From: Candidatus Binatia bacterium
Lineage (GTDB): Bacteria > Desulfobacterota > Binatia > Bin18
DNA length: 64,000 bases
Direction: 5' to 3'
NCBI GenBank assembly: GCA_963664395.2
Contig: OY761159.2
Coordinates: forward strand, 3,392,001-3,456,000
Shown here: piece after piece, positions 1 to 64,000 of the stretch
Layout: each line of letters opens with the position of its first letter
Numbering within the stretch: the stretch's first letter is position 1
The notes under the pieces: generated by a model
Seen by the model: only the letters and a program-made list of their open reading frames with translations
Told to the model about the DNA's origin: nothing
Database searches by the model: none
Position numbers and translations under genes: made by a program

Positions 1-14
1 CGGCCCGGGAACAA

Positions 15-1817
15 ATGGACGCCCTGCTGTTTCGGACCGCCATGTCGCCGATTATCCGCGATCAGCGCGATGGCTTTCCGGTCATTACCGACCGAGACGG
101 CAGGCTGCTGGCCGGACAGTTTGGCTCGCCGGTGCATGGTTTCACCGAGTTTTATGACGGCAGGATTGAAGCGGGCGATATTTTTCTGACCTCCGACCCC
201 TATTCGTGTAACGGCGCCATCAGCCACGCCAATGACTGGCTGGTGTGCATGCCCGTGTTCAGGCATGGCCGGCTGATCAATTGGTCCGCCATGTTTGGTC
301 ATATGGCTGATATCGGTGGCAAGGTGCCGGGCAGTATGCCGACCGATTCCGAACAAATATTTGAAGAAGGGATTTGTATCCCGCCGGTCAAAATTTTCAG
401 TCAAGGCCAACTCCAGGAGGACGTCTTGCGCGTTATCCTGCATAACTGCCGCATTCCGGAATGGAACCGGGGAGATTTCCATTCCATTGTGGCGGCGTGT
501 CGGATTGGCGGCAGCCGCTGTGTTGAAATGGCCGAGCGCTTTGGTGAGGAGGTGTATGTATCGGCGCTGCACGATCTCCTGGAGCGCAATCGGCGCGCCA
601 TGCGGAAGCTCATTGGTGAGACCATCTCGGAAGAGAAGCGGTATTTTGAGGACTATATCTGTGATGACGGCATGGGCATGGGCCCGTACAAAATTGCCTG
701 TAGCCTGTGGCGTGAAGGCGAGCGGATTATTTTTGACTTCACCGGCACCGACCCTCAGTCGGTTGGCTCGATTAATTTTCTCCTGAGCGAGCAGATGTTT
801 CGTATGTTCTGCGGCCAGTTCATGATTAACTTTTTTGATCCGCAGATTCTCCTGAACGGCGGGTTTTTCGATCTGGTTGATGTGCGTATTCCTGAGGGCT
901 GCCTGCTCAAGCCGCTCAAGCCGGCGGCCTTGACGAGCCGCACCCACGCCCTGGCCCGTATCTTTGATGTCTTGAGTGGCTTGTTAGGCCAGTCCAACCC
1001 CGACTATATGTGCGCGGCAGGATTCTCGGACAGCCCGCACCTGATGTATTCGGGCTACGACCACGACGGGAACTGGTTCCTGCTCTTCCAGATTGGCTTT
1101 GGTGGTATTCCCGGCAAGCCCGGCGGTGACGGGCCGGACGGCCACTCTTTATGGCCGAAGTTCATGAATGTCCCGAACGAATTCATTGAGAGCTATTTCC
1201 CGGTGCGGATTGAGTGTTACGAGACCATCCCGGATAGTGGCGGTCCGGGCCTGCACCGGGGCGGCAACGCCATGAACGTGGGCTATCGGTTCCTGGCCGC
1301 GGGTGTGATTTCCGTACACGACGATCGCTGGTTGACCTATCCGTGGGGAGTACGGGGCGGCCTGCCGGGTGGCCGGAGTGTGAAAATAGTAGAGCGCACG
1401 GACGGCAGGCGTGAGCTGCTGCCGTCCAAGTGTGATCGGGTTCGGGTTGAAGTTGGAGACAGACTGCTGTTCAAGACCTGGGGCGGCGGCGGCTGGGGCA
1501 ATCCGCTGGAACGTCCAGCCCATAAAGTCGCCACCGACGTGGACCGGGGACTGGTGACGCGGGAAGGGGCCAAACGCTACGGCGTGGTCCTACGGGAAGA
1601 CCTGAGTGTGGATGAGCCGGCCACAACCGCGCTCCGCACCGAGCTGGCGCAGCAACGGGGTCCAGCCCCGACAACCTTTGCCGCCTGGGTGCAGGCTCGG
1701 CAAGGGAAGACACCGGTTGTGAGCCGCGCCAAAGTCAGGCAGCCGGTATCCGCATCAACGGAAACGGAGTCTCCAGGCAGGACTTTTCTACCGGAGCAGC
1801 GGGCGCAGGATGTCTGA
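15..1817 (+). CDS. Hydantoinase B / 5-oxoprolinase subunit; true start probably upstream of the window; C-terminus altered
   Basis: Motifs SPIIRDQRD, SDPY..GAISHANDW, GHMADIGGKVPGS, DSGGPGLHRGG, GGGGWGNP. Confidence 0.9.
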   Translation: MDALLFRTAMSPIIRDQRDGFPVITDRDGRLLAGQFGSPVHGFTEFYDGRIEAGDIFLTSDPYSCNGAISHANDWLVCMPVFRHGRLINWSAMFGHMADIGGKVPGSMPTDSEQIFEEGICIPPVKIFSQGQLQEDVLRVILHNCRIPEWNRGDFHSIVAACRIGGSRCVEMAERFGEEVYVSALHDLLERNRRAMRKLIGETISEEKRYFEDYICDDGMGMGPYKIACSLWREGERIIFDFTGTDPQSVGSINFLLSEQMFRMFCGQFMINFFDPQILLNGGFFDLVDVRIPEGCLLKPLKPAALTSRTHALARIFDVLSGLLGQSNPDYMCAAGFSDSPHLMYSGYDHDGNWFLLFQIGFGGIPGKPGGDGPDGHSLWPKFMNVPNEFIESYFPVRIECYETIPDSGGPGLHRGGNAMNVGYRFLAAGVISVHDDRWLTYPWGVRGGLPGGRSVKIVERTDGRRELLPSKCDRVRVEVGDRLLFKTWGGGGWGNPLERPAHKVATDVDRGLVTREGAKRYGVVLREDLSVDEPATTALRTELAQQRGPAPTTFAAWVQARQGKTPVVSRAKVRQPVSASTETESPGRTFLPEQRAQDV

Positions 1818-1967
1818 TTCTGTTCCTCTCTTGGCTTGGTTGATTTTAAGAATAGAATAATGCTAGGACGAGGCCGGAATCAAAATTACTACCCTAATAC
1901 TACCTCTTAGCGCGGAAGGTGAACCATGCGTATTACGACGTTTGAGAGGAAGATAAAGCATCTCGAT

Positions 1968-2214
1968 CGCGCTCCGCACCGAGCTGGCGCAGCAACGGGG
2001 TCCAGCCCAGTTGTTCGATTTCGGCGGAACCATTGCCGAGTTGAAAGCGCGCTGCAAAGCGGAGACCGGCTTCGATCCCCCTCAGCCGCCAACCTTTGCC
2101 GCCTGGGTGCAGGCTCGGCAAAGGCATACTGGACTGAATGGCAAGGCAAACGGAGTGCAAGCCGTTGTACCCCGGTCCGGTCATGGCAGCTCTTCGGCTG
2201 AAGCAGAGGTTTGA
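1968..2214 (+). pseudogene. Orphan duplicate of the hydantoinase B 3' end (ALRTELAQQRGPAQLFDFGGTIAELKARC...)
   Basis: 1968-2008 identical to 1628-1668 and 2090-2121 identical to 1672-1703; in-frame stop just upstream at 1954. Confidence 0.75.
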
Positions 2215-2253
2215 GCAATTCTTCAGATTCCCCTCACCTTACTCAGGCCGGAC

Positions 2254-3129
2254 TCAGGGTTGGTTCAGGCTCCAGTCGTACTCGTAGTCCACTGACCCGG
2301 CAAAGTCCTTGAGCCGGGCCGCGAGTCCTGCCTCGGCGTACTGCATGAGGTGTGCAAACACGGTCTCTTGGCTGTTGCCGAAATCCTCCGCGTACCAGTC
2401 ATAGATGCTCGAAATCATCAGGAAGTCGTCGTCCACGAAACCCACACCGCGCGGGTGATTGATATAGGCACGCGCGGCGGCGTCAAGCAGCGCCTCGGTG
2501 TTGGCGGCGGTAAAGACGGTGGCTGACTGATTCGGACAGCCGTAGCTGGCGCAGTTCGCCGCGTAGTGAATCCGGTTGTCGCCCCAGATGGGCCGCAGGA
2601 TGCCGTGCTCGATATGGTTGAGTGTCAGCTCCTGGCCGGCGACCGTAGCGTGGACGTCGTCCCAGGGGCCGGATAAGGGTATCCAGCTCTCGTGGATGTC
2701 GCGGATGGAATCCACGGGATAGGCGTTGACGACCACCTGTACGGTGAGCGCGTTATAGAAGTTGATCCAGTAGGCCTTCTGTTCGGCCCGGGCATAGGCG
2801 CGCGGGTCATGGGCCTGCAAATGGGCTAAATAGCCGACCAGCTTGGCGGCATCCTCGGCGTTTGCCTTGAGCGCGGCATAGTCGAAGCGGCTGACGCCCG
2901 ACGGATGGGAGCTGAGGTAGGTGGTCAGGAGGCTCTGCCAGGCGCTGTGATCGATGGTTTCGGCATTGGTCTCGTCACTCGCGTTCCAGAAATCGAGCAG
3001 GGCCGATGTGGGCGCAGCCAGGGCGATGGTGGGAGCGACGACGAGCAGGGCTGCGCCGATCAGACCCGGCACCAGCCGACCGCGGCGTCTCGCCCGCGCA
3101 GTGGGTTTCTCGATCCAGGTTTGCTTCAT
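2254..3129 (-). CDS. DUF547 domain exported protein
   Basis: Signal peptide; AYWINFYNALT, LNHIEHGILR, RIHYAANCASYGCP, YEYDWSLN. Confidence 0.9.
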   Translation of the reverse strand: MKQTWIEKPTARARRRGRLVPGLIGAALLVVAPTIALAAPTSALLDFWNASDETNAETIDHSAWQSLLTTYLSSHPSGVSRFDYAALKANAEDAAKLVGYLAHLQAHDPRAYARAEQKAYWINFYNALTVQVVVNAYPVDSIRDIHESWIPLSGPWDDVHATVAGQELTLNHIEHGILRPIWGDNRIHYAANCASYGCPNQSATVFTAANTEALLDAAARAYINHPRGVGFVDDDFLMISSIYDWYAEDFGNSQETVFAHLMQYAEAGLAARLKDFAGSVDYEYDWSLNQP

Positions 3130-3258
3130 AGCCGTTTCTCCGTCATTTTGCGGGTATTTGTCTTTATAGCTGAGTCTCTTCATAGCGAAAGGCCGGTAGC
3201 CCGAACTCATAGGGCGACTAGGCTCCGGCACCGCAAGCATCCACCCATGCCGACACTA

Positions 3259-3481
3259 GGTAGTGTCTCACTTTGAAATTTCTTCCCCTCGCTGCTGATT
3301 GCCTGCCCATTTTTTTCGACGCCCTCGTCATTTTTTTCACTTCCTACTAATCTTGGTAGGGACAAGGGCGGCAAATTATGCACAGTATCCCTTTATCAGC
3401 GAGGCCAAAACACTGCGGCAGGCGGAGTCAAAGTCCCCCATACGAGAGCGAAATCCAAAGGATTCAAACTGAGACACTACC
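3259..3481. mobile_element. MITE copy 1
   Basis: TIRs ggtagtgtctcactttgaa / ttcaaactgagacactacc; 8-bp flanking direct repeat cgacacta (3251-3258, 3482-3489). Confidence 0.9.
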
Positions 3482-3583
3482 CGACACTAGGGGAGCTTGC
3501 GCTGCTTTTCGGCTTCACACTGGAGTGTTCGGTTCGCTCTCGAAATTATGAAAACGCGCAACAACTTTGTGGGAGGAATCCAA

Positions 3584-3952
3584 ATGAAAGAGATTATCGG
3601 TGTACTGGCCCTGGTCGTCCTTGGGGCACTGTGGCAGGCATCGGCGTCCGCATCCGGCTCCATTTCGATAGGCGGCGGCATAAGCCCCCGAGACGCGTAT
3701 ACGCAGGGCAAGGTGCTCACCTTCAAGAAGTTGGTGTGCACCTCCTGTCCAATCCAGAGGGGCGATTTGGATCAGGCCCGGGCCCTGAGCCTGAAGAACA
3801 GCCTTGAGGCGCGTGATACGGAAAACAAGCCGGGCACACCGGACGACGAACATATCCAGGTGCTGTGTCCGGGCAGCCAGGGGACCGATTGCGGCAGTGT
3901 GGACGAACAGGAACTCGTCCATTATTACCTGATGCGCCGCTACAAGCTGTAA
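3584..3952 (+). CDS. Small exported hypothetical protein with CxxC and two further Cys
   Basis: GGAGG RBS upstream; signal peptide; CTSCP motif without the His of a haem-c site. Confidence 0.65.
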   Translation: MKEIIGVLALVVLGALWQASASASGSISIGGGISPRDAYTQGKVLTFKKLVCTSCPIQRGDLDQARALSLKNSLEARDTENKPGTPDDEHIQVLCPGSQGTDCGSVDEQELVHYYLMRRYKL

Positions 3953-3997
3953 CTGTGTGATCCGGCGGCCACACCGAGCACGTCCTGGCCGCCCCCA

Positions 3998-4924
3998 ATG
4001 AAGTGGGGAGATCGATACTATGCGACTATCCTGTGTTCCGCGACCTTTGCTCTAGCCACCGTGGCCACGCTACTCCTGACCGCCGTGCCAGCACGCGCGG
4101 GTTCGCCCTGGCTCCCCGCGCCGGGGGCGGGTAACGTCAACTTGTCCTATACCTACCAGACCGCGGACGAATTTTATCGCAACACCACAAAAGTCCCGAC
4201 ACCGGGGAATGTCGGAGAAGATCTCGTCCAGCACACGACATATGTGGAGGTGCGCTACGGATTGTTGGATAATATCGCCATAGATGGGCGTATCGGATAT
4301 GCGCAGAGCCACTATGGTTTTGACCCTTCGCGTGGGAACGGCGCGATCAGTGATAAGAGTCCTGACGGTTTGGCCGATGTGAACCTGGGAATCACCTATC
4401 GTTTCCTTGACGAGACGATCACCGAGAGCCCGCTACTGCCCACTCTCGCCATACGTTTCGGCGGGATCATCGCCGGAGACTACGAAAGCGGTGACATCAA
4501 TTCGATTGGTGATGGCGGTGACGGGTTTGAGATCTCGGGGATGGCCGGCAAGTTTCTGGGCGATATGTTCGTCGTGTCCTCGGAGTTCGGATACCGGAAC
4601 CGCAGCAACGACGTCCCGGACAACCTCTTTTTGAACCTGTCCGGCGGGATAGTGCTTTTCAATCGCATAGTACTGAACATCAGTTACCAGCGCGTTGACA
4701 CCCCGTGGTCCAGCTTCGACATTGGCGATCCCGGATTCTCTCCAATCACAGGGGTCTTTCCCGAACTGAAAGAGGAGATGGAACTCATCGGTGGTGGGTT
4801 CAATGTTGCGGTAACGGACAGCATGAACCTCGGGTTTCAGTATGCGTCGGTCATCGAAGGCCGGAATACCGCGGCGTCCGACGTTTTCAGCGTATCGCTC
4901 GGTTATTCGTTCGACACCTATTGA
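3998..4924 (+). CDS. Outer-membrane beta-barrel (phenol/MetA-pathway transporter-like)
   Basis: Signal peptide, GLADVNLGITYRF motif, alternating beta strands, C-terminal SLGYSF. Confidence 0.7.
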   Translation: MKWGDRYYATILCSATFALATVATLLLTAVPARAGSPWLPAPGAGNVNLSYTYQTADEFYRNTTKVPTPGNVGEDLVQHTTYVEVRYGLLDNIAIDGRIGYAQSHYGFDPSRGNGAISDKSPDGLADVNLGITYRFLDETITESPLLPTLAIRFGGIIAGDYESGDINSIGDGGDGFEISGMAGKFLGDMFVVSSEFGYRNRSNDVPDNLFLNLSGGIVLFNRIVLNISYQRVDTPWSSFDIGDPGFSPITGVFPELKEEMELIGGGFNVAVTDSMNLGFQYASVIEGRNTAASDVFSVSLGYSFDTY

Positions 4925-6277
4925 TTCGCTTGATCCGTTTGTTTGATCCGTTTGATCCGTGCGCCGCTCGCGCCGAAACACGGGCCAGGCCAGCGCCAGC
5001 AGGATCAGGCCGAATTCCAGCAGACGCGCCCATGTCGGCTGTTGATAGGGTTGCAGACTGTAGTCATTCACATTGAGCCCGGTGATGTACGAGATGAGGA
5101 TCGCGCCGGAAGCCGTCCACGCCCATAGGCTGGGGAAGACCGCCGCAAAGGGCAGCAACCAGAGCAGATACCATGGATTGATGACCGGCGACGCCGCCAG
5201 CAGCAGGCCGTACACCCAGTCTCCGCGCGGAACGGGCTGCCCCTCGTCCCGGCGATAATGCCAATAATACCACCCCCAGCAGGTGGCGCATGCCAGGCCC
5301 AGCACGAGCTTGGCCTCGAACGCCGGCAGCGCCGTTGTCAACAGCCCGAAGGCGGCGGAGTTGAACTCCCACTCCCGCGCGAAGACCAACAGCGAATTCA
5401 GGTCGGTGCCGCCGCCCAGGACGAACGGCGCGTACAAGGCCGCCAGCGTGGCGCCGAACAGGGCCCAGTGCCGGATTTTGGCGCCAACCAGCACGAACGG
5501 TACCAGTACCAGGGCGAATATCTTAGCCCCGGCGGCAACGCCCAGACACACCGCGGCGCTCCGCCAGCGCTTGTCCCGGGCCAGAACGAGCGCGGCCAGC
5601 AGCAGGCAGACGCCGATGCCGTCCGGGTGGGCGGTGAAGGCGACTTCCTTGACGACCAACGGACACCAGGCGTAGAGCATGACGTTCCGCGCCGGCGCCA
5701 GACGCAGCAGCAGTGCCACGCTGGCGAGATCGACGAGAATCAGCAGGCATTGCAAGGCCGTGATGCTGCCCGGCCGCAGCCAGTAGCCGAGCAGGAAGAC
5801 GAACTGCGTCGCCGGGCCGTAGATGGTCGGCAACTCGGGATGGTTGATCCCATCCAGCACGTCGTGAAACGCCGCGGGAATGCTGGCGTCAACGAAAAAC
5901 GCTTCCGGGATGGCAGCGTAGGGCGTGCCGGTGGTGGCAAAGCGGTAGCCGTCCCACAAGTAGCGATGGAAGTCGTCTTCGAGCAGCGGCCCGCCGACCA
6001 GCCCGCAGATTCTGAAGGCGACGGCCCAGAAGAGCAGGCGGTCCAGCGGGAACGGTTCGTCGCGCCGCCGGAAGTACAGAAAGAGGCCGAATACCGGCAG
6101 GCCGGTCCAGGCCATCAGGCTGAAGAAGGCCGCCAGATCGGGTTCGCCAGGTGGCCGCGCCAGAAAGGCGAGTACGGCGTAGCCCAGGGTGCAGCTCAGG
6201 CCGACCGCGTCCACCAGCCGGCGCGTCGCCGCGCTCGGCTGCCCACTCCCGTTTGCGCCGGCTATAGTCTCAAGCAT
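4433..6277 (-). CDS. GT-C fold (GT87-like) membrane glycosyltransferase; ORF reads through about 175 codons beyond the hydrophobic domain
   Basis: EDDFHRYLWDG, INHPELPTIYGP, YAWCPLVVKE, HPD, WEFNS, PVINPWY motifs; many TM segments. Confidence 0.8.
   Translation of the reverse strand: MLETIAGANGSGQPSAATRRLVDAVGLSCTLGYAVLAFLARPPGEPDLAAFFSLMAWTGLPVFGLFLYFRRRDEPFPLDRLLFWAVAFRICGLVGGPLLEDDFHRYLWDGYRFATTGTPYAAIPEAFFVDASIPAAFHDVLDGINHPELPTIYGPATQFVFLLGYWLRPGSITALQCLLILVDLASVALLLRLAPARNVMLYAWCPLVVKEVAFTAHPDGIGVCLLLAALVLARDKRWRSAAVCLGVAAGAKIFALVLVPFVLVGAKIRHWALFGATLAALYAPFVLGGGTDLNSLLVFAREWEFNSAAFGLLTTALPAFEAKLVLGLACATCWGWYYWHYRRDEGQPVPRGDWVYGLLLAASPVINPWYLLWLLPFAAVFPSLWAWTASGAILISYITGLNVNDYSLQPYQQPTWARLLEFGLILLALAWPVFRRERRTDQTDQTNGSSESIGVERITERYAENVGRRGIPAFDDRRILKPEVHAVRYRNIEPTTDEFHLLFQFGKDPCDWRESGIANVEAGPRGVNALVTDVQYYAIEKHYPAGQVQKEVVRDVVAAVPVSELRGHDEHIAQKLAGHPRDLKPVTAITNRIDVTAFVVSGDDPAETYGESGQ
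4921..4959. repeat. Short imperfect tandem repeat (ttgatccgt) x4
   Basis: ttgattcgc ttgatccgt ttgt ttgatccgt ttgatccgt. Confidence 0.7.
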
Positions 6278-6286
6278 CCGCGCTGT

Positions 6287-6328
6287 CTATCCTGCCCGGC
6301 CTATCCTGCCCGGCCTATCCCGCCCGGC
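6287..6328. repeat. 14-bp tandem repeat x3
   Basis: ctatcctgcccggc ctatcctgcccggc ctatcccgcccggc. Confidence 0.85.
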
Positions 6329-6345
6329 AATACGCCGACAGACCG

Positions 6346-7017
6346 TTATGACCCGTCGCGTTTCTGTCCCCAGGTGTCCCAGTGAGTCAGTTGGGCGGCC
6401 GGAATACGCCGGGCTGCTTTGAAATCCGTGCCCGTATAGTAGGCTACGGGCAAAAGCACGCACTGTGTCACGCTATCGGGAATATTGAGCAGCTTGGCTG
6501 CTTCGTCGGCATGTTTGAGATGAACTGTGGTCCAACAGCAGCCAAGACCCCGCGCGCGGGCGGCCAGCATAAACGACCAGGCCGCCGGCAGAATTGAGCC
6601 ATAGGCCGTGGCCTGATCGAAAAGTGGCACGTCGCGGACGTGATCCTCGATGCAGAACAGCACCTGGACCGGAACTTCATGCAGATGGTTGACCAGATAG
6701 GCGGCTGAGTCGATCATGCGTTGGGCTTCGGTCGAGGCGGGTCCTGTGGTCCCATACGTTGCCTCATCGGCCTGCTCCCAGTAGGACTCAAAAGCGTGTT
6801 TGTAGAGTCTGGCGATACCAGCCCGTTTGTCCGCATCGCGAATAACCACAAAGCGCCATTTCTGTGTATTGGTTGCCGAGGGGCTCTGCAACGCAACTTC
6901 CAGGCATTCCTCGATCAACTCCGGTGGGACCGGACGGGCGAGATCAAGGCGTTTTCGTATGGAGCGCGTGGTGGTTAAGAGCTTGTCACACATACCCAGG
7001 TCCAAATCCGTCTTCAT
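6346..7017 (-). CDS. Nitroreductase family protein
   Basis: TTRSIRK, SPSATNTQKWRF, ARARGLGCCWT. Confidence 0.9.
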   Translation of the reverse strand: MKTDLDLGMCDKLLTTTRSIRKRLDLARPVPPELIEECLEVALQSPSATNTQKWRFVVIRDADKRAGIARLYKHAFESYWEQADEATYGTTGPASTEAQRMIDSAAYLVNHLHEVPVQVLFCIEDHVRDVPLFDQATAYGSILPAAWSFMLAARARGLGCCWTTVHLKHADEAAKLLNIPDSVTQCVLLPVAYYTGTDFKAARRIPAAQLTHWDTWGQKRDGS

Positions 7018-7077
7018 ACGTCACCTCTGGCCGGAGAGAATCACAAAGCGTCCGGGGGAACAACTCGCTTCCTCCTA

Positions 7078-7137
7078 GAAGCGTGGCCATGTGACGGACT
7101 TGGCCGCGCTTATTTGCGGGCTGGAAGCCCATGCTCC
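7078..7137. repeat. REP-like palindromic repeat (gggcttccagcccgc family); related copies at ~21473-21493 and ~50173-50223
   Basis: Reverse complement matches tgggcttccagcccgcaa(a)taagcgcggcca...atggccacgc at 50179-50220. Confidence 0.75.
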
Positions 7138-7161
7138 TACAGGAATGATGCGTTACTGGTG

Positions 7162-7198
7162 TTGACAAATGAAATTGAAAATGATTTTCAATTTCATT
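7162..7198 (+). promoter_or_regulatory. TTGACA -35 element followed by an extended Fur-type box
   Basis: TTGACA at 7162-7167; perfect 15-1-15 palindrome aatgaaattgaaaat-g-attttcaatttcatt (7168-7198) with a Fur-like core. Confidence 0.8.
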
Positions 7199-7405
7199 AT
7201 GAGTTCGGGTATTCATCCTTCTCCTAACCTGGTCTTAAACCAAAAGGGCCGGGAAAGTCGCTGCCTGTGCGGCAATTTGCTTGCTCGCCTGGGCCCCGAT
7301 GGCGTGGAACTCAAATGTCGCCGTTGCAAGCGGGTAGTAGTCATTCCCTGGGGAAGCTCTTCAACTTGGCACGGCGTAACACTTCAGCTCCCTGAGTCAC
7401 ACTGA
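7199..7405 (+). CDS. Com-like (phage Mu Com family) zinc-ribbon microprotein
   Basis: RCLCGNLLARL...VELKCRRCKR pattern. Confidence 0.7.
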   Translation: MSSGIHPSPNLVLNQKGRESRCLCGNLLARLGPDGVELKCRRCKRVVVIPWGSSSTWHGVTLQLPESH

Positions 7406-7564
7406 ACGGCTTAAACCCACCAAGGCAGTTGAATCAAATCCGGAAGGAGGTGAGGACGGAGGCGACCTACCGGCAAACAGTATGAGACACAAGCGGCCCG
7501 AGGAAAACAGCCCAGCGCCCATCCACAATCGATGACACAATCGATGACATAGAGGAGACGCGTA

Positions 7565-8995
7565 ATGATACGGCAAACAGTATGGACGCTGGGCATATGG
7601 GCACTCGTCCTGGGCATTCCCACGGGCGGCCATGCCGCGGATGAAGCCCGGATGCTGCAACTCGAACAGCAATTGCAGACCATGCAGAAGGCTATGACAT
7701 CAATGCAGACAGAGTTGCAAAGCCTGCGGTCCGCACACAAGCAGGAACGGGAACAGGAGCAGGAACAGACCCGCCGACGGGATGTGTTGGCCGAAGAAGT
7801 GGACAAGCTGCGCACCAGCCTGACCTTGCCCGACTTCACACCCCTCAGCATGGAAGACAGAAAATACGGCCTGGGACCGGCAGCGTCCAAGGTGTATGGC
7901 GTTGCGCAGGGCTTATCGATCGGTGGCTATGGCGAAGCCTATTACCGCAAGGACGTGAGTGACAAGACGCGCAGCGACCGCGACACCACCGACTATCTGC
8001 GCTTCGTGCTCTACACTGGCTATAAGTTCTCCGACCGCATCATTCTCAACGCCGAGTTGGAGTTCGAGCACGCCTCGACCAGCACCGGCGGGTCGGTGTC
8101 AGTCGAGTTCGCCTATCTGGATTTTCTGATGTACGAGTGGGCCAATTTTCGGGCCGGCATGTTGCTGGCACCCATGGGTATCGTCAACGAGTTGCACGAG
8201 CCGGTGTTTTTCAACGGCGTGGAGCGGCCCGAGGTCGAGCGGCGCATCATCCCCTCGACCTGGCGCGAGAACGGCGTCGGCATCTTCGGTGAGCTGCTGC
8301 CCGGCCTGGAATACCGTGTCTACGGCATGAATGCCCTCAAGGGGGTTTCGGAATCCAGCGGCGGTGCGTCGCTCAATTTCAAGGAGCACTATCGCAGCAC
8401 GCGCCAGAAGGGCGGCGAGGCCCTGGCCGAGGACATCGCCTTTGTGGCCCGCCTGGATTACTCTCCCATATTGAACGCCACGTTCGGCGGCTCGGTGTAT
8501 ACCGGCAAGTCCAGCCACGACCAGCAGTACGTAGACGACTCCGGCAGCAAGGTCGATTACCCGGACGCGCGGCTGACCATCTGGGAGCTGCACGCCCTGT
8601 ACAGCCTGCGAGGGCTGGAGGCGCGCGCCCTGTTCGCCATGTCGCATCTGAACGACACGGACGAACTCAACCGCATCGGCGGCGGCGGCAAGATCGCCAA
8701 GGAGATGTACGGCTTCTACACCGAGCTGGCCTACGACGTCATGCCTTGGCTGCTGGGGACTACCGAACAGCAAGTGTCGCCCTTTGTGCGTTTCTCCTAT
8801 ATTGACCAGCACGCCGAGATGGCCGGCGACTGGGACGCCCAGGGTCGGTACGAGCACCGCATCTGGACCACCGGCGTCAGCTATAAACCCCACCCGAACG
8901 TGGTGCTCAAGGTGGATTATCGCAATTTTGACACCGTGGATAACGACCACGAGCGCGAAGACGAGGTGAATTTTGGTCTCGGATTTGTCTTTTAG
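7565..8995 (+). CDS. Outer-membrane porin with N-terminal coiled coil
   Basis: GAGGAG RBS, signal peptide, coiled coil, LSIGGYGE, ELEFEH, HEP, IIPSTWRE motifs, terminal Phe. Confidence 0.85.
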   Translation: MIRQTVWTLGIWALVLGIPTGGHAADEARMLQLEQQLQTMQKAMTSMQTELQSLRSAHKQEREQEQEQTRRRDVLAEEVDKLRTSLTLPDFTPLSMEDRKYGLGPAASKVYGVAQGLSIGGYGEAYYRKDVSDKTRSDRDTTDYLRFVLYTGYKFSDRIILNAELEFEHASTSTGGSVSVEFAYLDFLMYEWANFRAGMLLAPMGIVNELHEPVFFNGVERPEVERRIIPSTWRENGVGIFGELLPGLEYRVYGMNALKGVSESSGGASLNFKEHYRSTRQKGGEALAEDIAFVARLDYSPILNATFGGSVYTGKSSHDQQYVDDSGSKVDYPDARLTIWELHALYSLRGLEARALFAMSHLNDTDELNRIGGGGKIAKEMYGFYTELAYDVMPWLLGTTEQQVSPFVRFSYIDQHAEMAGDWDAQGRYEHRIWTTGVSYKPHPNVVLKVDYRNFDTVDNDHEREDEVNFGLGFVF

Positions 8996-9025
8996 GGCCG
9001 GTGCGCCGGCCCTTGCCTGGGTGCT

Positions 9026-9565
9026 ATGCGTCGAGCAGTGATTATCTGTGCCGCGGTATTGCTGTGCAGTACCGCCAGCGTCCACGCCCTGGTGTTGTAT
9101 TCAAAGGAGGAAGCTTTGCAGATCGCGTTTCCCCAGGCCGACCGTATTGAGACGCAAACGTTCTACCTGACGCAGGAGCAGGTCGAGCGGGTTGAGGTGC
9201 TGTCCCGCGCGCCGGTCGATTCCAAGCTGGCCACCTTTCACGTCGGCCATACGGCCGGCGCTGTGCAGGGCTATGCCTTTATTGAGACGCATACTGTTCG
9301 CACCTTTCCGGAAACATTTCTGATTGTGGTCTCGCCCGACGGCCGGCTGCAAAAACTCCTGGTCCTGGCCTTTTATGAGCCGCCCGAATACCTGCCGTCG
9401 GAGCGCTGGTTGCAACAGTTTTACCAGAAGCAACTGACGCCCTCGCTGCGATTGCGCCAAGACATCCACGGTATTATGGGCTCCACCCTGACCGCTCAGG
9501 CCGCTACCCGAGGCGTGCGGAAAGTCCTGACCCTTTTTCGGATTTTGATTCAGGAGAAAAAATAG
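9026..9565 (+). CDS. Exported FMN-binding (RnfG/NqrC-like) flavinylation substrate
   Basis: Signal peptide; WLQQF...DIHGIMGSTLT resembles the DxxSGAT flavinylation motif; linked to apbE. Confidence 0.75.
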   Translation: MRRAVIICAAVLLCSTASVHALVLYSKEEALQIAFPQADRIETQTFYLTQEQVERVEVLSRAPVDSKLATFHVGHTAGAVQGYAFIETHTVRTFPETFLIVVSPDGRLQKLLVLAFYEPPEYLPSERWLQQFYQKQLTPSLRLRQDIHGIMGSTLTAQAATRGVRKVLTLFRILIQEKK

Positions 9566-9566
9566 C

Positions 9567-10139
9567 GTGCGCTTTGTGATTACCGGCGAGTGGTCCAAAA
9601 ACCGGCTGCTCCAACTCATCATCGTCATCTTCATCATCTATGTCATCGGCCTGTGGCTGACGAACGCACTTTTATATTTTCAGAAGATGGACCTGACCTA
9701 TGTGTCGGTGACGGAATACTATCTGGGGTCGGAAGAGCGTTTTCTTCAGCCGCGCAGCTATCAGGGCATGCTGGAAGTCTCGCACTTTCATTTATTCGCG
9801 ATGGGGCTGCTACTGCTCACGCTGACCCATCTCATGCTGTTTGTGCCTGTCTCCTGGAACCTGAAGGCCTGGCTGATTATCATTCCTTTTTTTTCCGCCC
9901 TGACCGATGAGGGCAGCGGCTGGCTGGTGCGCTTTGTCCATCCCGGCTTTGCCTATCTGAAAATTGCGGGTTTTCTCGCCCTGGAAATCAGCCTGGCCGT
10001 GCTGGTCGTGATCTGCCTGTGGTCTATCTTTCGTGGTTCGCCAGAGCACTACCGACAGTCGAAGCCGGCCGCCGGGCGAGGGGACACGACCGATGAGGAA
10101 AATGTCGGCCTGGGGGCCGCAGGGGAGTTGGTGGAATGA
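9567..10139 (+). CDS. 4-TM membrane protein with intramembrane histidines
   Basis: Hydrophobic helices; EVSHFHLFAM and LTHLM motifs. Confidence 0.75.
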   Translation: MRFVITGEWSKNRLLQLIIVIFIIYVIGLWLTNALLYFQKMDLTYVSVTEYYLGSEERFLQPRSYQGMLEVSHFHLFAMGLLLLTLTHLMLFVPVSWNLKAWLIIIPFFSALTDEGSGWLVRFVHPGFAYLKIAGFLALEISLAVLVVICLWSIFRGSPEHYRQSKPAAGRGDTTDEENVGLGAAGELVE

Positions 10140-11140
10140 TGAGGGGTTGGGGATTGGGGGTTGGGGGTTGGACGATTGTTGGGATCGTCAGCCTCCTGGT
10201 TTTGGGCGGTCCTGTCCGGGCGTGCGAGACCGATGGCCGGTATATTATGGGTACGGTCTTCCAGGCAACGCTGTGTCAGGCAAAACAGCCGGATGTGAAC
10301 CCTGTTTGGCACGACGTTTTTACAACTACGCAGCGCTTTGACGCTCTCTTCAGCACCTATGCTCCGCACAGCCCACTGAGCCAACTGAACGCGCGGGCCG
10401 GACAAGGACTTCAGGCTGTTCCGGCCGAAGTGGTCGATATTCTTCGTCTCTCGCAGCGCTACGCGGAACTGACCAACGGGGCGTTTGATATTACGGTTCG
10501 GCCCCTCCTGACCTTATGGCGACAGGCGGCAACGCGGCCAACCGCGGCGACTATTACCCGTACCCTGCTGTCCGTTGGGAGTCATAAGCTGCAATTTGCC
10601 GCGCCCCATCAAGTTGGCCTCTCTGCTCAGGGCATGGCGCTGGACCTGGGGGGTATCGGCAAAGGCTATGCGCTCGATCAGGTCGCAAAACAACTCCGCG
10701 AACAGCGGGTGACAAACGCCTTGCTCAACTTTGGGCAGAGTAGTCTGTGGGCGCTGGGTCGGCCGGGCGCTGGGGAGGGCTGGCGGTTGTTGTTACGTCA
10801 GCCGAATGGAGAGGCCGTAGGGGTTGCCACGTTCTCGGATCAAGCCATTTCCGTATCCAGTAGTCTGGGCCAGAGTATGCAGGTCGAAGGGCAGCGCTAC
10901 GGCCATATTATTGATCCCCGGACCGGCCGGCCCGTACAGCGCGATCTGCTGGCCTGCATTGTGGCTCCGAGTGCGGCTCAAGCCGAGGCCCTGAGCACCG
11001 CGCTCTTGATTTTAGGCGAAAATGAAGGACTCGATCTCATTGAACGACTCGATGGGGTCGAAGGACTCTTACGCGAAGCACACGGCACACAGTGGATGAC
11101 AACGGGCTGGAGGCGGGTCAGCCGTTTTGTCGCATTATAG
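10136..11140 (+). CDS. apbE: FAD:protein FMN transferase
   Basis: MGT, GAFDITV, LDLGGIGKGYALD, YGHIIDPRTG, AEALSTAL. Confidence 0.92.
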   Translation: MMRGWGLGVGGWTIVGIVSLLVLGGPVRACETDGRYIMGTVFQATLCQAKQPDVNPVWHDVFTTTQRFDALFSTYAPHSPLSQLNARAGQGLQAVPAEVVDILRLSQRYAELTNGAFDITVRPLLTLWRQAATRPTAATITRTLLSVGSHKLQFAAPHQVGLSAQGMALDLGGIGKGYALDQVAKQLREQRVTNALLNFGQSSLWALGRPGAGEGWRLLLRQPNGEAVGVATFSDQAISVSSSLGQSMQVEGQRYGHIIDPRTGRPVQRDLLACIVAPSAAQAEALSTALLILGENEGLDLIERLDGVEGLLREAHGTQWMTTGWRRVSRFVAL

Positions 11141-11171
11141 TTCTGTCAGCGTACAGAGGAGGGACAAAGAC

Positions 11172-11489
11172 ATGCGCACCAACGAAATACTGACCACCAT
11201 TCCAAGCATACCTCACGGGGCATCTCCCAATGCCCCACCCGACACGGCCCTGGAGATCGCCGTGGAGACCGCGCAACAGGATGGGCAAAATGAGCAGGAA
11301 GACGGACAGCCGAGTATCGCTTTACGTCGTCTGACGTGGGGCTCGGGGTTGGGCTGGTGTCGGCAGCAAACCCTGACCCTGACTCCGGCGGAAGCCGAGG
11401 CGGTGCTCCGCGCCTTGCAAAAGAGCCGCCGCAAATGGCAGGGAGAATCTGCTACCCCCCAGGGTAAAGTCATTCCTTTTCCGGGCTAG
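11172..11489 (+). CDS. Hypothetical protein
   Basis: GAGGAGG RBS; 105-aa ORF with LRRLTWGSGLGW motif, ending KVIPFPG. Confidence 0.6.
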   Translation: MRTNEILTTIPSIPHGASPNAPPDTALEIAVETAQQDGQNEQEDGQPSIALRRLTWGSGLGWCRQQTLTLTPAEAEAVLRALQKSRRKWQGESATPQGKVIPFPG

Positions 11490-11513
11490 AGCAAATGACG
11501 CTGTGTAGCCGCC

Positions 11514-11589
11514 CGTCATTCCTGCGAAAGCAGGAATCCAGGCCCCCGACCCCCCGGCCTCTGGATGCCGGATCACGTCCGGCATCCAG
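11514..11589. repeat. Double-hairpin palindromic repeat; related copy at 23931-23999
   Basis: gtcattcctgcgaaagcaggaatccag...ctggatgccggatcacgtccggcatccag. Confidence 0.75.
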
Positions 11590-11714
11590 AGCGCGTACTG
11601 GCACGGCTACAGACTAACGTGAAACGGGCTAGATACCTCTCTCCCGCGGCACTACCGCCTGATGTATTGCTTTGTCGGCCCAGGCGTGGTCAGGAGGTCT
11701 GAAGTCTGAAAGTC

Positions 11715-12068
11715 ATGGAGGCCGGTGTGAAGAGCCCGGTTGTCATTATCGGCGCGGGACCGGCCGGGCTCACCGCCGTGTATGATCGATCCTATCAGGA
11801 GCATGTGGCCCTGATCCGTCACTATCTGGCAACGTTCCCCAATTTTCAGACGATTGGTCGGAATGGACTGCATCGCTATAATAATCAGGATCATTCAATG
11901 CTGACCGGGGTCTATGCCGCTCGCAATATTGTCGGCGGGCAGCATGATGTCTGGACGGTCAATACCGAAACCACCTATCACGAAGAAGGACAACATCCTG
12001 ACGCGCAGGCCGGAGACCGCTCGGTTCCGGTGCGGAAAGTATCCTCGCCAGGCCGGCTGTCTCCATAG
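11715..12068 (+). pseudogene. Internally deleted FAD-dependent oxidoreductase (protoporphyrinogen oxidase/UDP-galactopyranose mutase-like)
   Basis: N-terminal VVIIGAGPAGLTA joined directly to C-terminal VYD...GRNGLHRYNNQDHSMLTG. Confidence 0.8.
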
Positions 12069-12087
12069 TGCTGAAACGCCGCAGCCC

Positions 12088-12903
12088 ATGTCCGAACGCA
12101 GGTTTGGCCACATTCCAGGCTATCCGGTTGGCAGTTGTTTCGCCTCTCGCCGTGATCTCTCCAGGGCCGGGGTGCATCGAGTGCGCATCGCCGGTATTTC
12201 CGGCAGCGGGCGGGAGGGCGCGGACTCGGTTGTCCTGGCTGGCGGCTATGAAGATGGAGAGGATTATGGGCAGATGATCTTCTACACCGGCCACGGCGGT
12301 CGCGACCCGCAGACCCGCGAGCAGGTTCGTCACCAGGCACTGACCCGTGGGAATTTGTCTTTGGCCCGGAACCGATTGCACGGCCTGCCTGTTCGCGTTA
12401 TCCGTGGTGCCGGTTTTCGTTCTCCCTACTCGCCCGATTCCGGCTACCGCTATGACGGCCTGTATACGGTTGACGACTATTGGCGGGGCATTGGGCGAGC
12501 GGGCTTTTTTATTTGGCGTTTTCGGCTGGTCACAATGGGTGAAGACACAGCGCAGCAGGAACGAGTCGTGCAAGAAACACTCCATGCCCAGGAACTCAAG
12601 CAGCTCTACCACTACCACTGTCAGATATGTCGCGTCCAACTCAAAGGCCCTGCCGGGCCGTATGCCGAAGCGGGGCATATCCGCCCGCTCGAAATCCCGC
12701 ACAACGGCCCTGACACGCCGGAGAATATGCTGTGTCTATGTCCGAATTGTCATATCCTGCTGAGCATCGGCGGGGTGGGTATTGCTGATGATTTTGAGCT
12801 GATCGGGCGATCGGGGACGTTGTACGTTGATTTTCGGCACCGGATCAACATCGAGCATATGCGTTATCGGCGGCAACATTATCCGGTTGACTCTGATATG
12901 TGA
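12088..12903 (+). CDS. SRA/YDG-HNH modification-dependent (5mC) restriction endonuclease, TagI/Sco5333-like
   Basis: FGHIPG, GADSVVLAGGYED, YTGHGG, PVRVIRG, YRYDGLY; CQIC, EAGHIRPL, NMLCLCPNCH. Confidence 0.9.
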   Translation: MSERRFGHIPGYPVGSCFASRRDLSRAGVHRVRIAGISGSGREGADSVVLAGGYEDGEDYGQMIFYTGHGGRDPQTREQVRHQALTRGNLSLARNRLHGLPVRVIRGAGFRSPYSPDSGYRYDGLYTVDDYWRGIGRAGFFIWRFRLVTMGEDTAQQERVVQETLHAQELKQLYHYHCQICRVQLKGPAGPYAEAGHIRPLEIPHNGPDTPENMLCLCPNCHILLSIGGVGIADDFELIGRSGTLYVDFRHRINIEHMRYRRQHYPVDSDM

Positions 12904-12931
12904 GGAGTGCCGGCTCGAAGCCCGTAAGAAA

Positions 12932-13050
12932 TCCCCTCCTCGGAGGGGTGACGCAAAAAGGAACCCACCCCGGCCCTTCGGGCCACCCTTCCCAAGAGGG
13001 GAGTTTTTCCTATCCCCTCCTCGGAGGGGTGCCGCGGAGCGGTGGGGTGG
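12932..13050. repeat. Cluster of GC hairpin REP-like repeats; related unit at 13922-13954
   Basis: cccctcctcggaggggtg twice; ccaccccggcc...ggccaccc. Confidence 0.7.
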
Positions 13051-13090
13051 GTTCCCCCAGGTAGGAAAGAAAAAAAGGGAGAGACCAGCG

Positions 13091-13906
13091 ATGCAGGGAA
13101 ATCTACGCAAGATGAGAACGCAGCCGGGTCCGCCCGTGGGTTATCGCTTGCCGGTCGGAGAACAAGAAGTCGCCTTAAACCCTTTGCTGGGAGAGACCGT
13201 ACGTTTGACGTTTTCCGGGGAGATTCACTGTGTTGCCTGCGGGCGCAAGACCAAGAAGAGTTTCAATCAGGGCTATTGTTATCCCTGCTTTCAGAGCCTT
13301 GCGCAGTGTGACCTGTGCATCGTGAAACCTGAGCTATGCCATTATGCTCAGGGCACCTGCCGTGAGCCGGCATGGGGCGAAGCACACTGTATGCAGCCCC
13401 ACTATGTGTACCTCGCCAACTCATCCGGCCTGAAAGTCGGCATTACGCGCGGGAGTCAGATTCCGACCCGCTGGATGGATCAAGGTGCGGTACAGGCTTT
13501 GCCGATTTTTCGGGTGCAGAGCCGTTATCAGGCCGGACTGCTTGAGGTGATATTCAAGCAGCATATAGCCGATCGCACCAACTGGCAGCGCATGCTCAAG
13601 GGCGAGCCTGAATTGGCGGACTTGGCAGCCAAGCGAGACGATCTCCTTGGGCTGTGTCAGGCGAAACTGCACGACCACACACAGGCCGCCGGGGAAAGCG
13701 CACTCACGCTGCTTGAGGAGGAGGACAGCCGTTCTTTTACCTACCCCGTGCTGGAGTATCCAACCAAGGTCAAGTCACGCAATTTTGAGAAGACACCCGA
13801 GATCGAAGGCACGCTGCTGGGTATCAAGGGGCAGTACCTTATTTTTGATACCGGCGTGCTGAACGTGCGCAAGTTTGGCGGGTATGAGGTGCGGTTCGAG
13901 GGATAA
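13091..13906 (+). CDS. DUF2797 domain protein
   Basis: CVACGRKTKKSFNQGYCYPC, HYVYLANSSGLKVGITR, RWMDQGA, GIKGQYLIFD. Confidence 0.9.
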   Translation: MQGNLRKMRTQPGPPVGYRLPVGEQEVALNPLLGETVRLTFSGEIHCVACGRKTKKSFNQGYCYPCFQSLAQCDLCIVKPELCHYAQGTCREPAWGEAHCMQPHYVYLANSSGLKVGITRGSQIPTRWMDQGAVQALPIFRVQSRYQAGLLEVIFKQHIADRTNWQRMLKGEPELADLAAKRDDLLGLCQAKLHDHTQAAGESALTLLEEEDSRSFTYPVLEYPTKVKSRNFEKTPEIEGTLLGIKGQYLIFDTGVLNVRKFGGYEVRFEG

Positions 13907-14055
13907 ACGGGCCGGGAGAAAACCCACCCCGGCCTGCGGCCACCCCTCCTAAGGGTACTGTTCTAATTTCCTCCCAAACAGCTCACTTTCTGCGCGGACG
14001 GCCTAATTTGGGTAATAATGGGCAGCCCGCCCATGGGGAGCGCGTATCAAGAGTC

Positions 14056-14463
14056 TTAATATCTGCACCAGCGTGCATGTTTGGCGAGTTCAAGCGCGTG
14101 CTGAGTCTGTTCTTCTTCAGACGGTAATTCGGACGGTAAGATAATATCAGCGTGATAGAGATTGTCATCTTGAGGAGAGGCAACCACTCGGCGCTTATTT
14201 GTTGTAGCCTGCCCAACCGTGATAATTGCCCACCCGTAGAATGATCTGTTTGGACCGCGTTCTTCTGCCCGTTTCTCGGCAATCCGAATGGCCTCATGTT
14301 GTGGGGCGATAGTCAGCCTGTCAGAAGACAGATGAGAAATACCCTCTCTTTCTAAAAACACTGACAGGGGAATCTCGTTCCGGTCTGCGCGTTTTGCATC
14401 CCTACTTGAAAACACACTACGACCAAGCTCCTCATTGGGAGCAATCTCTGAGGGTATGGGCAA
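14056..14463 (-). CDS. Hypothetical protein, possible ADP-ribosyltransferase-fold toxin
   Basis: TTG start 5 nt after the upstream stop; ELGRSV / LSSDR / YHADI motif spacing. Confidence 0.6.
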   Translation of the reverse strand: MPIPSEIAPNEELGRSVFSSRDAKRADRNEIPLSVFLEREGISHLSSDRLTIAPQHEAIRIAEKRAEERGPNRSFYGWAIITVGQATTNKRRVVASPQDDNLYHADIILPSELPSEEEQTQHALELAKHARWCRY

Positions 14464-14468
14464 AGCGT

Positions 14469-15176
14469 TTAGCCCTCAAACTGCCCGAGGGCGCTGAGAG
14501 CTTCGTACAGAAATCCGTCGGGCAGAATATTCGCCGTGGAATACCAAGCACGGCGAGAATGATCTGGAGCGCTGACAAGACAGAGCGCCCCTCCATCCGG
14601 CTCGCATAGTACGGATATCGCAATCTTGGGAGCCTTTGAGGCTTGTATAGTAATAGCACCGTTCGGCATAGGATAGACTTCAAAGCGACGTGGCAAGATA
14701 TTGAACATTGTTTTTAGTAACCGTTCCGCGTTGTTTAAGGCGGTCTCTGTCGGTATCGGAAAATCTTGTTCACGCGCTTCGTCTTGGCATTCTCTCAAAT
14801 CCTCCAAGGCATCGTTGAGCTCAGGGACAGATTCGGGAGGTGTTAAAATCCATTCTTGTGGGGAGTGGCCTCGTTTGCTGGGGAACACAGAAAACGTACT
14901 CGAAATTGGGCGATAGTAGGCGGCTACAATCGCAGGGTCATAGATTTCTTTTAGGGATTGGTCCCCGCCGTGTGAGGAGACCCATCGCTCCATAATCTTA
15001 AAGGCAGACTCGGCAAGTATATCTTTGTCAAAGGACACCCAAGCCGTGTTCCAAATTGAGTGTGGGTCTATGGCCACAGTAGTATCATCTACCTCCCTGG
15101 CTGCTCGTAGCTTATTAAAATACTCGAGGTCAGATAATCCAATGTTACTCATCGTGTATGTGAACTCTTCACTCAT
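14469..15176 (-). CDS. Hypothetical protein, possible antitoxin
   Basis: ATGA overlap with upstream gene; acidic; C-terminal alpha/beta domain PIPTETALNNAERLL...VYPMPNGAITI. Confidence 0.65.
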   Translation of the reverse strand: MSEEFTYTMSNIGLSDLEYFNKLRAAREVDDTTVAIDPHSIWNTAWVSFDKDILAESAFKIMERWVSSHGGDQSLKEIYDPAIVAAYYRPISSTFSVFPSKRGHSPQEWILTPPESVPELNDALEDLRECQDEAREQDFPIPTETALNNAERLLKTMFNILPRRFEVYPMPNGAITIQASKAPKIAISVLCEPDGGALCLVSAPDHSRRAWYSTANILPDGFLYEALSALGQFEG

Positions 15177-15478
15177 GACGATTTACCTGGAAGGTGAGTT
15201 AATTGTTGTTGAATCATATCTATGAGCCGTCGAGCGAGCGCCGGGGTGATGTGGAACTGGCCGACACATTTGCGATAGGCTGGTGTCAAGGCGGACCCGT
15301 CTTGGTCGTTGAGAACAGGAGGGGTCGTCGAGAACATCTGTAAGATGAATGACTCATCTGGCACCAGAAGAGCGCTGACATGGTCGCAGCCATAGACGGG
15401 CACGTCTTTCGTATCATAGGTGACAGGGAGCGTGATTTGCTGCGGTTTTCCTGATGGTACGGTTGTATCGTCTGCCAT
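15173..15478 (-). CDS. DUF3467-like small protein
   Basis: AAGGAAG RBS; VYGCDHV...ESFILQMF..PP...VGQFHITPALARRL pattern. Confidence 0.6.
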   Translation of the reverse strand: MADDTTVPSGKPQQITLPVTYDTKDVPVYGCDHVSALLVPDESFILQMFSTTPPVLNDQDGSALTPAYRKCVGQFHITPALARRLIDMIQQQLTHLPGKSS

Positions 15479-15630
15479 GCTGCTTCCTTTCTTTGAAGGG
15501 GCACTTGCACCAATAGGGCACTAAGCCGGCCCCTTTGGAGCACGAACGTCCTAGAGCTGTCAACCATGTGGGTGTAGGTAAATAGGTATATTCCCTCCCA
15601 AGAAGGGATTTGTAAGATCAAAAAACCATC

Positions 15631-17148
15631 TCAGCGCGTCCAGGCCAGCCACTTGGTGAAGAGCGATTTGACCCTGGGGGTCAGTCGGGTGCGATTATAG
15701 GCGTCGGCGGCCCGTTTTATTGCTTCGGCCTGGGTCGGATAGGCATGAATGGTTCTGGCCAGGGTGCCGAGCCCCAGGCCGCCAACCATAGCCAGGGTCA
15801 GCTCCGAGATCATCTCACCCGCATGGCGGGTCACCATCGTTGCGCCCAGAATGGTATCCTTGCCGGCCTGGGTGTGGATTTTCACAAAGCCTTCGGTATC
15901 GCCTTCGAGCACGGCCCGGTCTACCTGCCCCATCTCCTGGTAAAAGGTCCGGATGGCAATGCCCTGTTTTTCCGCCTCATGTTCATACAGACCGACATGC
16001 GCGATTTCAGGGTCGGTATAGGTACACCACGGCACGGTGAGGGCGCTCGCCTTTGCCCGTCCGACGAACAAGGTGTTTTGGATCACAATACGGGCCAGGG
16101 CATCCGCCATATGGGTAAATTTATACGGCGAGCAAATATCACCCGCGGCATAAATACGTGGGTTGGTCGTCTGGAGGCGGTCATCGACCTTCACTCCTTG
16201 TCTGGTATCAAAATCTACCCCGACGGCCTCCAGGTTCAGCCCTTCGACGTTGGGCGCGCGGCCTACTCCGAGCAGGACGGCATCTACGCGGACCTCCTCA
16301 CGCTGCCCATCTTTTTCAACCTGAATTACCTTGTCCTGATCGTCTCGTGCCACCCCGGTGATCTGACAGCCAAGGACGAGCGAGACGCCGTCTCGAATCA
16401 ACGCGGCCTGGATGAGGGCTGCGGCGTCCTTGTCTTCGCGGATGAGGATCTGCGGCATCACTTCCAGGAGGGTGACCTGCGACCCGAAGCGGGCAAACGC
16501 CTGGGCCATTTCACAGCCGATCGGGCCGGCGCCGATGATGGCCAGCCGTTCGGGCAGCTCGGTTAAGGAGAAGACGGTTTCGTTGGTTAAATAGCCGGCT
16601 TCCGCCAAGCCGGGAATCGGCAGGGGCATGGCCCGCGCGCCCGTGGCGATGACCGCCCGACGGAAACGCAGTTGCCGGCCGTCGACCTCCACGCTGTCCG
16701 AATCGACAAAACGTCCCTCGCCCAGAAAGACATCCACGCCAAGTTCGTCACGATAGCGCAGCGCGGAATCATGCGGGCTGATTTCCGAGCGGAGCCGCCG
16801 CATCCGTTCCATCACCGCCGGGAAATTCACTCGGGTTCCGGGTGGCACTTCGACTCCATACTGACCAGCGTCCCGGACATCCGCATACGCCCGGGCCGCG
16901 CGGAGGAGGGCTTTGGACGGCACGCAGCCGACATTCAAGCAGTCGCCACCCAAATGTTCCCGTTCAACCAAGGCGACTTTGGCCCCGAGTCCCGCCGCGC
17001 CGGCTGCCGTAATCAGACCGGCAGTACCTCCACCCAGGACGACCAGATTGTAACTCGGGGCGGGCTCCGGGTTCGTCCAGTCATGGGGGTGGACGTTGGC
17101 AACAAGGGTCTGGTTATACGCGTCTTCAGGGAATGCAACGGTCGTCAT
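15631..17148 (-). CDS. Mercuric-reductase-like pyridine nucleotide-disulfide oxidoreductase (no C-terminal Cys-Cys)
   Basis: GGGTAG, GGDCLNVGCVPSK, GAGPIGCE, HAYPTQAE; AGGAGG RBS. Confidence 0.9.
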   Translation of the reverse strand: MTTVAFPEDAYNQTLVANVHPHDWTNPEPAPSYNLVVLGGGTAGLITAAGAAGLGAKVALVEREHLGGDCLNVGCVPSKALLRAARAYADVRDAGQYGVEVPPGTRVNFPAVMERMRRLRSEISPHDSALRYRDELGVDVFLGEGRFVDSDSVEVDGRQLRFRRAVIATGARAMPLPIPGLAEAGYLTNETVFSLTELPERLAIIGAGPIGCEMAQAFARFGSQVTLLEVMPQILIREDKDAAALIQAALIRDGVSLVLGCQITGVARDDQDKVIQVEKDGQREEVRVDAVLLGVGRAPNVEGLNLEAVGVDFDTRQGVKVDDRLQTTNPRIYAAGDICSPYKFTHMADALARIVIQNTLFVGRAKASALTVPWCTYTDPEIAHVGLYEHEAEKQGIAIRTFYQEMGQVDRAVLEGDTEGFVKIHTQAGKDTILGATMVTRHAGEMISELTLAMVGGLGLGTLARTIHAYPTQAEAIKRAADAYNRTRLTPRVKSLFTKWLAWTR

Positions 17149-17307
17149 GCGGCTCCTCCTGCTGTGCTCCAGGCTCCTCAGAACAGGGTACGCGGGATAG
17201 GACGCTTTACAAGGAGGGGAGGGCAGCGAAAGGGCCACACTCGACTCTGACCTTCCCCTCTCGGGAGGGGATATGGGCAGGCTGCCCCGTCGTGCCTGAG
17301 CCGGTTT

Positions 17308-17751
17308 CTACTTGGCCCAGCCGTCTTTGAGCGGCACAAAATAATAGGCGTTGAATTTTCGTGAGCGGAACTTCCAGGCTCCGTCGATTTTGGCATACAC
17401 GTCATCGTAATGCCCGGCGGCAATCACACTCTGGCCATCCTGCGTGGCGCGCAGCTCCAGATAACACGTTCCTGTGGCCCGGTCGCCCTCAAGGTCAATG
17501 ACGTGATTGTGGATAAAGGGACGTGGATCAAGAGCGGCCAGCCCCTGCGTGTAGGCTGCCAATAACGCCTCGCTCCCCTTTGCCGTAGGCTGTGCTCCAC
17601 CGGCATCAAACTCGCCATCTGGGGTAAAGAGACTGACCACGGCAGGAACGTCCTGCTGCCACACATAATGGCAGTACCGCTGTGGAAGGTCTCGAATCGC
17701 CTCTCGGTCCAACATCCCCTGTACCTGTGTTTCCAGACTTTTGTCGGCCAT
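17308..17751 (-). CDS. SnoaL/NTF2-like protein
   Basis: DREAIRDL..RYC, LFTPDG, HNHVIDLEGDRATG, YDDVY...WKF. Confidence 0.88.
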   Translation of the reverse strand: MADKSLETQVQGMLDREAIRDLPQRYCHYVWQQDVPAVVSLFTPDGEFDAGGAQPTAKGSEALLAAYTQGLAALDPRPFIHNHVIDLEGDRATGTCYLELRATQDGQSVIAAGHYDDVYAKIDGAWKFRSRKFNAYYFVPLKDGWAK

Positions 17752-17828
17752 GGCTTTCTCCTTTTTCGGTTCGCTGTGTGGCCGTCTTACCAAAAGTCTG
17801 GCGCTCGGGATATGGCAGATATGGCCAA

Positions 17829-17927
17829 GAGCAGACTTGAGCAGATTTGAGCAGATTTGAGCAGACTTGAGCAGATTTGAGCAGACTTGAGCAGATTTGA
17901 GCAGACTTGAGCAGACTTGAGCAGACT
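17829..17927. repeat. 10-bp tandem repeat GAGCAGA(C/T)TT x10
   Basis: Directly visible; variant order C,T,T,C,T,C,T,C,C,C. Confidence 0.95.
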
Positions 17928-17996
17928 CGGGTTGCATGCAGACAATAAGAGCTTATAGGATGCGCCAGTGATATCGCTGACGCTCAGGAGGCGGTT

Positions 17997-19175
17997 ATGA
18001 GCCACACGGCGGATGTCGTGATTATCGGTGCCGGGGTGACGGGGGCGAGTATTGCGTTCAATCTCGCCCAGCGGGGCATCACCAATGTTGTCGTCCTGGA
18101 GAAAAATTTCATTGCCTCCGGGGCAACCGGCAAAAGCTCGGCCTGTATCCGCCAACACTATTCGACCGAGGTCACCGCGCGCATGGTCCGGCGCAGCCTG
18201 GACGTTTTTGAGCACTTCAGCGATGCGGTCGGTGGCTCAGCCGGCTTTACGAGAACAGGCTATTTGATGGGCGTGCCGGAGCGGGATTTCGAAGCGCTTA
18301 AAAACGTGGTGGCCATGCAGCAGCGTGTCGGGATCGATACCCGCTTGATCTCGCCCGAAGAAATCCGGGAAATCGAACCGCGCACGCGCGTGGAAGACTT
18401 TGCCTCAGGCGCTTGGGAGCCGGACTCCGGCTACGCCGACCCGTCGGACACAACGTCGTCCTTTATACGACGGGCAAGAGAGCAGGGCGTTCAAGTCCAT
18501 CAAGGGACTGAGGTCGTCGGACTCCAACTGGCTGGCGGAGCGGTGACGGAGGTCGTTACCAATCAGGGCAGCTTTTCCACCCCGACGGTCATTGATGCGG
18601 CCGGAGCCTGGGGCGACCGTATTGCGGCAATGGTAGAAGTGGCGATTCCGCTCACCGTTTGCCGCCACAATATCTGCTTTGTCAAACGGCCGGCCGAGGC
18701 GGCCGAGCGGCATCCCATGGTGTACGACTTGGTGAGCCAGATCTACACGCGGCCCGAGGGTGCAGACCTGACCCTGGTTGGCTCACTTGATCCCATTGAA
18801 ATCAACGACCGGGTCGATCCCGATCAATACGATCACGGCGTGAGCTATGACAAGACGGTTGAGATGACGGGCCATGTCACCCATCGCTTTCCGCGCTTTG
18901 AGACGGGTTATTTTCACAGCGGCTACTCGGGATTTTTTGATGTCATGCCCGACTGGCACCCCATTCTGGACGCCGTGCCGGGGATTGGCGGATTTTACAT
19001 GGCCGTCGGATTCAGCGGCCACGGCTTCAAGCTCGCCCCGGCGGTGGGCGAAATGATGGCTGAGCTTATTCTGAATGGCAAGCAGCCGGGCACGGATATT
19101 GACGCCTTTCGCTTTAGCCGGTTTGCGGAGAAACAACCCATTCGGGGCATGTATGATGAAGGCTTGATGGGCTAG
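17997..19175 (+). CDS. FAD-dependent amine oxidase (DAO/sarcosine oxidase beta-like)
   Basis: GAGVTG, GATGKS, PDWHPIL, GFSGHGFKLAPAVG. Confidence 0.9.
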   Translation: MSHTADVVIIGAGVTGASIAFNLAQRGITNVVVLEKNFIASGATGKSSACIRQHYSTEVTARMVRRSLDVFEHFSDAVGGSAGFTRTGYLMGVPERDFEALKNVVAMQQRVGIDTRLISPEEIREIEPRTRVEDFASGAWEPDSGYADPSDTTSSFIRRAREQGVQVHQGTEVVGLQLAGGAVTEVVTNQGSFSTPTVIDAAGAWGDRIAAMVEVAIPLTVCRHNICFVKRPAEAAERHPMVYDLVSQIYTRPEGADLTLVGSLDPIEINDRVDPDQYDHGVSYDKTVEMTGHVTHRFPRFETGYFHSGYSGFFDVMPDWHPILDAVPGIGGFYMAVGFSGHGFKLAPAVGEMMAELILNGKQPGTDIDAFRFSRFAEKQPIRGMYDEGLMG

Positions 19176-19210
19176 AAGAGAGGAAGAAAAGAGAGCAAGA
19201 GGAAAGAGCT

Positions 19211-20377
19211 ATGACACAACTATCCCAACCCGTTCGTGAGGGAGCCGCCCGGACCCAGCAGCCGCTTTCCCAGGCGCGACATATGCCAGCCCATTTTTAC
19301 ACCTCAGCCGAGATATACGAGCGAGAGAAAGAACGCATCTTTCAAAAAGAATGGCTGTGCATGGGCCGGGTCGAAGAGCTGGACCAGCCGGGCAGCTATC
19401 TGACCTTTCGGGTGGCCGGCGAGCCGATTGTCATCTGTAAAGATGGCCAGGGGGAGCTTCGAGCCTTCTCCAATGTGTGTCGCCACCGGGGGACGCAGGT
19501 GGCGTTTGGCGAGTCCGACAACGGGACGCCTTTTGGAAAAGGCTGTGACAAGGCGTTTTCGTGTCGGTACCACGGCTGGACGTATGACCTGGACGGCCGG
19601 CTGCTCAACGCGCCGTACTCTGCGGAAATGGAGGGCTTTGACCCCAAGGATTTCGGCCTGATTCCATTACAGGTCGATACCTGGGCCGGGTTTCTGTTTG
19701 TCAACTTCGACCCGGCCGCGCGGAGTTTGATGGATGTCCTGAACGAGGTCGATTTTCCCCGGACCTATCAGCCCTACCGCTATGAAGACTTTCGGCTGGC
19801 GAGCAAGTTCTCGTTCGAGCTGGACTGTAACTGGAAGTTCGTCAACGAAAATCTGACAGATATCTACCATATTGCGGTGCTCCACGTGAACACCTTCGGC
19901 CCCTGGCAGCCGCTGGAGTCCTACGAGTTTCGGCCGGTGCGGGGTGGCTATCACGGCTATTTCAAGGGCAAGACCCTGGCCCCGAACGGTGACTCGCTGT
20001 TCGGCACGATTCCCTGGATTTCGGGCAAACTGGCCGAGGGCGGCTATTCCAGCCATCTGCGGCCGAATATCCCCTGGTTTCCGCGGCATGACTTTCTGTG
20101 CTTTATGTCGGTCTGGCCGGGGGAGAGCGTTGATAAAACGGTCGGCGTTTCGTATCAGCTCTTTCCCAAGCAGCATTTTGAGCTGCCCGATTTTCAGGAC
20201 AAGGTGCGGGTCTATGACGACTTTCTCAAGGAGTTCCTGGCCGAAGACATCTCGATGATCAAGTCGCTCCAGCAAGGCATGGATTCCAAGTATTTCCAAC
20301 CCGGACCCATGTCCCGTTATGAGGTCGCCATTCATAGCATTGCCAACTATTACCTCGAACGCCTCGAAGCCGAGTAG
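19211..20377 (+). CDS. Rieske non-haem iron oxygenase alpha subunit (choline monooxygenase/CntA-like group)
   Basis: NVCRH...CRYHGW; CNWK...DIYHIAVLH; EDIS. Confidence 0.92.
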   Translation: MTQLSQPVREGAARTQQPLSQARHMPAHFYTSAEIYEREKERIFQKEWLCMGRVEELDQPGSYLTFRVAGEPIVICKDGQGELRAFSNVCRHRGTQVAFGESDNGTPFGKGCDKAFSCRYHGWTYDLDGRLLNAPYSAEMEGFDPKDFGLIPLQVDTWAGFLFVNFDPAARSLMDVLNEVDFPRTYQPYRYEDFRLASKFSFELDCNWKFVNENLTDIYHIAVLHVNTFGPWQPLESYEFRPVRGGYHGYFKGKTLAPNGDSLFGTIPWISGKLAEGGYSSHLRPNIPWFPRHDFLCFMSVWPGESVDKTVGVSYQLFPKQHFELPDFQDKVRVYDDFLKEFLAEDISMIKSLQQGMDSKYFQPGPMSRYEVAIHSIANYYLERLEAE

Positions 20378-20416
20378 GCATACTACGGTACGGGCCAGAC
20401 ACAGGAGGGTAGCAGA

Positions 20417-21454
20417 GTGATTACCAATCTCGGACCGGAACTCACCCAAGCCGTGGACGCGATGATCCGCGAGGTTCTGCTGGTACAGTCAGGCGAAACC
20501 GTGCTGATCACCGCGGATACGGCCTCGGATATGCAGACGGTTGAGGCCATCCAGAACGCGGCCCGCAATCTTGATACGCCGGTGGCCCTGCTCATCTCTC
20601 CGCAGTTGCCCTTCCAGGGCGCGCTGGGCGACCCCTATATTTCCGATCCGGTCCGGGCTGCGGTTACAAACTGTGATGTATGGATAGACCTGACCTTCCC
20701 CTATATGGCCGGCTCGCAAGCCTTCGACGCCGCCATGCAGAACAAGCGCACCCGCTATTATCTGGCCGCGGGTCTGAACGCGGAGTCCACGGTCAGACTG
20801 TTTGGCAAGGTCAACCTGGATACCCTGTTTACCGTCACCGCAGCCTTTGACGCTTTGCTGGTGGAGAAAAAAGGTGCCCAGGGCCGGATTACCAATCCGG
20901 TCGGGACGGATGTCACCTTCACCATGGGTGAACCCATGGCCATGGGCACGGGTCGCGCCAACGGGCCGGGTGCCCTGTTCGTTCCAGGCACGGTCATGAT
21001 TATGCCCAAGGAAGACTCGGTCAAAGGCGTGGTGAAATTCGACACCGTTTTCCACGAGTACTACACCCCGCTGGAAGAGCCGATCAGCCTGACCGTAGAC
21101 GGTACCGTGCAGGACGTTTCGGGCGGTGTGGCCGAGGGAACCGTGCTCGAACGCTCACTACGGCGGGCCAGCGGTGAGGGCTTGGGCTATATCATTCACT
21201 TCACCTGCGGCATCCATCCGGCCGCGCGCTACACGGGAACCTGTTTTCTTGAGGACCAGCGCGTGCTGGGCTATAACGCGGTCGGCCTGGGCCTGCCGTT
21301 CTGGATGCCCGGCGGCGGCGAGAACCATCCCGACGCCGTGCTGTCCAAGCAATCGCTCTGGCTCGACGGCGAGCAGATTGTCAAAGACGGCATCATTGTC
21401 GGCCCGCCCGACCTGGCCGAGCTCGCCCAGGACCTGCAACCGCTGTATCGCTAG
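20417..21454 (+). CDS. Divergent M29/NicX-family metalloprotein
   Basis: ETVLITAD, NPVGTDVTF, IIHFTCG, ENHPDAV, LWLDGEQIVKDG. Confidence 0.7.
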   Translation: MITNLGPELTQAVDAMIREVLLVQSGETVLITADTASDMQTVEAIQNAARNLDTPVALLISPQLPFQGALGDPYISDPVRAAVTNCDVWIDLTFPYMAGSQAFDAAMQNKRTRYYLAAGLNAESTVRLFGKVNLDTLFTVTAAFDALLVEKKGAQGRITNPVGTDVTFTMGEPMAMGTGRANGPGALFVPGTVMIMPKEDSVKGVVKFDTVFHEYYTPLEEPISLTVDGTVQDVSGGVAEGTVLERSLRRASGEGLGYIIHFTCGIHPAARYTGTCFLEDQRVLGYNAVGLGLPFWMPGGGENHPDAVLSKQSLWLDGEQIVKDGIIVGPPDLAELAQDLQPLYR

Positions 21455-21654
21455 GGCCGGTCGTCTCAAGAAGTGTGGGCTTCCAGCCCGCACAGGCTGC
21501 GGCTAGGCTGAGAAAGCTGGCTGCCGCCTCTACCCATCCCTAAGTGTTGGATTTCCGCACCCTGAGCGCGTATATGAAAGCGGCTCCTGAAGCGGACATA
21601 TTGTAGGCCATGCGAGAGTTGGTAAAAAGTGTAAGTATCTGTTGTATATTGATT

Positions 21655-22887
21655 ATGGGCGATACGGAAGTGGACATAAAACAGGACATTCATACGGCGG
21701 ACCGGGGTGAATCAATAGCACTGATGGAGCCCTTGGTCGTGAGCGAAAGCTCAAGGTACCGTACGCCACTGACGGACTTGGCTGTCGAGCTTGCGGCCAA
21801 AGCGGCCGGATTCCGCCGCAGCCTGCCCGCCGGGGTGCGTACCGCCCTGGCCGATCTTGTCCGAGCCATGAACTGCTACTACAGCAACCTGATCGAAGGC
21901 CACGATACCCACCCGGTCGATATCGAGCGCGCACTGAAGAACGATTACAGCGCTGATACCGCTAAGCGGAATCTCCAGCTCGAGGCCAGAGCCCATATTA
22001 CCGTCCAGAAATGGATCGATGAAAACGGTCTGCGGGGCCGCGCTACCACTGCGGACGGGCTCATCGAGATTCACCGGCGGTTCGGTGAACTGCTTCCGAA
22101 AGAGCTGCTGTGTGTAGAAGACCCGGAGACCGGCGAGAAGATCAGGGTGATCCCCGGTGCACTGCGCGAGCGCGACGTGAAGATTGGTCATCACATCCCA
22201 GTCAGCCCCGGCTCCCTGCCCCGCTTTCTGGGGCGCTTCGAGACCGTCTACACCAAGCTTGGCAGAACGGACAGTATCCTGGCTGCCGCCAGTGCGCATC
22301 ATCGCCTGCTCTGGGTCCACCCGTTCCTGGACGGTAACGGGCGCGTCGCCCGCCTGATGTCCTATGCCATACTGCTTGAGACCCTGGATACGGGCGGCAC
22401 CTGGTCAAGCGCCAGGGGCCTCGCCCGCAATGAAGGAACCTATAAAAGCCAGCTCATGGCCTGCGACGTGGAGCGCCGCAACGATCTCGATGGCAGGGGC
22501 CATCTGAGCGAAGAGGCGCTCGCCGCGTTCACCCACTTCTTTCTCACCACCTGTATCGACCAGGTGGACTTCATGGAACGGCTGGTACAGCCTGACCGTT
22601 TGTACGACCGTATCCTGCGCTGGACCGAAGAAGAAATCCGGGCAAATGCCCTGCCGCCAAAATCCGGAGCCGTTCTCGGGGCCGTCCTTTACCGCGGCGA
22701 ACTGCCCCGCGGCGAAGTCGCGCAAATCACCGGCACCGGCGAGCGCCAGGCAAGGCGCGTGACCTCAGCACTTATCGGACGCGAAGTACTCGTCTCCGAA
22801 AGCTCGCGCGCTCCCCTCCGCCTTGCCTTCCCCGCCAAGCTCGCCTCCCGATGGGTGCCAGGGCTCTTTCCGGAAAGGGCGGTGTAA
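21655..22887 (+). CDS. Fic family protein with C-terminal HTH
   Basis: YYSNLIEG; canonical HPFLDGNGRVAR. Confidence 0.93.
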   Translation: MGDTEVDIKQDIHTADRGESIALMEPLVVSESSRYRTPLTDLAVELAAKAAGFRRSLPAGVRTALADLVRAMNCYYSNLIEGHDTHPVDIERALKNDYSADTAKRNLQLEARAHITVQKWIDENGLRGRATTADGLIEIHRRFGELLPKELLCVEDPETGEKIRVIPGALRERDVKIGHHIPVSPGSLPRFLGRFETVYTKLGRTDSILAAASAHHRLLWVHPFLDGNGRVARLMSYAILLETLDTGGTWSSARGLARNEGTYKSQLMACDVERRNDLDGRGHLSEEALAAFTHFFLTTCIDQVDFMERLVQPDRLYDRILRWTEEEIRANALPPKSGAVLGAVLYRGELPRGEVAQITGTGERQARRVTSALIGREVLVSESSRAPLRLAFPAKLASRWVPGLFPERAV

Positions 22888-22917
22888 TGACGCTGGCCTT
22901 GAAAGAAAGCTAGCCGT

Positions 22918-22990
22918 GTAGGTCGGGTGAGCCGCAGGCGTAACCCGACAGCCCGGACTTGTCGGATTACGCTCCGCTAATCCGACCTAC
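22918..22990. repeat. GTAG-type REP doublet (inverted pair); single related REP at 58629-58659
   Basis: gtaggtcgggtgagc...cgtaacccgaca and tgtcggattacgctccgctaatccgacctac. Confidence 0.85.
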
Positions 22991-23043
22991 TGAACTAACC
23001 GTTCGCGCAATGTTACCGCTCGACGCTCCGGCGCGGATGCCGC

Positions 23044-23349
23044 TCAGACGGACTCATAGCGCTGAACGTTGATCTCATGTGCCCGGGCGCGCATCTGCGC
23101 CGCGTCATACCAGGCATGCATCCGCAGGAGCAGGTCCATGCTCACGTCAAATGCCTGTTCGATACGAAATGCCATCTCCGGCGATAAGGTGGCTTTGGCG
23201 TTCAATACCACCGAAAGCGTTGCCCGTCGTACCCCCAGAATTACGGCAGCTTTTGTGATGCTCAGCCCCAACTCTTCAATGACCTCGGTGCGGATGAAGT
23301 CGCCCGGATGCGAAGGGGTCATGTTCACTTTGATGCCGTTGGCCTCCAT
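23044..23349 (-). CDS. higA: HigA family antitoxin
   Basis: HPGDFIRTEVI...LGVRRATLS...LSPEMAFRIE. Confidence 0.9.
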   Translation of the reverse strand: MEANGIKVNMTPSHPGDFIRTEVIEELGLSITKAAVILGVRRATLSVVLNAKATLSPEMAFRIEQAFDVSMDLLLRMHAWYDAAQMRARAHEINVQRYESV

Positions 23350-23372
23350 CAGTGGTAATCCTCCAAGTTCAG
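23349..23372 (-). pseudogene. 3' remnant of HigB toxin (LNLEDYH*)
   Basis: Minus strand ctgaacttggaggattaccactga; stop overlaps the higA ATG (TGATG). Confidence 0.7.
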
Positions 23373-23584
23373 GGGGATAGAGCGTACGGTTTGAGCGTAG
23401 ACTCTTCAAGGTCTTTCTTGAGAGGCGGCCCGTTCCCTTTCCGCTCTGGACATCCATAGAGGGGAAAGGGAACGGGCTCCTGAACGCAGTTCTGACGGAC
23501 GTGCCGTATCGAACCTGCAATTATCTTGACCACGTTATCCACGGGAGAGTACTTTATGTATCTTGGTGTATGGGGAGTCACACA

Positions 23585-23785
23585 ATGGCGACAAACTTGT
23601 CGATAGATTCGGAACTGCTCGATAAGGCGCTCGAAGTTGGCGACGAGAAAACGAAGATCGCGACCGTCAATAGGGCCTTGCGGGAGTTCATTGCGCGGCG
23701 AGAGCAGGGACGGCTGCTTGAGCTGTTCGGCAAACTCGACTGGGACAGCCGATACGATTACAAGCGTGAACGGATGCGTCGGTGA
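23585..23785 (+). CDS. VapB family antitoxin, no adjacent VapC
   Basis: MATNLSIDSELL...TKIATVNRALREFI...DYKRER; GGAG RBS. Confidence 0.85.
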   Translation: MATNLSIDSELLDKALEVGDEKTKIATVNRALREFIARREQGRLLELFGKLDWDSRYDYKRERMRR

Positions 23786-23930
23786 TGAACCCGTGGTTCA
23801 GCGCAGTCTGATGTAAAAGTGAGTTACGGGCGAATGGCGGGTGGATGTGGAGGGCACAGAGTTGAGTGACTTTTCCGGCTATATCGTCTAGCGCATTTCC
23901 CGTTAGGCTGTAGCCCCGCCGTTCCGCTCT

Positions 23931-23999
23931 CGTCATGCCGGACTTGATCCGGCATCCAGCGGGCGGGGGCCTGGATTCCGGCTTGCGCCGGAATGACGG
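23931..23999. repeat. Double-hairpin palindromic repeat
   Basis: cgtcatgccggacttgatccggcatccag...ctggattccggcttgcgccggaatgacg. Confidence 0.75.
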
Positions 24000-24048
24000 A
24001 AGGGACCGGCTGGCTATACTGCATCGTGAAACGCGCTGGCGAAGCCGG

Positions 24049-24086
24049 AAAAACAAAAGGGCTCCAGAATTTCCAGAGCCCCTTTG
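24049..24086 (-). terminator. Intrinsic terminator-like hairpin
   Basis: Minus strand aaaggggctctggaaattctggagcccttttgttttt. Confidence 0.65.
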
Positions 24087-24201
24087 TCGATCGGGTAATT
24101 CCCGGTCCTTTTTTTAATCTACAGTCTTGAAGCTTCTGAGTGTCAAGACGAATCGAGCGAATATTGCACATACCAGTTGACCCCCTGGCGGGTAGCACCT
24201 T

Positions 24202-25668
24202 ATGAGCTTCGCCCCTTCCGAAAAACACCCGTCCCAGGTTCCGTCCCTGAAGCAGCAGCTCGGGCCGTTTCAGTTTTTCGCCATTGCCTTTGGCTCGATT
24301 ATTGGCGTGGGCTGGATGATTGTGGTTGGGGACTGGCTCCAGAGTGCCGGGCCGCTGGGCGTGAGTCTGGCCTTTCTTGGCAGCGCCGGCATGATCGTTC
24401 TTGTTGGGCTGTGCTACGCCGAGCTGGCAACCATGCTGCCGGTTGCCGGCGGGGAGATTGCCTATACCTATCTGACCTCGGGTCCGTTTCTTGCCTATGG
24501 GGTCGGCTGGTTTCTCGTGCTCGGTTATGTGGCGATTTGCGCGTTTGAAGCCGTCTCGCTGGGCCGGATTCTCGGGTTTCTCTTCCCGGCTCTCAATGCA
24601 CTGACGGCTGAGGTAGCCGGCGTATCCATCCCCGTCGGCCATGTTGGCGTCGGTCTGGGTGGGACCGTGCTGATTGGAGGTGTGAATTGGCGCGGGGTGC
24701 GGTTAGCCAGTCAGCTCCAGACTGTCCTCACCTGCATCCTCTTTCTCCTCACGGCACTCTTTGTTGGGGCCGCCCTGTGGAAAGGTCAGGTCAGCCATCT
24801 CGCTCCGCTGTTTGCTGCGCAGTCTGGTCAATCAGCACTGAGTGGGATGTTCTGGATCTTTGTCACCGCGCCCTTGTGGTATATGGGCTTTGATATCATT
24901 CCGCAGATGGTCGAGGAGGCCGCGCCGACCTTTTCACTCAAACGACTCAGTATCATTATTCCGCTTTCAATTGGCGCGGCTGCGGTGTTTTACGTGTGCG
25001 TGGTTGTGGCCACAGCCATTGTCTGGCCCTGGCGTGAGGTGGCCGGCCGGGAGTTGCCAGCCGCCTATGCCCTGCGCCAAGCATTTCAGAATTCGTGGTT
25101 GAGTCACTGCGTCCTGTCCGCGGGGGCGGTGGGCTTGCTGACCACCTGGAATGGCTTCTGCCTGGGCGCGTCGCGCTTACTGTACGCGCTCGGTCGGGCG
25201 CGTTTGTTGCCCGCCTTTTTTGGCGCTGTTCACCCGCGCCATGCCACGCCGTACAAAGCGCTGCTGTTTGTGAGCGGGCTGAGTGTGGGGAGTGTTTTTC
25301 TTGGTCGGGATGTCCTCATTCCGCTGGTGAACGTGTCGTCATTCGGCATCGCGGTTGCCTTCCTGGGTGTGACCCTGTCTCTGCCGGCTCTCCGTCAGCG
25401 TTTCCCTGACCTCCCCCGCCCGTACCAGGTCCCGTTCGGAAATATCGTCTCGCGTCTGGCGGCCGGTGGAGCGTGTATGACCCTGTTGGCATTTGTCTTA
25501 CCCATGAGTCCGGCCGCCTTTGGTTGGCCGGTTGAGTGGGGCATCCTGTTATTCTGGATACTGCTCGGGGGAGTCTTGTGGGTCGGGAGCCAAGCGTATC
25601 GCACAAGTATTTCTGAGAAGGAACGCCGGGCAGTCCTGCTGCAAGGCAAGCTGGAGCATATAGCGTAA
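24202..25668 (+). CDS. APC family amino acid/amine permease
   Basis: GSIIGVGW, YAELATMLPVAGGE, GFD, SRLLYALGR, RPYQVP. Confidence 0.92.
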   Translation: MSFAPSEKHPSQVPSLKQQLGPFQFFAIAFGSIIGVGWMIVVGDWLQSAGPLGVSLAFLGSAGMIVLVGLCYAELATMLPVAGGEIAYTYLTSGPFLAYGVGWFLVLGYVAICAFEAVSLGRILGFLFPALNALTAEVAGVSIPVGHVGVGLGGTVLIGGVNWRGVRLASQLQTVLTCILFLLTALFVGAALWKGQVSHLAPLFAAQSGQSALSGMFWIFVTAPLWYMGFDIIPQMVEEAAPTFSLKRLSIIIPLSIGAAAVFYVCVVVATAIVWPWREVAGRELPAAYALRQAFQNSWLSHCVLSAGAVGLLTTWNGFCLGASRLLYALGRARLLPAFFGAVHPRHATPYKALLFVSGLSVGSVFLGRDVLIPLVNVSSFGIAVAFLGVTLSLPALRQRFPDLPRPYQVPFGNIVSRLAAGGACMTLLAFVLPMSPAAFGWPVEWGILLFWILLGGVLWVGSQAYRTSISEKERRAVLLQGKLEHIA

Positions 25669-25794
25669 CGCCTTTTTCCCTTGACCGAGTTCGGCTGGGC
25701 GCGCTAACGTCCATAAGGTCCATCCAGGCGCTTTCCAAGTTCACGTTGAACAGTTCACGTTGAATAACTCATGTTGGATAATCGGGGGAGACGG

Positions 25795-26679
25795 ATGCAA
25801 TACGGGATACATGTCAATAGTGGGGCGGCTGTGACCGATCCCGCCGTGCTGCGGGATATGGCCCAGTTGGCGGAAGAACTGGGTTGTGAGTCCATCCTGA
25901 TTGGCGACCACCTCCTGCCGCCGCAAAAAATTCAGACCCCCTAACGCCTTCCGGTCAAGATGGACAATCCGCCGTGGCATGTATACCAGGAGCACGATTG
26001 GCCGGACTGTTTCACTACCCTGGCGTTTCTGGCTGCAATCACAACGCGAGTGCGGTTGGGGGTGAGCGTGATTATCCTGCCCTATCGCCATCCCGTGGCT
26101 GTCACCAAGATGCTGACAACGCTGGATCGTTTGTCGGGCGGACGTATCATCTGTGGCGTTGGCATTGGCTGGCTGAAGGACGAGTTTGCGTTTCTTGGTA
26201 TCCCGTTCGAAGAGCGGGCGGCTTTGAGCGAGGACTGTCTCAAGCTGATGAAAACGTTGTGGACGGATACGCACCCGCGTCTTACCACCGCCTATGGAAA
26301 GATTGATGCTGATGTGAATTTTGGGCCGCCGCCCGTTCAGCGGCCGCATCCGCCGATTTGGATCGGCGGTAATAGCATGCCCGCCCTGCGCCGCGTGGCG
26401 CGCTGGGGAGACGGTTGGCAGCCGGTTTTTCTCTCACCCGAGACGATTCGGCACAAGACGGAGACCTTGCACCGCCTTATGCACGAGGCCGGCCGCGATG
26501 CTGCCCGGTTGGAGATTACAACACTTGTCGGAGCGGATGTCTCTGTCGCCGAAGCGCAGGCGTACCAAGCGGCAGGCGTGCAGGCGTTATACATGCTGAC
26601 AACAACGGATCAGCCGGCTGAACTCTTTGTGCAGATGAAACAGTTTGTGGCGACAATGCGAGAGGTCGGAAACGGATAA
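25795..26679 (+). pseudogene. LLM-class (F420-dependent-like) oxidoreductase interrupted by an in-frame TAA at 25942-25944
   Basis: MQYGIH...AEELGCESILIGDH is in frame with the downstream ORF 25960-26679. Confidence 0.85.
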
Positions 26680-26691
26680 AGGAGAGACGAC

Positions 26692-27822
26692 ATGACGCGT
26701 ATTATTGATGCGGACAGCCATTTTATGGAACCGCTTGACCTGTGGGAGCAGTATATCGACCCACAGTATCGCTCGCGCTGCTTGCGGTTTGAACAAGATC
26801 CCAAAAACAACCAGTATACGGTTGCCGTTGAAGATCTTCGGATCGATCATTCTGGAGATCTCAGCATCGAAGAACTCTTGGGCGTTGCCGTCGGCTATGG
26901 CCAAAAAGAATCGGGCCAGGGGCTCAAGTCCTTCGATCCGGCCCAGGCGTTCAGTCACTCGCTTGAGGACATGGAGCAACGTCTCCGATTCCTCGATATC
27001 GAAGGGATAGCAGGCCAGTTTATCTACCCCACCCTGGGGTTGCTGTGGGAGGACCTGGTTGAAGACCCGCAACTCGCCGCCGCCCACTGCCGCGCCTATA
27101 ACCGTTGGACGGTTGAAACGTGTCAGGGGCATATGGATCGTCTCTATCCCCTGGGCCATATTTCGTTGCGCAACCCTGCCGCTGCGGTCGAGGAGATTCA
27201 GCGCTTGGCCAAAGCCGGAGTGCACGGGGTCTTTGTTGGTGCCCTGCCCATAAACGGTAAAAGTTTTGGCCATCCGGACTTTGACCCCGTCTGGGCAACG
27301 GCCCAGGAGTGCGACATTGCCGTCGGACTGCACCTGGTGGTCCATGCAAAATATATTGGCAACGAATGGTATAGCGACCGTGATCCCGGCTTTATGTTTC
27401 TCAGCATGAATGTCATTCAAGACCCCCGCATGGCCCTCACCACCATGGTCTATGACGGCGTGTTCGAGCGTTTCCCGCGCCTGCGGGTGGCCACGATTGA
27501 GTCTGCCAGCGGCTGGGTTGCCGAGTGGCTCGACCGGCTGGACTATCGGTTCAGCTATATGGGCCACACCTGCCAGATGAAGCGGCCGGCCAGCGAATAC
27601 TTTGCGCGCAACATCTGGATTTCCGCCGACCCGAGCGAACGGACCCTGCCGTATATGATTGAGTTGGTTGGGGACGATAAGTTTTTTGTGGGCTCGGATT
27701 ATCCCCATGCCGAAGGCTTTACCGAGCCGGTCAAAAAAACCCGCGCATCACTGGCGCGTCTGCCCGAAGCTTCGGTCAACAAAATCCTGGGGGAGAATGC
27801 CGCCAAATTCTTTGGCCTGTAG
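26692..27822 (+). CDS. Amidohydrolase_2 family protein
   Basis: IIDADSH, RAYNRW, GVFERFPRL, GSDYPHAE. Confidence 0.92.
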   Translation: MTRIIDADSHFMEPLDLWEQYIDPQYRSRCLRFEQDPKNNQYTVAVEDLRIDHSGDLSIEELLGVAVGYGQKESGQGLKSFDPAQAFSHSLEDMEQRLRFLDIEGIAGQFIYPTLGLLWEDLVEDPQLAAAHCRAYNRWTVETCQGHMDRLYPLGHISLRNPAAAVEEIQRLAKAGVHGVFVGALPINGKSFGHPDFDPVWATAQECDIAVGLHLVVHAKYIGNEWYSDRDPGFMFLSMNVIQDPRMALTTMVYDGVFERFPRLRVATIESASGWVAEWLDRLDYRFSYMGHTCQMKRPASEYFARNIWISADPSERTLPYMIELVGDDKFFVGSDYPHAEGFTEPVKKTRASLARLPEASVNKILGENAAKFFGL

Positions 27823-27879
27823 TTTGTGGGCTCTCATAGACCCTGATTCCATCAAGAGCATTCTTATGAGACCAGCGGT

Positions 27880-30342
27880 ATGAAACAGAGCGCGGGCGCA
27901 GATATGCGGTCTGCCGCACGTGGACAACACTGGGACCTGTACGACCTGGACATGCTTGAGCGTATCCAGCGACGGGTCCTGTGGCTGTCAACGTATATTG
28001 TGCATTATGCGAACTTTGTTCGTCCCAACCCGGACGGGCTCAAGGTTGGCGGGCATGAGGCCAGCTCGGCGTCTGTGGTGACGCTCCTGACCGCGCTGTA
28101 TTTTTATTTTCTGCGGCCGGGTGATCGCGTTTCCATTAAGCCGCACGCCTCCCCGGTTTTCCATGCGATTCAGTTTTTACGCGGCGCTCTCCCACAAGAG
28201 AAGCTCAAAGCATTCCGTCAGTATGGCGGTCTGCAAGCCTACCCGTCCCGCACCAAAGATCCGGATCAGGTCGATTTTTCAACCGGATCGGTCGGCTTGG
28301 GTGCCGTCGCGTCGCTCTTTGGAGCGCTGGTCCGGGATTATCTTGGCGACCACGCCGGGTTGGCTGAATTTGCTGGAAATGAACAGCCGTCCGGGTTGGC
28401 TTCAGGCTGGCATATTGCATTGGTTGGTGATGCTGAGCTGGATGAGGGTAATATTTGGGAAGCGCTGGGCGAAGCCTATATTCAGCGGATGTCGCGTATG
28501 CTGTGGATCGTTGACCTGAACCGTCAGAGCCTCGACCGCGTAGTCCCGGACGGCCGCGCCCAGCAGCTGAGAGAAATGTTTTCCGCCAACGGCTGGCATA
28601 TCATCGATCTGAAATATGGCACCGCGCTCGAAGACCTCTTCCGTAAACCCTATGGGCTCAAACTCAGAGCCCGGATCGATGAGATGAGTAATGAGGAGTA
28701 TCAGAGTCTGTTGCTCCAAGACGGGATTACTATCCGTGATCGTTTTGTGCAGCACGGCGAGCACAGAGATGAGGCTATGGCCGAGCTGCTGGCTGGCTAT
28801 GAGCCGGATGAAGTGAAAGCGCTGCTGGCCAATCTTGGCGGACACGACCTGGGGCGGGTCCTCGAAGCCTTTGCCGAGGCGTTCGCCATCGACACCCAAC
28901 CCATTGTGATCTTTGCCTATACGATCAAAGGCTGGAACCTGCCGCTGGCAGGGAATCCTGCCAACCATGCTCGGCTGCTCAAGCCTGAGGAGATCGAAGG
29001 CGTCCGCCAACGTCTTGGGGTTGTTGCAGGTGAGGAGTTTGCCGCCTTTCCCCCGGACAGCGAAGAGGCGCGCTATATTAACGCGCTGCTGAAGGCGGGG
29101 GAGCTGCCGGCTGAGCAGTGCGCTGTGTCATCTGAAATTGCCGAAGCACCAGCCATTGAGATTCCGGCCGGCTTGGGCGGAACGTATCATGGCGTCCTGT
29201 CAACGCAGGCCATATTGGGCCGTATTTTTCTTGCGTTAAGCCGTCAGCCCAAGATTGCCTCCCACCTGGTAACGATTTCGCCTGATGTCGCTATGTCAAC
29301 CAATCTGGGCGGCTGGATTCACAAAGTCGGCGTGTACTCACGTCGTCAGATGAAGAATTACTTTGATGAGTCCGGCATCTCTCTGCTGATTGATTGGCGC
29401 GAGGACCCAACCGGGAAACATATCGAACTCGGTATCTCTGAGAACAATCTTTTTCTGGCCCTGGGTGCCTTTGGCTTAGCCGACGAGCTGTATGGGCAGT
29501 CCTTATTCCCGATTGGTACGGTCTACGATCCGTTTGTGTGTCGGGCGCTCGATGCCTTTATTTATGCGGCCTATTCTCAAGCAAAATTCATTGTCATTGG
29601 CACCCCCTCAGGCATCAGTCTCAGTTCTGAAGGAGGGGCGCACCAGTCGCTCATTACTCCGGGCATCGGTGTCCAACTGCCTGGGGTCACGTATTACGAG
29701 CCGGCGTATGCGCTTGAGCTGGAATGGATACTTCTGGCCGCACTGGCCGAACTTCAGGACCGGGACAACGGCAAGAGTGCCTATTTACGGCTCTCGACAA
29801 AACCGCTGGACCAGGCTGTCTTCAATATGGTGCTGGAACGAGAAGGCGAAGAAGACCTGCGGCAGCAGGTGCTCCAGGGCGGCTATCGGCTGCTGGATTG
29901 GCAGTCCGAAGAAGACTACCAGCCCGGCGCGAACGTTGTCCACGTTTTTGTGACTGGCGCCATGCTGCCGGAAGCCGTCGAGGCCGCTCAACAACTCAAG
30001 CAGCATGGGATTTTTGCCAACGTGTTTAACGTCACCAGTGCCGATCTGCTGTTTCACGACTACGTGGCGACACAGCATAAGTGTATGCAGGGCCAGCGGT
30101 ACGAAAGTTGGGTTGAAGCCCTCGTGCCGGTTGCCGAGCGAAGCGCCCCGGTTATTACCCTGCACGATGCCCATCCGCATACCCTGTCGTTTATCGGTGG
30201 GGCGTTAGCAACGCGTATGACCTGTCTTGGGGTGACGGAGTTCGGACAGTCCGGCTCGCAAGCCGACCTCTATCGGCGCTACGGGATTGCGTCTGAGAAT
30301 GTTGTCGAGGCAGCCCGCTGGATCGTTGGGCAGGAAGAATAG
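27880..30342 (+). CDS. AceE/transketolase-like ThDP enzyme (pyruvate dehydrogenase E1-like)
   Basis: KVGGHEASSAS, STGSVGLG, GDAELDEG...NRQSLD, ELGISENN, EGGAHQS, FGQSG. Confidence 0.9.
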   Translation: MKQSAGADMRSAARGQHWDLYDLDMLERIQRRVLWLSTYIVHYANFVRPNPDGLKVGGHEASSASVVTLLTALYFYFLRPGDRVSIKPHASPVFHAIQFLRGALPQEKLKAFRQYGGLQAYPSRTKDPDQVDFSTGSVGLGAVASLFGALVRDYLGDHAGLAEFAGNEQPSGLASGWHIALVGDAELDEGNIWEALGEAYIQRMSRMLWIVDLNRQSLDRVVPDGRAQQLREMFSANGWHIIDLKYGTALEDLFRKPYGLKLRARIDEMSNEEYQSLLLQDGITIRDRFVQHGEHRDEAMAELLAGYEPDEVKALLANLGGHDLGRVLEAFAEAFAIDTQPIVIFAYTIKGWNLPLAGNPANHARLLKPEEIEGVRQRLGVVAGEEFAAFPPDSEEARYINALLKAGELPAEQCAVSSEIAEAPAIEIPAGLGGTYHGVLSTQAILGRIFLALSRQPKIASHLVTISPDVAMSTNLGGWIHKVGVYSRRQMKNYFDESGISLLIDWREDPTGKHIELGISENNLFLALGAFGLADELYGQSLFPIGTVYDPFVCRALDAFIYAAYSQAKFIVIGTPSGISLSSEGGAHQSLITPGIGVQLPGVTYYEPAYALELEWILLAALAELQDRDNGKSAYLRLSTKPLDQAVFNMVLEREGEEDLRQQVLQGGYRLLDWQSEEDYQPGANVVHVFVTGAMLPEAVEAAQQLKQHGIFANVFNVTSADLLFHDYVATQHKCMQGQRYESWVEALVPVAERSAPVITLHDAHPHTLSFIGGALATRMTCLGVTEFGQSGSQADLYRRYGIASENVVEAARWIVGQEE

Positions 30343-31041
30343 GAAGAATAGGGGGAAGGGCACCCTCAAGGGTTGCCCCTACTTTTTGCTCCCTCGCCCG
30401 ATGGGAGAGGGTTGGGGTGAGGGTTGCGCAGTGCGCGTCTCTCGATACGCCCGCCTTGCTTCAAGCAATGCCCCGGTGAGCCCGGTCGTAAGCTGCTCGT
30501 CCTGATGCTCAAGGCCGGCATCAAGAAAGGCTTGTTTGACTACCTGGATAGCTTCAAATGCTTCGTCAAAGAGATGGTTGAGAAGCGTGTGAAAAAGCAC
30601 TTGTCCCGGTTTGCTGAGCGGGCCTGCCTCAACGGCATACAGGGCTCCGATAAGCTGCTGAGTGATCTGACTCACGGCAAAGAGCCGGGTGGAGTGGTTG
30701 GTCAGCAACGAGTGCTTGTGTAAAAACAACCCACGCAAGAATCGACTGTAGTGATCGCGTTGACGGCGGAGATTGCGGAGGCTGTGCAAAAAGGCTTCGG
30801 GTTGTCCGTGGGCCGCTGGCGGCATGACTGATCCTAGACGCATTGGGTCGAGCTTTTGCCTATGCCGAGTGAGAAGAACTGTCAATGCAACAGGCTTCTC
30901 TTGGTCTCTTCACGTGACGACGATTCTCTTATTTGTGTTGATTCTCTTGCCCGCCGGACAACGGCGCTCGCCCTGAGGCCATTGCTGCCTCGTCCTCTCT
31001 ACGCTTAGATAGCGATAGCCTTACGAGAAGAAAGACAACTC

Positions 31042-31629
31042 ATGCGTATCGGTCTTGTCACTGACACCCATCTCCCGAGTACTATTCGCGAGCTGTGGGA
31101 TGAAGTACGAGTTGCTTTTGCAGGCGTGGACCTGATTCTCCATGGCGGGGATATCGTGTCTCCGCGCGTACTGGACTGGCTGGACGACATTGCGCCCACG
31201 CGCGCCGCTCGGGGTAATAATGACGGTGGGTGGGAAGACCCGCGTCTGGAAGACGTGCAGTGGCTGCACCTCGAAGGCTGGCGGATTGTCATGATCCACG
31301 ACATGGAGCCTGAGGAGCGTCCGATTGCAGCCTTACAAGAGAGGTATCTGCGCGGCGAACATGCGGACATCATCATCACCGGGCATACCCACTTTGAGCG
31401 ATTGGAGTATCGAGACGGGGTCCTTCAGGTTAACTCGGGCAGTGCCACCCACCCCCATCTGTGGTCTACCCGGCTTGGAACGGTCGGGGTGCTCGATATC
31501 GCACCCGGAAAAATGACCGCCCGTATCCTTCGACTGGGCGAAAGCCCCGACTTGAAGAATCCAGGCCGGGAATTGTTCTTTGACCTGGAAGACTATCTGC
31601 GCTCGGAGCGTAACCCGCCAGCTCCATAG
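31042..31629 (+). CDS. Metallophosphoesterase (YfcE/MJ0936 family)
   Basis: DTH, HGGD, RGNND, GHTH, NSGS. Confidence 0.9.
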   Translation: MRIGLVTDTHLPSTIRELWDEVRVAFAGVDLILHGGDIVSPRVLDWLDDIAPTRAARGNNDGGWEDPRLEDVQWLHLEGWRIVMIHDMEPEERPIAALQERYLRGEHADIIITGHTHFERLEYRDGVLQVNSGSATHPHLWSTRLGTVGVLDIAPGKMTARILRLGESPDLKNPGRELFFDLEDYLRSERNPPAP

Positions 31630-31631
31630 CA

Positions 31632-32564
31632 CTATTTCCCCAGCGCCTGCAACCTGTCCAGCGACGGGGCAAAGAAGTGTGCGCCCGATACTGCCTGGGT
31701 GTAGTCCATGAGATGATCGTGCCGTCCATCCCCGCCGGCTCCCAGCATCCGCCGTAGCATCTTGTCGGTAATATCGAGGTCTTTGGTATAGGCAATGAAG
31801 AACAAGCCCGCCTCCGAGGTCGTGCCATAGGGAAAACTGTGGCGCAGGATTTCCAGTTCTTGCCCGTTTTCTTCTATGACCACCCGGCTGATATGGGCGG
31901 TTGGGGGTTTGGCCTCGTCGGGCAGCTCTTCGCTATCGGCCTTGCGTCGGCCTACGGCTTTTTCCTGCTCGTCTTGTGGGATAGCATTCCACTTAGAGAA
32001 ATTATGCACATAGCGTTGGGTGAAAACGTAACTGCCACCGGCGAAGTCGGGATCTTCGTCACCGATCAGGGCTACCTCCGCTCGCTCCTTAGCGCCACTC
32101 GGATTTTCCGTGCCGTCAATAAACCCGGTCAGATCGCGTGAGTCCAGGTAGCGAAAGCCGTGAACCTCGTCCAGCACGTCTATCGCCTCTCCGAGCTGAC
32201 CCCGAATCTGTGTGGCCAGCTCGAAATTGAGGTCCAGCCGTTTTGAGATGAGGTGAAACAGGATGTCACCGCCTGTGCTTGGTGCGGTCTTGCCCGGCAG
32301 GTCAATGGCGCTGAAGGGTCGCAACCCCCTGGGCCGTCGGCCTGGGGAGAGCACATCCCAAAAGCCCGAGCCAAAACTGACCGTACACACCAGAGCGGCC
32401 TCCGGGTCGTGCCGGCCAACCGCTGTCACCAACTCGGGAACGCCGGCGACCACCCCGGCGACCGTTCCGCCGTTGGTGGTTGGATTGTTGACTCTGGTGA
32501 CCAGAAAGAGGGCATGTTGATTCGGCTCTGGAATGATGCCCGCCTGCGGCGTGTGTGCTGCCAT
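31632..32564 (-). CDS. DyP-type peroxidase
   Basis: RDLTGFIDGTENP, GGSYVFTQRYVH, AHISR, ILRHSFPYG. Confidence 0.93.
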   Translation of the reverse strand: MAAHTPQAGIIPEPNQHALFLVTRVNNPTTNGGTVAGVVAGVPELVTAVGRHDPEAALVCTVSFGSGFWDVLSPGRRPRGLRPFSAIDLPGKTAPSTGGDILFHLISKRLDLNFELATQIRGQLGEAIDVLDEVHGFRYLDSRDLTGFIDGTENPSGAKERAEVALIGDEDPDFAGGSYVFTQRYVHNFSKWNAIPQDEQEKAVGRRKADSEELPDEAKPPTAHISRVVIEENGQELEILRHSFPYGTTSEAGLFFIAYTKDLDITDKMLRRMLGAGGDGRHDHLMDYTQAVSGAHFFAPSLDRLQALGK

Positions 32565-32714
32565 TTCTCCCTCCTGAGGTGTGCTGGATTGCGCCTCCGA
32601 TACCCCTTAACTGTAATTGAGGGCGGGGCTCCATGCCAGTCAGGTTGCGGCTCGGAACGAAAGAAAGGAGAATTATAGACTGAATTGGCCATTCGCCCGT
32701 TCCGCCAGACTGCC

Positions 32715-33143
32715 CTATAGGAACGCAAGCAGACCAAGGGCGGCCACAATCAAGCTAACAATCTTCCAGACTCTCTCCGCCTTGTCCCGTCTCTCCATTT
32801 CCTCCTTGAACGTGGATTCGGTCAGGGGTTTGTCGTCCTGAATACCCGCAAGCGCCCGAACGGCGACCCGGCCCGCCTTGCCGGACTTCGCCAGACCAGC
32901 AAGCCACGTTTGATGCAGCAGCCTCGCCGACACGGAATCAGCGGCATTTTCCTTGGCGTCCGTCATCGTGGGGAATTCGTCCCCACGAACATATCCGCCG
33001 TTGACGCCGAATACGTTCTGCGTGTCCCGGAGCCAGAGAACTGCCGTGTTCGAATTTGGATCGAGCTTGACGTGTCCTAGCTCTTCAATGTTCTTCCCGA
33101 CCTTCTGGAGAACGTTGTCGCTGTCCCAAACAACGCTGCTCAT
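32715..33143 (-). CDS. Hypothetical protein with C-terminal TM anchor
   Basis: 142-aa ORF with hydrophobic C-terminus; start uncertain. Confidence 0.55.
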   Translation of the reverse strand: MSSVVWDSDNVLQKVGKNIEELGHVKLDPNSNTAVLWLRDTQNVFGVNGGYVRGDEFPTMTDAKENAADSVSARLLHQTWLAGLAKSGKAGRVAVRALAGIQDDKPLTESTFKEEMERRDKAERVWKIVSLIVAALGLLAFL

Positions 33144-33474
33144 CGTCCATCCCGTCCCGGTTGCACCGCGTGGCTCCTCTAGTTTTCTTTGGGAATTATA
33201 TATTTGACTAGCCGTTGCAGCTAGTGGAGATTTAGGGGTCAGGACTGCGGAAAATCTGGAGCAGTGGTTTTTGAAACCCGTTGATCCCGTTACCCTTCCA
33301 GCCACCCAAAAATCTTAGCGATATCTGTCGCCATGGTATTCAGTCTGCCCTCAAGATACTCGCGTTGGCGCTGACGGCCTTGGGCAATGCTGACCCAGAG
33401 GGCTAAGACAGAAATCACCACTGTTGCGATCGTCAGTGCAAACCCTATCCAGACCGGACAAGATGCATGGTGTC

Positions 33475-33609
33475 CTACTCATCGAGATCGAACAACGCAC
33501 GGGCAAGCGCGGCAGCGCGCTCATGGACTTCTTCCGGGATGGGAGGGGTCTCCTGTTCAGGGGGCTCTTCTGCGGTCACCAGCGGCTGGACATCCTTTTC
33601 CTTGTCCAT
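33475..33609 (-). CDS. Acidic microprotein (44 aa)
   Basis: GGAGG RBS; starts 1 nt after the stop of the upstream ORF. Confidence 0.5.
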   Translation of the reverse strand: MDKEKDVQPLVTAEEPPEQETPPIPEEVHERAAALARALFDLDE

Positions 33610-33610
33610 G

Positions 33611-33823
33611 TTACCCTCCCTGTGAGGACGGATTGGGCTGATTACGTTCCAGGAGTGCCCGCAGGCCCGCACTCTGCTCGCGGATACCCGCAGCCATACT
33701 GAGCATGAGTTCATTACTCGCCGCACGATTATCATTGCTTTTACGCATTTCGTTAATCCCCCATAGAATTGCTCCAAGCTGGGCGAAATACGTCACAATG
33801 GACAGCCACTCAAACAGCGTCAT
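33611..33823 (-). CDS. Small TM + coiled-coil protein
   Basis: N-terminal hydrophobic helix followed by an amphipathic helix. Confidence 0.55.
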   Translation of the reverse strand: MTLFEWLSIVTYFAQLGAILWGINEMRKSNDNRAASNELMLSMAAGIREQSAGLRALLERNQPNPSSQGG

Positions 33824-33883
33824 AGTCTCTCTTCCCGTTCAGTGCCACTATCCTATTTCCTTATGGCATATATACCAGGATTC

Positions 33884-34127
33884 GGTAGTGTCTCACTTTG
33901 AAATTTATTCTCCTCGCCGCTGATTGCCTGCCCATCTTTTTCGACGCCCTCGTCATTTTTCTTCACTTCCTACCAATTTTGGTAGGGACAAGAGCGGCAA
34001 ATTATGCGTAGTATCCATTCTTACCAGTGAGGCCAAAATTATCAGCGAGGCCAAAACACTGCGGCAGGCGGAGTCAAGGTCCGCCATACGAGAGCGAAAT
34101 CCAAAGGATTCAAACTGAGACACTACC
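33884..34127. mobile_element. MITE copy 2
   Basis: Same TIRs as copy 1; 8-bp direct repeat caggattc (33876-33883, 34128-34135). Confidence 0.9.
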
Positions 34128-34341
34128 CAGGATTCCGGTATATATCCCACTGTCTCAATCAGCAAGAGGCTCCGTGAGTCGGGCCTTCTGCTCAATAGAA
34201 GAGTGGCATCCAGGCGTGGGAGTAGCTACCCGCGTCGCCGCGAATAGGCAGGACATTCATAACAGTCTCTTGCTGTGATTGGGACACGGCCCGGCACTCC
34301 CGCCGGTTCGCACCCCTCACCGTTAGAGAAGGAGGCGTATC

Positions 34342-35472
34342 ATGACGGACTGGACCAACACCCGGTTGAATCTGCGGTATCGGTGGAAAACGGTGCTCAT
34401 CTGGGGCATCGGCATCGTGGGGGCATGTGTGGTGGCGTTATGGAGTGGGCGGGCGGACGCCTGGGTGCAAGACTACCAGCCCTTTCCCGATGGCAACGCC
34501 CCCGTTGTCGTCCATCGGTTTTGCCGCGGCCCTGCATGCGGTTCTCTCTCTCAACGGGATTGGCAACAGACCATCCGGTCAGTCGTGGCCGAGTGGAACA
34601 ACACGGGGTCCGCCTTTATGTTTGAAGAGCGAGGGCTCCGCAATACCGACGATCCGTGCCGCCTGCCTGGGGCCGTAGCTGTGATCGTGACCGACCCTGC
34701 GTCCCTGTGCCCAGGAGACGGGCCACTTCGCTACAATGCGAGAACGGAGTTCGGGGGAAGACAAGCACGGGTTTATATCAATGCCACCACCCGCTCTGCT
34801 CGATCCCTGAGCAGCCTTCGCCGGATGCTCCTGCACGAATTCGGCCATGTGGCGGGGCTTAATCACCCGGATGCTGCTGGACAGAATGTGACGGCCGTTA
34901 TGAATGGCACCGTCTATTACGATCACTTACAGGCCGATGATATTGCCGGCATTCAGGCGCTCTATCCAGCATCGGAGGCCCTGGCTGGCCTCCTGGAGAA
35001 CCCAGGAGACGGTTCGTCTCGGAGCGGGATCGGAATTATCTCAGGCTGGGTATGTGAGGCGAATGAGGTGACAATCGAACTGAGTGGAGATTTCTATAAG
35101 CAAGTCTGGAAGGCGGCGTATGGGACCAACCGCCCAGACACCTGGGATGTGTGCGGGGATGGGAACAACGGGTTTGGACTGCTGTTCAACTGGAACCGGC
35201 TGGGCGATGGAAAGCATAGGGTCGTGGCGCTCGTCGATGGAGTCGAACTCGGCCGGGCCACAGTGACCGTGACGACGCTCGGGGAGGAGTTCCTGCGCGG
35301 AGCCAAAGGGGAGTACGTCCTTGAGGACTTTCCCTCCCCCGGCCGTTCGGTCGTGATTGAGTGGGAAGAATCCCTTCAGAACTTCGTCATCAGACCAAGT
35401 GGGGATGAGCCAGAAGAACCACAGGAGTGCCAGTACCCGGAGATCCCGGGGGCGTGCGGGGACGATGGGTAG
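34342..35472 (+). CDS. Exported matrixin-family (metzincin) metalloprotease with C-terminal Ig-like domain
   Basis: HEFGHVAGLNH, Met-turn AVM, DDIAGIQALYP; AAGGAGG RBS; signal peptide. Confidence 0.88.
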   Translation: MTDWTNTRLNLRYRWKTVLIWGIGIVGACVVALWSGRADAWVQDYQPFPDGNAPVVVHRFCRGPACGSLSQRDWQQTIRSVVAEWNNTGSAFMFEERGLRNTDDPCRLPGAVAVIVTDPASLCPGDGPLRYNARTEFGGRQARVYINATTRSARSLSSLRRMLLHEFGHVAGLNHPDAAGQNVTAVMNGTVYYDHLQADDIAGIQALYPASEALAGLLENPGDGSSRSGIGIISGWVCEANEVTIELSGDFYKQVWKAAYGTNRPDTWDVCGDGNNGFGLLFNWNRLGDGKHRVVALVDGVELGRATVTVTTLGEEFLRGAKGEYVLEDFPSPGRSVVIEWEESLQNFVIRPSGDEPEEPQECQYPEIPGACGDDG

Positions 35473-36122
35473 GGTCTCAGTTTGACACTCCCCTAACCGT
35501 CAGGCACAAAAGAGAAAAGCCCTAGCAAAAGCTAGGGCTTAACCGAAGATTACCGCGTCCTGTTGGCGCAGGACACGGAGAAAGTGAGGCGCTCTCATGC
35601 GTCAACGTACCCCTCGCCCTGCGGGCCGTCAAGACATCCCTGAGGAACAGCTTGCGGACAAAGTAGCGGCGTGTGAGATCGGACTCAGTGCTCTCCACGC
35701 CCTTGCGAAATTCGGTAATCCCGACTGGCATCAGGCGTTCAACCAAGAACTCAGCGCACAAGTTCGAGGTAAGGGTCTCGAACCCGCTGTTGCCAGAGCA
35801 CTGGAGCGGATGTTTGACGTGCGTTTGACTTCCTGACCCGGTGGGGCGTTTGCTCGCGCTTGGCCCGCCACTCGGCTTGGGCCTCCTGCGAGCGCTTCCT
35901 GTCTGCACGGACGATCTGCGCAACCCGTTGCTCAACGGCGGGGGCGTTGCACCTGACTTGTTCACGATAGACGTATTCAAGAAGCATAGACTGTCATCAA
36001 CCCCCACCCACCAAGTCTTGATACAACAACCGCTGCCCCACACAGCCGGCTACCACATGCGCCATTTGGTCCATCGTCCCCGCCTCCCGGATATTCTGCC
36101 GATAAATAGGTTTATAATTCCC
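35468..36122 (-). mobile_element. Internally deleted IS1595-family derivative: transposase C-terminal remnant (~35997-36100) between TIR-like ends
   Basis: Minus-strand peptide RQNIREAGTMDQMAHVVAGCVGQRLLYQDLV resembles IS1595 transposase C-termini; ggtagggtctcagtttga at 35468 resembles the MITE TIR; gggaattataaaccta end at 36122. Confidence 0.6.
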
Positions 36123-36153
36123 AACAAAAGACGCCCGTTCGGCGCGTCTTTTG

Positions 36154-36732
36154 TTAACCCAATTCGTCGAGAGTGAGACGGAAACTCGGGACAAAGGTCT
36201 CCAGAAAATAGCGTACCTCCGGCAGGTCAATCTGCTCAACCGTGTCCTTGAGCGCCTGTTCGGCCTGTGAAAACTCCTGATTGCCTGCGCTGACCTCTTC
36301 CAGGCATTTGAGATACGCACACAGCTTGTCTGCGGCTTTTACCAGCTCTGTGTGGTCGTGGTCGGCTTCATCAGCCAGAAAGAAGGGTTGGTAGTCGTCT
36401 CTGAGTTCTTCGGGCAGCATGCTGAACAGCTTGTGCACCGCGGTCTGCTCAATGGTCTTATAGGCGGTCTTGATCTCAGGGTTAAAATACTTGACCGGTG
36501 TGGGCAGGTCGCCGATCAAGACCTCGCCAACATCGTGGTAGAGGGCCAGAGTTGCGGCTCGCTCCGGGTTCACCTCGCCGGAAAAAAGGCGATTCCGAAT
36601 AACGGCTAACATATGGGCAACCAGCGCGACCTGCAGGCTGTGTTCCTGGATGTTTTCCGGATAGGCGCTATGCATCAGACCCCAGCGCCGAATAAATTTC
36701 ATGCGAGAAAGATACGCAAACAGATGGCTCAT
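36154..36732 (-). CDS. yfbR: 5'-deoxynucleotidase (HD family)
   Basis: RMKFIRRWGLM, ENIQEHS, YHD, GDLPTPVKYFNP, KAADKLCAYLKCLEE. Confidence 0.93.
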   Translation of the reverse strand: MSHLFAYLSRMKFIRRWGLMHSAYPENIQEHSLQVALVAHMLAVIRNRLFSGEVNPERAATLALYHDVGEVLIGDLPTPVKYFNPEIKTAYKTIEQTAVHKLFSMLPEELRDDYQPFFLADEADHDHTELVKAADKLCAYLKCLEEVSAGNQEFSQAEQALKDTVEQIDLPEVRYFLETFVPSFRLTLDELG

Positions 36733-36777
36733 AAGAGACTCCGCATTCGTTCTGCCCGGATCAAGAGTGAAGCCCCG

Positions 36778-38013
36778 TCAGCCTGGGATCATTCCAAATA
36801 CGCGTAAGAATTGAAAGACGCCCAAGCCCGTCACAATGAGCACAACCGCGCTGCCCGCCATATTGGCCAGGGGGCCGTTTGTGTACGCGCCGAGGAGATT
36901 CTCCTTATTCATGACGAACAGGAGACAGCCGGCAAGGAGGGGGAGTAAGCACGCGTTGACCGCTTGGGCAAGCAGGATAGCCATCAGCGGGTGCTGCCCA
37001 AAAAAGGCCAGCCCTGTCCCAATCAGGACGATCGCACTCCACACCAGTCGAACCTTCCCGCTATGGCCGTCTCCTGACCAGCCCAGCACCCCGGCCGTGG
37101 CATAGGCGGCGGCAAGTGGGGCGGTGACGGCACTGGTCAACCCGGCGGCAAACAGGCCGGTCGCAAAAAGGAGACGCGCGTGTGAGCCGACAAGCGGCTC
37201 AAGTTGTCTGGCTATGGAGGCGGCATTTTCCAATGGCATCCCCTGGCCAAAAAAAGCCGAGGCCGCGGTTGCGACCATGGCCAGGGTGAGAACACCACCC
37301 AGACTGATCGAGAGCAGCGTATCGGCACGTGCCTCACGCAGTGCTTGTGGAGCGCGCATTGTAGCCGGCCACTTGGCTTGGACCGTACTGGCGTGCAGAA
37401 ACAAATTGTACGGAACGACTGTGGTGCCGATCAGCGCCATCACTGTCACAAATGACCCGGGGGGTATGGTCGGGCTGAAGAAGCCGGACAAGATGTCCGA
37501 GAGTGCTGGTTGGACGAGAAGAGCCGTCAGCAGAAAGACCCCACTCATGAGCACAACGAGCAGAACCAGCACGCGCTCAATAGCCGCATACGTCCCGGAC
37601 CACAGCAACCCAAAGGCCAGACCGCCAATGAGCAGGGTCCAGGCTGAGGCCGGGAGCCCGGAGACATCGGCTAAGGCCACCGCCGCGCCAAGGATATTGC
37701 CCATCTCAAACGCGGCGTTGCCACAGCCAATGCCGATGACCACAAGGGTCAGGAGCGGGATACGGAGGAGTGGGGTCTGAATAACCGTCCGCAACGCTTC
37801 GCCTAATCCACTGCGCGCAACAACACCGAGTCGGGCCGCCATTTCTTGCAGGACGAGTGTTGCAAAAATGGAAAACCCTACCGCCCACACCAGGGCAAAC
37901 CCAAACTGTGCCCCTGCGATACTAGCGGTCGTTACGGTCCCCGGACCAATAAAGGCGGCGGCAACGAGAAACCCAGGACCAAAGAGACTCTTGCGCTGCA
38001 TGCCTGAGTCCAT
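36778..38013 (-). CDS. Nramp-family (YcsG-like) transporter
   Basis: GPGFLVAAAFIGPGTVTT, GTTVVPYNLFLH. Confidence 0.88.
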   Translation of the reverse strand: MDSGMQRKSLFGPGFLVAAAFIGPGTVTTASIAGAQFGFALVWAVGFSIFATLVLQEMAARLGVVARSGLGEALRTVIQTPLLRIPLLTLVVIGIGCGNAAFEMGNILGAAVALADVSGLPASAWTLLIGGLAFGLLWSGTYAAIERVLVLLVVLMSGVFLLTALLVQPALSDILSGFFSPTIPPGSFVTVMALIGTTVVPYNLFLHASTVQAKWPATMRAPQALREARADTLLSISLGGVLTLAMVATAASAFFGQGMPLENAASIARQLEPLVGSHARLLFATGLFAAGLTSAVTAPLAAAYATAGVLGWSGDGHSGKVRLVWSAIVLIGTGLAFFGQHPLMAILLAQAVNACLLPLLAGCLLFVMNKENLLGAYTNGPLANMAGSAVVLIVTGLGVFQFLRVFGMIPG

Positions 38014-38163
38014 AGCATGTTTATGTGGTATAGGCCGAGACAGGTGAGAGTGAACCTCCTTTTTGAGGCACACCGCACAGCCCCTGCTGAGGCAACACCG
38101 TCTCGGGAATGGTCATCGCCCGGCGCGGATGGCGCGGATAGGGCAGGCGGCCGGCCGCGCTGG

Positions 38164-39243
38164 CTAATAGCGCGCCATAACCTGCTCGGAGAAATCCTTG
38201 AACACCGTGCGCGCGGCTGCCATGGGGGGCAGGAGCGTCACTTCTTTCAGGCCGGCCTTTTCGACCGCCCGGAGCTGCTCGATGATTTCCGCCGGCTCAC
38301 CAATCAGACAGGTCGCCTGGATTGCTTCGGGCGTGACAAAGCGGCGCTCTTCGGGCACGAGAAAGGTGCAGTGGCCGTTGTGAAGCTGGAGGTAGCGCTT
38401 GTCCGGCGGCGTCTGCATCTGCTCGACGTGAGCGCAGTATTCATCCCAGATGCCTCTATAGCCGGCGGGGATAACTTCCTCACTGCCGGTTTGTTGATAT
38501 ATTTCGTACACGAAGTGGATAATGGCGGCGACCTGAGAGCCGCACATCTCAATGACCCGATCCGAGGTCAGGGACTCTCCGGGTTGCAGCACAACGGCCG
38601 TTGTAAAAGCCGCGGTATGGAAACTGTCGGGCAATGTCCGCCCCGCCTGTTCCGCCCCTGCTTGGACCTGTTGCCAATCGTTGAGAAAGGCGTCCGGTCC
38701 GGGTTTCACCCCTGCGACCCAGCCGTCCCCAAACTCACCGGTAGTTTTAAGCGCCCGCGGCCCATTGGCAGCGACAATCAGCGGAATCGGATCGTCCAAA
38801 TTCAGGAAGTGCAAGTCCTGATGAAGAAAACGGATCGTGCGCGTTGCGTCGTTGTACGTGTATTCAACTTCTTCCCCTTGGAGGAGGGTTCTGACCACCC
38901 GTAGATACTCTCGGAAGTCTCGAATACGCATCGGCTGCATACCCATGACCCGCATAGCCGTATGGCCGGTGCCAATACCTAAAAAGACTCGGCCGGGTGC
39001 CATGCGATTAATAGAAGCAATGGAGTGGGCGGTGACTGGGGCGATTCTGGTCCCGGGGATGGCAACTCCCGTCCCAATACGGATACGTGACGTGTGCTGG
39101 GCGGCCAGGGCCAAGGTGGCGTAACAGTCCGACCAGATCATCTGCGAGTCTGGGACCCAGGCCCTGTCATAGCCCAGCTCTTCCGCATAGGTGATCATTT
39201 GCCAGTCATCGATTTTCGTGGCTACACACACACCAAACTGCAT
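38164..39243 (-). CDS. LLM-class flavin-dependent oxidoreductase
   Basis: AEELGYDRAWVPDSQ, TSRIRIGTGV, GRVFLGIGTG. Confidence 0.92.
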   Translation of the reverse strand: MQFGVCVATKIDDWQMITYAEELGYDRAWVPDSQMIWSDCYATLALAAQHTSRIRIGTGVAIPGTRIAPVTAHSIASINRMAPGRVFLGIGTGHTAMRVMGMQPMRIRDFREYLRVVRTLLQGEEVEYTYNDATRTIRFLHQDLHFLNLDDPIPLIVAANGPRALKTTGEFGDGWVAGVKPGPDAFLNDWQQVQAGAEQAGRTLPDSFHTAAFTTAVVLQPGESLTSDRVIEMCGSQVAAIIHFVYEIYQQTGSEEVIPAGYRGIWDEYCAHVEQMQTPPDKRYLQLHNGHCTFLVPEERRFVTPEAIQATCLIGEPAEIIEQLRAVEKAGLKEVTLLPPMAAARTVFKDFSEQVMARY

Positions 39244-39261
39244 GGTCTGCCCTCCTCGTGG

Positions 39262-41646
39262 TCAAGCGGCTGCCGCGGTTTTTGCCCGCTCAATCGCCGT
39301 CAGTACCCGCTCCGGGGTGAGCGGAATGCTAGTAACCTGTAAGCCCAATGGAGACAGCGCATCGGCGACTGCATTGGCGATCGCGGCTGGAGGCGCAATG
39401 GCACCGCCTTCACCCATTCCTTTAATTCCCCCCCTGCTGAAAGGCGAGGGCGTTTCAATGTGGCCGATCTCAACACGGGGAATATCCATGGCTGTGGGCA
39501 CGAGATAATCCATCAGCGTGCCGGTTAAGAACTGTCCGTTCTCATCATAGATGGCATGTTCATACATGGCCGTGCCGATACCCTGGGCGACACCGCCCTG
39601 AATTTGTCCGTCAACAATGATGGGGTTAATAATCCTGCCGCAGTCCTCAACAACGATATAGCGCAGCAGGCTGATCTGCCCGGTTTCAACATCCACCTCG
39701 ACCGTTGCCAGGTGAGTCGCATTGGAATGCGTTGCCGGCGGGGGTTCATAATTTGACGTTGCCTCCAGGCCGGGTTCGTCTTCCGGTGCTAAATTGCTTG
39801 ACGCGACTATGGCGTGATAGGCGATCGTCTTAATCGGCATGAGCGTGCTCCCGTCCAGTTTGCGTGTCACCATGCCGTTGGCCAATGCGAGATCATCCGG
39901 CGGAATTTCACTGAGGCGTGAGGCCGTGCGCAAAATCTTTTCGCGGATTTTTGTGGCGGCTCCAATAATCGCGCCACCGCTGGTCACTGCGGTGCGGCTC
40001 CCCCAGGTTCCCCAGCCATACGGCACAATGGTTGTGTCGTTCTGGATAACTCTTACATCCTCAAAGGCCACGCCTAATTCGTCGGCGGCCACTTGGGCAA
40101 GCGTCGTCTGATGGCCTTGTCCATGTGACGACGAGCCGGCCAGGACCGTCACTTTGCCGGCAACATCCATACGGACAGTCGCCGATTCGTAGCCGCCCAG
40201 GGGGAGGCCCATGATATTCCAAAACGAAGAGCCCAGGGCGGTGCCTTCGATGTAACAACCCAGGCCCACACCAAGATAGCGACCGGCTTGCCGGGCGCGT
40301 TCCTGTTCAGCGCGGAAGTCCGCATAGCCCAACATGCCCAGCGCCTTGTGTAAGGATTCCTGGTGACTGCCGCTTTCGATCTCTGCCCCGGTAATGGTGG
40401 TATAGGGGTGCTCGTCCTGGCGGATCATATTCCGCAGGCGGATCTCTACCGGATCAAGACCGAGCTGCTGCGCGCCAAGATTCAGCAGACGCTCCATGAC
40501 CAGGATGGCAATCGGCAGGCCCACGCCGCGGTAAGCGCCCAGTGTGACTTTATTGGTGACTATGGACACCGCTTCGTAGCGATAGGCGGGAATCTTATAC
40601 GGACCGGGCAGGGCGGATGCTGCGTGCCCGGCTTCAAGCGCAGAGCTGAACGGAAAGGCCGAATACGCGCCAACGTCGTTCAGAAAGCGGGCTTTGAGTC
40701 CGAGGATCGTTCCGTCGTTTTTCAGGGCGATCTCGGCCTGAACGATTTGATGCTTGGCGTGCATTGCCGCGACCATATTTTCACGTCTATCCTCAATCCA
40801 CTTGATCGGACAGCCAAAACGACGGGCGAAGAAGGCAATCAGGATTTCCTCGGGAAACACATGCGCCTTGGGTCCAAAGCCGCCGCCCACGTCCGGGGCG
40901 ATGGTGCGGATATGGTGTTCGGGAAAGTCTAAAAAGAGGGCGATATTTGAACGTAACACGTGCGGAATCTGGGTCGAAGACCAAACCGTGAGTGAGTCGG
41001 TGGAGGACTCATAGGCGGCCAGACAGCCGCGCGTTTCCATGGGCAGAGACATGTGGCGGCCCGTTGTAAAACGCTCAGTCACAACACAGTCAGCCGCCTG
41101 AAACGCGGCATCGACCTCGCCCATGCTGGCTTCCAGGGTCTGCATGACGTTGTCGCCCCAGTCTTCATGTGCCAGGGGGGCGTCCGGCTCCAGCGCCTGT
41201 TCCATGTCCCAGAGGACGTCGAGCGGGTCGTACTCTACGTCGACCAGCGCGGCTGCATCCTCGGCCACATAGCGATCTGTGGCAATAACGGCCACAACCA
41301 TCTCACCCACAAACCGGACTTTTCCTCGGGCCAGGACGGGCCAATCGCAGGACTTGTGAGTGGGCGCGGCTATGGGATCAAATTCAACTCGTAGCGGTTT
41401 TATAACGTCGGCGACATCCTCGCCCGTTATCACCGCATGGACGCCGGGGTGGGCTGCCGCCGCATGCGTATCAATGCTGAGGAGACGCGCGTGGGCATAC
41501 GGACTGCGGACAAAGGCGACCGCCAGTGTATCGGGCAGATGGATATCGTCCACATACTGACTTTTGCCCAGGAGCATACGCGGGTCTTCAACCCGCTTGA
41601 CCTCGGCTCCGACCATCTTTCCCGTGCCAGCAAGACTGGTTGCCAT
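39262..41646 (-). CDS. Xanthine dehydrogenase-family molybdopterin-binding large subunit
   Basis: VRSPYAHAR, PDVGGGFGPK, AYRGVG, HGQGHQTT, GQIQGG, KGMGEGG. Confidence 0.93.
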   Translation of the reverse strand: MATSLAGTGKMVGAEVKRVEDPRMLLGKSQYVDDIHLPDTLAVAFVRSPYAHARLLSIDTHAAAAHPGVHAVITGEDVADVIKPLRVEFDPIAAPTHKSCDWPVLARGKVRFVGEMVVAVIATDRYVAEDAAALVDVEYDPLDVLWDMEQALEPDAPLAHEDWGDNVMQTLEASMGEVDAAFQAADCVVTERFTTGRHMSLPMETRGCLAAYESSTDSLTVWSSTQIPHVLRSNIALFLDFPEHHIRTIAPDVGGGFGPKAHVFPEEILIAFFARRFGCPIKWIEDRRENMVAAMHAKHQIVQAEIALKNDGTILGLKARFLNDVGAYSAFPFSSALEAGHAASALPGPYKIPAYRYEAVSIVTNKVTLGAYRGVGLPIAILVMERLLNLGAQQLGLDPVEIRLRNMIRQDEHPYTTITGAEIESGSHQESLHKALGMLGYADFRAEQERARQAGRYLGVGLGCYIEGTALGSSFWNIMGLPLGGYESATVRMDVAGKVTVLAGSSSHGQGHQTTLAQVAADELGVAFEDVRVIQNDTTIVPYGWGTWGSRTAVTSGGAIIGAATKIREKILRTASRLSEIPPDDLALANGMVTRKLDGSTLMPIKTIAYHAIVASSNLAPEDEPGLEATSNYEPPPATHSNATHLATVEVDVETGQISLLRYIVVEDCGRIINPIIVDGQIQGGVAQGIGTAMYEHAIYDENGQFLTGTLMDYLVPTAMDIPRVEIGHIETPSPFSRGGIKGMGEGGAIAPPAAIANAVADALSPLGLQVTSIPLTPERVLTAIERAKTAAAA

Positions 41647-41742
41647 AGTGTGTTCCTTCATCATTCCCCTCTTCCTGTTGGAGAGAGGACCAGGGCGAGG
41701 GGGGAATCTCTACGACGTGAGTCTGGCAGTGTGGTAAAAGGG

Positions 41743-41839
41743 TGTCAAGACTTTTGCTTGACAGTTCACAAGAGAACGGTATACGCCACATTAAAAGGAA
41801 GCTGTCCACATATGACACTGTCTTCACAAGAGAACGGTA
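41743..41839. promoter_or_regulatory. Divergent promoter: back-to-back TTGACA elements plus a 17-bp direct repeat
   Basis: tgtcaag-N7-cttgaca (41743-41763); ttcacaagagaacggta at 41765-41781 and 41823-41839. Confidence 0.6.
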
Positions 41840-42978
41840 CGAAAGGGAGAGGATCGCAGTTCGCGTCTCGTATGACCCGGACTCAAGCGCCTTTGCACCA
41901 AGCCCGACATCTCCCGGGTGACTTTTACACCTCGCACGAGACCTATGAATTAGAAAAGGAACGCATCTTCCAAAAAGATTGGCTCTGCGTCGGCCGAGTG
42001 GAGGAGTTTGAAAAGCCGGGTGACTACCTCACCCTGTGTATTGCGGATGAGCCGATTGTGGTCGTCCGCGATGAAGAGAGCCAACTCAGGGCCTTTTATA
42101 ACGTCTGTCGTCATCGTGGGACTGAGGTGGCGGCTGGTCAGGGCAATACCAAGCGGTTTGCGTGTCCGTATCATGGCTGGACGTATGACCTGTGCGGGCG
42201 GCTCCGAGGCGCGGCCTATACACAAGAGATCGAGAATTTCGACATGCGGCAGTACAGCCTGGTGCCACTTAAGCTTGACACCTGGGGCGGGTTTATTTTT
42301 ATCAATTTCAATCCGGATAGTGAAAGTCTGCTGGAATTCTTAGGCGACTTTCCTGAGATCTTTGGGCCATACCAACCCGAAGATCTACGTTTAGCCATTA
42401 AGTTCGTCATCGAATATGATTGTAACTGGAAAGCCACGGCTGAAAATCTGGTTGATATTTATCATCTGGCAACGCTGCATGCTTCTTCGTTCGGTCCGCA
42501 CCAGCCGCTTGAGTCGTACGAATTTCAGCTCAAACCGTGGGGCTATTGCGGTCGCTTTATAGGTGTGAGTCCTATGACGCCCGATGGCCGGCCCCGCTTT
42601 GATTTTATGCCCTGGCTGTCGGGCGAACATCTTGAGAAGGGCTATTCCAGCCACCTCCAGCCTAACATGGGCTTTTATGCCAGGCAGGATAATATTCACT
42701 ATATTACCGGATGGCCGATTGGCGCAAATCGTAGCATGGCTCTCGTCCATATGCTCTTCCCTAAGCAGTGTTTTAGTCTGCCGGATTTTAAGGAACGCGT
42801 CAAAGTCTATGAGGACTTTTTGCACCTTGCTCTGGAGGAAGACATGAGCATGGTGCAGTCTTTACAACGCGGCTTTCGGTCCCGAGCCTATCAGCCAGGG
42901 CCGATGTCGAAGTACGAGATCGCCGTGCATCATGTGATGAATTATTATCTGGACAAAGTTTTTGGGGAGCAACAATAA
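41812..42978 (+). CDS. Rieske oxygenase alpha subunit, paralogue of 19211-20377
   Basis: NVCRH...CPYHGW; CNWK...DIYHLATLH; shared QPLESYEF and QPGPMS motifs. Confidence 0.92.
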   Translation: MTLSSQENGTKGRGSQFASRMTRTQAPLHQARHLPGDFYTSHETYELEKERIFQKDWLCVGRVEEFEKPGDYLTLCIADEPIVVVRDEESQLRAFYNVCRHRGTEVAAGQGNTKRFACPYHGWTYDLCGRLRGAAYTQEIENFDMRQYSLVPLKLDTWGGFIFINFNPDSESLLEFLGDFPEIFGPYQPEDLRLAIKFVIEYDCNWKATAENLVDIYHLATLHASSFGPHQPLESYEFQLKPWGYCGRFIGVSPMTPDGRPRFDFMPWLSGEHLEKGYSSHLQPNMGFYARQDNIHYITGWPIGANRSMALVHMLFPKQCFSLPDFKERVKVYEDFLHLALEEDMSMVQSLQRGFRSRAYQPGPMSKYEIAVHHVMNYYLDKVFGEQQ

Positions 42979-43004
42979 CTGGCCCGCAGACAAGGAGCAA
43001 TGTC

Positions 43005-44057
43005 ATGGCACTATCAATCAGCCAGACCAATGCGATGGTGAACCTGTTTCGGCAGGAGCTTGAACTGTGCAAAGTAAAGCCAGGGGAGACCATTGCGGTT
43101 TTGTCGGAGGCGGAACAAGCGGTTGAGTATGCGTCGGCGTTTATGATTTCGGCGCGCGAGTTGGGGGTTGATGTGTTCAACGTCAACCTGCCGGCGCGTG
43201 GCGCGGGCGGGTCACAGAACGTGGCCGGCGAGGTGGGCCAAAATGCCCTGGCCGGGAACCGGCCGGCCATTGAGGCCCTCAAAAGCGCGGACCTGATCGT
43301 GGACCTCATCTTTCTGCTGTTTTCAAAAGAGCAACTGGAGATTCAGGCCGCGGACACCCGCATCCTGCTGGTGGTGGAACCCTTTGAGGTCTTGTCGCGT
43401 CTCTTTCCAACCCAAGCACTGCGCGATCGTGTGGAAGCCGCTGAGGCGCGTTTGGCCAAGGCCCAAAACCTGCGCTTTACCAACCCGGCCGGAACGGATG
43501 TGCGCTACGAGCTGGGGCAATTCCCGATTCTGACCGAATACGGTTTTACGGACACCCCCGGTCGCTGGGATCATTGGCCGGGTGGCTTTCTGGCGACCCA
43601 GGGCAGCGAAACCGGGGTCAACGGTACGGTCGTCATGGACCGTGGCGATATTCTGTTTCCGTTTAATAAATACGTCCAGGAGCCGGTCACGTTCACCATT
43701 CGGGACGGCATGATCGTCGATATCCGCGGTGGCTTTGATGCCATGTTGGTGAAGAATTATATGGACGGTTTTCACGATCCCAGGGCGTTTGCCATCTCGC
43801 ACATCGGCTGGGGCCTGAACGATCTCGCGCGCTGGGATTATCTCGCCACCGGCGCGCCCACGGTCGGCATGGACGGACGGGCCTTTTACGGCAACGTCCT
43901 GTTCTCTACCGGTCCCAACATCGAGCTCGGCGGGAGCAACGACACGGCCTGCCATATGGACCTGCCCATGAAAGGCTGTACGCTGTATCTTGATGATGAA
44001 CTCATTGTGCAAGACGGCGACGTGATCCCCACCGAGATGCGGGCCGTAGCCGGATAA
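43005..44057 (+). CDS. nicX: 2,5-dihydroxypyridine 5,6-dioxygenase-like protein
   Basis: TEYG, GRWDHWP, ISHIGWGL, FYGNVLFSTGPN, CHMDLP match NicX motifs. Confidence 0.8.
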   Translation: MALSISQTNAMVNLFRQELELCKVKPGETIAVLSEAEQAVEYASAFMISARELGVDVFNVNLPARGAGGSQNVAGEVGQNALAGNRPAIEALKSADLIVDLIFLLFSKEQLEIQAADTRILLVVEPFEVLSRLFPTQALRDRVEAAEARLAKAQNLRFTNPAGTDVRYELGQFPILTEYGFTDTPGRWDHWPGGFLATQGSETGVNGTVVMDRGDILFPFNKYVQEPVTFTIRDGMIVDIRGGFDAMLVKNYMDGFHDPRAFAISHIGWGLNDLARWDYLATGAPTVGMDGRAFYGNVLFSTGPNIELGGSNDTACHMDLPMKGCTLYLDDELIVQDGDVIPTEMRAVAG

Positions 44058-44083
44058 GAAGGAGCCAGTAAGGAGACAGTTGC

Positions 44084-45262
44084 ATGCAAACCGTAGTTGC
44101 TGACAAACGCTGGGCGGAAAAATACCCGGACATCGGTACCGGCCCGGTTGCGGCCGAGCCGTTGATTTCACAGGAGCATTTTGAACTGGAGCGGGAGAAA
44201 ATTTTTCGGCGCACCTGGCTGAATATCGGACGGGTCGAGGAGATTCCAAACCCCGGCGATTATATTGCCAAAGACCTGACTGTGTGTCGCGCCTCGGTCA
44301 TAATCATTCGAGGCAAAGACGGAGCGGTCCGCGGCTTTCACAATGTGTGCTCGCACCGCGGCAACAAGCTCGTCTGGGACGACAAGGGTACGTGTAAAGG
44401 CACGCTCACCTGCGGCTTTCATGCCTGGTCATATAACACCAAAGGCAAACTGACCTGGGTGCCGGATGAGGAGAACTTTTTCGATCTGCCCAAGTGTGAC
44501 CTGGGCCTGACCCCCATCCACACCGAGGTGTTCGAAGGCTTTATCTTTATTCATCTGGCCGAGCGTCCGCCCGAGAGCCTCCGGGAATATCTGGGCGGGG
44601 TGGCCGACCAGCTTGAGGGCGGTGGCTTTAGCCAACTGGCGCTGACCGGACGCTATAAAGTAGACGAGCACGCCAACTGGAAAATCGCCCTTGACGCCCA
44701 GAACGAGCTGTATCATCTGCCATTTCAGCACCGCCGGACCATTCCCGAGTTCTGCGTGTTGAAAGATGGGAAATATACGCGTCTGCTCGACGTGCGTCTG
44801 TTCAACCATCACAGCGTGTATTCGTCAGAATCGCACGAGGGTCGCGTCGGTCCGGCCACCGAAGGGCTGGCCGCCCAGTTCAGCCTTGCCGAGACCGAAT
44901 ATCGCCTGCCCCGTATCGGCCCCTTTGATTTTTATACGATCTTTCCCAATATGGCGCTGCTGCTCTTTCGCGGCGTCTCGCACGACTTCTATATGACGTA
45001 TAATTTCTGGCCACAGGCGGTCGATCGGACCGATTGGGATATCCGGCTCTATTTTCGTCCGGCTGAAAATGCCGGGCAGCGCGTCGGCCAGGAGTACTTC
45101 AAATGCCTGCTCCGGGATATTCTGCAAGAGGATGCCACCGCCCACGAACAGATTCATATCGGGCTGGCCTCGCGGGCCAAGAAAAAGCTGTATTTTCAGG
45201 ACGAAGAAATGCAGATTCGGTATTTCCACACCGTACTGGAGCGCTTTTACGCCGAGGCATAA
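44084..45262 (+). CDS. Rieske oxygenase alpha subunit (second subfamily)
   Basis: NVCSHRG...CGFHAW; NWK...ELYHLPFQH; QED. Confidence 0.92.
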   Translation: MQTVVADKRWAEKYPDIGTGPVAAEPLISQEHFELEREKIFRRTWLNIGRVEEIPNPGDYIAKDLTVCRASVIIIRGKDGAVRGFHNVCSHRGNKLVWDDKGTCKGTLTCGFHAWSYNTKGKLTWVPDEENFFDLPKCDLGLTPIHTEVFEGFIFIHLAERPPESLREYLGGVADQLEGGGFSQLALTGRYKVDEHANWKIALDAQNELYHLPFQHRRTIPEFCVLKDGKYTRLLDVRLFNHHSVYSSESHEGRVGPATEGLAAQFSLAETEYRLPRIGPFDFYTIFPNMALLLFRGVSHDFYMTYNFWPQAVDRTDWDIRLYFRPAENAGQRVGQEYFKCLLRDILQEDATAHEQIHIGLASRAKKKLYFQDEEMQIRYFHTVLERFYAEA

Positions 45263-45265
45263 ACC

Positions 45266-45595
45266 GTGAGAGCGCATACACTACCCGCTGAGTTTTCTGA
45301 TCTTGAGTCCTTTGTGAGCTGGGCGCTTGCTACCGAACACGCGCGGACTAGCAAGCGACTGGCCAGCAGCATGGAGGAGATCCAGGCCTTCTATGACCGC
45401 ATGTCTGCGCGTGTGGAAGCCGTGACGGCCTATCTGAACGCCTTGCCGCTCGACGCTCTGCCGCCTGAGGCTGAGCGGCTGTTTCAGATGAGTCTGTCGT
45501 TAATGGAAGTAGCCAACGCCGTAGAAATGTTTCAAAACCCGGCCGTGATTAACGGCTTTGATATCAAACGCTTTGTGCCAGTGGAGGATGTATGA
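45266..45595 (+). CDS. Conserved hypothetical protein adjacent to the Rieske gene
   Basis: LPAEFSDLE..WAL..E..R..KR..SSMEEIQAFYD; tightly coupled to neighbours. Confidence 0.75.
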   Translation: MRAHTLPAEFSDLESFVSWALATEHARTSKRLASSMEEIQAFYDRMSARVEAVTAYLNALPLDALPPEAERLFQMSLSLMEVANAVEMFQNPAVINGFDIKRFVPVEDV

Positions 45596-46059
45596 AATCC
45601 GATTGCCCGATTCAGTTTCACGGTATCGATCATGTCGTGCTGCAAGTCACGGATGTCGAAAAAACCCTGCATTTCTACACCACGGTCCTGGGCCTGAGCG
45701 TCGAGCGGGTCATCGAGGATATGGGGTTGTATCAGGTGCGGTGCGGCCGCAATCTGATTGACCTGCGGGTCCTGCCGGAAGGCAGCACGCTGGCGGAAAA
45801 AGACCAGCGCGGGGTCGATCATGTCTGCCTGCATATGCACGGCGATTTTGACGCCATTGTCCAGTATCTGAAGGACAACGCCGTGCCGATTACCTTCGGA
45901 CCCGTCGAGCTGTACGGCGCAACCGGCTATGGCACCTCGGTGTATATCACCGACCCGAACGGCCATACCCTTGAACTGAAGGCGGACTATTCCCAATACC
46001 CGCTCAAGACGACCGTCAAAGGCGCTATGGCCGGGGTGTCACGACCGGCCGCCAACTAG
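45592..46059 (+). CDS. VOC/glyoxalase family protein
   Basis: IDHVVL, DHVCL, SVYITDPNGHTLEL. Confidence 0.9.
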   Translation: MKSDCPIQFHGIDHVVLQVTDVEKTLHFYTTVLGLSVERVIEDMGLYQVRCGRNLIDLRVLPEGSTLAEKDQRGVDHVCLHMHGDFDAIVQYLKDNAVPITFGPVELYGATGYGTSVYITDPNGHTLELKADYSQYPLKTTVKGAMAGVSRPAAN

Positions 46060-46104
46060 AGCCTCGGGCCAGGTTTAGCGCGTTCTCCGAGGAGGGCCGG
46101 CTGC

Positions 46105-47160
46105 ATGTTGCAATCCAATCCTGCTTTGACATCGTTGTTTGCTCAGGAGTTTGCCTGGTGCCAGGTGCAGTCCGGCCAGACGGCGGCGATCCTGACCGAA
46201 CCGGACTCCTCCGCGCAGTATCTGGCGACGAGCCTGGCGAGTCTGAGCGCCTGCGGGGCGCGGCCGTTTCAGCTCATGCTGCCCATTGACCCGACGCAGC
46301 AAAACGACACCGCGGTGAACCGCGGCAATGCCTGCTCCACGCTGCTGCACGGATTTCCCGAGGTGGTTGAGATGCTGAAGCAGGTTGACTTCATCGTTGA
46401 CCTCTCGGTCGAAGGGCTGATCCACTCCGAGGAACGCGGTGAAATTCTCAAACATGGCCCGCGTATGCTGTACATCCGAGAACCCGCGGACGCTCTCGCC
46501 CGTCTGCTGCCCACCGCTGAACGAGCACAGCGCATCGACCGCGCAGTCGAACTCGCCAAAGCCGCAAAAACGATGACGGTGACCTCGCCGGCGGGCACGG
46601 ATTTGCGCGTGGATCTGGCGGGCAGTCTGGTGACGGGCTCGCGCGGGTTTTGTGCCGAGCCGGGCAGCTGGGCCAACTGGGGTCAGGGGCTGATCGCTGT
46701 CTTTCCGGCCTCACTGGATGTGAACGGGCTGGCGGTGCTGGCCCCCGGCGATATTGTTTTCCCCTTTTATAAATACGTCGAAAGTCCAGTGCATTTGTAC
46801 TTCAGCGACGGGTTCGTGACCGGGGTTGAAGGCGGTGGCGTCGATGCGGCCCTGATCCGTGATTACATGGGCCGCTGGGAAGACCAGGCCGCCCGCGGTA
46901 TTTCCCACGTTGGCTGGGGAATGCACGAGAAAGCGTTGTGGCACGCCCTCAGCCTGTACAGCAAGGATGAAGCGATCGGCGTTGATGGCCGCGCGTTTGC
47001 GGGCAACTTCCTCTTGTCCACGGGGCCGAACCCGGCGGCCGGCCGGCATACGTTATGCCATTTTGATATCCCGATGCGCAACTGTAGCGTGTTTCTTGAT
47101 GCGCAACCGATTGTGGAAAACGGCACCATCGTCGAGCCCGCGCTGAGGCCGACCGCCTGA
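46105..47160 (+). CDS. Second NicX-like (M29-fold) dioxygenase paralogue
   Basis: LIHSEE, ISHVGWG, FAGNFLLSTGPN, CHFDIP. Confidence 0.8.
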   Translation: MLQSNPALTSLFAQEFAWCQVQSGQTAAILTEPDSSAQYLATSLASLSACGARPFQLMLPIDPTQQNDTAVNRGNACSTLLHGFPEVVEMLKQVDFIVDLSVEGLIHSEERGEILKHGPRMLYIREPADALARLLPTAERAQRIDRAVELAKAAKTMTVTSPAGTDLRVDLAGSLVTGSRGFCAEPGSWANWGQGLIAVFPASLDVNGLAVLAPGDIVFPFYKYVESPVHLYFSDGFVTGVEGGGVDAALIRDYMGRWEDQAARGISHVGWGMHEKALWHALSLYSKDEAIGVDGRAFAGNFLLSTGPNPAAGRHTLCHFDIPMRNCSVFLDAQPIVENGTIVEPALRPTA

Positions 47161-47190
47161 GAGCGACTGGGCCGACAGGAGGGGAAGAGC

Positions 47191-48231
47191 ATGGACTTCT
47201 CGTTTTTTATCATCAACCAGACGCCCGAAGGTTCTTCCATGAAACAGGTATACGACGAGTGCCTGGAGCAGATCGAATGGGGCGACCGGCTCGGCTACGA
47301 CACCGTCTTTTTAGCCGAGCATGCCTTTTATCACCACGGCAAACCCTCGCCGCACGTGCTGCTGGGCAATATCGCGGCGCGGACCAAACGCATTCGCCTG
47401 GGCACGGCGGTCAGCGTCTTGCCGTGGCACAATCCGCTTGAAGTAGCCCAGGATTACGCCACCGTCGATCTGCTGTCCGACGGACGGCTGGACTTTGGGG
47501 TGGGCCGCGGCTTGTTCAAAGGCGAGTTCGACGGCTACGGCATCCCCTGGGGAGAGGCAGAGGAGCGCTTTAACGAGAGTCTGGATATTATTCTCAAAGC
47601 CTGGACCGGCGAGCCCTTTTCGTATGAGGGCCAGTTTTTCAGCATACCGGAAGTGACGGTGATGCCCAAACCGCTCCAGGAACCGCACCCGCCCTTGTGG
47701 CAGCCCTGCCTGAGTCCATCGACCATGGAAAAAGCCTTGCGGCGGGGGATTACGCCCATTCTGGGAGCCTCACTCACCCCCTTGGCCGATCTCAAGCAGT
47801 TGTTTGGGCGGCTTGACGCCGCCATGAAAAAGACGGGTCGGACCGACCTGCCGCGGGTCGGCCACCCCTTCATCTACGTGAGCGATACGACCAAAAAAGC
47901 GCAGGAAGAAGCCCGCCGGGGCATGCAGTGGTTTCTGGACGACTTTGCCATGATGTTTACCCTGCCCGAGGGAGAGACCTGGCCGGAGACGTATAAGTTC
48001 TTCGAGCCGTGGGCCGAGTATATTCGCTCTTTGAGCTATGACAAAGTGATTGAGGAAGATCTGGTCTGGTTTGGCGATCCCGAAAATATCCGCAACAGAA
48101 TTCGTTGGCTCCGAGACGAGTGTAAAGTCTCACACGTGCTGTTGTTCATGCACTTTGGCGGCCTGGAGCATGAGAAGGTCATGAAGTCGATGGAACTGTT
48201 TGCGACCCAGGTCATGCCTGAGTTTCGATAG
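47191..48231 (+). CDS. LLM-class luciferase-like monooxygenase
   Basis: FLAEH, TKRIRLGTAV, GRLDFGVGRG, SMELFATQVMP. Confidence 0.92.
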   Translation: MDFSFFIINQTPEGSSMKQVYDECLEQIEWGDRLGYDTVFLAEHAFYHHGKPSPHVLLGNIAARTKRIRLGTAVSVLPWHNPLEVAQDYATVDLLSDGRLDFGVGRGLFKGEFDGYGIPWGEAEERFNESLDIILKAWTGEPFSYEGQFFSIPEVTVMPKPLQEPHPPLWQPCLSPSTMEKALRRGITPILGASLTPLADLKQLFGRLDAAMKKTGRTDLPRVGHPFIYVSDTTKKAQEEARRGMQWFLDDFAMMFTLPEGETWPETYKFFEPWAEYIRSLSYDKVIEEDLVWFGDPENIRNRIRWLRDECKVSHVLLFMHFGGLEHEKVMKSMELFATQVMPEFR

Positions 48232-48478
48232 AAAGGGGGAAGGGAGGTATCCCTATAAGAATATCCGTATCGAGTAAGAAAATCATAGATACTTATTCGC
48301 CAACGCACGATAGCGTTCGTCGTCCCGGTCCGCCGGACGAAACTTTCCACCCCACCGCTGTGAAAAAGATGGACCAGGGTTCGAGCTGAGTTCCCTCAGC
48401 GTTACTTCGATCACGCGAGACAATGAGACGCCCTGGGTCGGATGGGAAGAGTATAATCCACTATTTCAGTATACCTAT

Positions 48479-48517
48479 TTGACACCTGTCGTTAGATTAA
48501 GTAATTCTTTGTTACTT
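48479..48517 (+). promoter_or_regulatory. Putative promoter with overlapping palindrome
   Basis: TTGACA at 48479-48484; aagtaa-N7-ttactt at 48499-48517 over the -10 region. Confidence 0.45.
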
Positions 48518-48535
48518 TTTTCTACAAACGAAATT

Positions 48536-49447
48536 ATGCCGGAAACCCTGCTCAGTACGCGTGAAGTCGCTGCCTACCTGCATATCAATGACAAGCAGGT
48601 CTACCGTTTGATCCGAAACGGAGCGATTCCGTGCACGCGCGTAACCGGCAAATGGCTGTTCCCACAAAGCCTGGTCGAGGACTGGGTGAAACGGAGCGTA
48701 CAGGCGCAGGGGCCAGCAGCCCCGTCCCCAGGGCAGTTCGGACCTGAACGTGGGCTCTTAATCGCGGGCAGTAACGATCTCTTGCTCGACGCCTTGCTTG
48801 ACCTGGCGGGGCAACGTTTTCCGGAACAGCTCTTTTACACCACGAATCTTGGGAGTTTCGGTGGGTTAGCGGCCCTCAAACAGGCACAGACCCATGTGGC
48901 TCTGGCCCATCTATCCGATCCCGAAACAGGCGAATACAACACGCCGTTTCTGGCACAAGCCGGCCAGTCTGACCTGGTGGCCGTGACCCTCTGGCATCGC
49001 CGGCTTGGATTGATCTCCCGGCCCGACAGCCGGCCGATACGCTCACTTGCCGAACTGCCCCGCAAGAAGAAACGTCTGGTGAACCGCCACGCCAAGTCTG
49101 GCGTTCGCTGGCTCATCGATCAGCAGCTTCGGCAGGCTCAGATCAAACCGGAACATATCAAGGGCTATGACGTAGAAGCCTGGACTCATTGGGAGGTCGG
49201 ATTACACGTGCTCCACGGTCGTGCGGATGTCGGGGTGGCCGTCCAGGCAGTGGCTGAGCTTTTGGGTCTCTCATTTACCGAAATGGTTGAGGAGCGGTTT
49301 GATTTGCTCGTCTCCAAAGATATGTATTTTGCCAAACCAGTCCAAGCTCTTCTGGATGTTGTCACCTCGCCTGAATTAAAAGAGCGTGCGACCTCGCTTG
49401 GGGGCTATGAAGTCCGCGAGGCCGGTACAGTCGTGTGTGTCACATAA
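48536..49447 (+). CDS. Excisionase-type HTH + periplasmic-binding-fold regulator (molybdate/tungstate-associated)
   Basis: LLSTREVAAYLHINDKQVYRLI; AGSND, GSFGGL, VNR..SGVR, ERFDL. Confidence 0.88.
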   Translation: MPETLLSTREVAAYLHINDKQVYRLIRNGAIPCTRVTGKWLFPQSLVEDWVKRSVQAQGPAAPSPGQFGPERGLLIAGSNDLLLDALLDLAGQRFPEQLFYTTNLGSFGGLAALKQAQTHVALAHLSDPETGEYNTPFLAQAGQSDLVAVTLWHRRLGLISRPDSRPIRSLAELPRKKKRLVNRHAKSGVRWLIDQQLRQAQIKPEHIKGYDVEAWTHWEVGLHVLHGRADVGVAVQAVAELLGLSFTEMVEERFDLLVSKDMYFAKPVQALLDVVTSPELKERATSLGGYEVREAGTVVCVT

Positions 49448-49461
49448 CGGATCAACAGCCC

Positions 49462-50169
49462 ATGCAGGATTTCGGACAGGCCTTTGCCTTGGCATTTCAG
49501 CTCATTGTCTCGACTGACCCCATGCTCGGTGAAATTATATTCCTTTCACTGAGAGTGAGTATCAGTGCGGTCGTGCTGGCGAGTGTGATTGGACTCTGCA
49601 TCGGGGCAACACTCGGACTTTCGGATTTCCCCGGCCGGAGCGCGGTCGTCGTCCTCTTCAATGCCTTGATGGGCCTGCCCCCGGTTGTGGTTGGCCTGCT
49701 GGTCTATATGACGCTGTCCAACGCGGGTCCGCTCGGCTGGCTGCATCTCTTGTACACGCCGACGGCAATGATTATAGCCCAAACCATTTTGGTCACGCCC
49801 ATTATCGCCAGTTTATCACGGCAGGTGATAGAGGATCTCTATGCCGAATATCGAGAACAATTGCTCTCGCTCGGTGTTCCCCTCAGAACGGCCATTGCCG
49901 TCCTCTTATGGGACGCCCGGTATAGTTTACTGACCGTCGCCCTGGCCGGCTTCGGGCGGGCTGTTGCGGAAGTGGGCGCGGTGATTATTGTCGGCGGAAA
50001 TATCAAGCACGTGACGCGGGTGATGACGACCGCCATTGCGCTGGAAACCTCGAAAGGGGACTTGGCTCTTGCCCTGGCGTTGGGTCTCATTCTCATCCTG
50101 ATTGCGCTGAGCGTAAATGCCACCGTGTCGCTCCTGCGCCTGAGTGCATCCAGCAGAGCGTATGCCTAG
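49462..50169 (+). CDS. tupB: Tungstate ABC transporter permease
   Basis: MGLPPVVVGL, FGRAVAEVGAVIIVGGNI, TTAIALETSKG. Confidence 0.88.
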   Translation: MQDFGQAFALAFQLIVSTDPMLGEIIFLSLRVSISAVVLASVIGLCIGATLGLSDFPGRSAVVVLFNALMGLPPVVVGLLVYMTLSNAGPLGWLHLLYTPTAMIIAQTILVTPIIASLSRQVIEDLYAEYREQLLSLGVPLRTAIAVLLWDARYSLLTVALAGFGRAVAEVGAVIIVGGNIKHVTRVMTTAIALETSKGDLALALALGLILILIALSVNATVSLLRLSASSRAYA

Positions 50170-50935
50170 TCTGGGGTGTGGGCTTCCAGCCCGCAATAAG
50201 CGCGGCCAGAATGGCCACGCTCCGCTGTTCCCGCTCCGCGTTCGCCAGCTCGTCTATAGCGTCGGTAAACAGCGGCTCATTGCCGGTATTGATCTGACAA
50301 TCGAGCAGGGCCCGCGTACGGTTATTATGGGGCCGAACGGAGCGGGTAAGAGTCTCCTGCTGCGCCTCCTGCATGGATTACTGACTCCCAGCGCAGGGGT
50401 GATTTGTTGGGGCGAAGCCCAAGCGGGAGACCTGGTGCGGCATCGCCAGGCACTCGTATTCCAACGCCCGGTTTTGTTGCGGCGCTCAGTCGGAGCGAAT
50501 CTTCGTTTTGTGCTCAAGCTGCGACAGTACGCCCGAGCCGAAAGAGAGGAGCGCCTGCGGCACATCCTGGAACTCGCCAGCCTCTCGCATCTGGTCGATC
50601 GCCCGGCCCGGGTCCTTTCCAATGGTGAGCAACAACGCGTAGCCATTGCGCGGGCCCTGGTCCTTGAACCGGAGGTACTCTTGCTCGACGAGCCAACCGT
50701 CAGTTTGGACCCGGTTTCAGTCCGCGCGATTGAAGAGCTGATGCTCGCTGCGCATGCGCGGGGGACGAAGATTATACTGGTGACCCACGATATTGGTCAG
50801 GCCCGTCGTCTCGCGGACGAAGTTGTTTTTCTCTCTCAGGGTCGGGTCGCCGAGCATTCTTCCGCTCTCCGGTTCTTTCAGCAGCCCAGCTCGGAGGAAG
50901 CTCAAACCTATGGAGAGAGCCGGATCGTTCTGTGA
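50162..50935 (+). CDS. tupC: Tungstate ABC transporter ATPase
   Basis: GPNGAGKS, LSNGEQQR, LLLDEPT, VTH. Confidence 0.88.
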   Translation: MPSLGCGLPARNKRGQNGHAPLFPLRVRQLVYSVGKQRLIAGIDLTIEQGPRTVIMGPNGAGKSLLLRLLHGLLTPSAGVICWGEAQAGDLVRHRQALVFQRPVLLRRSVGANLRFVLKLRQYARAEREERLRHILELASLSHLVDRPARVLSNGEQQRVAIARALVLEPEVLLLDEPTVSLDPVSVRAIEELMLAAHARGTKIILVTHDIGQARRLADEVVFLSQGRVAEHSSALRFFQQPSSEEAQTYGESRIVL

Positions 50936-50963
50936 GGGAGAACGCACGCTCAGGAAAACAGGC

Positions 50964-51794
50964 ATGCCAACACCTCGACTGTGGTACCTACTCGCCGTCT
51001 TCAGCCTGACGCTTCTCTTCAGTGGACCAGGTCGGGCTGAGGACCGCTTTATTATTCTCCAGTCATCGACGTCGACCCAGAATTCCGGCTTGTTTGACGC
51101 CATACTGCCCCGTTTTCAAACCAGGACCGGCATTGCAGTGCGTGTGGTTGCGGTCGGGACCGGTCAGGCGCTCAAGAACGCCCGCAACGGCGATGGCGAT
51201 GTGCTGCTGGTGCATGCCAAGCCTGAGGAAGAAGTCTTTGTCGCGGAGGGCTGGGGGGTGAAACGGTATGATGTCATGTACAACAGTTTTATGATTGTCG
51301 GTCCGGCGAACGATCCTGCAAAGATTGGTGGTATGCAGGAGGCGGGAGCTGCGCTCAGAAAGCTCTCCCAAGCCGGCGCTCCATTTGTGTCGCGCGGAGA
51401 TGAAAGCGGTACTCATAAAAAAGAACAGGCATTGTGGAAAGCTGCGGCTGTTGATCCGCTGGATGCCGGTGGGACGTGGTATCGAGAGGCTGGCGCCGGT
51501 ATGGGGGCAACCCTGAACACCACGGTCGGGATGCAGGCCTACACGCTGGCCGACCGTGGCACCTGGCTGAGTTTCCGCAACAAGGGCGACTTCACTATCC
51601 TGGTTGAGGGAGACCCGCAGCTTTTCAATCAATATGGGGTGATCCTGGTGAATCCGGATAAACACCCGCATGTGAAAGCTGAATTTGGTCAGCAGTTTAT
51701 TGACTGGCTGATCGGGTCCGAAGGGCAAAGCCTCATCGCCGGCTATACCATCGATGGTCAACAGCTCTTTTTTCCCAATGCTCCAGGAGGATAG
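50964..51794 (+). CDS. tupA: Tungstate ABC transporter substrate-binding protein
   Basis: STSTQNSGL, AVGTGQAL, SRGDESGTH, NQYGVILVNP. Confidence 0.9.
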   Translation: MPTPRLWYLLAVFSLTLLFSGPGRAEDRFIILQSSTSTQNSGLFDAILPRFQTRTGIAVRVVAVGTGQALKNARNGDGDVLLVHAKPEEEVFVAEGWGVKRYDVMYNSFMIVGPANDPAKIGGMQEAGAALRKLSQAGAPFVSRGDESGTHKKEQALWKAAAVDPLDAGGTWYREAGAGMGATLNTTVGMQAYTLADRGTWLSFRNKGDFTILVEGDPQLFNQYGVILVNPDKHPHVKAEFGQQFIDWLIGSEGQSLIAGYTIDGQQLFFPNAPGG

Positions 51795-51816
51795 TACACA
51801 AGCCGGAGGGGTAGAT

Positions 51817-52221
51817 ATGATCACTGGAAGCTGTCACTGCCAGACCGTTCGATTTGAAATCACCGAGGAGATTCATGGCTTCATGCACTGCCATTGCCAT
51901 ACGTGTCGCAAGATCAATGGCACGCTGTATGGGTCGAGTGCGCTGGTGACGACGGCGGGGTTCACCATTGTTACCGGCCAGGACGCGCTGACCGCCTATG
52001 AGTCGTCGCCCGGAAAAAAGCGCTGTTTTTGTTCTCGATGCGGCGCGCATGTGTATGCGTATTTTGACCGTGATCCACAGACCATACTCCTTCGTATCGG
52101 CACCTTGGACGCTGATCCGGGAGTGCGCGCCGAGGGCCATATATGGGTGAGTCATAAAGCACCCTGGTATGAGATCCAGGATGACCTGCCCCGCTTTGAC
52201 GAGGGTCCTGACAAACGCTGA
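51817..52221 (+). CDS. GFA family Zn-binding protein
   Basis: GSCHC, CHCHTCRK, FCSRCG. Confidence 0.9.
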   Translation: MITGSCHCQTVRFEITEEIHGFMHCHCHTCRKINGTLYGSSALVTTAGFTIVTGQDALTAYESSPGKKRCFCSRCGAHVYAYFDRDPQTILLRIGTLDADPGVRAEGHIWVSHKAPWYEIQDDLPRFDEGPDKR

Positions 52222-52314
52222 ACCTGTGACGTGGCTCCGATCTTCCGGTAAAAGTTTCTGAGAGGCGAGGTCAGCGCAGGTTGGATAAAAAGGGCGGGTA
52301 GGGGAGCGACCGGC

Positions 52315-52854
52315 GTGGAACAGGCTATTGAACGCATCCTATTCTCAGCGTCGGAAATCCGAGCAGGGATAGGCCGCGTTGCCCAGGAGGTCGCGGCCTA
52401 TTACCGGGACGCGCCCTGTACGGTTGTGTCGGTGCTCAAAGGCGGCTGTCTCTTTACGGCTGATATCATCCGCCAGCTTCCCTTCCCACTCAGCCTGAGC
52501 TTTGCCGCGGTATCGAGTTATGGAGACGGGACAACGAGTGGCAGGCTTAGCCTGGACTATTTCCCGACCGACCAGGAAATCCGGGGGCAGCGCATTCTCC
52601 TGGTCGATGACATTCTTGACACTGGCCGGACGCTCAGGTTTCTCCGAGGAGAGCTCTTGAAACAAGGGGCACGTGAAGTCAAAACATGTGTGCTGCTCGA
52701 CAAACCTGCACGTCGGGGAGTGGATTATAAAGCTGACTTTCGCTGTTTTGTCATCGAAGACGTGTTCGTTGTGGGCTATGGGCTCGACTTTGCTGGCCGC
52801 TATCGCAATCTGCCGTATATTGCCGTCTTACGGCCCGAGGTCTATGCCGAGTAG
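52315..52854 (+). CDS. hpt: Hypoxanthine phosphoribosyltransferase
   Basis: VLKGG, SSYG, LVDDILDTGRTL, FVVGYGLD...RNLPYI. Confidence 0.9.
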   Translation: MEQAIERILFSASEIRAGIGRVAQEVAAYYRDAPCTVVSVLKGGCLFTADIIRQLPFPLSLSFAAVSSYGDGTTSGRLSLDYFPTDQEIRGQRILLVDDILDTGRTLRFLRGELLKQGAREVKTCVLLDKPARRGVDYKADFRCFVIEDVFVVGYGLDFAGRYRNLPYIAVLRPEVYAE

Positions 52855-52865
52855 GAATGACAAAC

Positions 52866-52902
52866 AAAAAGAGGCGGGCCACACGGCCCGCCCCTCTTTT
52901 TT
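52866..52902. terminator. Bidirectional intrinsic terminator
   Basis: aaaaagaggcgggcc-acac-ggcccgcccctctttttt between convergent genes. Confidence 0.8.
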
Positions 52903-52925
52903 CGACAAGAGCGTCCTGAGACCGT

Positions 52926-53846
52926 TTACGACAGCGCGGCGTCGAGCGTTTCCACTGACGGGGCGAAGTAGAACGAACCGGAGGCCGGGTTGCTGTAAGA
53001 GGTGAGCCGGTCGCGTTCCTGACCGTCCATACCATACATGGCTCGCATCCGCTCGCGCAGCGGGGCTTGGCTCTTACAGAAGGCCATGAAGTACAAGCCA
53101 ACCATCCCATCGTGGAAGGCGTACGGAGTCGAACGACGCGAAATCTCATCTCGCTTGGGGGTGCTGTCGTTGCCGGTTCTGCCCTCGCGCAGCTCGACAT
53201 GCGAGAGATGGGAGGGAGAGGGTTGGGGGGACAGGCGGGTTGAGTCAGCCTTGGTCCGGCCAAAGACTTTTTCCTGCTCTTCAACGGGCAGGAGATTAAA
53301 GGCTTCCAGGTCATGAATCCAACGCTGGGCGATAATGAAGCTCCCGCCCGCGCCCGGCTCGCCATCCGGAACGACGGCGACTTCAACATCCCGCTCGGGC
53401 TCGGGGTTGCCGGTGCCATCTTTGAACCCGGACAGGTCGAGCGAGTCGCCGAAAATGAACGTCATGGTCTCGCGGGCAACCCGCATATGCCCTTTCAGGG
53501 CTTCCCGAGCGTCCCACTGGGCCTTCCAGACTTCATCCTTTTTTTCGCTGTTCAGCCAGAACAGGAGCTCTTCCTGGGTGCCCTTGGCTTCCTTACCACT
53601 TCCATCGATCGAATTGAACGTTTCGTAGGGCTGGAAATCGTTGGGCCCGTCGTCCGTGAGGTCCGAGAGGAGTGATGGTCCGAGGCCGATGGTCAGATTG
53701 ATGCCTTTGTCGGCACAGTCTTTCCGTAACTGCTGGACCGCAGATTTGATCACGCCCATATCAGCGCCATCCAGACGACTGAGGTGGACGTACCACTGGT
53801 GCTGGCCCATGTTTCTATTGAGAACTGCTGGTTGGGGTGTTGCCAT
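52926..53846 (-). CDS. DyP-type peroxidase (second, divergent)
   Basis: DLSGFKDGTGNP, GGSFIIAQRWIH, SHLSH, RRSTPY. Confidence 0.9.
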   Translation of the reverse strand: MATPQPAVLNRNMGQHQWYVHLSRLDGADMGVIKSAVQQLRKDCADKGINLTIGLGPSLLSDLTDDGPNDFQPYETFNSIDGSGKEAKGTQEELLFWLNSEKKDEVWKAQWDAREALKGHMRVARETMTFIFGDSLDLSGFKDGTGNPEPERDVEVAVVPDGEPGAGGSFIIAQRWIHDLEAFNLLPVEEQEKVFGRTKADSTRLSPQPSPSHLSHVELREGRTGNDSTPKRDEISRRSTPYAFHDGMVGLYFMAFCKSQAPLRERMRAMYGMDGQERDRLTSYSNPASGSFYFAPSVETLDAALS

Positions 53847-54082
53847 AAGGCCCTCCTTGCTTCTAATTATTATGGATAAATGTGATGTTGTCTTATCTGA
53901 GAGAACTCACTGCTGTCAAGGGATTCAGACGCTTCTCAATCCCGCTATGGCGACGGAGCCGACTGATAAAGCCCCCATTTGGTTTGCCCCTTGGTCTACC
54001 TCTTGCATGTGAAGTGGCGAATCTCTAAAAGAGAATGAACATTCACTCAGACACTCAGGCACTTAGGATAGGGGGGGACCGA

Positions 54083-55348
54083 ATGCGAATAAGAAAGCGT
54101 AGCGTCCTGTGTCTCACTGGCATAATGAGCTTGGTGGGGCTGTTGTCAGGAGGCGTGTATGCCCAGGACGGAGACCAAAAACTGCTGGATGGTTTTCTCC
54201 CTTACCGTAATGGCAGCCCACAGATTGACGGGATTACGCCCGGCATGACGCTGACCAAAGAAAATGTCCAGCTTGCCGAAAAGGTGTTGCCGCCGGAGAT
54301 CGTCCGCGTTGTCCAGGCCGGAGATTTTGAGATTCCGGTGCAGGCGACAACCGATCTTCCTATCCTGGATGCCTATATGCAGGCGTCGGTCGAAAATGCC
54401 GGCCAAACCCAACTCGGCGCCGATGGCGAACTCCAGAACTACACGCTGGGCCAGCCTTTCCCCCTGATCGATCCGGCCGACCCGCAGGCCGGGCTCAAGG
54501 CCGCCTGGAATTACCGCATGCGCTATATGGGCGATACGCTCGTAACCCACGGCGTCCTGCGTACGATCAACAGCTCCGGCAATACCGAACGGGCGGTGGA
54601 CACTCGCTATTCGCGCATGTACGGCATGTTCCGCCCGAATCCCGAGCGCAACGTACCGAAATGGGCCAAGGAAGGGACATGGTGGCGGGAACACTCAATC
54701 GTCATGAGTCCCCAAGACCTTGAAGGGGCTCAGAGTCTCACCTTTCACTATGCGGCGGATACGACAAACCAGAAGGGATGGGCCTACGACCCGCAGAGTC
54801 GCCGCACGCGCAGCATTGTCGTCAACCATCATGCGGCCTCATTCGAGGCGAGTTTCTTAATCGAAGATCATACCGGCTTTCAGGGCTATCTACACAACTT
54901 CACCTGGAAGTATCTGGGCGAACAGGTGGCACTGGTGCCGGGGTTCGTTGGCGGAACGCCTCCGGAGTATGGCGGCAAAGGCGGCTGGTATCCCCAATCC
55001 CCGTGGGAATTGCGCAAGGTCATCGTTCTTGAATCAACCTCCAACGATTCGGGCCACCCGTATGGCAAGCGGCGCTTGTACATCGATCGACAGATTTATT
55101 CGGTCTTTTACGTCTTTGTATATGACCATGAGGGCAATCATTGGCGGACGCTGCTCCACACGTTTGGTGACCCTGCCGATGATCCGGACCATGCAGAGGC
55201 GAAAGGCACGCATCTCCACTTAGGCAATGTATGGATTGACTACAAAAGCAATAGCGCCGCCCTGTGGACCGCCGACAAGGTTTTGGTCAACAAACCACTC
55301 AAACCCAAGAAGTTTACGGTCAGAGAGATGGTACGCCTGGGGAAGTGA
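54083..55348 (+). CDS. DUF1329 exported protein
   Basis: Signal peptide; GQPFP, WAYDPQSRRTR, WELRKV, HPYGKRRLYID. Confidence 0.85.
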   Translation: MRIRKRSVLCLTGIMSLVGLLSGGVYAQDGDQKLLDGFLPYRNGSPQIDGITPGMTLTKENVQLAEKVLPPEIVRVVQAGDFEIPVQATTDLPILDAYMQASVENAGQTQLGADGELQNYTLGQPFPLIDPADPQAGLKAAWNYRMRYMGDTLVTHGVLRTINSSGNTERAVDTRYSRMYGMFRPNPERNVPKWAKEGTWWREHSIVMSPQDLEGAQSLTFHYAADTTNQKGWAYDPQSRRTRSIVVNHHAASFEASFLIEDHTGFQGYLHNFTWKYLGEQVALVPGFVGGTPPEYGGKGGWYPQSPWELRKVIVLESTSNDSGHPYGKRRLYIDRQIYSVFYVFVYDHEGNHWRTLLHTFGDPADDPDHAEAKGTHLHLGNVWIDYKSNSAALWTADKVLVNKPLKPKKFTVREMVRLGK

Positions 55349-55384
55349 CGGGGAGCGAGTGATGCAAGGAGATGGGGTAAAGGC

Positions 55385-57226
55385 GTGCAAAGTATGCAAA
55401 ATACGATGCAAGAGACGACGAATGAGCGCCCTCCATCGCTCCTGAGACGGACCGGGCTGCTCCCGCTTGGTGGCTTGATTGGTGGTTTGCTCGTTGGCCT
55501 GTTGCTCTGGCCCGCCCTGCTGTACGCCCGCTTTCTGGACGAGGCCCAAACGTTGCGCTTTAACGGCCGGGTGTATAACCGGACGGCTATGGCAGTGGAA
55601 AACGCGGACGCGAACACCCGTCTCCAGACACCGTATAATGCATTCAACATGCTCCAGAACCGCACCTTCGTCCAACTCGAAATGCGGCACAATCTGGTGG
55701 ATCTGGTTGAAGGCAGCTATCAAGGACCTCTCAGTATTCTCGCCCCTCTCCTCAAGCCGCTGCAGTGGCTCCAGCTTGAAGATATGAGTTATTTCATGAC
55801 CTATCGGGGGGAGTACGACGGCGTCTGGGACTATGGACCCGACGTGTTCCGCGAGCGCTTTCCCCTGCTCTCCAACTGTGGTCAGCCCAGTAAACACAAA
55901 CGGACCAGTCCGCGTCAGTTTGCCGACTGCTCGCGCGTCAACCCGCGCCGCACCTTACGCAAGCGCCATCGGCTGTTCGAAGCCTATGTTGATCTGTCCT
56001 GGGAGGCGCTCTTTTTGCGCATTGGGCGACAAAACCTCTCCTGGGGAGAGACCGACGCCTTCCGGCTCCTGGATCAGATCAACCCGCTCGACGCCAGCTT
56101 TGGCGGCTTTCTCGTCTCCCTGGATGACCGCCGCGTGCCCCTGGACATGGTGCGGGCCGTGTATAGCTTTGAGGATATCGGTCCCTTCTCCGAACTGAAC
56201 ATTGAGAGCTACGGGGCCTTTGACAAGAATATCTCCAGCCCGACACCGGCTGGCTCACCCTGGTCCACCCCGAACCCGCCGGGGATGCGGAGTGTCGTCA
56301 AAAAGCCGGCGCAGAATTTCAAGGACACCCGAGGCGGCTTTCGCGTCACCGCCAGGGTCGGCGAGCTGACGCTCTCCGCGGCGCATTACTACACGTTTCT
56401 GGATACGCCGGAGGTTCGCATTGTCACTCCCAGGAAGAATCCTCCGATTAGTCTGGCGGCGTTTGAGCAAGCGGTACACGAAGGGCTGGCCTCTCAGTTC
56501 ATTGTGGATAACTTCCAGGCCAATGTGCTGTATCCGAAAATTGCGATCTCCGGTCTGACGGCTTCTTTTCCCATGCCGAAGTGGTACGCGATCATCCGCA
56601 GCGAGGCGGCTGTTTTCTGGGACGAGCCGTTCTTCAAGAACTCGGGGGCTACGCAGCTCCTCGGACCGGTCCTGTCCGGCGGCCAGCTCACACCCGGTTA
56701 CCGCCAGGTCGGGATCGATCCCGCCACCGGCTCGCCGCTGCTGTCGTATGAGAACGATATTGCCCACTCACACGTTGTGCGCTGGGCGCTGGGCATCGAT
56801 ATCAATCGCTATATTCGTGCCCTCAATCCTCAGCAGTCGTTTATTATCAGCGGGCAGATGTTCGGCACGCATATCGTCGATTTTAACGACACCTCGCTGG
56901 CCTCAGCCGGGCCGTACGGCTTTGGCCATTTTGCGATTCCGGTCAGCGAGCCGAACCGCCAGAACCAATCCCTGGTCAACATCGATCAACACCAGTTTGT
57001 GAATACGCTGAGTATCTCGACCTCCTTCCGCTCCGGGGTGATTAAACCCCAGTTGGTCTTCTTCTACGACTGGCAGGGTTCCTGGCTCGTCCAACCGGGG
57101 ATTACTCTGACGCGCGACCCTTTTCGCCTGACGCTCCAGTACAACTACCTCGACGGCCAGTACAACGGCATCGGTTTGCTGCGGGATCGGGACAATCTGA
57201 TTACGCAGCTTGAGGTGGTGTTTTAG
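55385..57226 (+). CDS. DUF1302 outer-membrane beta-barrel
   Basis: EAYVD, LRIGRQNLSWGETD, DQINPLD, LRDRDN, terminal Phe. Confidence 0.85.
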   Translation: MQSMQNTMQETTNERPPSLLRRTGLLPLGGLIGGLLVGLLLWPALLYARFLDEAQTLRFNGRVYNRTAMAVENADANTRLQTPYNAFNMLQNRTFVQLEMRHNLVDLVEGSYQGPLSILAPLLKPLQWLQLEDMSYFMTYRGEYDGVWDYGPDVFRERFPLLSNCGQPSKHKRTSPRQFADCSRVNPRRTLRKRHRLFEAYVDLSWEALFLRIGRQNLSWGETDAFRLLDQINPLDASFGGFLVSLDDRRVPLDMVRAVYSFEDIGPFSELNIESYGAFDKNISSPTPAGSPWSTPNPPGMRSVVKKPAQNFKDTRGGFRVTARVGELTLSAAHYYTFLDTPEVRIVTPRKNPPISLAAFEQAVHEGLASQFIVDNFQANVLYPKIAISGLTASFPMPKWYAIIRSEAAVFWDEPFFKNSGATQLLGPVLSGGQLTPGYRQVGIDPATGSPLLSYENDIAHSHVVRWALGIDINRYIRALNPQQSFIISGQMFGTHIVDFNDTSLASAGPYGFGHFAIPVSEPNRQNQSLVNIDQHQFVNTLSISTSFRSGVIKPQLVFFYDWQGSWLVQPGITLTRDPFRLTLQYNYLDGQYNGIGLLRDRDNLITQLEVVF

Positions 57227-58562
57227 GCCGGAGCGCGGCGATGAGATCGCCTTCACCCAGCGCTTGCTGCTTCCCGGTTGCCAGGTCCTTCAGGGTATAG
57301 AGCCGGCGCTCGACTTCATCGGGTCCGAGAATGAGCGCATAGGGAATCTGCTGGGCGTCCGCGGCTGAGAGTTGGCGCTTCAACTTGCTCTGTTCCGGAT
57401 AGACCTCAACTGTAATTCCTGCCTGCCGCAGGCGCGAGGCAAGTCCGACCGCCGGTGGCAGCGGGGTATCCGGCAGGACGCAGACCATTACCTGGGCCGT
57501 CAGTTGCAGCGCCGGAAACATGTTCCGCTCTTCCATTAAGAGCAGAATACGTTCCAAACCCAGGGAAAAGCCGACCGCCGGCACCTGCTTGTTGCTAAAC
57601 ATGCCAACCAGGTTGTCGTAGCGTCCGCCGCCACCTAACGAGCCACTAAAGTCTTGTGAGACGACTTCGAAGATTGGACCGGTATAGTAGCTCAGGCCAC
57701 GTGCCAGCGCCGGCGCCAGGTGGACATGCGAACCTGCCGGTGCATCCAGAGTTAGGGACAAAAGCGTTTCAAGGTCACCCAGCGCCTGCTGCGCTTCGGG
57801 CTGTGACAGTTGCCCGCGCAACGTTTCCAATACGCCGTGATTGTCCGTTTGTGTTGAGGTCAGAGCGAGCAGACGGTGGGCGGACTCCTGAGCAATCCCA
57901 CGTTGCATGAGTTCTTCCCGAACCCCGTCAACGCCAATTTTGTCCAGCTTATCAATAGCGATGAGAGCGGAACCCTCAAGGCCGGGGTCAATGCCGGCCG
58001 TCCCGATCATGCTGCGAAGAATCACCCGGTGGTTGAGCGCAATTGAGAAGTTCGAAAAACCGAGATCGAGTAAGGCATTGCTGACCGCGTTCATCACCTC
58101 GGCTTCGGCCAGCAGCGACGTTGTGCCAGTCAGATCAACATCGCACTGATAAAACTCACGAAAGCGACCTTTTGCCGGCCGGTCCGCCCGCCAGACGGGT
58201 TGAATCTGATAGCGCTTAAACATCCTGGGCAGGCTGTTGCCATACTGGGCCACGACGCGAGCTAACGGAACCGTGAGATCGTAGCGCAGTCCCAGCTCGG
58301 CCAGGTCCCCGGCTTCGGGGGACTCTTTTTCCAGGGCACGGGTGAGTTTGTCGCCCCGGTGGAGGAGCCGAAAGAGGAGTTGGTCGCCCTCCTCCCCATA
58401 CTTCCCTAACAGCGTGGTCAGATTTTCGATGGCCGGAGTTTCGAGGGGCAGAAAACCATAGCGCTGAAAGACGTCCTCAATCTTCGCCACAACGTAGCGT
58501 CGTTTTGCCACCGTCTCGGGTAAATAATCTCGCATGCCACTGGGCGGCTTGGTACTCGGCAT
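57201..58562 (-). CDS. hisS: Histidine--tRNA ligase
   Basis: GMRDY, LRYDLTVP, WRADRPAKGRFREFYQCD, RGLSYYTG, GGGRYD, GFSLGLER. Confidence 0.96.
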   Translation of the reverse strand: MPSTKPPSGMRDYLPETVAKRRYVVAKIEDVFQRYGFLPLETPAIENLTTLLGKYGEEGDQLLFRLLHRGDKLTRALEKESPEAGDLAELGLRYDLTVPLARVVAQYGNSLPRMFKRYQIQPVWRADRPAKGRFREFYQCDVDLTGTTSLLAEAEVMNAVSNALLDLGFSNFSIALNHRVILRSMIGTAGIDPGLEGSALIAIDKLDKIGVDGVREELMQRGIAQESAHRLLALTSTQTDNHGVLETLRGQLSQPEAQQALGDLETLLSLTLDAPAGSHVHLAPALARGLSYYTGPIFEVVSQDFSGSLGGGGRYDNLVGMFSNKQVPAVGFSLGLERILLLMEERNMFPALQLTAQVMVCVLPDTPLPPAVGLASRLRQAGITVEVYPEQSKLKRQLSAADAQQIPYALILGPDEVERRLYTLKDLATGKQQALGEGDLIAALRPKTPPQAA

Positions 58563-58685
58563 AAGGTCACCTTTGGCAGTTGGAGTCAGTGAAGAAGTGT
58601 ATCCGTTCCTGAGAGAGCTGTCAGGGCCGTAGGTCGAATTAGCGGAGCGTAATCCGGCACCAGAGCTCACCTCGTACGTTTCGAT

Positions 58686-60632
58686 TCAGCCCCGGACCGC
58701 CGCCCGGAGGGCTGCGCGTCCCTTGTCCGACAAGGAGAGACGACGCTCCCATATGCCGTGGCTTTGCACCTGGCCAATGCGTTCCAGGCGACTGACGACC
58801 ACGCCGAGGGCCGAGGCATTCGCCTCAAGCGCTCCTCCCAAGGTGCGTAGCGTCTGCGGGCCGCTCTCAATCTGCCTGAGGACCTGGAGTCCAAGGGCGT
58901 GGACTGAAGAGGGCGGCGGGGTAGATTCTCCAGATTCTTCACTATCTCCACGATCCTCCACCCGTTGCTCTCCTTGGGGAGTAATCCTAAGGGTGAAAAA
59001 GTCCGGGCCTGATTGAGCCTGACGCCGGACCAGGCCAGCGGCTATCAGTTCATTAACCAGGTGGTTCCCGTGCGCGGCGTCCATTCCAAGAAAATCGGTC
59101 AGCTCAACCATCTGTCCATAGCCTTGGTGAAGCAGGTCCAGGAACTGTTCATGCTCGGCGGTGAGGGGGGAGGGTTCCTGGTCAACTCCTACGCGCCCGT
59201 CCCGTTGGTTTACCGGCCGTGAAGTTGCCAGTGAGATCAGAACGATCAAAGGCAGGGTGACGAAGGTTCCGATAAGAACCGTATGCGTTGACCAGGCGGT
59301 CACGCCCGTCAGCTGTAAGCCCTCGTATACGAGCATGACCAGCATCCCGATGAGCGTCCCCCAAAACGCGCCCGCGGCGGTTATCCGCGACCAGCGGTGC
59401 CCGAGTAAAAAGATCAGAGCCGCCGGCCCCAGCATCGCGCAGCTGATGGCCAGCAGAAAATAGGGCCCGCCGGGGTAAAAACTTAACAGCCAAATGCCGC
59501 CGCCGGTGACGACGGTGAGAAGCCGGCTGATACGCAAGACCTGCTCGCGGGTTGCCTCCGGATGCAGAAAGCGTTGATACAGGTCACGCACCAGGGTCGA
59601 GGTAATCCCCAGGTGGGCGTTGCTGGTGGTTGAGATGGTGGCCGCCAAGGCCGCCACCAAGCCGAAGAGCGCCACCCCCGGGGGGAGGTCGCGCATCAGC
59701 ATGCCATACGCACTCATGGGGTTGGCCCCACCGAGAAAGGCTGTGCGGTACACACTCCCCGCGTACAATCCGAGCATGCCCAACGCACCGTGGACTATCA
59801 GGACGACGACGGCCCCACCAATCAGATATTGCCAGCGCGCGACAAACTCGGTACGGGCCGCCGCGGCGCGCAGCCAGTAGTAGTTGCCACCCCACTGAAT
59901 AAACATGCCCACCACCAGGGAGACGGTGATAATGCTGGGATAGCTCAGGCGTAACCACGGAAACGTGCCGGCCGTTCCCTGGGTCAACGGAGCCGAGGAA
60001 ACAAACTGGGCCTGGATCATGTCCCAGCCACCAAACGTCCACGCACAGTAGCCGACTAGGGCCGGCAGCAGGATGAAGCCCAGAATAACCTGCACGACAT
60101 CGGTCAGGGTCAATGCCCACAGGCCGCCGAGGAGGAGAAACATGAGGTGGCCGCCGAGAATCAGCGTCACCATCAGCCACAGCGGAGCGTCAAGAAAGCC
60201 GATCATAATCAGCGCCATGGCAATGACATTCATGGCGACCAGGCCGGTCACACCGAGGAGGGTGGCAATGCTGACCACCAAGCGGGTCCGGGCATCAAAG
60301 CGCATTTCCAACCACTCCGGCAGGGTGTAGGCACCGGAGCGACGGATATACGGACAGGCCAGCAGGCCGTATATCCAATAACCAACGACCGCCGGCAGGC
60401 TAATGCCCCACACCCAGCCAAAAAAGCCGTACTGAATGGTCAGGCCCGGGATAATGCTGGTGACACTGCCGGCAAACGCGATCCCACAAATCCCGGCAAT
60501 ACCGGGGAGCAGACTGACCTGACGGCCGGCAAGCAGATAATCGGCATCGGTCGAAACCCAGCGTTTGGCATACCAGCCCAGAGACCAGAGAATAGCGATC
60601 AGGATGAGAACGGACAGGCCGGAGATAAGCAC
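58686..60632 (-). CDS. Sodium:solute symporter family protein with two C-terminal winged-helix domains
   Basis: DYLLAGR, YTLPEWLEMRF, GGLWALTLTDVVQ, AATISTT, RDLY; tail contains two MarR-like repeats. Confidence 0.85.
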   Translation of the reverse strand: MLISGLSVLILIAILWSLGWYAKRWVSTDADYLLAGRQVSLLPGIAGICGIAFAGSVTSIIPGLTIQYGFFGWVWGISLPAVVGYWIYGLLACPYIRRSGAYTLPEWLEMRFDARTRLVVSIATLLGVTGLVAMNVIAMALIMIGFLDAPLWLMVTLILGGHLMFLLLGGLWALTLTDVVQVILGFILLPALVGYCAWTFGGWDMIQAQFVSSAPLTQGTAGTFPWLRLSYPSIITVSLVVGMFIQWGGNYYWLRAAAARTEFVARWQYLIGGAVVVLIVHGALGMLGLYAGSVYRTAFLGGANPMSAYGMLMRDLPPGVALFGLVAALAATISTTSNAHLGITSTLVRDLYQRFLHPEATREQVLRISRLLTVVTGGGIWLLSFYPGGPYFLLAISCAMLGPAALIFLLGHRWSRITAAGAFWGTLIGMLVMLVYEGLQLTGVTAWSTHTVLIGTFVTLPLIVLISLATSRPVNQRDGRVGVDQEPSPLTAEHEQFLDLLHQGYGQMVELTDFLGMDAAHGNHLVNELIAAGLVRRQAQSGPDFFTLRITPQGEQRVEDRGDSEESGESTPPPSSVHALGLQVLRQIESGPQTLRTLGGALEANASALGVVVSRLERIGQVQSHGIWERRLSLSDKGRAALRAAVRG

Positions 60633-60813
60633 GGACTTCCTTGCCCCCTTGCTTCTTCAATAAGCGTTCCGTGTCCTGATAGCGTAAGCAAGCCGGAGGA
60701 CACAAGGCGTACCGGATTCGATGCGCTTCGACTCACCTGAAAATTTTGCGCGTTGGGTTGCATAATTGCTACTGACCAAATACTGAGGCTTTGAATCAAA
60801 AAAGGAGAAACGC

Positions 60814-61872
60814 ATGACCCAATATGTCTACGCTGGTGCGTCGCAGTTTTCCAGGAACGGCCACACCGCTCCACTCAGCGGCCTGTGTCGTCAAAGAGTC
60901 GGGGAGGCGGAGTGGCAGATTTTGAGCCAGGGCCTCCCGGAGCAGGCTGAGATTCGGGCCATTCTTATCCACCCTGATAATCCGCAGCTGCTATATGTCG
61001 GCACCCAGCAGGGGCCGTACCGCAGTACGGATGGCGGGGCGCACTGGGAGCGGCTGGATTTTCCGGACGCCGGGATGGCCGTATGGTCGTTGCTGTTTCG
61101 CCCAAATGATCCGCAGGTCCTGTATTGCGGCACCGCCCCTGCTGCCATCTATCGGAGTGACAACGGCGGCGACACCTGGAAACGCCTGACCCTTGCCGAG
61201 CCTGCCGGCATGGTTGAAATGGGTTTTCCGTGCCGTATCATCGACCTTGCAGCTGATCCCAACAATCCGGATGCGCTGTATGCCGGCCTGGAGGTCGGCG
61301 GAGTCATCCGCAGCGGAGACGGCGGCGACACCTGGGAGGACTGTACCAAAGCACTGCTCCAGTTTGCCGAGCAGGATTATTTGAAGAGTCGTATTTTGAG
61401 TAATACCGATGCCGAAGGCATGATGGACACGCATGCCGTGGCGCTGAGCGCGGCTCAGCCGGGCACCGTCTTTCTCGCTACACGCATGGGTCTCTTCCAA
61501 AGCCCGGACCAGGGCCAGACCTGGGCTGATATGGAAATCTGGCGCTCTTCGCCGTTGACGTATACGCGCGATATCCAGGTCGCCCCCAGTGACCCCAACA
61601 CGCTCTACGCCGCCCTGAGTCCGGGGGCGCTCAGCTTGAACGGCTCTGTCTATCGCAGCCCGGACCTGGGTCAGACCTGGCAGCGCTTTGCTCAGGGCAT
61701 CACCGCCCGGAGTACGATGATGACCGTTGCTCTCAGCCGCCAGGACCCGCAGCTCGCGTACTGTGGCACACGGGAAGGCCAGGTGTTCGGCACCCAGGAC
61801 GGCGGGACGACCTGGGGCGAGTCTGCGCTGCCGGACGGATGCCAGAACGTCTATACCTTGGCATGCGGATAA
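60814..61872 (+). CDS. BNR/Asp-box beta-propeller protein
   Basis: Repeated RSxDGGxTW boxes; AAGGAG RBS; no signal peptide. Confidence 0.88.
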   Translation: MTQYVYAGASQFSRNGHTAPLSGLCRQRVGEAEWQILSQGLPEQAEIRAILIHPDNPQLLYVGTQQGPYRSTDGGAHWERLDFPDAGMAVWSLLFRPNDPQVLYCGTAPAAIYRSDNGGDTWKRLTLAEPAGMVEMGFPCRIIDLAADPNNPDALYAGLEVGGVIRSGDGGDTWEDCTKALLQFAEQDYLKSRILSNTDAEGMMDTHAVALSAAQPGTVFLATRMGLFQSPDQGQTWADMEIWRSSPLTYTRDIQVAPSDPNTLYAALSPGALSLNGSVYRSPDLGQTWQRFAQGITARSTMMTVALSRQDPQLAYCGTREGQVFGTQDGGTTWGESALPDGCQNVYTLACG

Positions 61873-61917
61873 AAGCCGCTGGGCAGGGATTGAAGAATAG
61901 AATACCTACCAAACGTA

Positions 61918-62159
61918 GGTAGTGTCTCACTTTGAAATTGCTTCTCCTCGCCGCTGATTGCCTGCCCATCTTTTTCGACGCCCTCGTCATTTTTTTTCAC
62001 TTCCTACTAATTTTGGTAGGGACAAGGGCGGCAAATTATGCACAGTATCCCTTTATCAGCGAGGCTAAAATTATCAGTGAGGCCAAAACACTGCGGCAGG
62101 CGGAGTCAAGGTCCGCCATACGAGAGCGAAAGCCAAAGGATTCAAACTGAGACACTACC
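61918..62159. mobile_element. MITE copy 3
   Basis: Same TIRs; 8-bp direct repeat caaacgta (61910-61917, 62160-62167). Confidence 0.9.
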
Positions 62160-62267
62160 CAAACGTACGGGAGTCGCGACCCGTGCGATGGCGAATAGGC
62201 GGAATCATCATTCCATCAATTGGAGCGTGGAGGCGATTCCGAAGTGACGGAAGCAGGACTCACGACA

Positions 62268-64000
62268 ATGCGGCAGCACGCAGGACGCGTACTGCTGGGA
62301 GCGATGCTGGCCTTAGTCGGGTCAAACGCTTCGGCCCAAACCCCGGCGGTAACGGTGTATTTCGGCGACTCCGCCTACTCTGTAAACGAAGGCGGCAGCG
62401 TGGCGGTGCAAGTCCAATTGAGCGCCGACCCCGAGCGCGCCCTGACCATTCCCCTGGAAGCGACACCCGGCGCCGCTATTGTGACCATCGCCGACAACGA
62501 CGATCCGGCGGTGACGGTCTCGTTTGGCTCGGCGACCTCCACCGTCACCGAAGGCTGGACCGTAGACGTGATGGTGACGCTGAGCGCCGACCCCGAGCGG
62601 ACCGTGACGATTCCAGTCGAGGCGTCGCCTGCTGCGTCCGGCGATTATTCGATACCCGGCAGTGTCACGTTTAATGCCGGCGAGACGCAAAAGCCCGTCA
62701 ATTTCGCCACGGTCGACGACACGGTGGTCGAAAACGCGGAGACGTTCACCTTATCTTTCGGCAGTGACCTGCCAGAGGGAGTCAGCGCGAGCGGTCAGAC
62801 CACCACCCAGGTGACTATTACGGACGACGACGCACCGGACCCCGGCGGGCTGGAGCTGAGCGCGCTCGCGGTGACCGATGGGGTGGGAAGCATGTACCCG
62901 GTCTTTAATCCCAGGACGTACCACTACGCCATACGTTGCCCGGATGCCACCACCTTACGCGTGACGGCAACCGCGGGAGACGCCTTGCACCAACTGACAC
63001 TGAACAATATCCCGGTACCGGGCATGGAACTGGACAAAAACGTCGTCGTGGACAGCGACCATGATATCGCAATCGAACTCAGCGGCGGCGGTGACTCGGT
63101 GACCTATATCGTGCACTGCATCCCCTCGAATTTTCCCAACATCAAGATCACCAAGAAGCAGGCTGGTGTGTCGGATGGCCTGATGTTCTTCACGCCTGCG
63201 CGGAATCTTGGCTCTCGAACTCCGGCCTTTCTGGCCATCATGGACAACAACGGCGTGCCCAGATTCGTCAGACCCTCCCCGGACAAGATTCCGCTGAACT
63301 TCCGCCGTCATGTCACCGACCTCGAGATCGACGGACGGCCCGTACACTATTCGGTCACGCACCGCCTCGGGTCGTCGTTTGACGGCGGGCACTCCCTGCT
63401 CGATGCCTCCTTCAACGTCATCGGGACCGTAGAAACGACGCACGCGGATCACACCGCCAGCCTGCATGATTTTCTGATCACCGAAGACGACACCTTCCTG
63501 TTTTTCTCCCACGGGACTGTGACCCGCGACGTTGGGGGGAATGAAAAAAGTACAGTCGAGAACGTTATTGAGGAGGTCTCGCCAACCGGAGAAGTATTGT
63601 GGAGTTGGAACTCCTGGGACCATCTGACGATCGATCCCGACTGTCTGGAGTATAGGTATGGCTTGAGATCGGACCCGCCCATTACTGCGCACATCAACGC
63701 CCTCACCTTGATCGACGGAGATGTTGTCGCGTCATCCAGGGGCTGCGCGCAAGTCGTGAGGATCAACCGGTCCGGGAAATCGGAGACGGATGACGGCACC
63801 GACCTCGTGTGGCAACTCGGCGGGACGGACCAGGACGCCGACGACCGCGCATTCCTGGCGATCAGCGGCGACGAGAGCGGCAGGAATGAATTTTGCCGGC
63901 AGCACCATGCAACGGAGACCGCTGCGGGGACGGTGGTGTTGTTCGACAACGGCGTGAACTGCCTGTCCGCGGAAATGGGCGAGCCCAATGGGCGGGAAAG
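62268..64000 (+). CDS. Exported Calx-beta + cadherin-like + arylsulfotransferase (ASST) domain protein, runs off the window
   Basis: Manual translation: signal peptide, two Calx-beta-like repeats (VTITDDD), LHDFLIT, WSWNSWDH, HINAL, VWQLGG, RQHH, LFDNG in one frame. Confidence 0.85.
   Translation, partial: MRQHAGRVLLGAMLALVGSNASAQTPAVTVYFGDSAYSVNEGGSVAVQVQLSADPERALTIPLEATPGAAIVTIADNDDPAVTVSFGSATSTVTEGWTVDVMVTLSADPERTVTIPVEASPAASGDYSIPGSVTFNAGETQKPVNFATVDDTVVENAETFTLSFGSDLPEGVSASGQTTTQVTITDDDAPDPGGLELSALAVTDGVGSMYPVFNPRTYHYAIRCPDATTLRVTATAGDALHQLTLNNIPVPGMELDKNVVVDSDHDIAIELSGGGDSVTYIVHCIPSNFPNIKITKKQAGVSDGLMFFTPARNLGSRTPAFLAIMDNNGVPRFVRPSPDKIPLNFRRHVTDLEIDGRPVHYSVTHRLGSSFDGGHSLLDASFNVIGTVETTHADHTASLHDFLITEDDTFLFFSHGTVTRDVGGNEKSTVENVIEEVSPTGEVLWSWNSWDHLTIDPDCLEYRYGLRSDPPITAHINALTLIDGDVVASSRGCAQVVRINRSGKSETDDGTDLVWQLGGTDQDADDRAFLAISGDESGRNEFCRQHHATETAAGTVVLFDNGVNCLSAEMGEPNGRE

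What the first reader, a model, noticed from the sequence alone, without database searches (positions are those of the whole stretch)
7162..11140. Fur-boxed porin + flavinylated protein + His-rich 4-TM protein + ApbE operon: candidate reductive metal-uptake chain
Seen: a perfect 31-bp Fur-like palindrome abutting TTGACA, then porin, FMN-binding protein, 4-TM protein and apbE; the last three abut or overlap. Known: ApbE flavinylates extracytosolic FMN-binding domains, and several such systems are linked to iron assimilation through PepSY- or MsrQ-like membrane partners. Inference: the 190-aa membrane protein (SHFH and TH histidines) is an unrecognised haem-b/quinol electron donor, giving a TonB-independent route for periplasmic Fe(III) reduction.
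Basis: partly seen in the sequence, partly recalled or inferred. Interest (0 to 1): 0.7.

Follow-up and report, generated by a model that had tools for sequence, protein, structure and literature searches.

The report
Iron-regulated porin and flavoprotein operon
Behind a binding site for an iron-sensing repressor lie genes for an outer-membrane pore, a periplasmic flavin-carrying protein, the enzyme that attaches the flavin, and a small, very conserved membrane protein of unknown function; together they look like an undescribed variant of the flavin-based systems bacteria use to reduce and acquire iron.

Summary
A perfect 15-1-15 palindrome (7168-7198) abuts TTGACA and precedes a porin, an RnfG-like FMN-binding protein, a 4-TM protein and ApbE.

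Comparative evidence is strong. In 80 related loci (Binatia, Myxococcota and "delta" MAGs), FMN_bind lies directly upstream of the 4-TM gene in 79 and ApbE directly downstream in 76. The box core (2 or fewer mismatches) precedes the cluster in 59 of 72 evaluable loci. A fur-family gene sits just upstream in 21. The same box precedes FeoB, FTR1-P19 and imelysin genes nearby. Iron (Fur-type) control and an iron-related role are therefore well supported.

The 4-TM protein belongs to Pfam PF27139 (Aq_1264_TM), an uncharacterised family. It is the most conserved component, with E70, H73, H75, H88, K100 and K132 nearly invariant. It occurs fused to ApbE and as tandem duplicates. Neither its fold nor its sequence matches any known cytochrome b. 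Its role as haem-based electron conduit stays a plausible inference, not a result.

Verdict: a new variant of the known ApbE flavinylation and iron-assimilation systems, with a new membrane partner family.

The parts
7162..7167 (+). TTGACA, a -35-like hexamer abutting the operator
   Evidence: Read directly. Conserved as ttgaca in more than half of 61 aligned sites. No canonical -10 partner was found by the scan.
7168..7198 (.). Perfect 31-bp palindrome; Fur-type operator with core TGAAAATGATTTTCA at 7176-7190
   Evidence: The core (2 or fewer mismatches) lies within 600 bp upstream of the first gene in 59 of 72 evaluable loci, against 17 hits in 741,495 background positions. The flanks outside the core are at least 80% conserved at 11 of 12 positions; the twelfth is T in 43 of 61 sites.
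7199..7405 (+). Com-like zinc-ribbon protein (68 aa from the ATG at 7199; CxC-x16-CxxC)
   Evidence: Homologue present in 29 of 80 loci, in 28 of them just upstream of the porin. 523 database homologues, many named 'phage FluMu protein Com' by JGI. Atlas clusters are named Com family. Pfam itself gave no significant hit.
7552..7557 (+). GAGGAG ribosome-binding site 7 nt before the porin ATG
   Evidence: Read directly.
7565..8995 (+). Outer-membrane general-porin-like beta-barrel with signal peptide and a long N-terminal helix (residues 29-85)
   Evidence: AF2 pLDDT 75.5, pTM 0.71. Foldseek against PDB: 314 hits at E<=0.001, best OmpK36/OmpC/OmpF at 1e-13, TM-score (target) 0.65-0.71. Present upstream in 69 of 80 loci. 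No conserved [ST]GA[ST] flavinylation motif in 65 sequences.
9026..9565 (+). Secreted RnfG/NqrC-like FMN-binding protein; predicted flavinylation site T154 in DIHGI[AM]G[SA]TL[TS]
   Evidence: Family profile against PDB: RnfG 9eri_G at E 5e-11 and 7zc6_G at 1.8e-4, with the motif aligned. T154 is kept in 110 of 112 sequences. Some homologues carry PF04205. Adjacent to the 4-TM gene in 79 of 80 loci.
9567..10139 (+). 4-TM inner-membrane protein of Pfam PF27139 (Aq_1264_TM); candidate transmembrane electron-input subunit
   Evidence: 3,240 homologues at E<=0.001. Family name from the Atlas. AF2 pLDDT 90. E70, H73, H75, H88, K100 and K132 are conserved. Fusions to ApbE and tandem duplicates exist.
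10136..11140 (+). ApbE FAD:protein FMN transferase with an N-terminal hydrophobic signal or anchor
   Evidence: Pfam PF02424 at E 8.4e-67. NCBIfam ApbE equivalog at 1.3e-37, below its cut-off. Directly downstream of the 4-TM gene in 76 of 80 loci.
11127..11489 (+). Conserved ORF of unknown function overlapping the apbE stop; possible sixth gene of the operon
   Evidence: tblastn homologue in the same position in 23 of 80 loci, median identity 78%. No Pfam or NCBIfam hit.

Best explanation
This is an iron-starvation operon of a Binatia-like bacterium. It is repressed by a Fur-type regulator bound to the 31-bp palindrome that overlaps the promoter.

When derepressed, it builds a periplasmic flavin-based redox module:
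- ApbE covalently attaches FMN to Thr154 of the secreted RnfG-like protein.
- The 4-TM Aq_1264_TM protein probably acts as a dimer. I infer that it carries a cofactor held by H73/H75 near the periplasmic face and by H88 near the cytoplasmic face. Haem b is the leading candidate.
- The 4-TM protein would pass electrons from the membrane quinol pool to that flavin.
- The dedicated OmpC/OmpF-like porin lets the substrate cross the outer membrane. The flavoprotein reduces Fe(III) chelates to Fe(II). Separate transporters such as FeoB, FTR1/P19 or Nramp then import the Fe(II).
- The small Com-like zinc-ribbon protein encoded first is an accessory, possibly a post-transcriptional regulator.

Shown here by computation: the operator and its conservation, the gene linkage, the family identities of the porin, the FMN-binding protein and ApbE, and the conservation pattern, topology and fusions of the 4-TM protein.

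Inferred only: Fur as the binding protein, flavinylation, the cofactor of the 4-TM protein, the direction of electron flow and the substrate.
For: Operator:
- Perfect palindrome.
- Core with 2 or fewer mismatches upstream of the cluster in 59 of 72 evaluable loci, against about 0.01 expected per 490 bp.
- The 27-bp consensus TGAAAtTGAaaaTgATTtTCAATTTCA is conserved beyond the core that was searched for.
- A fur-family gene lies directly upstream in 21 of 80 loci. Its best NCBIfam matches are Fur equivalogs (1e-28), ahead of PerR (1e-22) and Zur (1e-8).
- The same box stands before FeoB (L017), FTR1+P19 (L049), imelysin with or without DHOR (L021, L024, L031) and Peripla_BP_2 (L020).

Linkage:
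- FMN_bind-4TM in 79 of 80 loci and 4TM-ApbE in 76 of 80.
- 4 of 12 long family members tested are 4TM-ApbE fusions that keep all the conserved residues.

Redox role of the FMN_bind/4-TM pair:
- The FMN_bind partner is RnfG-like, with the flavinylated Thr conserved.
- A second FMN_bind-4TM pair in one genome sits between a cytochrome c and a cytochrome c' gene.

4-TM features:
- It is the most conserved component, with median identity 71% against 46-52% for the others.
- H73, H75 and H88 are each kept in 32 of 33 members, E70 in 31, K100 in 30 and K132 in 29.
- The fusions need an extra hydrophobic segment before ApbE. The C-terminus is therefore cytoplasmic, so H73/H75 lie in the outer half and H88 at the inner end of TM2.
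- Tandem-duplicated forms argue for a dimer as the working unit.

Precedents from papers:
- Fur-repressed ApbE/DUF2271/PepSY operons exist in Caulobacter (PMC3751524, passages; PMC8238504, section 11).
- FezC forms haem b sites by homodimerisation (PMC11334425, section 12).
Against: - There is no experimental datum for any step.
- The 4-TM model has no significant structural neighbour in the PDB: best E 0.5, TM-score 0.5 or less, generic helix bundles.
- The family profile hits no PDB sequence.
- None of 33 members hits a Pfam cytochrome b-type family even at E<=10.
- Only three His are conserved, all on TM2. In tandem-duplicated relatives the N-half keeps only the E70/H73 equivalents and the C-half only the H75/H88 equivalents. 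Two classical bis-His haem sites therefore cannot both be formed there.
- A Glu plus two His near the periplasmic face would suit a metal-ion site just as well.
- No cytoplasmic electron-donor domain is encoded in the cluster, and no inner-membrane iron transporter is encoded in the window's operon.
- No canonical -10 hexamer was found.
- 13 of 72 evaluable loci lack a box at 2 or fewer mismatches; 8 of those have one at 3.
- 9 loci have the core genes without an adjacent porin, so the porin is not obligatory.
Confidence: 0.5

Rival explanations
1. The 4-TM protein is itself the inner-membrane Fe(II) (or other divalent metal) permease or metal-binding entry site. The periplasmic flavoprotein reduces Fe(III) with electrons from a donor encoded elsewhere. 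E70, H73 and H75 bind the metal near the periplasmic face, and H88 lies further along the path.
For: The conserved residues are Glu and His on one transmembrane helix, with two conserved Lys. The window's operon otherwise has no inner-membrane transporter. One family member is fused to a DtxR-type metal-binding domain plus FeoA (P0288). The model has no resemblance to known cytochromes.
Against: An FMN-binding domain outside the cytoplasm needs a transmembrane electron source, and this is the only inner-membrane protein that always accompanies it (79 of 80 loci). The fusions are to ApbE, not to transport domains (4 of 12 long forms). A second FMN_bind-4TM pair sits between cytochrome c genes with no box. 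The face of TM2 between E70/H73 and H88 is hydrophobic (F77, L84), not a polar ion path. Dedicated transporters (FeoB, FTR1/P19) lie beside the cluster in some genomes.
Confidence: 0.15
2. The 4-TM protein serves flavinylation rather than catalysis. It would export FAD or flavin to the periplasm for ApbE, or anchor and organise ApbE and its substrate at the membrane.
For: Direct gene fusions of the 4-TM domain to ApbE exist in several distant lineages (P0241, P0243, P0246, P0277). The 4-TM and apbE genes overlap by 4 nt in the window. How FAD reaches periplasmic ApbE in most bacteria is unsettled (my recollection).
Against: In L030 the FMN_bind-4TM pair occurs without an adjacent ApbE. A MATE efflux gene lies beside fur and the cluster in 8 of 80 loci; I recall MATE as the class of the Shewanella FAD exporter Bfe, so it could fill that role. 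Extreme conservation of three His and one Glu is unusual for a mere anchor. Four helices are few for a nucleotide exporter, though a dimer would have eight.
Confidence: 0.15
3. The cluster is an iron-sparing device, not an uptake device. Under iron limitation a flavin-based periplasmic electron carrier and its membrane partner replace haem- or iron-sulfur-dependent carriers in some respiratory or detoxifying pathway. The porin would serve another substrate.
For: Fur regulons commonly include iron-free substitutes (established knowledge, recalled). Meheust et al. report gene-cluster variability consistent with redundancy between flavinylated proteins and cytochromes (PMC8238504, abstract). The L030 copy lies between cytochrome c and cytochrome c' genes.
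Against: The box-bearing copies are repeatedly next to iron-acquisition genes (FeoB, FTR1/P19, imelysin, a TonB-domain protein, fur), not respiratory enzymes. A dedicated porin in 69 of 80 loci points to exchange of a solute with the outside. If the 4-TM protein binds haem, the device would not be iron-free.
Confidence: 0.1

Closest known systems
PepSY-like / DUF2271 / DUF4198 / ApbE iron-assimilation clusters (Meheust et al. 2021, PMC8238504, section 11; Caulobacter CC_3059-3063, PMC3751524)
   Same: Both have an ApbE gene with its periplasmic flavinylation substrate and one small inner-membrane partner. Both are under Fur or iron-limitation control, neighbour iron transporters, and are proposed to act in periplasmic Fe(III) reduction.
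   Different: Here the membrane partner is Aq_1264_TM (PF27139), not PepSY_TM. The substrate is an RnfG-like FMN_bind protein, not DUF2271. There is no DUF4198. The outer-membrane component is a general-type porin rather than a TonB-dependent receptor. A Com-like zinc-ribbon gene leads the operon.
Flavinylation-associated membrane cytochromes b: MsrQ-like, DUF4405 and the homodimeric FezC (Huang et al. 2024, PMC11334425, sections 10-12)
   Same: Both are small helical inner-membrane proteins that co-localise with apbE and whose most conserved residues are transmembrane histidines. FezC sets the precedent that haem sites can be made across a homodimer. The family here has natural tandem duplicates.
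   Different: No sequence or fold similarity was detected. There are four helices instead of six, and three conserved His on one helix instead of four on two. Haem binding is untested.
RnfG / NqrC subunits of the Rnf and Nqr complexes
   Same: The FMN-binding protein matches RnfG by profile at E 5e-11, and the flavinylated threonine motif aligns.
   Different: No other Rnf or Nqr subunit is encoded in the cluster. The protein has a signal-peptide-like N-terminus and stands with a 4-TM protein of another family.
P19/FTR1 iron uptake clusters with an FMN-binding or thioredoxin-like gene (PMC8238504, section 15)
   Same: Both link an extracytosolic FMN-binding protein to ferrous or ferric iron transport. 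In locus L049 the cluster lies directly before a box-preceded FTR1-P19 pair.
   Different: In the window and in most loci no P19 or FTR1 is adjacent. The cluster here is a transcription unit of its own, with a porin and ApbE.
Phage Mu Com zinc-finger protein family (COG4416 / PF10122)
   Same: The first ORF has the CxC...CxxC zinc ribbon. Its homologues are named 'phage FluMu protein Com' by one source, and the Atlas names the clusters Com family.
   Different: It gives no significant hit to the Pfam model, and the Atlas link to PF10122 scores only 0.89, a lead. It is chromosomal, not in a prophage context, and sits at the head of an iron-regulated operon. Its target is unknown.

Membership tests
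ApbE (FAD:protein FMN transferase, PF02424) | Full-length match to the ApbE family model | tested here: met
   Pfam E 8.4e-67, 225.9 bits, profile positions 1-265 of 266. The NCBIfam ApbE equivalog scores 129.5 bits, below its cut-off of 498, so it is a family member but not the E. coli-type equivalog.
ApbE (FAD:protein FMN transferase, PF02424) | Extracytosolic location (signal peptide or lipoprotein anchor) and flavin transferase activity | not testable with these tools
   A hydrophobic N-terminal segment is visible in the translation. No signal-peptide predictor or assay was available.
FMN_bind (RnfG/NqrC-type ApbE substrate, PF04205) | Match to the FMN_bind domain | tested here: inconclusive
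   The window protein alone scores E 0.092 and 13.8 bits, below the cut-off of 22. Part of its homologues carry PF04205. The family profile hits RnfG in the PDB at E 5e-11. This supports relatedness through the profile, not through the single sequence.
FMN_bind (RnfG/NqrC-type ApbE substrate, PF04205) | Flavinylation motif ending in Ser/Thr ([S/T]GA[S/T]-like) at the conserved site | tested here: met
   The motif is DIHGI[AM]G[SA]T154L[TS]. T154 is kept in 110 of 112 sequences and G152 in 111 of 112. It aligns with the ...TGST... site of RnfG. The first motif position is A/M rather than S/T.
General diffusion porins (OmpC/OmpF-like 16-strand barrels) | Beta-barrel fold resembling solved porins | tested here: met
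   Foldseek E 1e-13, probability 1.00, TM-score (target) 0.65-0.71 to OmpK36, OmpC and OmpF. DSSP shows about 16 long strands. Sequence models do not reach their cut-offs. The trimer state was not tested.
Fur-regulated operon | Operator resembling the Fur box (7-1-7 inverted repeat, AT-rich) overlapping the promoter | tested here: met
   Perfect palindrome abutting TTGACA. By my recollection of the TGATAAT-N-ATTATCA consensus, the window core differs at 2 positions and the close relatives' TGATAATGATTCTCA at 1.
Fur-regulated operon | The same operator before other iron-acquisition genes, and a cognate Fur present | tested here: met
   The box precedes FeoB, FTR1/P19, imelysin/DHOR and Peripla_BP_2 genes. 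A fur-family gene is adjacent in 21 of 80 loci and is closest to the Fur equivalogs, though below their cut-offs. No fur gene lies in the window itself.
Fur-regulated operon | Iron-dependent binding and repression | not testable with these tools
   This needs EMSA or footprinting and expression data.
Flavinylation-associated transmembrane cytochromes b (PepSY-like, MsrQ-like, DUF4405/FezC) | Sequence or fold relationship to one of these families | tested here: not met
   No Pfam hit to any of them for 33 family members at E<=10. Foldseek against PDB (release to April 2026; FoxB 7ABW is named as a solved structure in PMC11334425) gives no hit at E<=0.001. The profile against PDB sequences gives nothing.
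Flavinylation-associated transmembrane cytochromes b (PepSY-like, MsrQ-like, DUF4405/FezC) | Four conserved axial histidines forming two bis-His haem sites | tested here: not met
   Three near-invariant His (H73, H75, H88) all lie on TM2. A homodimer would supply six, but tandem-duplicated relatives keep only three in total.
Flavinylation-associated transmembrane cytochromes b (PepSY-like, MsrQ-like, DUF4405/FezC) | Haem b bound (spectrum of the purified protein) | not testable with these tools
   No assay was possible, and the dimer-plus-haem prediction could not be run.
Pfam PF27139 Aq_1264_TM | Match to the family model | tested here: met
   All 120 listed homologues carry PF27139.1 as a precomputed domain. 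The Atlas names the clusters 'Aq_1264 transmembrane helical domain-containing protein', with 99-100% of members carrying PF27139. The model is not in the local Pfam copy, so the window protein itself was not scored against it.
Com zinc-finger family (PF10122 / COG4416) | Match to the family model and the four-Cys zinc ribbon | tested here: inconclusive
   The four Cys are conserved in the 29 loci plus the window. One source names the homologues 'phage FluMu protein Com' and the Atlas clusters are named Com family at 0.93-0.94, but PF10122 itself reaches only 0.89. There is no Pfam hit for the window protein.

The most novel reading that the evidence does not exclude
Aq_1264_TM (PF27139) would be a sixth, so far unrecognised class of transmembrane electron-transfer protein serving ApbE-flavinylated proteins. 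It would be a four-helix protein that works as a dimer and holds its redox cofactor, probably haem b, between the TM2 helices of two protomers through H73 and H75, with H88 at the cytoplasmic side. Together with a dedicated general-type porin and a Com-like zinc-finger protein, it would form a Fur-controlled, TonB-independent reductive iron-uptake route. That route would be widespread in Binatia, Myxococcota and other Gram-negative lineages; 560 of 566 pattern-matched stretches in the genome contigs species-representative collection encode a relative.
Probability: 0.35. Interest if true: 0.75.

Novelty: new variant of a known kind. Interest (0 to 1): 0.6.

Why it matters
ApbE-flavinylated periplasmic proteins need a way to receive electrons across the inner membrane. 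Five classes of such membrane partners plus DUF4405 have been described (PMC8238504, PMC11334425). This cluster points to a further, very widespread and unusually conserved family (PF27139) with no assigned function, and gives it a testable role.

It also suggests that some Gram-negative bacteria couple a plain porin, rather than an energised TonB receptor, to periplasmic iron reduction. That would be a cheap uptake route for weakly chelated Fe(III).

The hypothesis can be tested directly with ordinary expression, spectroscopy and flavinylation assays. It would annotate thousands of hypothetical proteins in soil and sediment bacteria that are known almost only from metagenomes.

Tried and rejected
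- Dimer-plus-haem prediction for the 4-TM protein (complex prediction, two copies of residues 1-160 with two haems). No result exists either way.
- Foldseek of the 4-TM model against PDB: only generic helix bundles, best E 0.5. The cytochrome b fold idea is not supported by this test.
- Sequence and profile searches of the 4-TM family against PDB and Pfam at E<=10 for 33 members: nothing meaningful.
- Porin as a flavinylation substrate, as DUF3570 is: no conserved [ST]GA[ST] motif in 65 sequences. Rejected.
- Riboswitch or structured leader: there are no Rfam hits in 6500-12000 at E<=1. The 7403-7570 leader folds no better than shuffles, z -0.01. Rejected.
- Zur, PerR or another Fur-family regulator as the box's binding protein: less likely, because the box also precedes FeoB, FTR1/P19 and imelysin genes and the adjacent regulators score best as Fur. 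Not excluded.
- Canonical sigma-70 promoter at the box: the scan finds none. The idea of a leaderless transcript rests only on spacing: the first ATG lies 23-24 nt from the core start in the window and in 6 loci.
- Annotated relatives on plasmids: none found.
- Cluster-member names and accessions: the database was switched off.
- Atlas look-up of the window protein itself: not held. A stored homologue was used instead.
- Supplementary file 1 of PMC8238504, the list of all flavinylation gene clusters, was too large to be read. Whether clusters of this type are listed there without comment stays unchecked.

Full report
**What is in the sequence.**
- TTGACA at 7162-7167 is followed at once by a perfect palindrome: arms 7168-7182 and 7184-7198, 15 nt each, one base between them. 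My own arithmetic gives about 6e-5 such palindromes by chance in 64 kb.
- The 15-bp core TGAAAATGATTTTCA is unique in the window. The four other matches need three mismatches, which is chance level.
- Downstream on the same strand lie ORFs at 7199-7405, 7565-8995, 9026-9565, 9567-10139, 10136-11140 and 11127-11489.
- The last four abut or overlap. FMN_bind stops at 9565 and the 4-TM gene starts at 9567. The 4-TM and apbE genes overlap by 4 nt, and apbE and the last ORF by 14 nt.
- The porin has a GAGGAG ribosome-binding site 7 nt before its ATG.
- The simple promoter scan finds no canonical -10 hexamer to pair with the TTGACA.
- Rfam finds nothing in 6500-12000. The 160-nt leader before the porin folds no better than shuffled sequence.

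**Identity of the proteins.**
- ApbE is unambiguous (Pfam E 8.4e-67).
- The "porin" has only sub-threshold sequence hits. An AF2 model built on 33 sequences (pLDDT 75.5, pTM 0.71) shows a 57-residue N-terminal helix followed by about 16 long strands. Foldseek finds 314 PDB chains at E<=0.001, led by OmpK36, OmpC and OmpF at 1e-13. It is a general-porin-like barrel. It has no conserved flavinylation motif.
- The 179-aa protein misses the Pfam FMN_bind cut-off (E 0.092). Several homologues carry PF04205. A profile of 30 family members hits RnfG in the PDB at E 5e-11 with the flavinylation site aligned. The motif is DIHGI[AM]G[SA]T154L[TS], with T154 kept in 110 of 112 sequences.
The core CRCxCGxLLAR...GVELKCRRCKR is conserved in 29 of 80 related loci. 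It has 523 database homologues, many of which JGI names "phage FluMu protein Com". The Atlas names the nearest clusters Com family. That Mu Com is a translational activator is my recollection, not a result here.

**The 4-TM protein.**
- It has 3,240 homologues at E<=0.001, all 120 listed carrying PF27139.1.
- The Atlas gives that family's name as Aq_1264_TM, "Aq_1264 transmembrane helical domain".
- No paper in the library holds "aq1264".
- A search of 1.84 billion cluster representatives finds 519 relatives at E<=0.001.
- In an alignment of 33 diverse members (26-75% identity to the window protein), G54 is invariant. H73, H75 and H88 are each kept in 32 of 33 members, E70 and Y52 in 31, K100 in 30 and K132 in 29.
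- The AF2 model is confident (pLDDT 90, pTM 0.80). It has helices 13-40, 65-90, 97-123 and 126-156, and a short helix and hairpin in the first loop. All three histidines and E70 lie on TM2.
- Topology follows from the natural 4TM-ApbE fusions (P0241, P0243, P0246). These insert a basic linker and one more hydrophobic segment before the ApbE domain. ApbE acts outside the cytoplasm, so both ends of the 4-TM domain should be cytoplasmic. This puts E70, H73, H75 and K132 in the periplasmic half and H88 and K100 at the cytoplasmic end. Charge counts agree only weakly.
- About 13 of the 150 listed representatives are tandem duplicates. In these the N-half keeps only the E70/H73 equivalents and the C-half only the H75/H88 equivalents. 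I read this as evidence that the working unit is a dimer. One H73-type and one H75-type histidine from different halves would act together, and one H88 would be enough.

**Test of the cytochrome idea.**
- Foldseek of the model against the PDB gives no hit at E<=0.001. The best hits (E 0.5-1) are the FAT domain, LTC4 synthase and DgkA, which are generic four-helix bundles.
- The family profile finds no PDB sequence.
- None of 33 members hits a Pfam cytochrome b-type, PepSY_TM, ferric-reductase or DUF4405 model at E<=10.
- The family is therefore not a detectable relative of the known flavinylation-associated cytochromes, and it lacks their four-histidine pattern.
- Haem bridged between two protomers remains possible. 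Huang et al. showed that FezC makes haem b sites by homodimerisation (PMC11334425, section 12).
- The pairing of a conserved Lys with each histidine level would suit haem propionates; this is inference.
- A Glu plus two His site would suit a metal ion just as well.
- The dimer-with-haem prediction that could have shifted the odds could not be run.

**Comparative genomics.**
- A scan of one genome per species matched 566 stretches, of which 560 encode a relative. The best 80 were kept. They are titled Candidatus Binatia, Myxococcota and "Deltaproteobacteria", plus a few records with other titles. The window is closest to Binatia (94% identity).
- Gene order in the 80 loci: 40 porin-FMN_bind-4TM-ApbE; 26 the same preceded by the Com-like gene; 9 FMN_bind-4TM-ApbE; and 5 other or truncated forms.
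- FMN_bind is therefore adjacent in 79 of 80 loci and ApbE directly downstream in 76 of 80.
- The 4-TM protein is the most conserved part, with median identity 71%, against 52% for FMN_bind, 48% for ApbE and 46% for the porin.
- In one genome a second FMN_bind-4TM pair (L030) has no ApbE and no box, and lies between a cytochrome c gene and a cytochrome c' gene. This is a single case, but it points to periplasmic electron transfer.

**The operator.**
- The core (2 or fewer mismatches) lies within 600 bp upstream of the first gene in 59 of 72 loci with enough upstream sequence. Eight of the 13 misses have it at 3 mismatches.
- The background is 17 hits in 741,495 positions.
- Over 61 sites the consensus is TGAAAtTGAaaaTgATTtTCAATTTCA. 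Eleven of the twelve flanking positions, which were not selected for, are at least 80% conserved; the twelfth is T in 43 of 61.
- Close Binatia relatives read TGATAATGATTCTCA. By my recollection this is one mismatch from the classical 7-1-7 Fur consensus.
- The same box precedes FeoB (L017), an FTR1 permease with P19 (L049), imelysin with or without a di-haem oxidoreductase (L021, L024, L031) and a Peripla_BP_2 protein (L020).
- A fur-family gene lies directly upstream of the box in 21 of 80 loci. Its best NCBIfam matches are Fur equivalogs (1e-28), ahead of PerR (1e-22) and Zur (1e-8), all below the curated cut-offs.
- A MATE efflux gene lies beside it in 8 loci.
- In the window and six loci the first ATG lies 23-24 nt from the core start. 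The operator must therefore overlap the promoter, and the first gene may be leaderless; this is inference.

**Interpretation.**
- The best reading is a Fur-repressed, ApbE-dependent periplasmic flavoprotein module for iron acquisition. Aq_1264_TM is its membrane partner and the porin is the outer-membrane entry.
- This is the logic of the PepSY-like/DUF2271 and MsrQ-like systems of Meheust et al. (PMC8238504; I read the outline, abstract and sections 7, 8, 11 and 15, and ran a term search). It is also the logic of the Fur-regulated CC_3059-3063 operon of Caulobacter (PMC3751524; passages only).
- What differs is the membrane family, the substrate domain, a porin in place of a TonB receptor, and the Com-like gene.
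- The sections I read of PMC8238504 and of PMC11334425 (outline, abstract, sections 8 and 10-12) do not mention such a partner. "Porin" occurs 0 times in the former. In the 2025 ApbE review (PMC12052999) I saw only the passages returned by a term search. Literature searches gave nothing closer. Supplementary file 1 of PMC8238504 could not be read.
- Three rivals remain open: the 4-TM protein as a metal permease, as a helper of flavin supply or ApbE anchoring, and the whole module as an iron-sparing electron carrier. Each has its own refuting experiment.

**Verdict.** Iron control and an iron-related role are well supported by comparison. The haem/quinol role of the 4-TM protein is plausible but untested, and it is not supported by the fold search. 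The finding is a new variant of a known kind, with a widespread uncharacterised protein family at its centre.

Noticed in passing
window 7199-7405 (+): A conserved Com-like zinc-ribbon ORF (CxC-x16-CxxC) starts right at the end of the palindrome. It is present in 29 of 80 related loci and absent from 15 of the 16 closest Binatia loci. Its role in an iron operon is unexplained.
   Followed up: partly
window 11127-11489 (+): A 120-aa ORF with no family match overlaps the apbE stop by 14 nt. It is conserved in the same place in 23 of 80 loci (35-82% identity) and may be a sixth gene of the operon.
   Followed up: partly
window 6346-7017 (-): A nitroreductase-family flavoprotein gene (Pfam 5e-27; weak BluB-like hits) is transcribed divergently. 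Its start lies about 150 bp from the operator, so the two units may share Fur control. The pairing is kept in 17 of 80 loci (15 at full length), all among the closer relatives.
   Followed up: no
window 7524-7547 (+): An exact 12-nt tandem repeat, CACAATCGATGA twice, sits just before the porin ribosome-binding site. Each copy holds the ATCGAT palindrome. Its meaning is unknown.
   Followed up: no
L030 4409-7107: This is a second FMN_bind-4TM pair in the genome that also holds L031. It is flanked by a cytochrome c gene and a cytochrome c' gene, and has no ApbE and no Fur-like box.
   Followed up: partly
L040 905-3898 and 20 other loci: A fur-family gene lies directly upstream of the operator in 21 of 80 loci. 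A divergent MATE efflux gene lies beside it in 8 loci and is a candidate flavin exporter (a recalled analogy to Bfe).
   Followed up: partly
L020 5239-5331, L031 8594-8686, L049 8528-8577: Two or three copies of the same box stand in tandem, 35-43 bp apart, before neighbouring iron-uptake genes (Peripla_BP_2, imelysin, FTR1/P19).
   Followed up: partly
proteins P0288 and P0262: Two distant family members carry other C-terminal domains. One has a DtxR-type metal-binding domain plus FeoA, the other a PilZ domain. They may be real fusions or gene-call artefacts.
   Followed up: no
window 11914-12903 (+) and 12827-13906 (+): An SRA (SAD_SRA) domain fused to an HNH nuclease, of the modified-DNA-dependent restriction endonuclease type, follows the operon, and a DUF2797 protein comes after it. 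The SRA-HNH gene keeps this position in 18 of 80 loci.
   Followed up: no
window 36778-38073 (-): An Nramp-family divalent metal transporter (Pfam 1e-82) lies 26 kb away. It is the only inner-membrane Fe/Mn importer recognised in the window, and no Fur-like box was found near it at 3 or fewer mismatches.
   Followed up: no

What the first reader, a model, noticed from the sequence alone, without database searches (positions are those of the whole stretch)
14056..15478. Candidate new three-gene toxin / antitoxin / partner defence system led by a DUF3467-like gene
Seen: three tightly coupled minus-strand ORFs (ATGA overlap, then a 5-nt gap), visibly more AT-rich than their flanks, about 1 kb from an SRA-HNH nuclease. 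The last gene (135 aa) has an N-terminal Arg (ELGRSV), a central Ser strand (LSSDR) and a late His (YHADI), the R-S-H spacing expected for Tse2-like ADP-ribosyltransferase folds. The middle gene has an acidic N-half and a compact C-terminal alpha/beta domain. Known: toxin-antitoxin-chaperone systems such as CmdTAC combine an ART toxin, an antitoxin and a SecB-like chaperone. Inference: a DUF3467-like protein may fill the chaperone/sensor role here, giving an undescribed TAC-like anti-phage module.
Basis: partly seen in the sequence, partly recalled or inferred. Interest (0 to 1): 0.78.

Follow-up and report, generated by a model that had tools for sequence, protein, structure and literature searches.

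The report
Three-gene toxin-antitoxin-like module, uncharacterised families
Three tightly packed small genes look like a toxin, its binding antitoxin and an optional helper gene, all from protein families nobody has described, so this is a new variant of a familiar kind of bacterial self-poisoning and defence module.

Summary
Three co-oriented minus-strand genes are present: g1 15173-15478, g2 14469-15176 and g3 14056-14463. They have the stated ATGA overlap and 5-nt gap, and lower GC than the flanks.

None of the three matches Pfam, NCBIfam or PADLOC. The conserved core is a pair: the C-terminal ~115 aa of g2 plus g3.
- g3 lies directly downstream of g2 in 57 of 80 related loci, from at least 7 phyla.
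- A complex model supports binding (0.90 against 0.00 for the best control).
- g3 is often broken or lost while g2 survives.
- One locus fuses the DarG antitoxin to the g2 domain.

I read g2 as the antitoxin and g3 as an enzymatic toxin.

g3 folds confidently (pLDDT 94) but matches no solved structure. The ADP-ribosyltransferase (ART) idea has only sub-threshold hints.

g1 is a divergent DUF3467 relative, shown only by a transitive profile search, and it is rare. In 34 of 80 loci a different, unrelated ~230-aa gene ("gU") holds that position. gU goes with a long N-terminal extension on g2 and with an intact g3. So a three-part architecture is real, but it is not a SecB-type TAC system.

Toxicity and anti-phage function are untested.

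The parts
15173..15478 (-). g1: a 101-aa accessory gene and a divergent relative of DUF3467 (PF11950). It is the first gene of the operon.
   Evidence: The ORF and the ATGA overlap with g2 are. No direct Pfam hit. The family is very small: 8 clusters, and 17 hits at E<=1e-3 among 1.84 billion representatives. The four short distant hits P0083, P0086, P0088 and P0089 all carry PF11950 above its cut-off, and they align over the whole length (A5). A protein-atlas search gives a weak lead to a cluster in which 31% of members carry DUF3467, score 0.85.
14844..15176 (-). N-terminal extension of g2 (residues 1-111). It is acidic, poorly conserved and modelled with low confidence.
   Evidence: pLDDT is below 57 over residues 1-110 (the model is of P0032, which differs from the window's protein at residue 26 only). 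Only 2-5 close homologues share this part. pI is 4.88. In related loci a long extension goes with an upstream gene: g2 median 229.5 aa with gU, 142 aa without.
14469..14843 (-). Conserved C-terminal domain of g2 (residues 112-235, plus the stop codon). This is the proposed toxin-binding antitoxin domain, with motifs LPRRFEVYPMP, LLCEPDGGALCLV and LPDGF.
   Evidence: It is the only part conserved across 37 clusters and 80 loci. Its pLDDT is above 90, with three helices, a five-stranded sheet and a C-terminal helix. Median pI is 4.8 over 37 sequences. The predicted interface with g3 includes the FEVYP strand. No Pfam, NCBIfam or PADLOC family matches, and Foldseek finds no PDB match at E<=0.001.
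14056..14463 (-). g3: a 135-aa proposed toxin of an uncharacterised family, with an enzyme-like set of conserved polar residues (R15, S46, D48, R49, R69, N101, H104, D106).
   Evidence: The ORF and TTG start are. There are 31 homologue clusters; the invariant residues are. The AF2 model has pLDDT 94.3 and pTM 0.85. No Pfam hit in 0 of 31 members. No PDB or BFVD structure matches at E<=0.001. g3 lies directly downstream of g2 in 57 of 80 loci: intact in 44, partial in 13.
15479..15630 (-). Intergenic region upstream of g1, presumed to hold the operon's promoter.
   Evidence: It is a 152-nt gap between the stop of the pyridine-nucleotide disulphide oxidoreductase gene (15631-17238) and the g1 start. 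The consensus scan found no sigma-70-like site here and no terminator-like site after g3, so the promoter is inferred only.

Best explanation
The locus is a type II-style toxin-antitoxin module built from two uncharacterised protein families, extended by an accessory first gene.

g3 is the toxin: a small enzyme whose conserved R15, S46/D48/R49, R69, N101 and H104/D106 probably line an active site. Its fold is either new or a very divergent ART-like core.

g2 is the antitoxin. The beta-sheet face of its conserved acidic C-terminal domain, including the FEVYP strand, clamps helix 1, the 28-40 loop and the C-terminal helix of g3, and so keeps it inactive. g3 is made by translational coupling to g2.

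The variable, probably disordered N-terminal extension of g2 is the handle for the upstream gene product. That product is the DUF3467-like g1 here and the unrelated gU in most relatives. It would stabilise or gate the antitoxin, as a chaperone or sensor does in TAC systems. When the antitoxin is lost, g3 is freed and stops growth, plausibly as an abortive defence.

Shown in silico: the gene arrangement, the conservation of the g2-g3 pair, predicted binding, the decay pattern, the DarG fusion, and the link between an upstream gene and the extension.

Inferred: toxicity, which partner is the toxin, the role of g1, and any anti-phage function.
For: - Adjacency. A g3 homologue lies directly downstream of the g2 domain in 57 of 80 loci (44 intact, 13 partial, 23 absent), in MAGs titled as at least 7 phyla.
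- Coupling. The distance from the g2 stop to the g3 start is -4 in 22 and -1 in 4 of 43 loci. The window has a 5-nt gap.
- Binding. The complex model of g2 residues 112-235 with g3 scored 0.90, 0.89 and 0.90, with the best of 3 controls at 0.00. The runs agree in 100% of contacts, and the partner's pLDDT is at least 91. That mark was reached by 116 of 157 solved complexes and by 2 of 215 mismatched pairs; the counts hold only roughly because my own alignments were used. No similar solved complex turned up, so a pass from memory is unlikely.
- Polarity. g2 stands alone or beside a broken g3 in 36 of 80 loci, with split g3 reading frames in L047, L052, L056 and L076. The g2 domain is acidic (median pI 4.8), while g3 is near neutral (median 6.9).
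- Fusion. In L060 a full-length DarG (PADLOC 438 bits, residues 5-345) is fused to the g2 domain. It sits between DarT (PF14487, 211 bits) and an intact g3.
- Third gene. An upstream gene gU is present in 34 of 80 loci. With gU, g3 is intact in 30 of 34; without gU, in 14 of 43. g2 is at least 204 aa with gU and has a median of 142 aa without. In phylogenetically independent pairs, intact g3 follows gU in about 5 of 7 and goes the other way in about 0.1, with median sign-test p 0.06.
- Context. TA or restriction genes lie next to the module in the loci I scanned: DarG (L001); HsdM, HsdS, an Rv0623-like protein and MNT (L026); AbiEi/AbiEii (L059); HicB and DUF4411 (L042); HepT (L018); an HNH nuclease (L043); and DUF1156 methyltransferases (L012, L030). 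An SRA-HNH nuclease lies 1.15 kb away in the window.
Against: - No toxicity, binding or defence has been measured.
- The loci were collected with g2 as the anchor. Copies with a broken g2, or g3 without g2, could not appear, so the argument that g3 decays first is biased.
- g2 has no recognisable DNA-binding domain of the kind most type II antitoxins use for autoregulation.
- g3's putative catalytic residues are not among the confidently placed interface residues, so how binding would inhibit it is open.
- The g1 family is tiny. By profile it is absent from all 80 related loci. Its functional link to g2 rests on the ATGA overlap, on three contig-length coincidences between g1 and g2 homologue clusters, and on one independent DUF3467-like case, L058, which scores below the Pfam cut-off at 17.8 bits against 25.
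- The association between gU and an intact g3 is only borderline in independent contrasts.
- The window's other neighbours are metabolic genes, not a defence island.
- No homologue of g2 or g3 was found in the plasmid collection, and none of g3 in the phage collection.
Confidence: 0.6

Rival explanations
1. One reading: g3 is a Tse2-like or R-S-E-like ADP-ribosyltransferase toxin, g2 is its antitoxin, and the DUF3467-like g1 acts as a SecB-type chaperone and phage sensor. That would make it a CmdTAC analogue.
For: - R15 lies on predicted strand 1, S46 on strand 2, and H104-x-D106 at the start of a later strand. All are conserved.
- Among the few named sub-threshold structural neighbours are ART-superfamily proteins: TkoKptA 9ld4_C (TM 0.43, probability 0.38, E 0.62), a baculovirus RNA 2'-phosphotransferase (TM 0.36), and a mycobacteriophage ADP-ribosyltransferase (TM 0.34).
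- In L060 the g2 domain is fused to DarG, whose macrodomain removes ADP-ribose.
- A weak g2 neighbour is an 87-residue chain of the TreTu/TriTu ART-toxin/immunity complex, 7zhm_C (TMt 0.50, E 0.35). I did not establish which of the two proteins that chain is.
- The link between a third gene and an antitoxin extension resembles chaperone addiction. The TAC definition is taken from the abstract of 10.1101/2024.02.24.581848.
Against: - There are 0 Foldseek matches at E<=0.001 in either library, and every TM-score is below 0.5.
- No Pfam ART, RES or DarT hit in 0 of 31 members.
- hhalign of g3 against DarT gives probability 0.35%.
- There is no E-x-E or Q-x-E motif.
- No SecB signal for g1 appears in Pfam at E<=10 or in a PDB profile search. 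The g1 fold was not predicted.
- The extension is N-terminal and the accessory gene is first, unlike the TAC systems described.
- g1 is not conserved with the pair: 0 of 80 loci by profile.
Confidence: 0.2
2. One antitoxin, two toxins. The upstream gene (gU in most loci, g1 here) is itself a second toxin or effector. The g2 N-terminal extension neutralises it while the C-terminal domain neutralises g3.
For: - L060 has exactly this layout with a known toxin: DarT, then DarG::g2-domain, then g3.
- gU has an enzyme-like set of invariant polar residues (D36, N116, N189, H191, R192) in the motifs NPD, GIN and NIHRD.
- The presence of gU tracks the extension.
Against: - The extensions in gU loci are nearly unalignable and low in complexity, unlike a specific neutralising domain.
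- g1 is small, with few conserved polar residues outside C31/D32 and the QMFSTTPP stretch.
- DUF3467 has no known activity. One literature search for 'DUF3467' found a single paper that only mentions the name; I saw only the search listing.
Confidence: 0.12
3. Reverse polarity, or not a TA at all. Either the g2 C-terminal domain is the toxic or active partner and g3 is its inhibitor or immunity protein, or the two form a harmless two-subunit enzyme or regulator.
For: - Binding is predicted, but nothing shows which partner is harmful.
- g2 has no DNA-binding domain.
- A variable N-terminus with a conserved C-terminal domain and a small downstream gene is also the layout of polymorphic toxins with their immunity genes (established knowledge, recalled rather than tested here).
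- The anchoring bias of the locus set could hide orphan g3 genes.
Against: - A stand-alone g2 domain of 124-160 aa, with no g3, occurs in many genomes (19 of the 43 loci without gU). That is hard to reconcile with g2 being an unneutralised toxin.
- The g2 domain is fused to a known antitoxin.
- g3, not g2, carries the dense set of invariant polar residues.
- g2 homologues have no secretion or delivery domains (Pfam).
Confidence: 0.08

Closest known systems
Type II toxin-antitoxin systems (antitoxin gene first, toxin translationally coupled behind it)
   Same: - Two small co-oriented genes with overlapping or nearly touching stop and start codons.
- An acidic upstream partner predicted to bind the downstream one directly.
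- Orphaned upstream partners and decayed downstream partners.
- Placement among other TA and restriction genes in several genomes.
   Different: - Neither protein belongs to a described toxin or antitoxin family: Pfam, NCBIfam and PADLOC give no hit, and sequence and fold searches of the PDB give none.
- No DNA-binding domain was found in the antitoxin.
- Toxicity is untested.
Toxin-antitoxin-chaperone (TAC) systems such as HigBAC and CmdTAC. I read the abstracts of 10.1101/2024.02.24.581848 and PMC11618068.
   Same: - A TA pair plus a third small gene.
- The antitoxin carries an extra, poorly structured extension whose presence tracks that of the third gene.
- The third-gene position is modular across relatives: gU, a DUF3467-like gene, another 235-aa gene in L050, or DarT in L060.
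   Different: - No SecB-like sequence signal in g1 or gU.
- The extension is N-terminal rather than a C-terminal ChAD element.
- The third gene is first in the operon.
- The toxin is not HigB or CmdT.
- Chaperone or sensor activity is purely inferred.
DarTG (the DarT DNA ADP-ribosyltransferase with the DarG macrodomain antitoxin)
   Same: In L060 a complete DarT-DarG pair is physically merged with this module, because DarG is fused to the g2 domain and is followed by g3. In L001 a DarG gene lies 1.7 kb from a solo g2.
   Different: - The window's g2 has no macrodomain, and g3 is not DarT (no Pfam hit; hhalign probability 0.35%).
- The fusion shows a shared antitoxin context. It does not show shared chemistry.
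DUF3467 (PF11950), a family of unknown function
   Same: The g1 profile reaches four proteins that carry PF11950 above its cut-off (45.4, 29.7, 27.8 and 32.1 bits against 25). They align with g1 along the whole length, including the xEFxLxF and C-terminal helix regions.
   Different: - g1 and its 7 nearest clusters do not match the Pfam model themselves: 0 of 8 at E<=10.
- They carry their own invariant GCD and LQMFSTTPP motifs.
- I could find no function for DUF3467 in print. One search found one paper that only mentions it; I saw the search listing only.

Membership tests
Type II toxin-antitoxin system | Adjacent, co-oriented small genes expressed as one unit | tested here: met
   In the window there is an ATGA overlap between g1 and g2 and a 5-nt gap between g2 and g3. 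In 43 related loci the g2-to-g3 distance is -4 in 22 and -1 in 4.
Type II toxin-antitoxin system | The antitoxin protein binds the toxin protein directly | tested here: met
   Tested in silico only. The complex model scored 0.90, with the best of 3 controls at 0.00, 100% contact agreement between runs, and partner pLDDT of at least 91. That mark was reached by 116 of 157 solved complexes and 2 of 215 mismatched pairs. This supports binding but does not show it.
Type II toxin-antitoxin system | The toxin arrests growth when expressed alone, and the antitoxin rescues it | not testable with these tools
   This needs expression experiments. The only indirect evidence is that g3 is partial or absent beside a retained g2 in 36 of 80 loci, and that locus set is biased because g2 was the anchor.
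Type II toxin-antitoxin system | The antitoxin carries a DNA-binding domain for autoregulation (usual, not universal) | tested here: not met
   g2 has no Pfam or NCBIfam domain, and Foldseek finds no DNA-binding fold among its matches. The N-terminal half is modelled with low confidence.
TAC (toxin-antitoxin-chaperone) systems, including CmdTAC | A SecB-like chaperone as the third component | tested here: not met
   Tested at the sequence level only. Neither g1 nor its 7 nearest homologue clusters match SecB in Pfam at E<=10. A PDB profile search with the extended alignment A5 returns no SecB.
TAC (toxin-antitoxin-chaperone) systems, including CmdTAC | The antitoxin carries a chaperone-addiction (ChAD) extension recognised by the chaperone | tested here: inconclusive
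   g2 has a low-confidence extension, and across loci its presence tracks an upstream gene.
ADP-ribosyltransferase superfamily (R-S-E, Tse2-like) | The ART fold | tested here: inconclusive
   The g3 model is confident (pLDDT 94.3). There are 0 Foldseek matches at E<=0.001 in PDB or BFVD. The best ART-related neighbours are KptA at TM 0.43, a viral Tpt1 at 0.36 and a phage ART at 0.34, all below the usual 0.5.
ADP-ribosyltransferase superfamily (R-S-E, Tse2-like) | The catalytic motif: Arg on strand 1, Ser-x-Ser on strand 2, and Glu (E-x-E or Q-x-E) on strand 5 | tested here: not met
   R15 and S46 are conserved on predicted strands 1 and 2. The third position is H104-A-D106, and there is no S-T-S. 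The motif definition is recalled from the literature, not taken from a call.
ADP-ribosyltransferase superfamily (R-S-E, Tse2-like) | Sequence membership in a known ART, RES or DarT family | tested here: not met
   Pfam finds no such family in 0 of 31 g3 homologues at E<=10. NCBIfam and PADLOC find none. hhalign against DarT gives probability 0.35%.
DUF3467 (PF11950) | A match to the Pfam model at or above its gathering score | tested here: not met
   0 of 8 g1-family members match at E<=10. Of the 6 closer representatives scanned, 0 match.
DUF3467 (PF11950) | Homology to bona fide members by profile search | tested here: met
   The g1 profile finds P0083, P0086, P0088 and P0089 at E between 1e-6 and 8e-4 in a library of 1.84 billion proteins. 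All four carry PF11950 above its cut-off.
Named anti-phage defence systems (PADLOC-DB v2.0.0) | Any component matches a model in the library | tested here: not met
   g1 and g3 have no hits. g2 has only PycC at E 0.016. gU has no hits, and an L012 g2 homologue has only PDC-M32A at E 0.0014. Newer libraries such as current DefenseFinder were not available.

The most novel reading that the evidence does not exclude
g3 founds a new family of small enzymatic toxins, with either a new fold or a minimal, highly divergent ART-like core. The family is held in check by a new antitoxin domain. Non-SecB accessory proteins (gU in most lineages, DUF3467-like proteins in this one) act on the antitoxin's disordered N-terminal extension as interchangeable chaperone-sensors. 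That would make this a second, independently evolved class of tripartite toxin-antitoxin-'chaperone' defence modules. It would also give DUF3467 its first function.
Probability: 0.2. Interest if true: 0.8.

Novelty: new variant of a known kind. Interest (0 to 1): 0.55.

Why it matters
If the reading is right, it adds to the TA and defence repertoire a toxin family, an antitoxin domain and two alternative accessory families (gU and a DUF3467 branch). None of them has a Pfam, NCBIfam, PADLOC or PDB counterpart.

The link between a third gene and an antitoxin extension would show that chaperone- or sensor-gated TA logic is not tied to SecB.

The DarG fusion gives a natural handle for testing whether the toxin uses ADP-ribose chemistry.

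All 80 related loci retrieved are metagenome-assembled genomes. The g2 domains are 35-58% identical to the window's across at least 7 phyla, and g2 and g3 have no plasmid relatives and g3 no phage relative in the collections searched. This points to horizontal spread in uncultured communities that standard defence catalogues do not cover.

Tried and rejected
- Direct family assignment failed. Pfam (E up to 10), NCBIfam and PADLOC gave nothing usable for g1, g2, g3 or gU.
- PDB sequence and profile searches for A1, A2, A3, A4 and A5 gave only chance-level hits. The TRIM21 B-box match to g2, at E 0.0013, covers just 26 residues rich in Cys and Gly, and I rejected it.
- Foldseek gave no match at E<=0.001 for g3 against PDB or BFVD, or for g2 against PDB.
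- I tested whether g1 and gU are the same family in disguise. hhalign gives probability 0.9%, so I rejected that.
- g3 as a DarT relative: hhalign gives probability 0.35%, so I rejected that too.
- The L001 macrodomain ORF that clustered with g2 in my BLAST graph is a separate DarG gene joined through spurious low-complexity links. It is not a g2 relative.
- The four long proteins hit by the g1 profile (P0084, P0085, P0087, P0090) match through 6-8 short stretches. They carry PKD, secretion-tail or laminin-G domains, and I set them aside as spurious.
- The protein-atlas lead from g3 to DUF6098 (score 0.91, 160 shared features, flagged by the tool as often chance) had no Pfam support and no paper.
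- tblastn of g3 and g2 against plasmids, and of g3 against phages, found no match.
- The promoter and terminator scan found nothing informative, and Rfam found nothing over 9-20 kb.
- Flanking direct repeats that would mark an insertion were not found. Only GC-rich palindromic elements appear, near the DUF2797 gene.
- The listing of cluster members could not be run, so the source names and accessions of the homologues stayed unseen.
Full report
**1. The observation**

The ORF list and the sequence read confirm three minus-strand genes.
- g1: 15173-15478, 101 aa, ATG start.
- g2: 14469-15176, 235 aa. Its ATG overlaps the g1 stop as ATGA.
- g3: 14056-14463, 135 aa, TTG start, 5 nt after the g2 stop.

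GC is 0.48-0.53 across the triplet, against 0.555-0.66 on both sides.

On the far side of a DUF2797 gene lies an SRA-HNH nuclease gene, 11914-12903, with SAD_SRA at 151.9 bits plus HNH. Upstream of g1 lie a pyridine-nucleotide disulphide oxidoreductase gene and other metabolic genes. The window itself is therefore not a defence island.

R15 is in at least 90% of 31 homologue clusters, and S46 and H104 are invariant.

**2. Family assignment**

None of the three proteins matches Pfam (E up to 10), NCBIfam or PADLOC. Nor do their homologues: 0 of 8 for g1 and 0 of 31 for g3. PDB sequence and profile searches give only chance-level hits.

Homologue searches found 31 clusters for g3, 37 for g2 and only 8 for g1.

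In g2 only the C-terminal ~115 residues are conserved. The N-terminal half varies, and many homologues are stand-alone proteins of 130-143 aa.

**3. Structures**

g3 folds with high confidence: pLDDT 94.3 and pTM 0.85, in the order beta-alpha-beta-alpha-beta-beta-beta-alpha-beta.

Foldseek finds no match at E<=0.001 in the PDB or in BFVD. The few named neighbours with the higher TM-scores include ART-superfamily proteins:
- KptA/Tpt1, 9ld4_C: TM 0.43, probability 0.38.
- A baculovirus RNA 2'-phosphotransferase: TM 0.36.
- A mycobacteriophage ADP-ribosyltransferase: TM 0.34.

All of these are below the usual thresholds. The ART idea is therefore a lead and not a result. It has no E-x-E motif, no sequence relation to ART, RES or DarT families, and hhalign against DarT gives probability 0.35%.

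The g2 model is of P0032, which differs from the window's protein at residue 26 only. It is confident only for residues ~118-232, which form three helices, a five-stranded sheet and a C-terminal helix. Residues 1-110 are low-confidence. Foldseek against the PDB again finds nothing significant. One weak neighbour is an 87-residue chain of the TreTu/TriTu toxin-immunity complex (TMt 0.50, E 0.35).

**4. Related loci**

A scan of one genome per species with the g2 alignment found 107 relatives, and the best 80 were kept as loci L001-L080. All are metagenome-assembled genomes. Their titles name Nitrospirales, Acidobacteriota orders, Chloroflexota, Latescibacterota, Rhodothermales, Binatia, and Alpha- and Gammaproteobacteria.

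Profile searches over all ORFs of these loci gave the following.
- A g3 homologue lies directly downstream of g2, on the same strand, in 57 of 80 loci: intact in 44, partial in 13 and absent in 23. Clear splits occur in L047, L052, L056 and L076.
- The g1 profile hits 0 of 80.

The g2 stop and g3 start overlap by 4 nt in 22 of 43 loci and by 1 nt in 4 of 43. g3 starts with GTG or TTG in 32 of 43.

Solo g2 genes are common. In five Nitrospirales or Nitrospira loci, for example, g2 faces a convergent dehydrogenase-like ORF that I identified from its sequence only.

**5. Binding and polarity**

A complex model of g2 residues 112-235 with g3 scored 0.90, 0.89 and 0.90, against 0.00 for the best of three controls. 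The runs agree in 100% of contacts and the partner's pLDDT is at least 91. That mark was reached by 116 of 157 solved complexes and 2 of 215 mismatched pairs, and the counts hold only roughly because I supplied my own alignments. The model supports binding but does not show it.

The interface uses g2's most conserved strand (FEVYP) and its sheet. On g3 it uses helix 1, the 28-40 loop and the C-terminal helix.

Four observations make g2 the antitoxin and g3 the toxin in my reading.
- The g2 domain is acidic, with median pI 4.8, while g3 is near neutral at 6.9.
- g2 survives alone, while g3 is broken or lost.
- g3 carries the denser set of invariant polar residues.
- In L060 a full-length DarG antitoxin is fused to the g2 domain, between DarT and an intact g3.

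The caveat is that the loci were anchored on g2, so orphan g3 genes could not be seen.

**6. The third gene**

g1 belongs to a very small family: 17 hits at E<=1e-3 among 1.84 billion representatives. Four of those hits are long, repetitive and spurious.

The four short distant hits all carry DUF3467 above the Pfam cut-off, and they align with g1 end to end. So 'DUF3467-like' is right, but only by transitive homology.

The one literature search for DUF3467 found a single paper that merely mentions the name. I saw only the search listing.

In the related loci the upstream position is usually held by something else. A conserved ~230-aa protein, 'gU', with motifs NPSILNPDFL, GINPK and NIHRD, occupies it in 34 of 80 loci, and fragments of it occur in 3 more. 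gU matches no Pfam, NCBIfam, PADLOC or PDB entry and is unrelated to g1 (hhalign probability 0.9%).

Other occupants of the position:
- A DUF3467-like gene in L058, at Pfam E 0.0036, below the cut-off.
- Another 235-aa gene in L050.
- DarT in L060.

gU goes with a long g2 and an intact g3.

| | g2 length | g3 intact |
|---|---|---|
| with gU | at least 204 aa, median 229.5 | 30 of 34 |
| without gU | median 142 aa | 14 of 43 |

On a tree of the g2 domain the two states are interleaved: at least 7 changes are forced by well-supported branches, and the best tree needs 22. In independent pairs, intact g3 follows gU in about 5 of 7 and goes the other way in about 0.1, with median sign-test p 0.06.

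The extensions themselves are almost unalignable.

I read this as a three-part module that repeatedly decays to a lone antitoxin domain. Its first gene works through the antitoxin's N-terminal extension. Whether that gene is a chaperone or sensor, or a second toxin as in L060, is open.

**7. Context and spread**

In the loci whose neighbours I scanned (a chosen subset, not all 80), the module sits beside:
- DarG (L001);
- a type I restriction-modification system with an Rv0623-like antitoxin and MNT (L026);
- AbiEi/AbiEii (L059);
- HicB and DUF4411 (L042);
- HepT (L018);
- an HNH nuclease (L043);
- DUF1156 methyltransferases and NOV_C proteins (L012, L030, L069).

The DUF1156-type neighbour recurs in 8 loci.

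No homologue of g2 or g3 was found in the plasmid collection, and none of g3 in the phage collection.

**8. Comparison with known systems**

The pair works like a type II TA system and meets the arrangement and predicted-binding criteria. Toxicity is untested, and no DNA-binding domain was found.

The three-gene logic resembles TAC systems. In those, a SecB-like chaperone stabilises the antitoxin through a ChAD element and can sense phage proteins (abstracts of 10.1101/2024.02.24.581848 and PMC11618068).

It is not a member of that group, however. There is no SecB signal, the extension is N-terminal, the extra gene comes first, and the toxin is of a different family. It is also not in PADLOC v2.

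I therefore rate it a new variant of a known kind. The toxin, the antitoxin domain and the accessory families are all undescribed as far as these libraries and my three literature searches show.

**9. What stayed unchecked**

- Newer defence-system libraries.

Noticed in passing
L007, L012, L024 and others (for example L012:4937-5641): An undescribed ~230-aa protein family, 'gU', lies directly upstream of g2 in 34 of 80 loci. Its invariant residues are D36, G114, N116, N189, H191 and R192, in the motifs NPD, GIN and NIHRD. It has no Pfam, NCBIfam, PADLOC or PDB match. Its residue pattern looks enzyme-like.
   Followed up: partly
L060:4240-6780: A Dehalococcoidia MAG carries DarT, then a 487-aa fusion of full-length DarG with the g2 C-terminal domain, then an intact g3. 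One antitoxin polypeptide is flanked by two putative toxins.
   Followed up: partly
L001-L080 (record titles): All 80 related loci are metagenome-assembled genomes from at least 7 phyla. Their g2 domains are 35-58% identical to the window's, which suggests horizontal spread. One title (L065) names a sponge, and two name Candidatus Porisulfidus. Several genomes hold two copies (contigs OY761822 with L029/L031 and OZ241915 with L038/L056, plus a decayed second copy in L040).
   Followed up: partly
window 11914-12903 (+): An SRA (SAD_SRA, 151.9 bits) plus HNH nuclease gene, the architecture of modification-dependent restriction enzymes. It also gives a weak hit to the phosphorothioate-DNA restriction model NF045808 (31.6 bits, below the cut-off of 180).
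   Followed up: partly
window 12931-13055 and 13921-13950: GC-rich palindromic repeat elements lie on both sides of the DUF2797 gene: a 43-nt inverted repeat, a 24-nt direct repeat, and a shared 14-mer at 12962 and 13921. They look like REP- or MITE-like intergenic elements. They also suggest that the long ORF starting at 12827 overstates the length of the DUF2797 gene.
   Followed up: no
window 17829-17927: A 10-nt unit (GAGCAGACTT) is repeated 9.9 times in tandem, with 93% matches. It lies at the 5' end of the SnoaL-like ORF and upstream of the divergent FAD-oxidoreductase gene.
   Followed up: no
window 14116-14139: A 12-nt tandem duplication inside g3 encodes the repeated LPSE in '...ILPSELPSEEEQ...'. 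This stretch is a variable loop where the close homologues are shorter (alignment A1).
   Followed up: no
L026:3295-8428, L032: A solo g2 gene is embedded in a type I restriction-modification operon (HsdM and HsdS), together with an Rv0623-like antitoxin and an MNT-type nucleotidyltransferase.
   Followed up: partly
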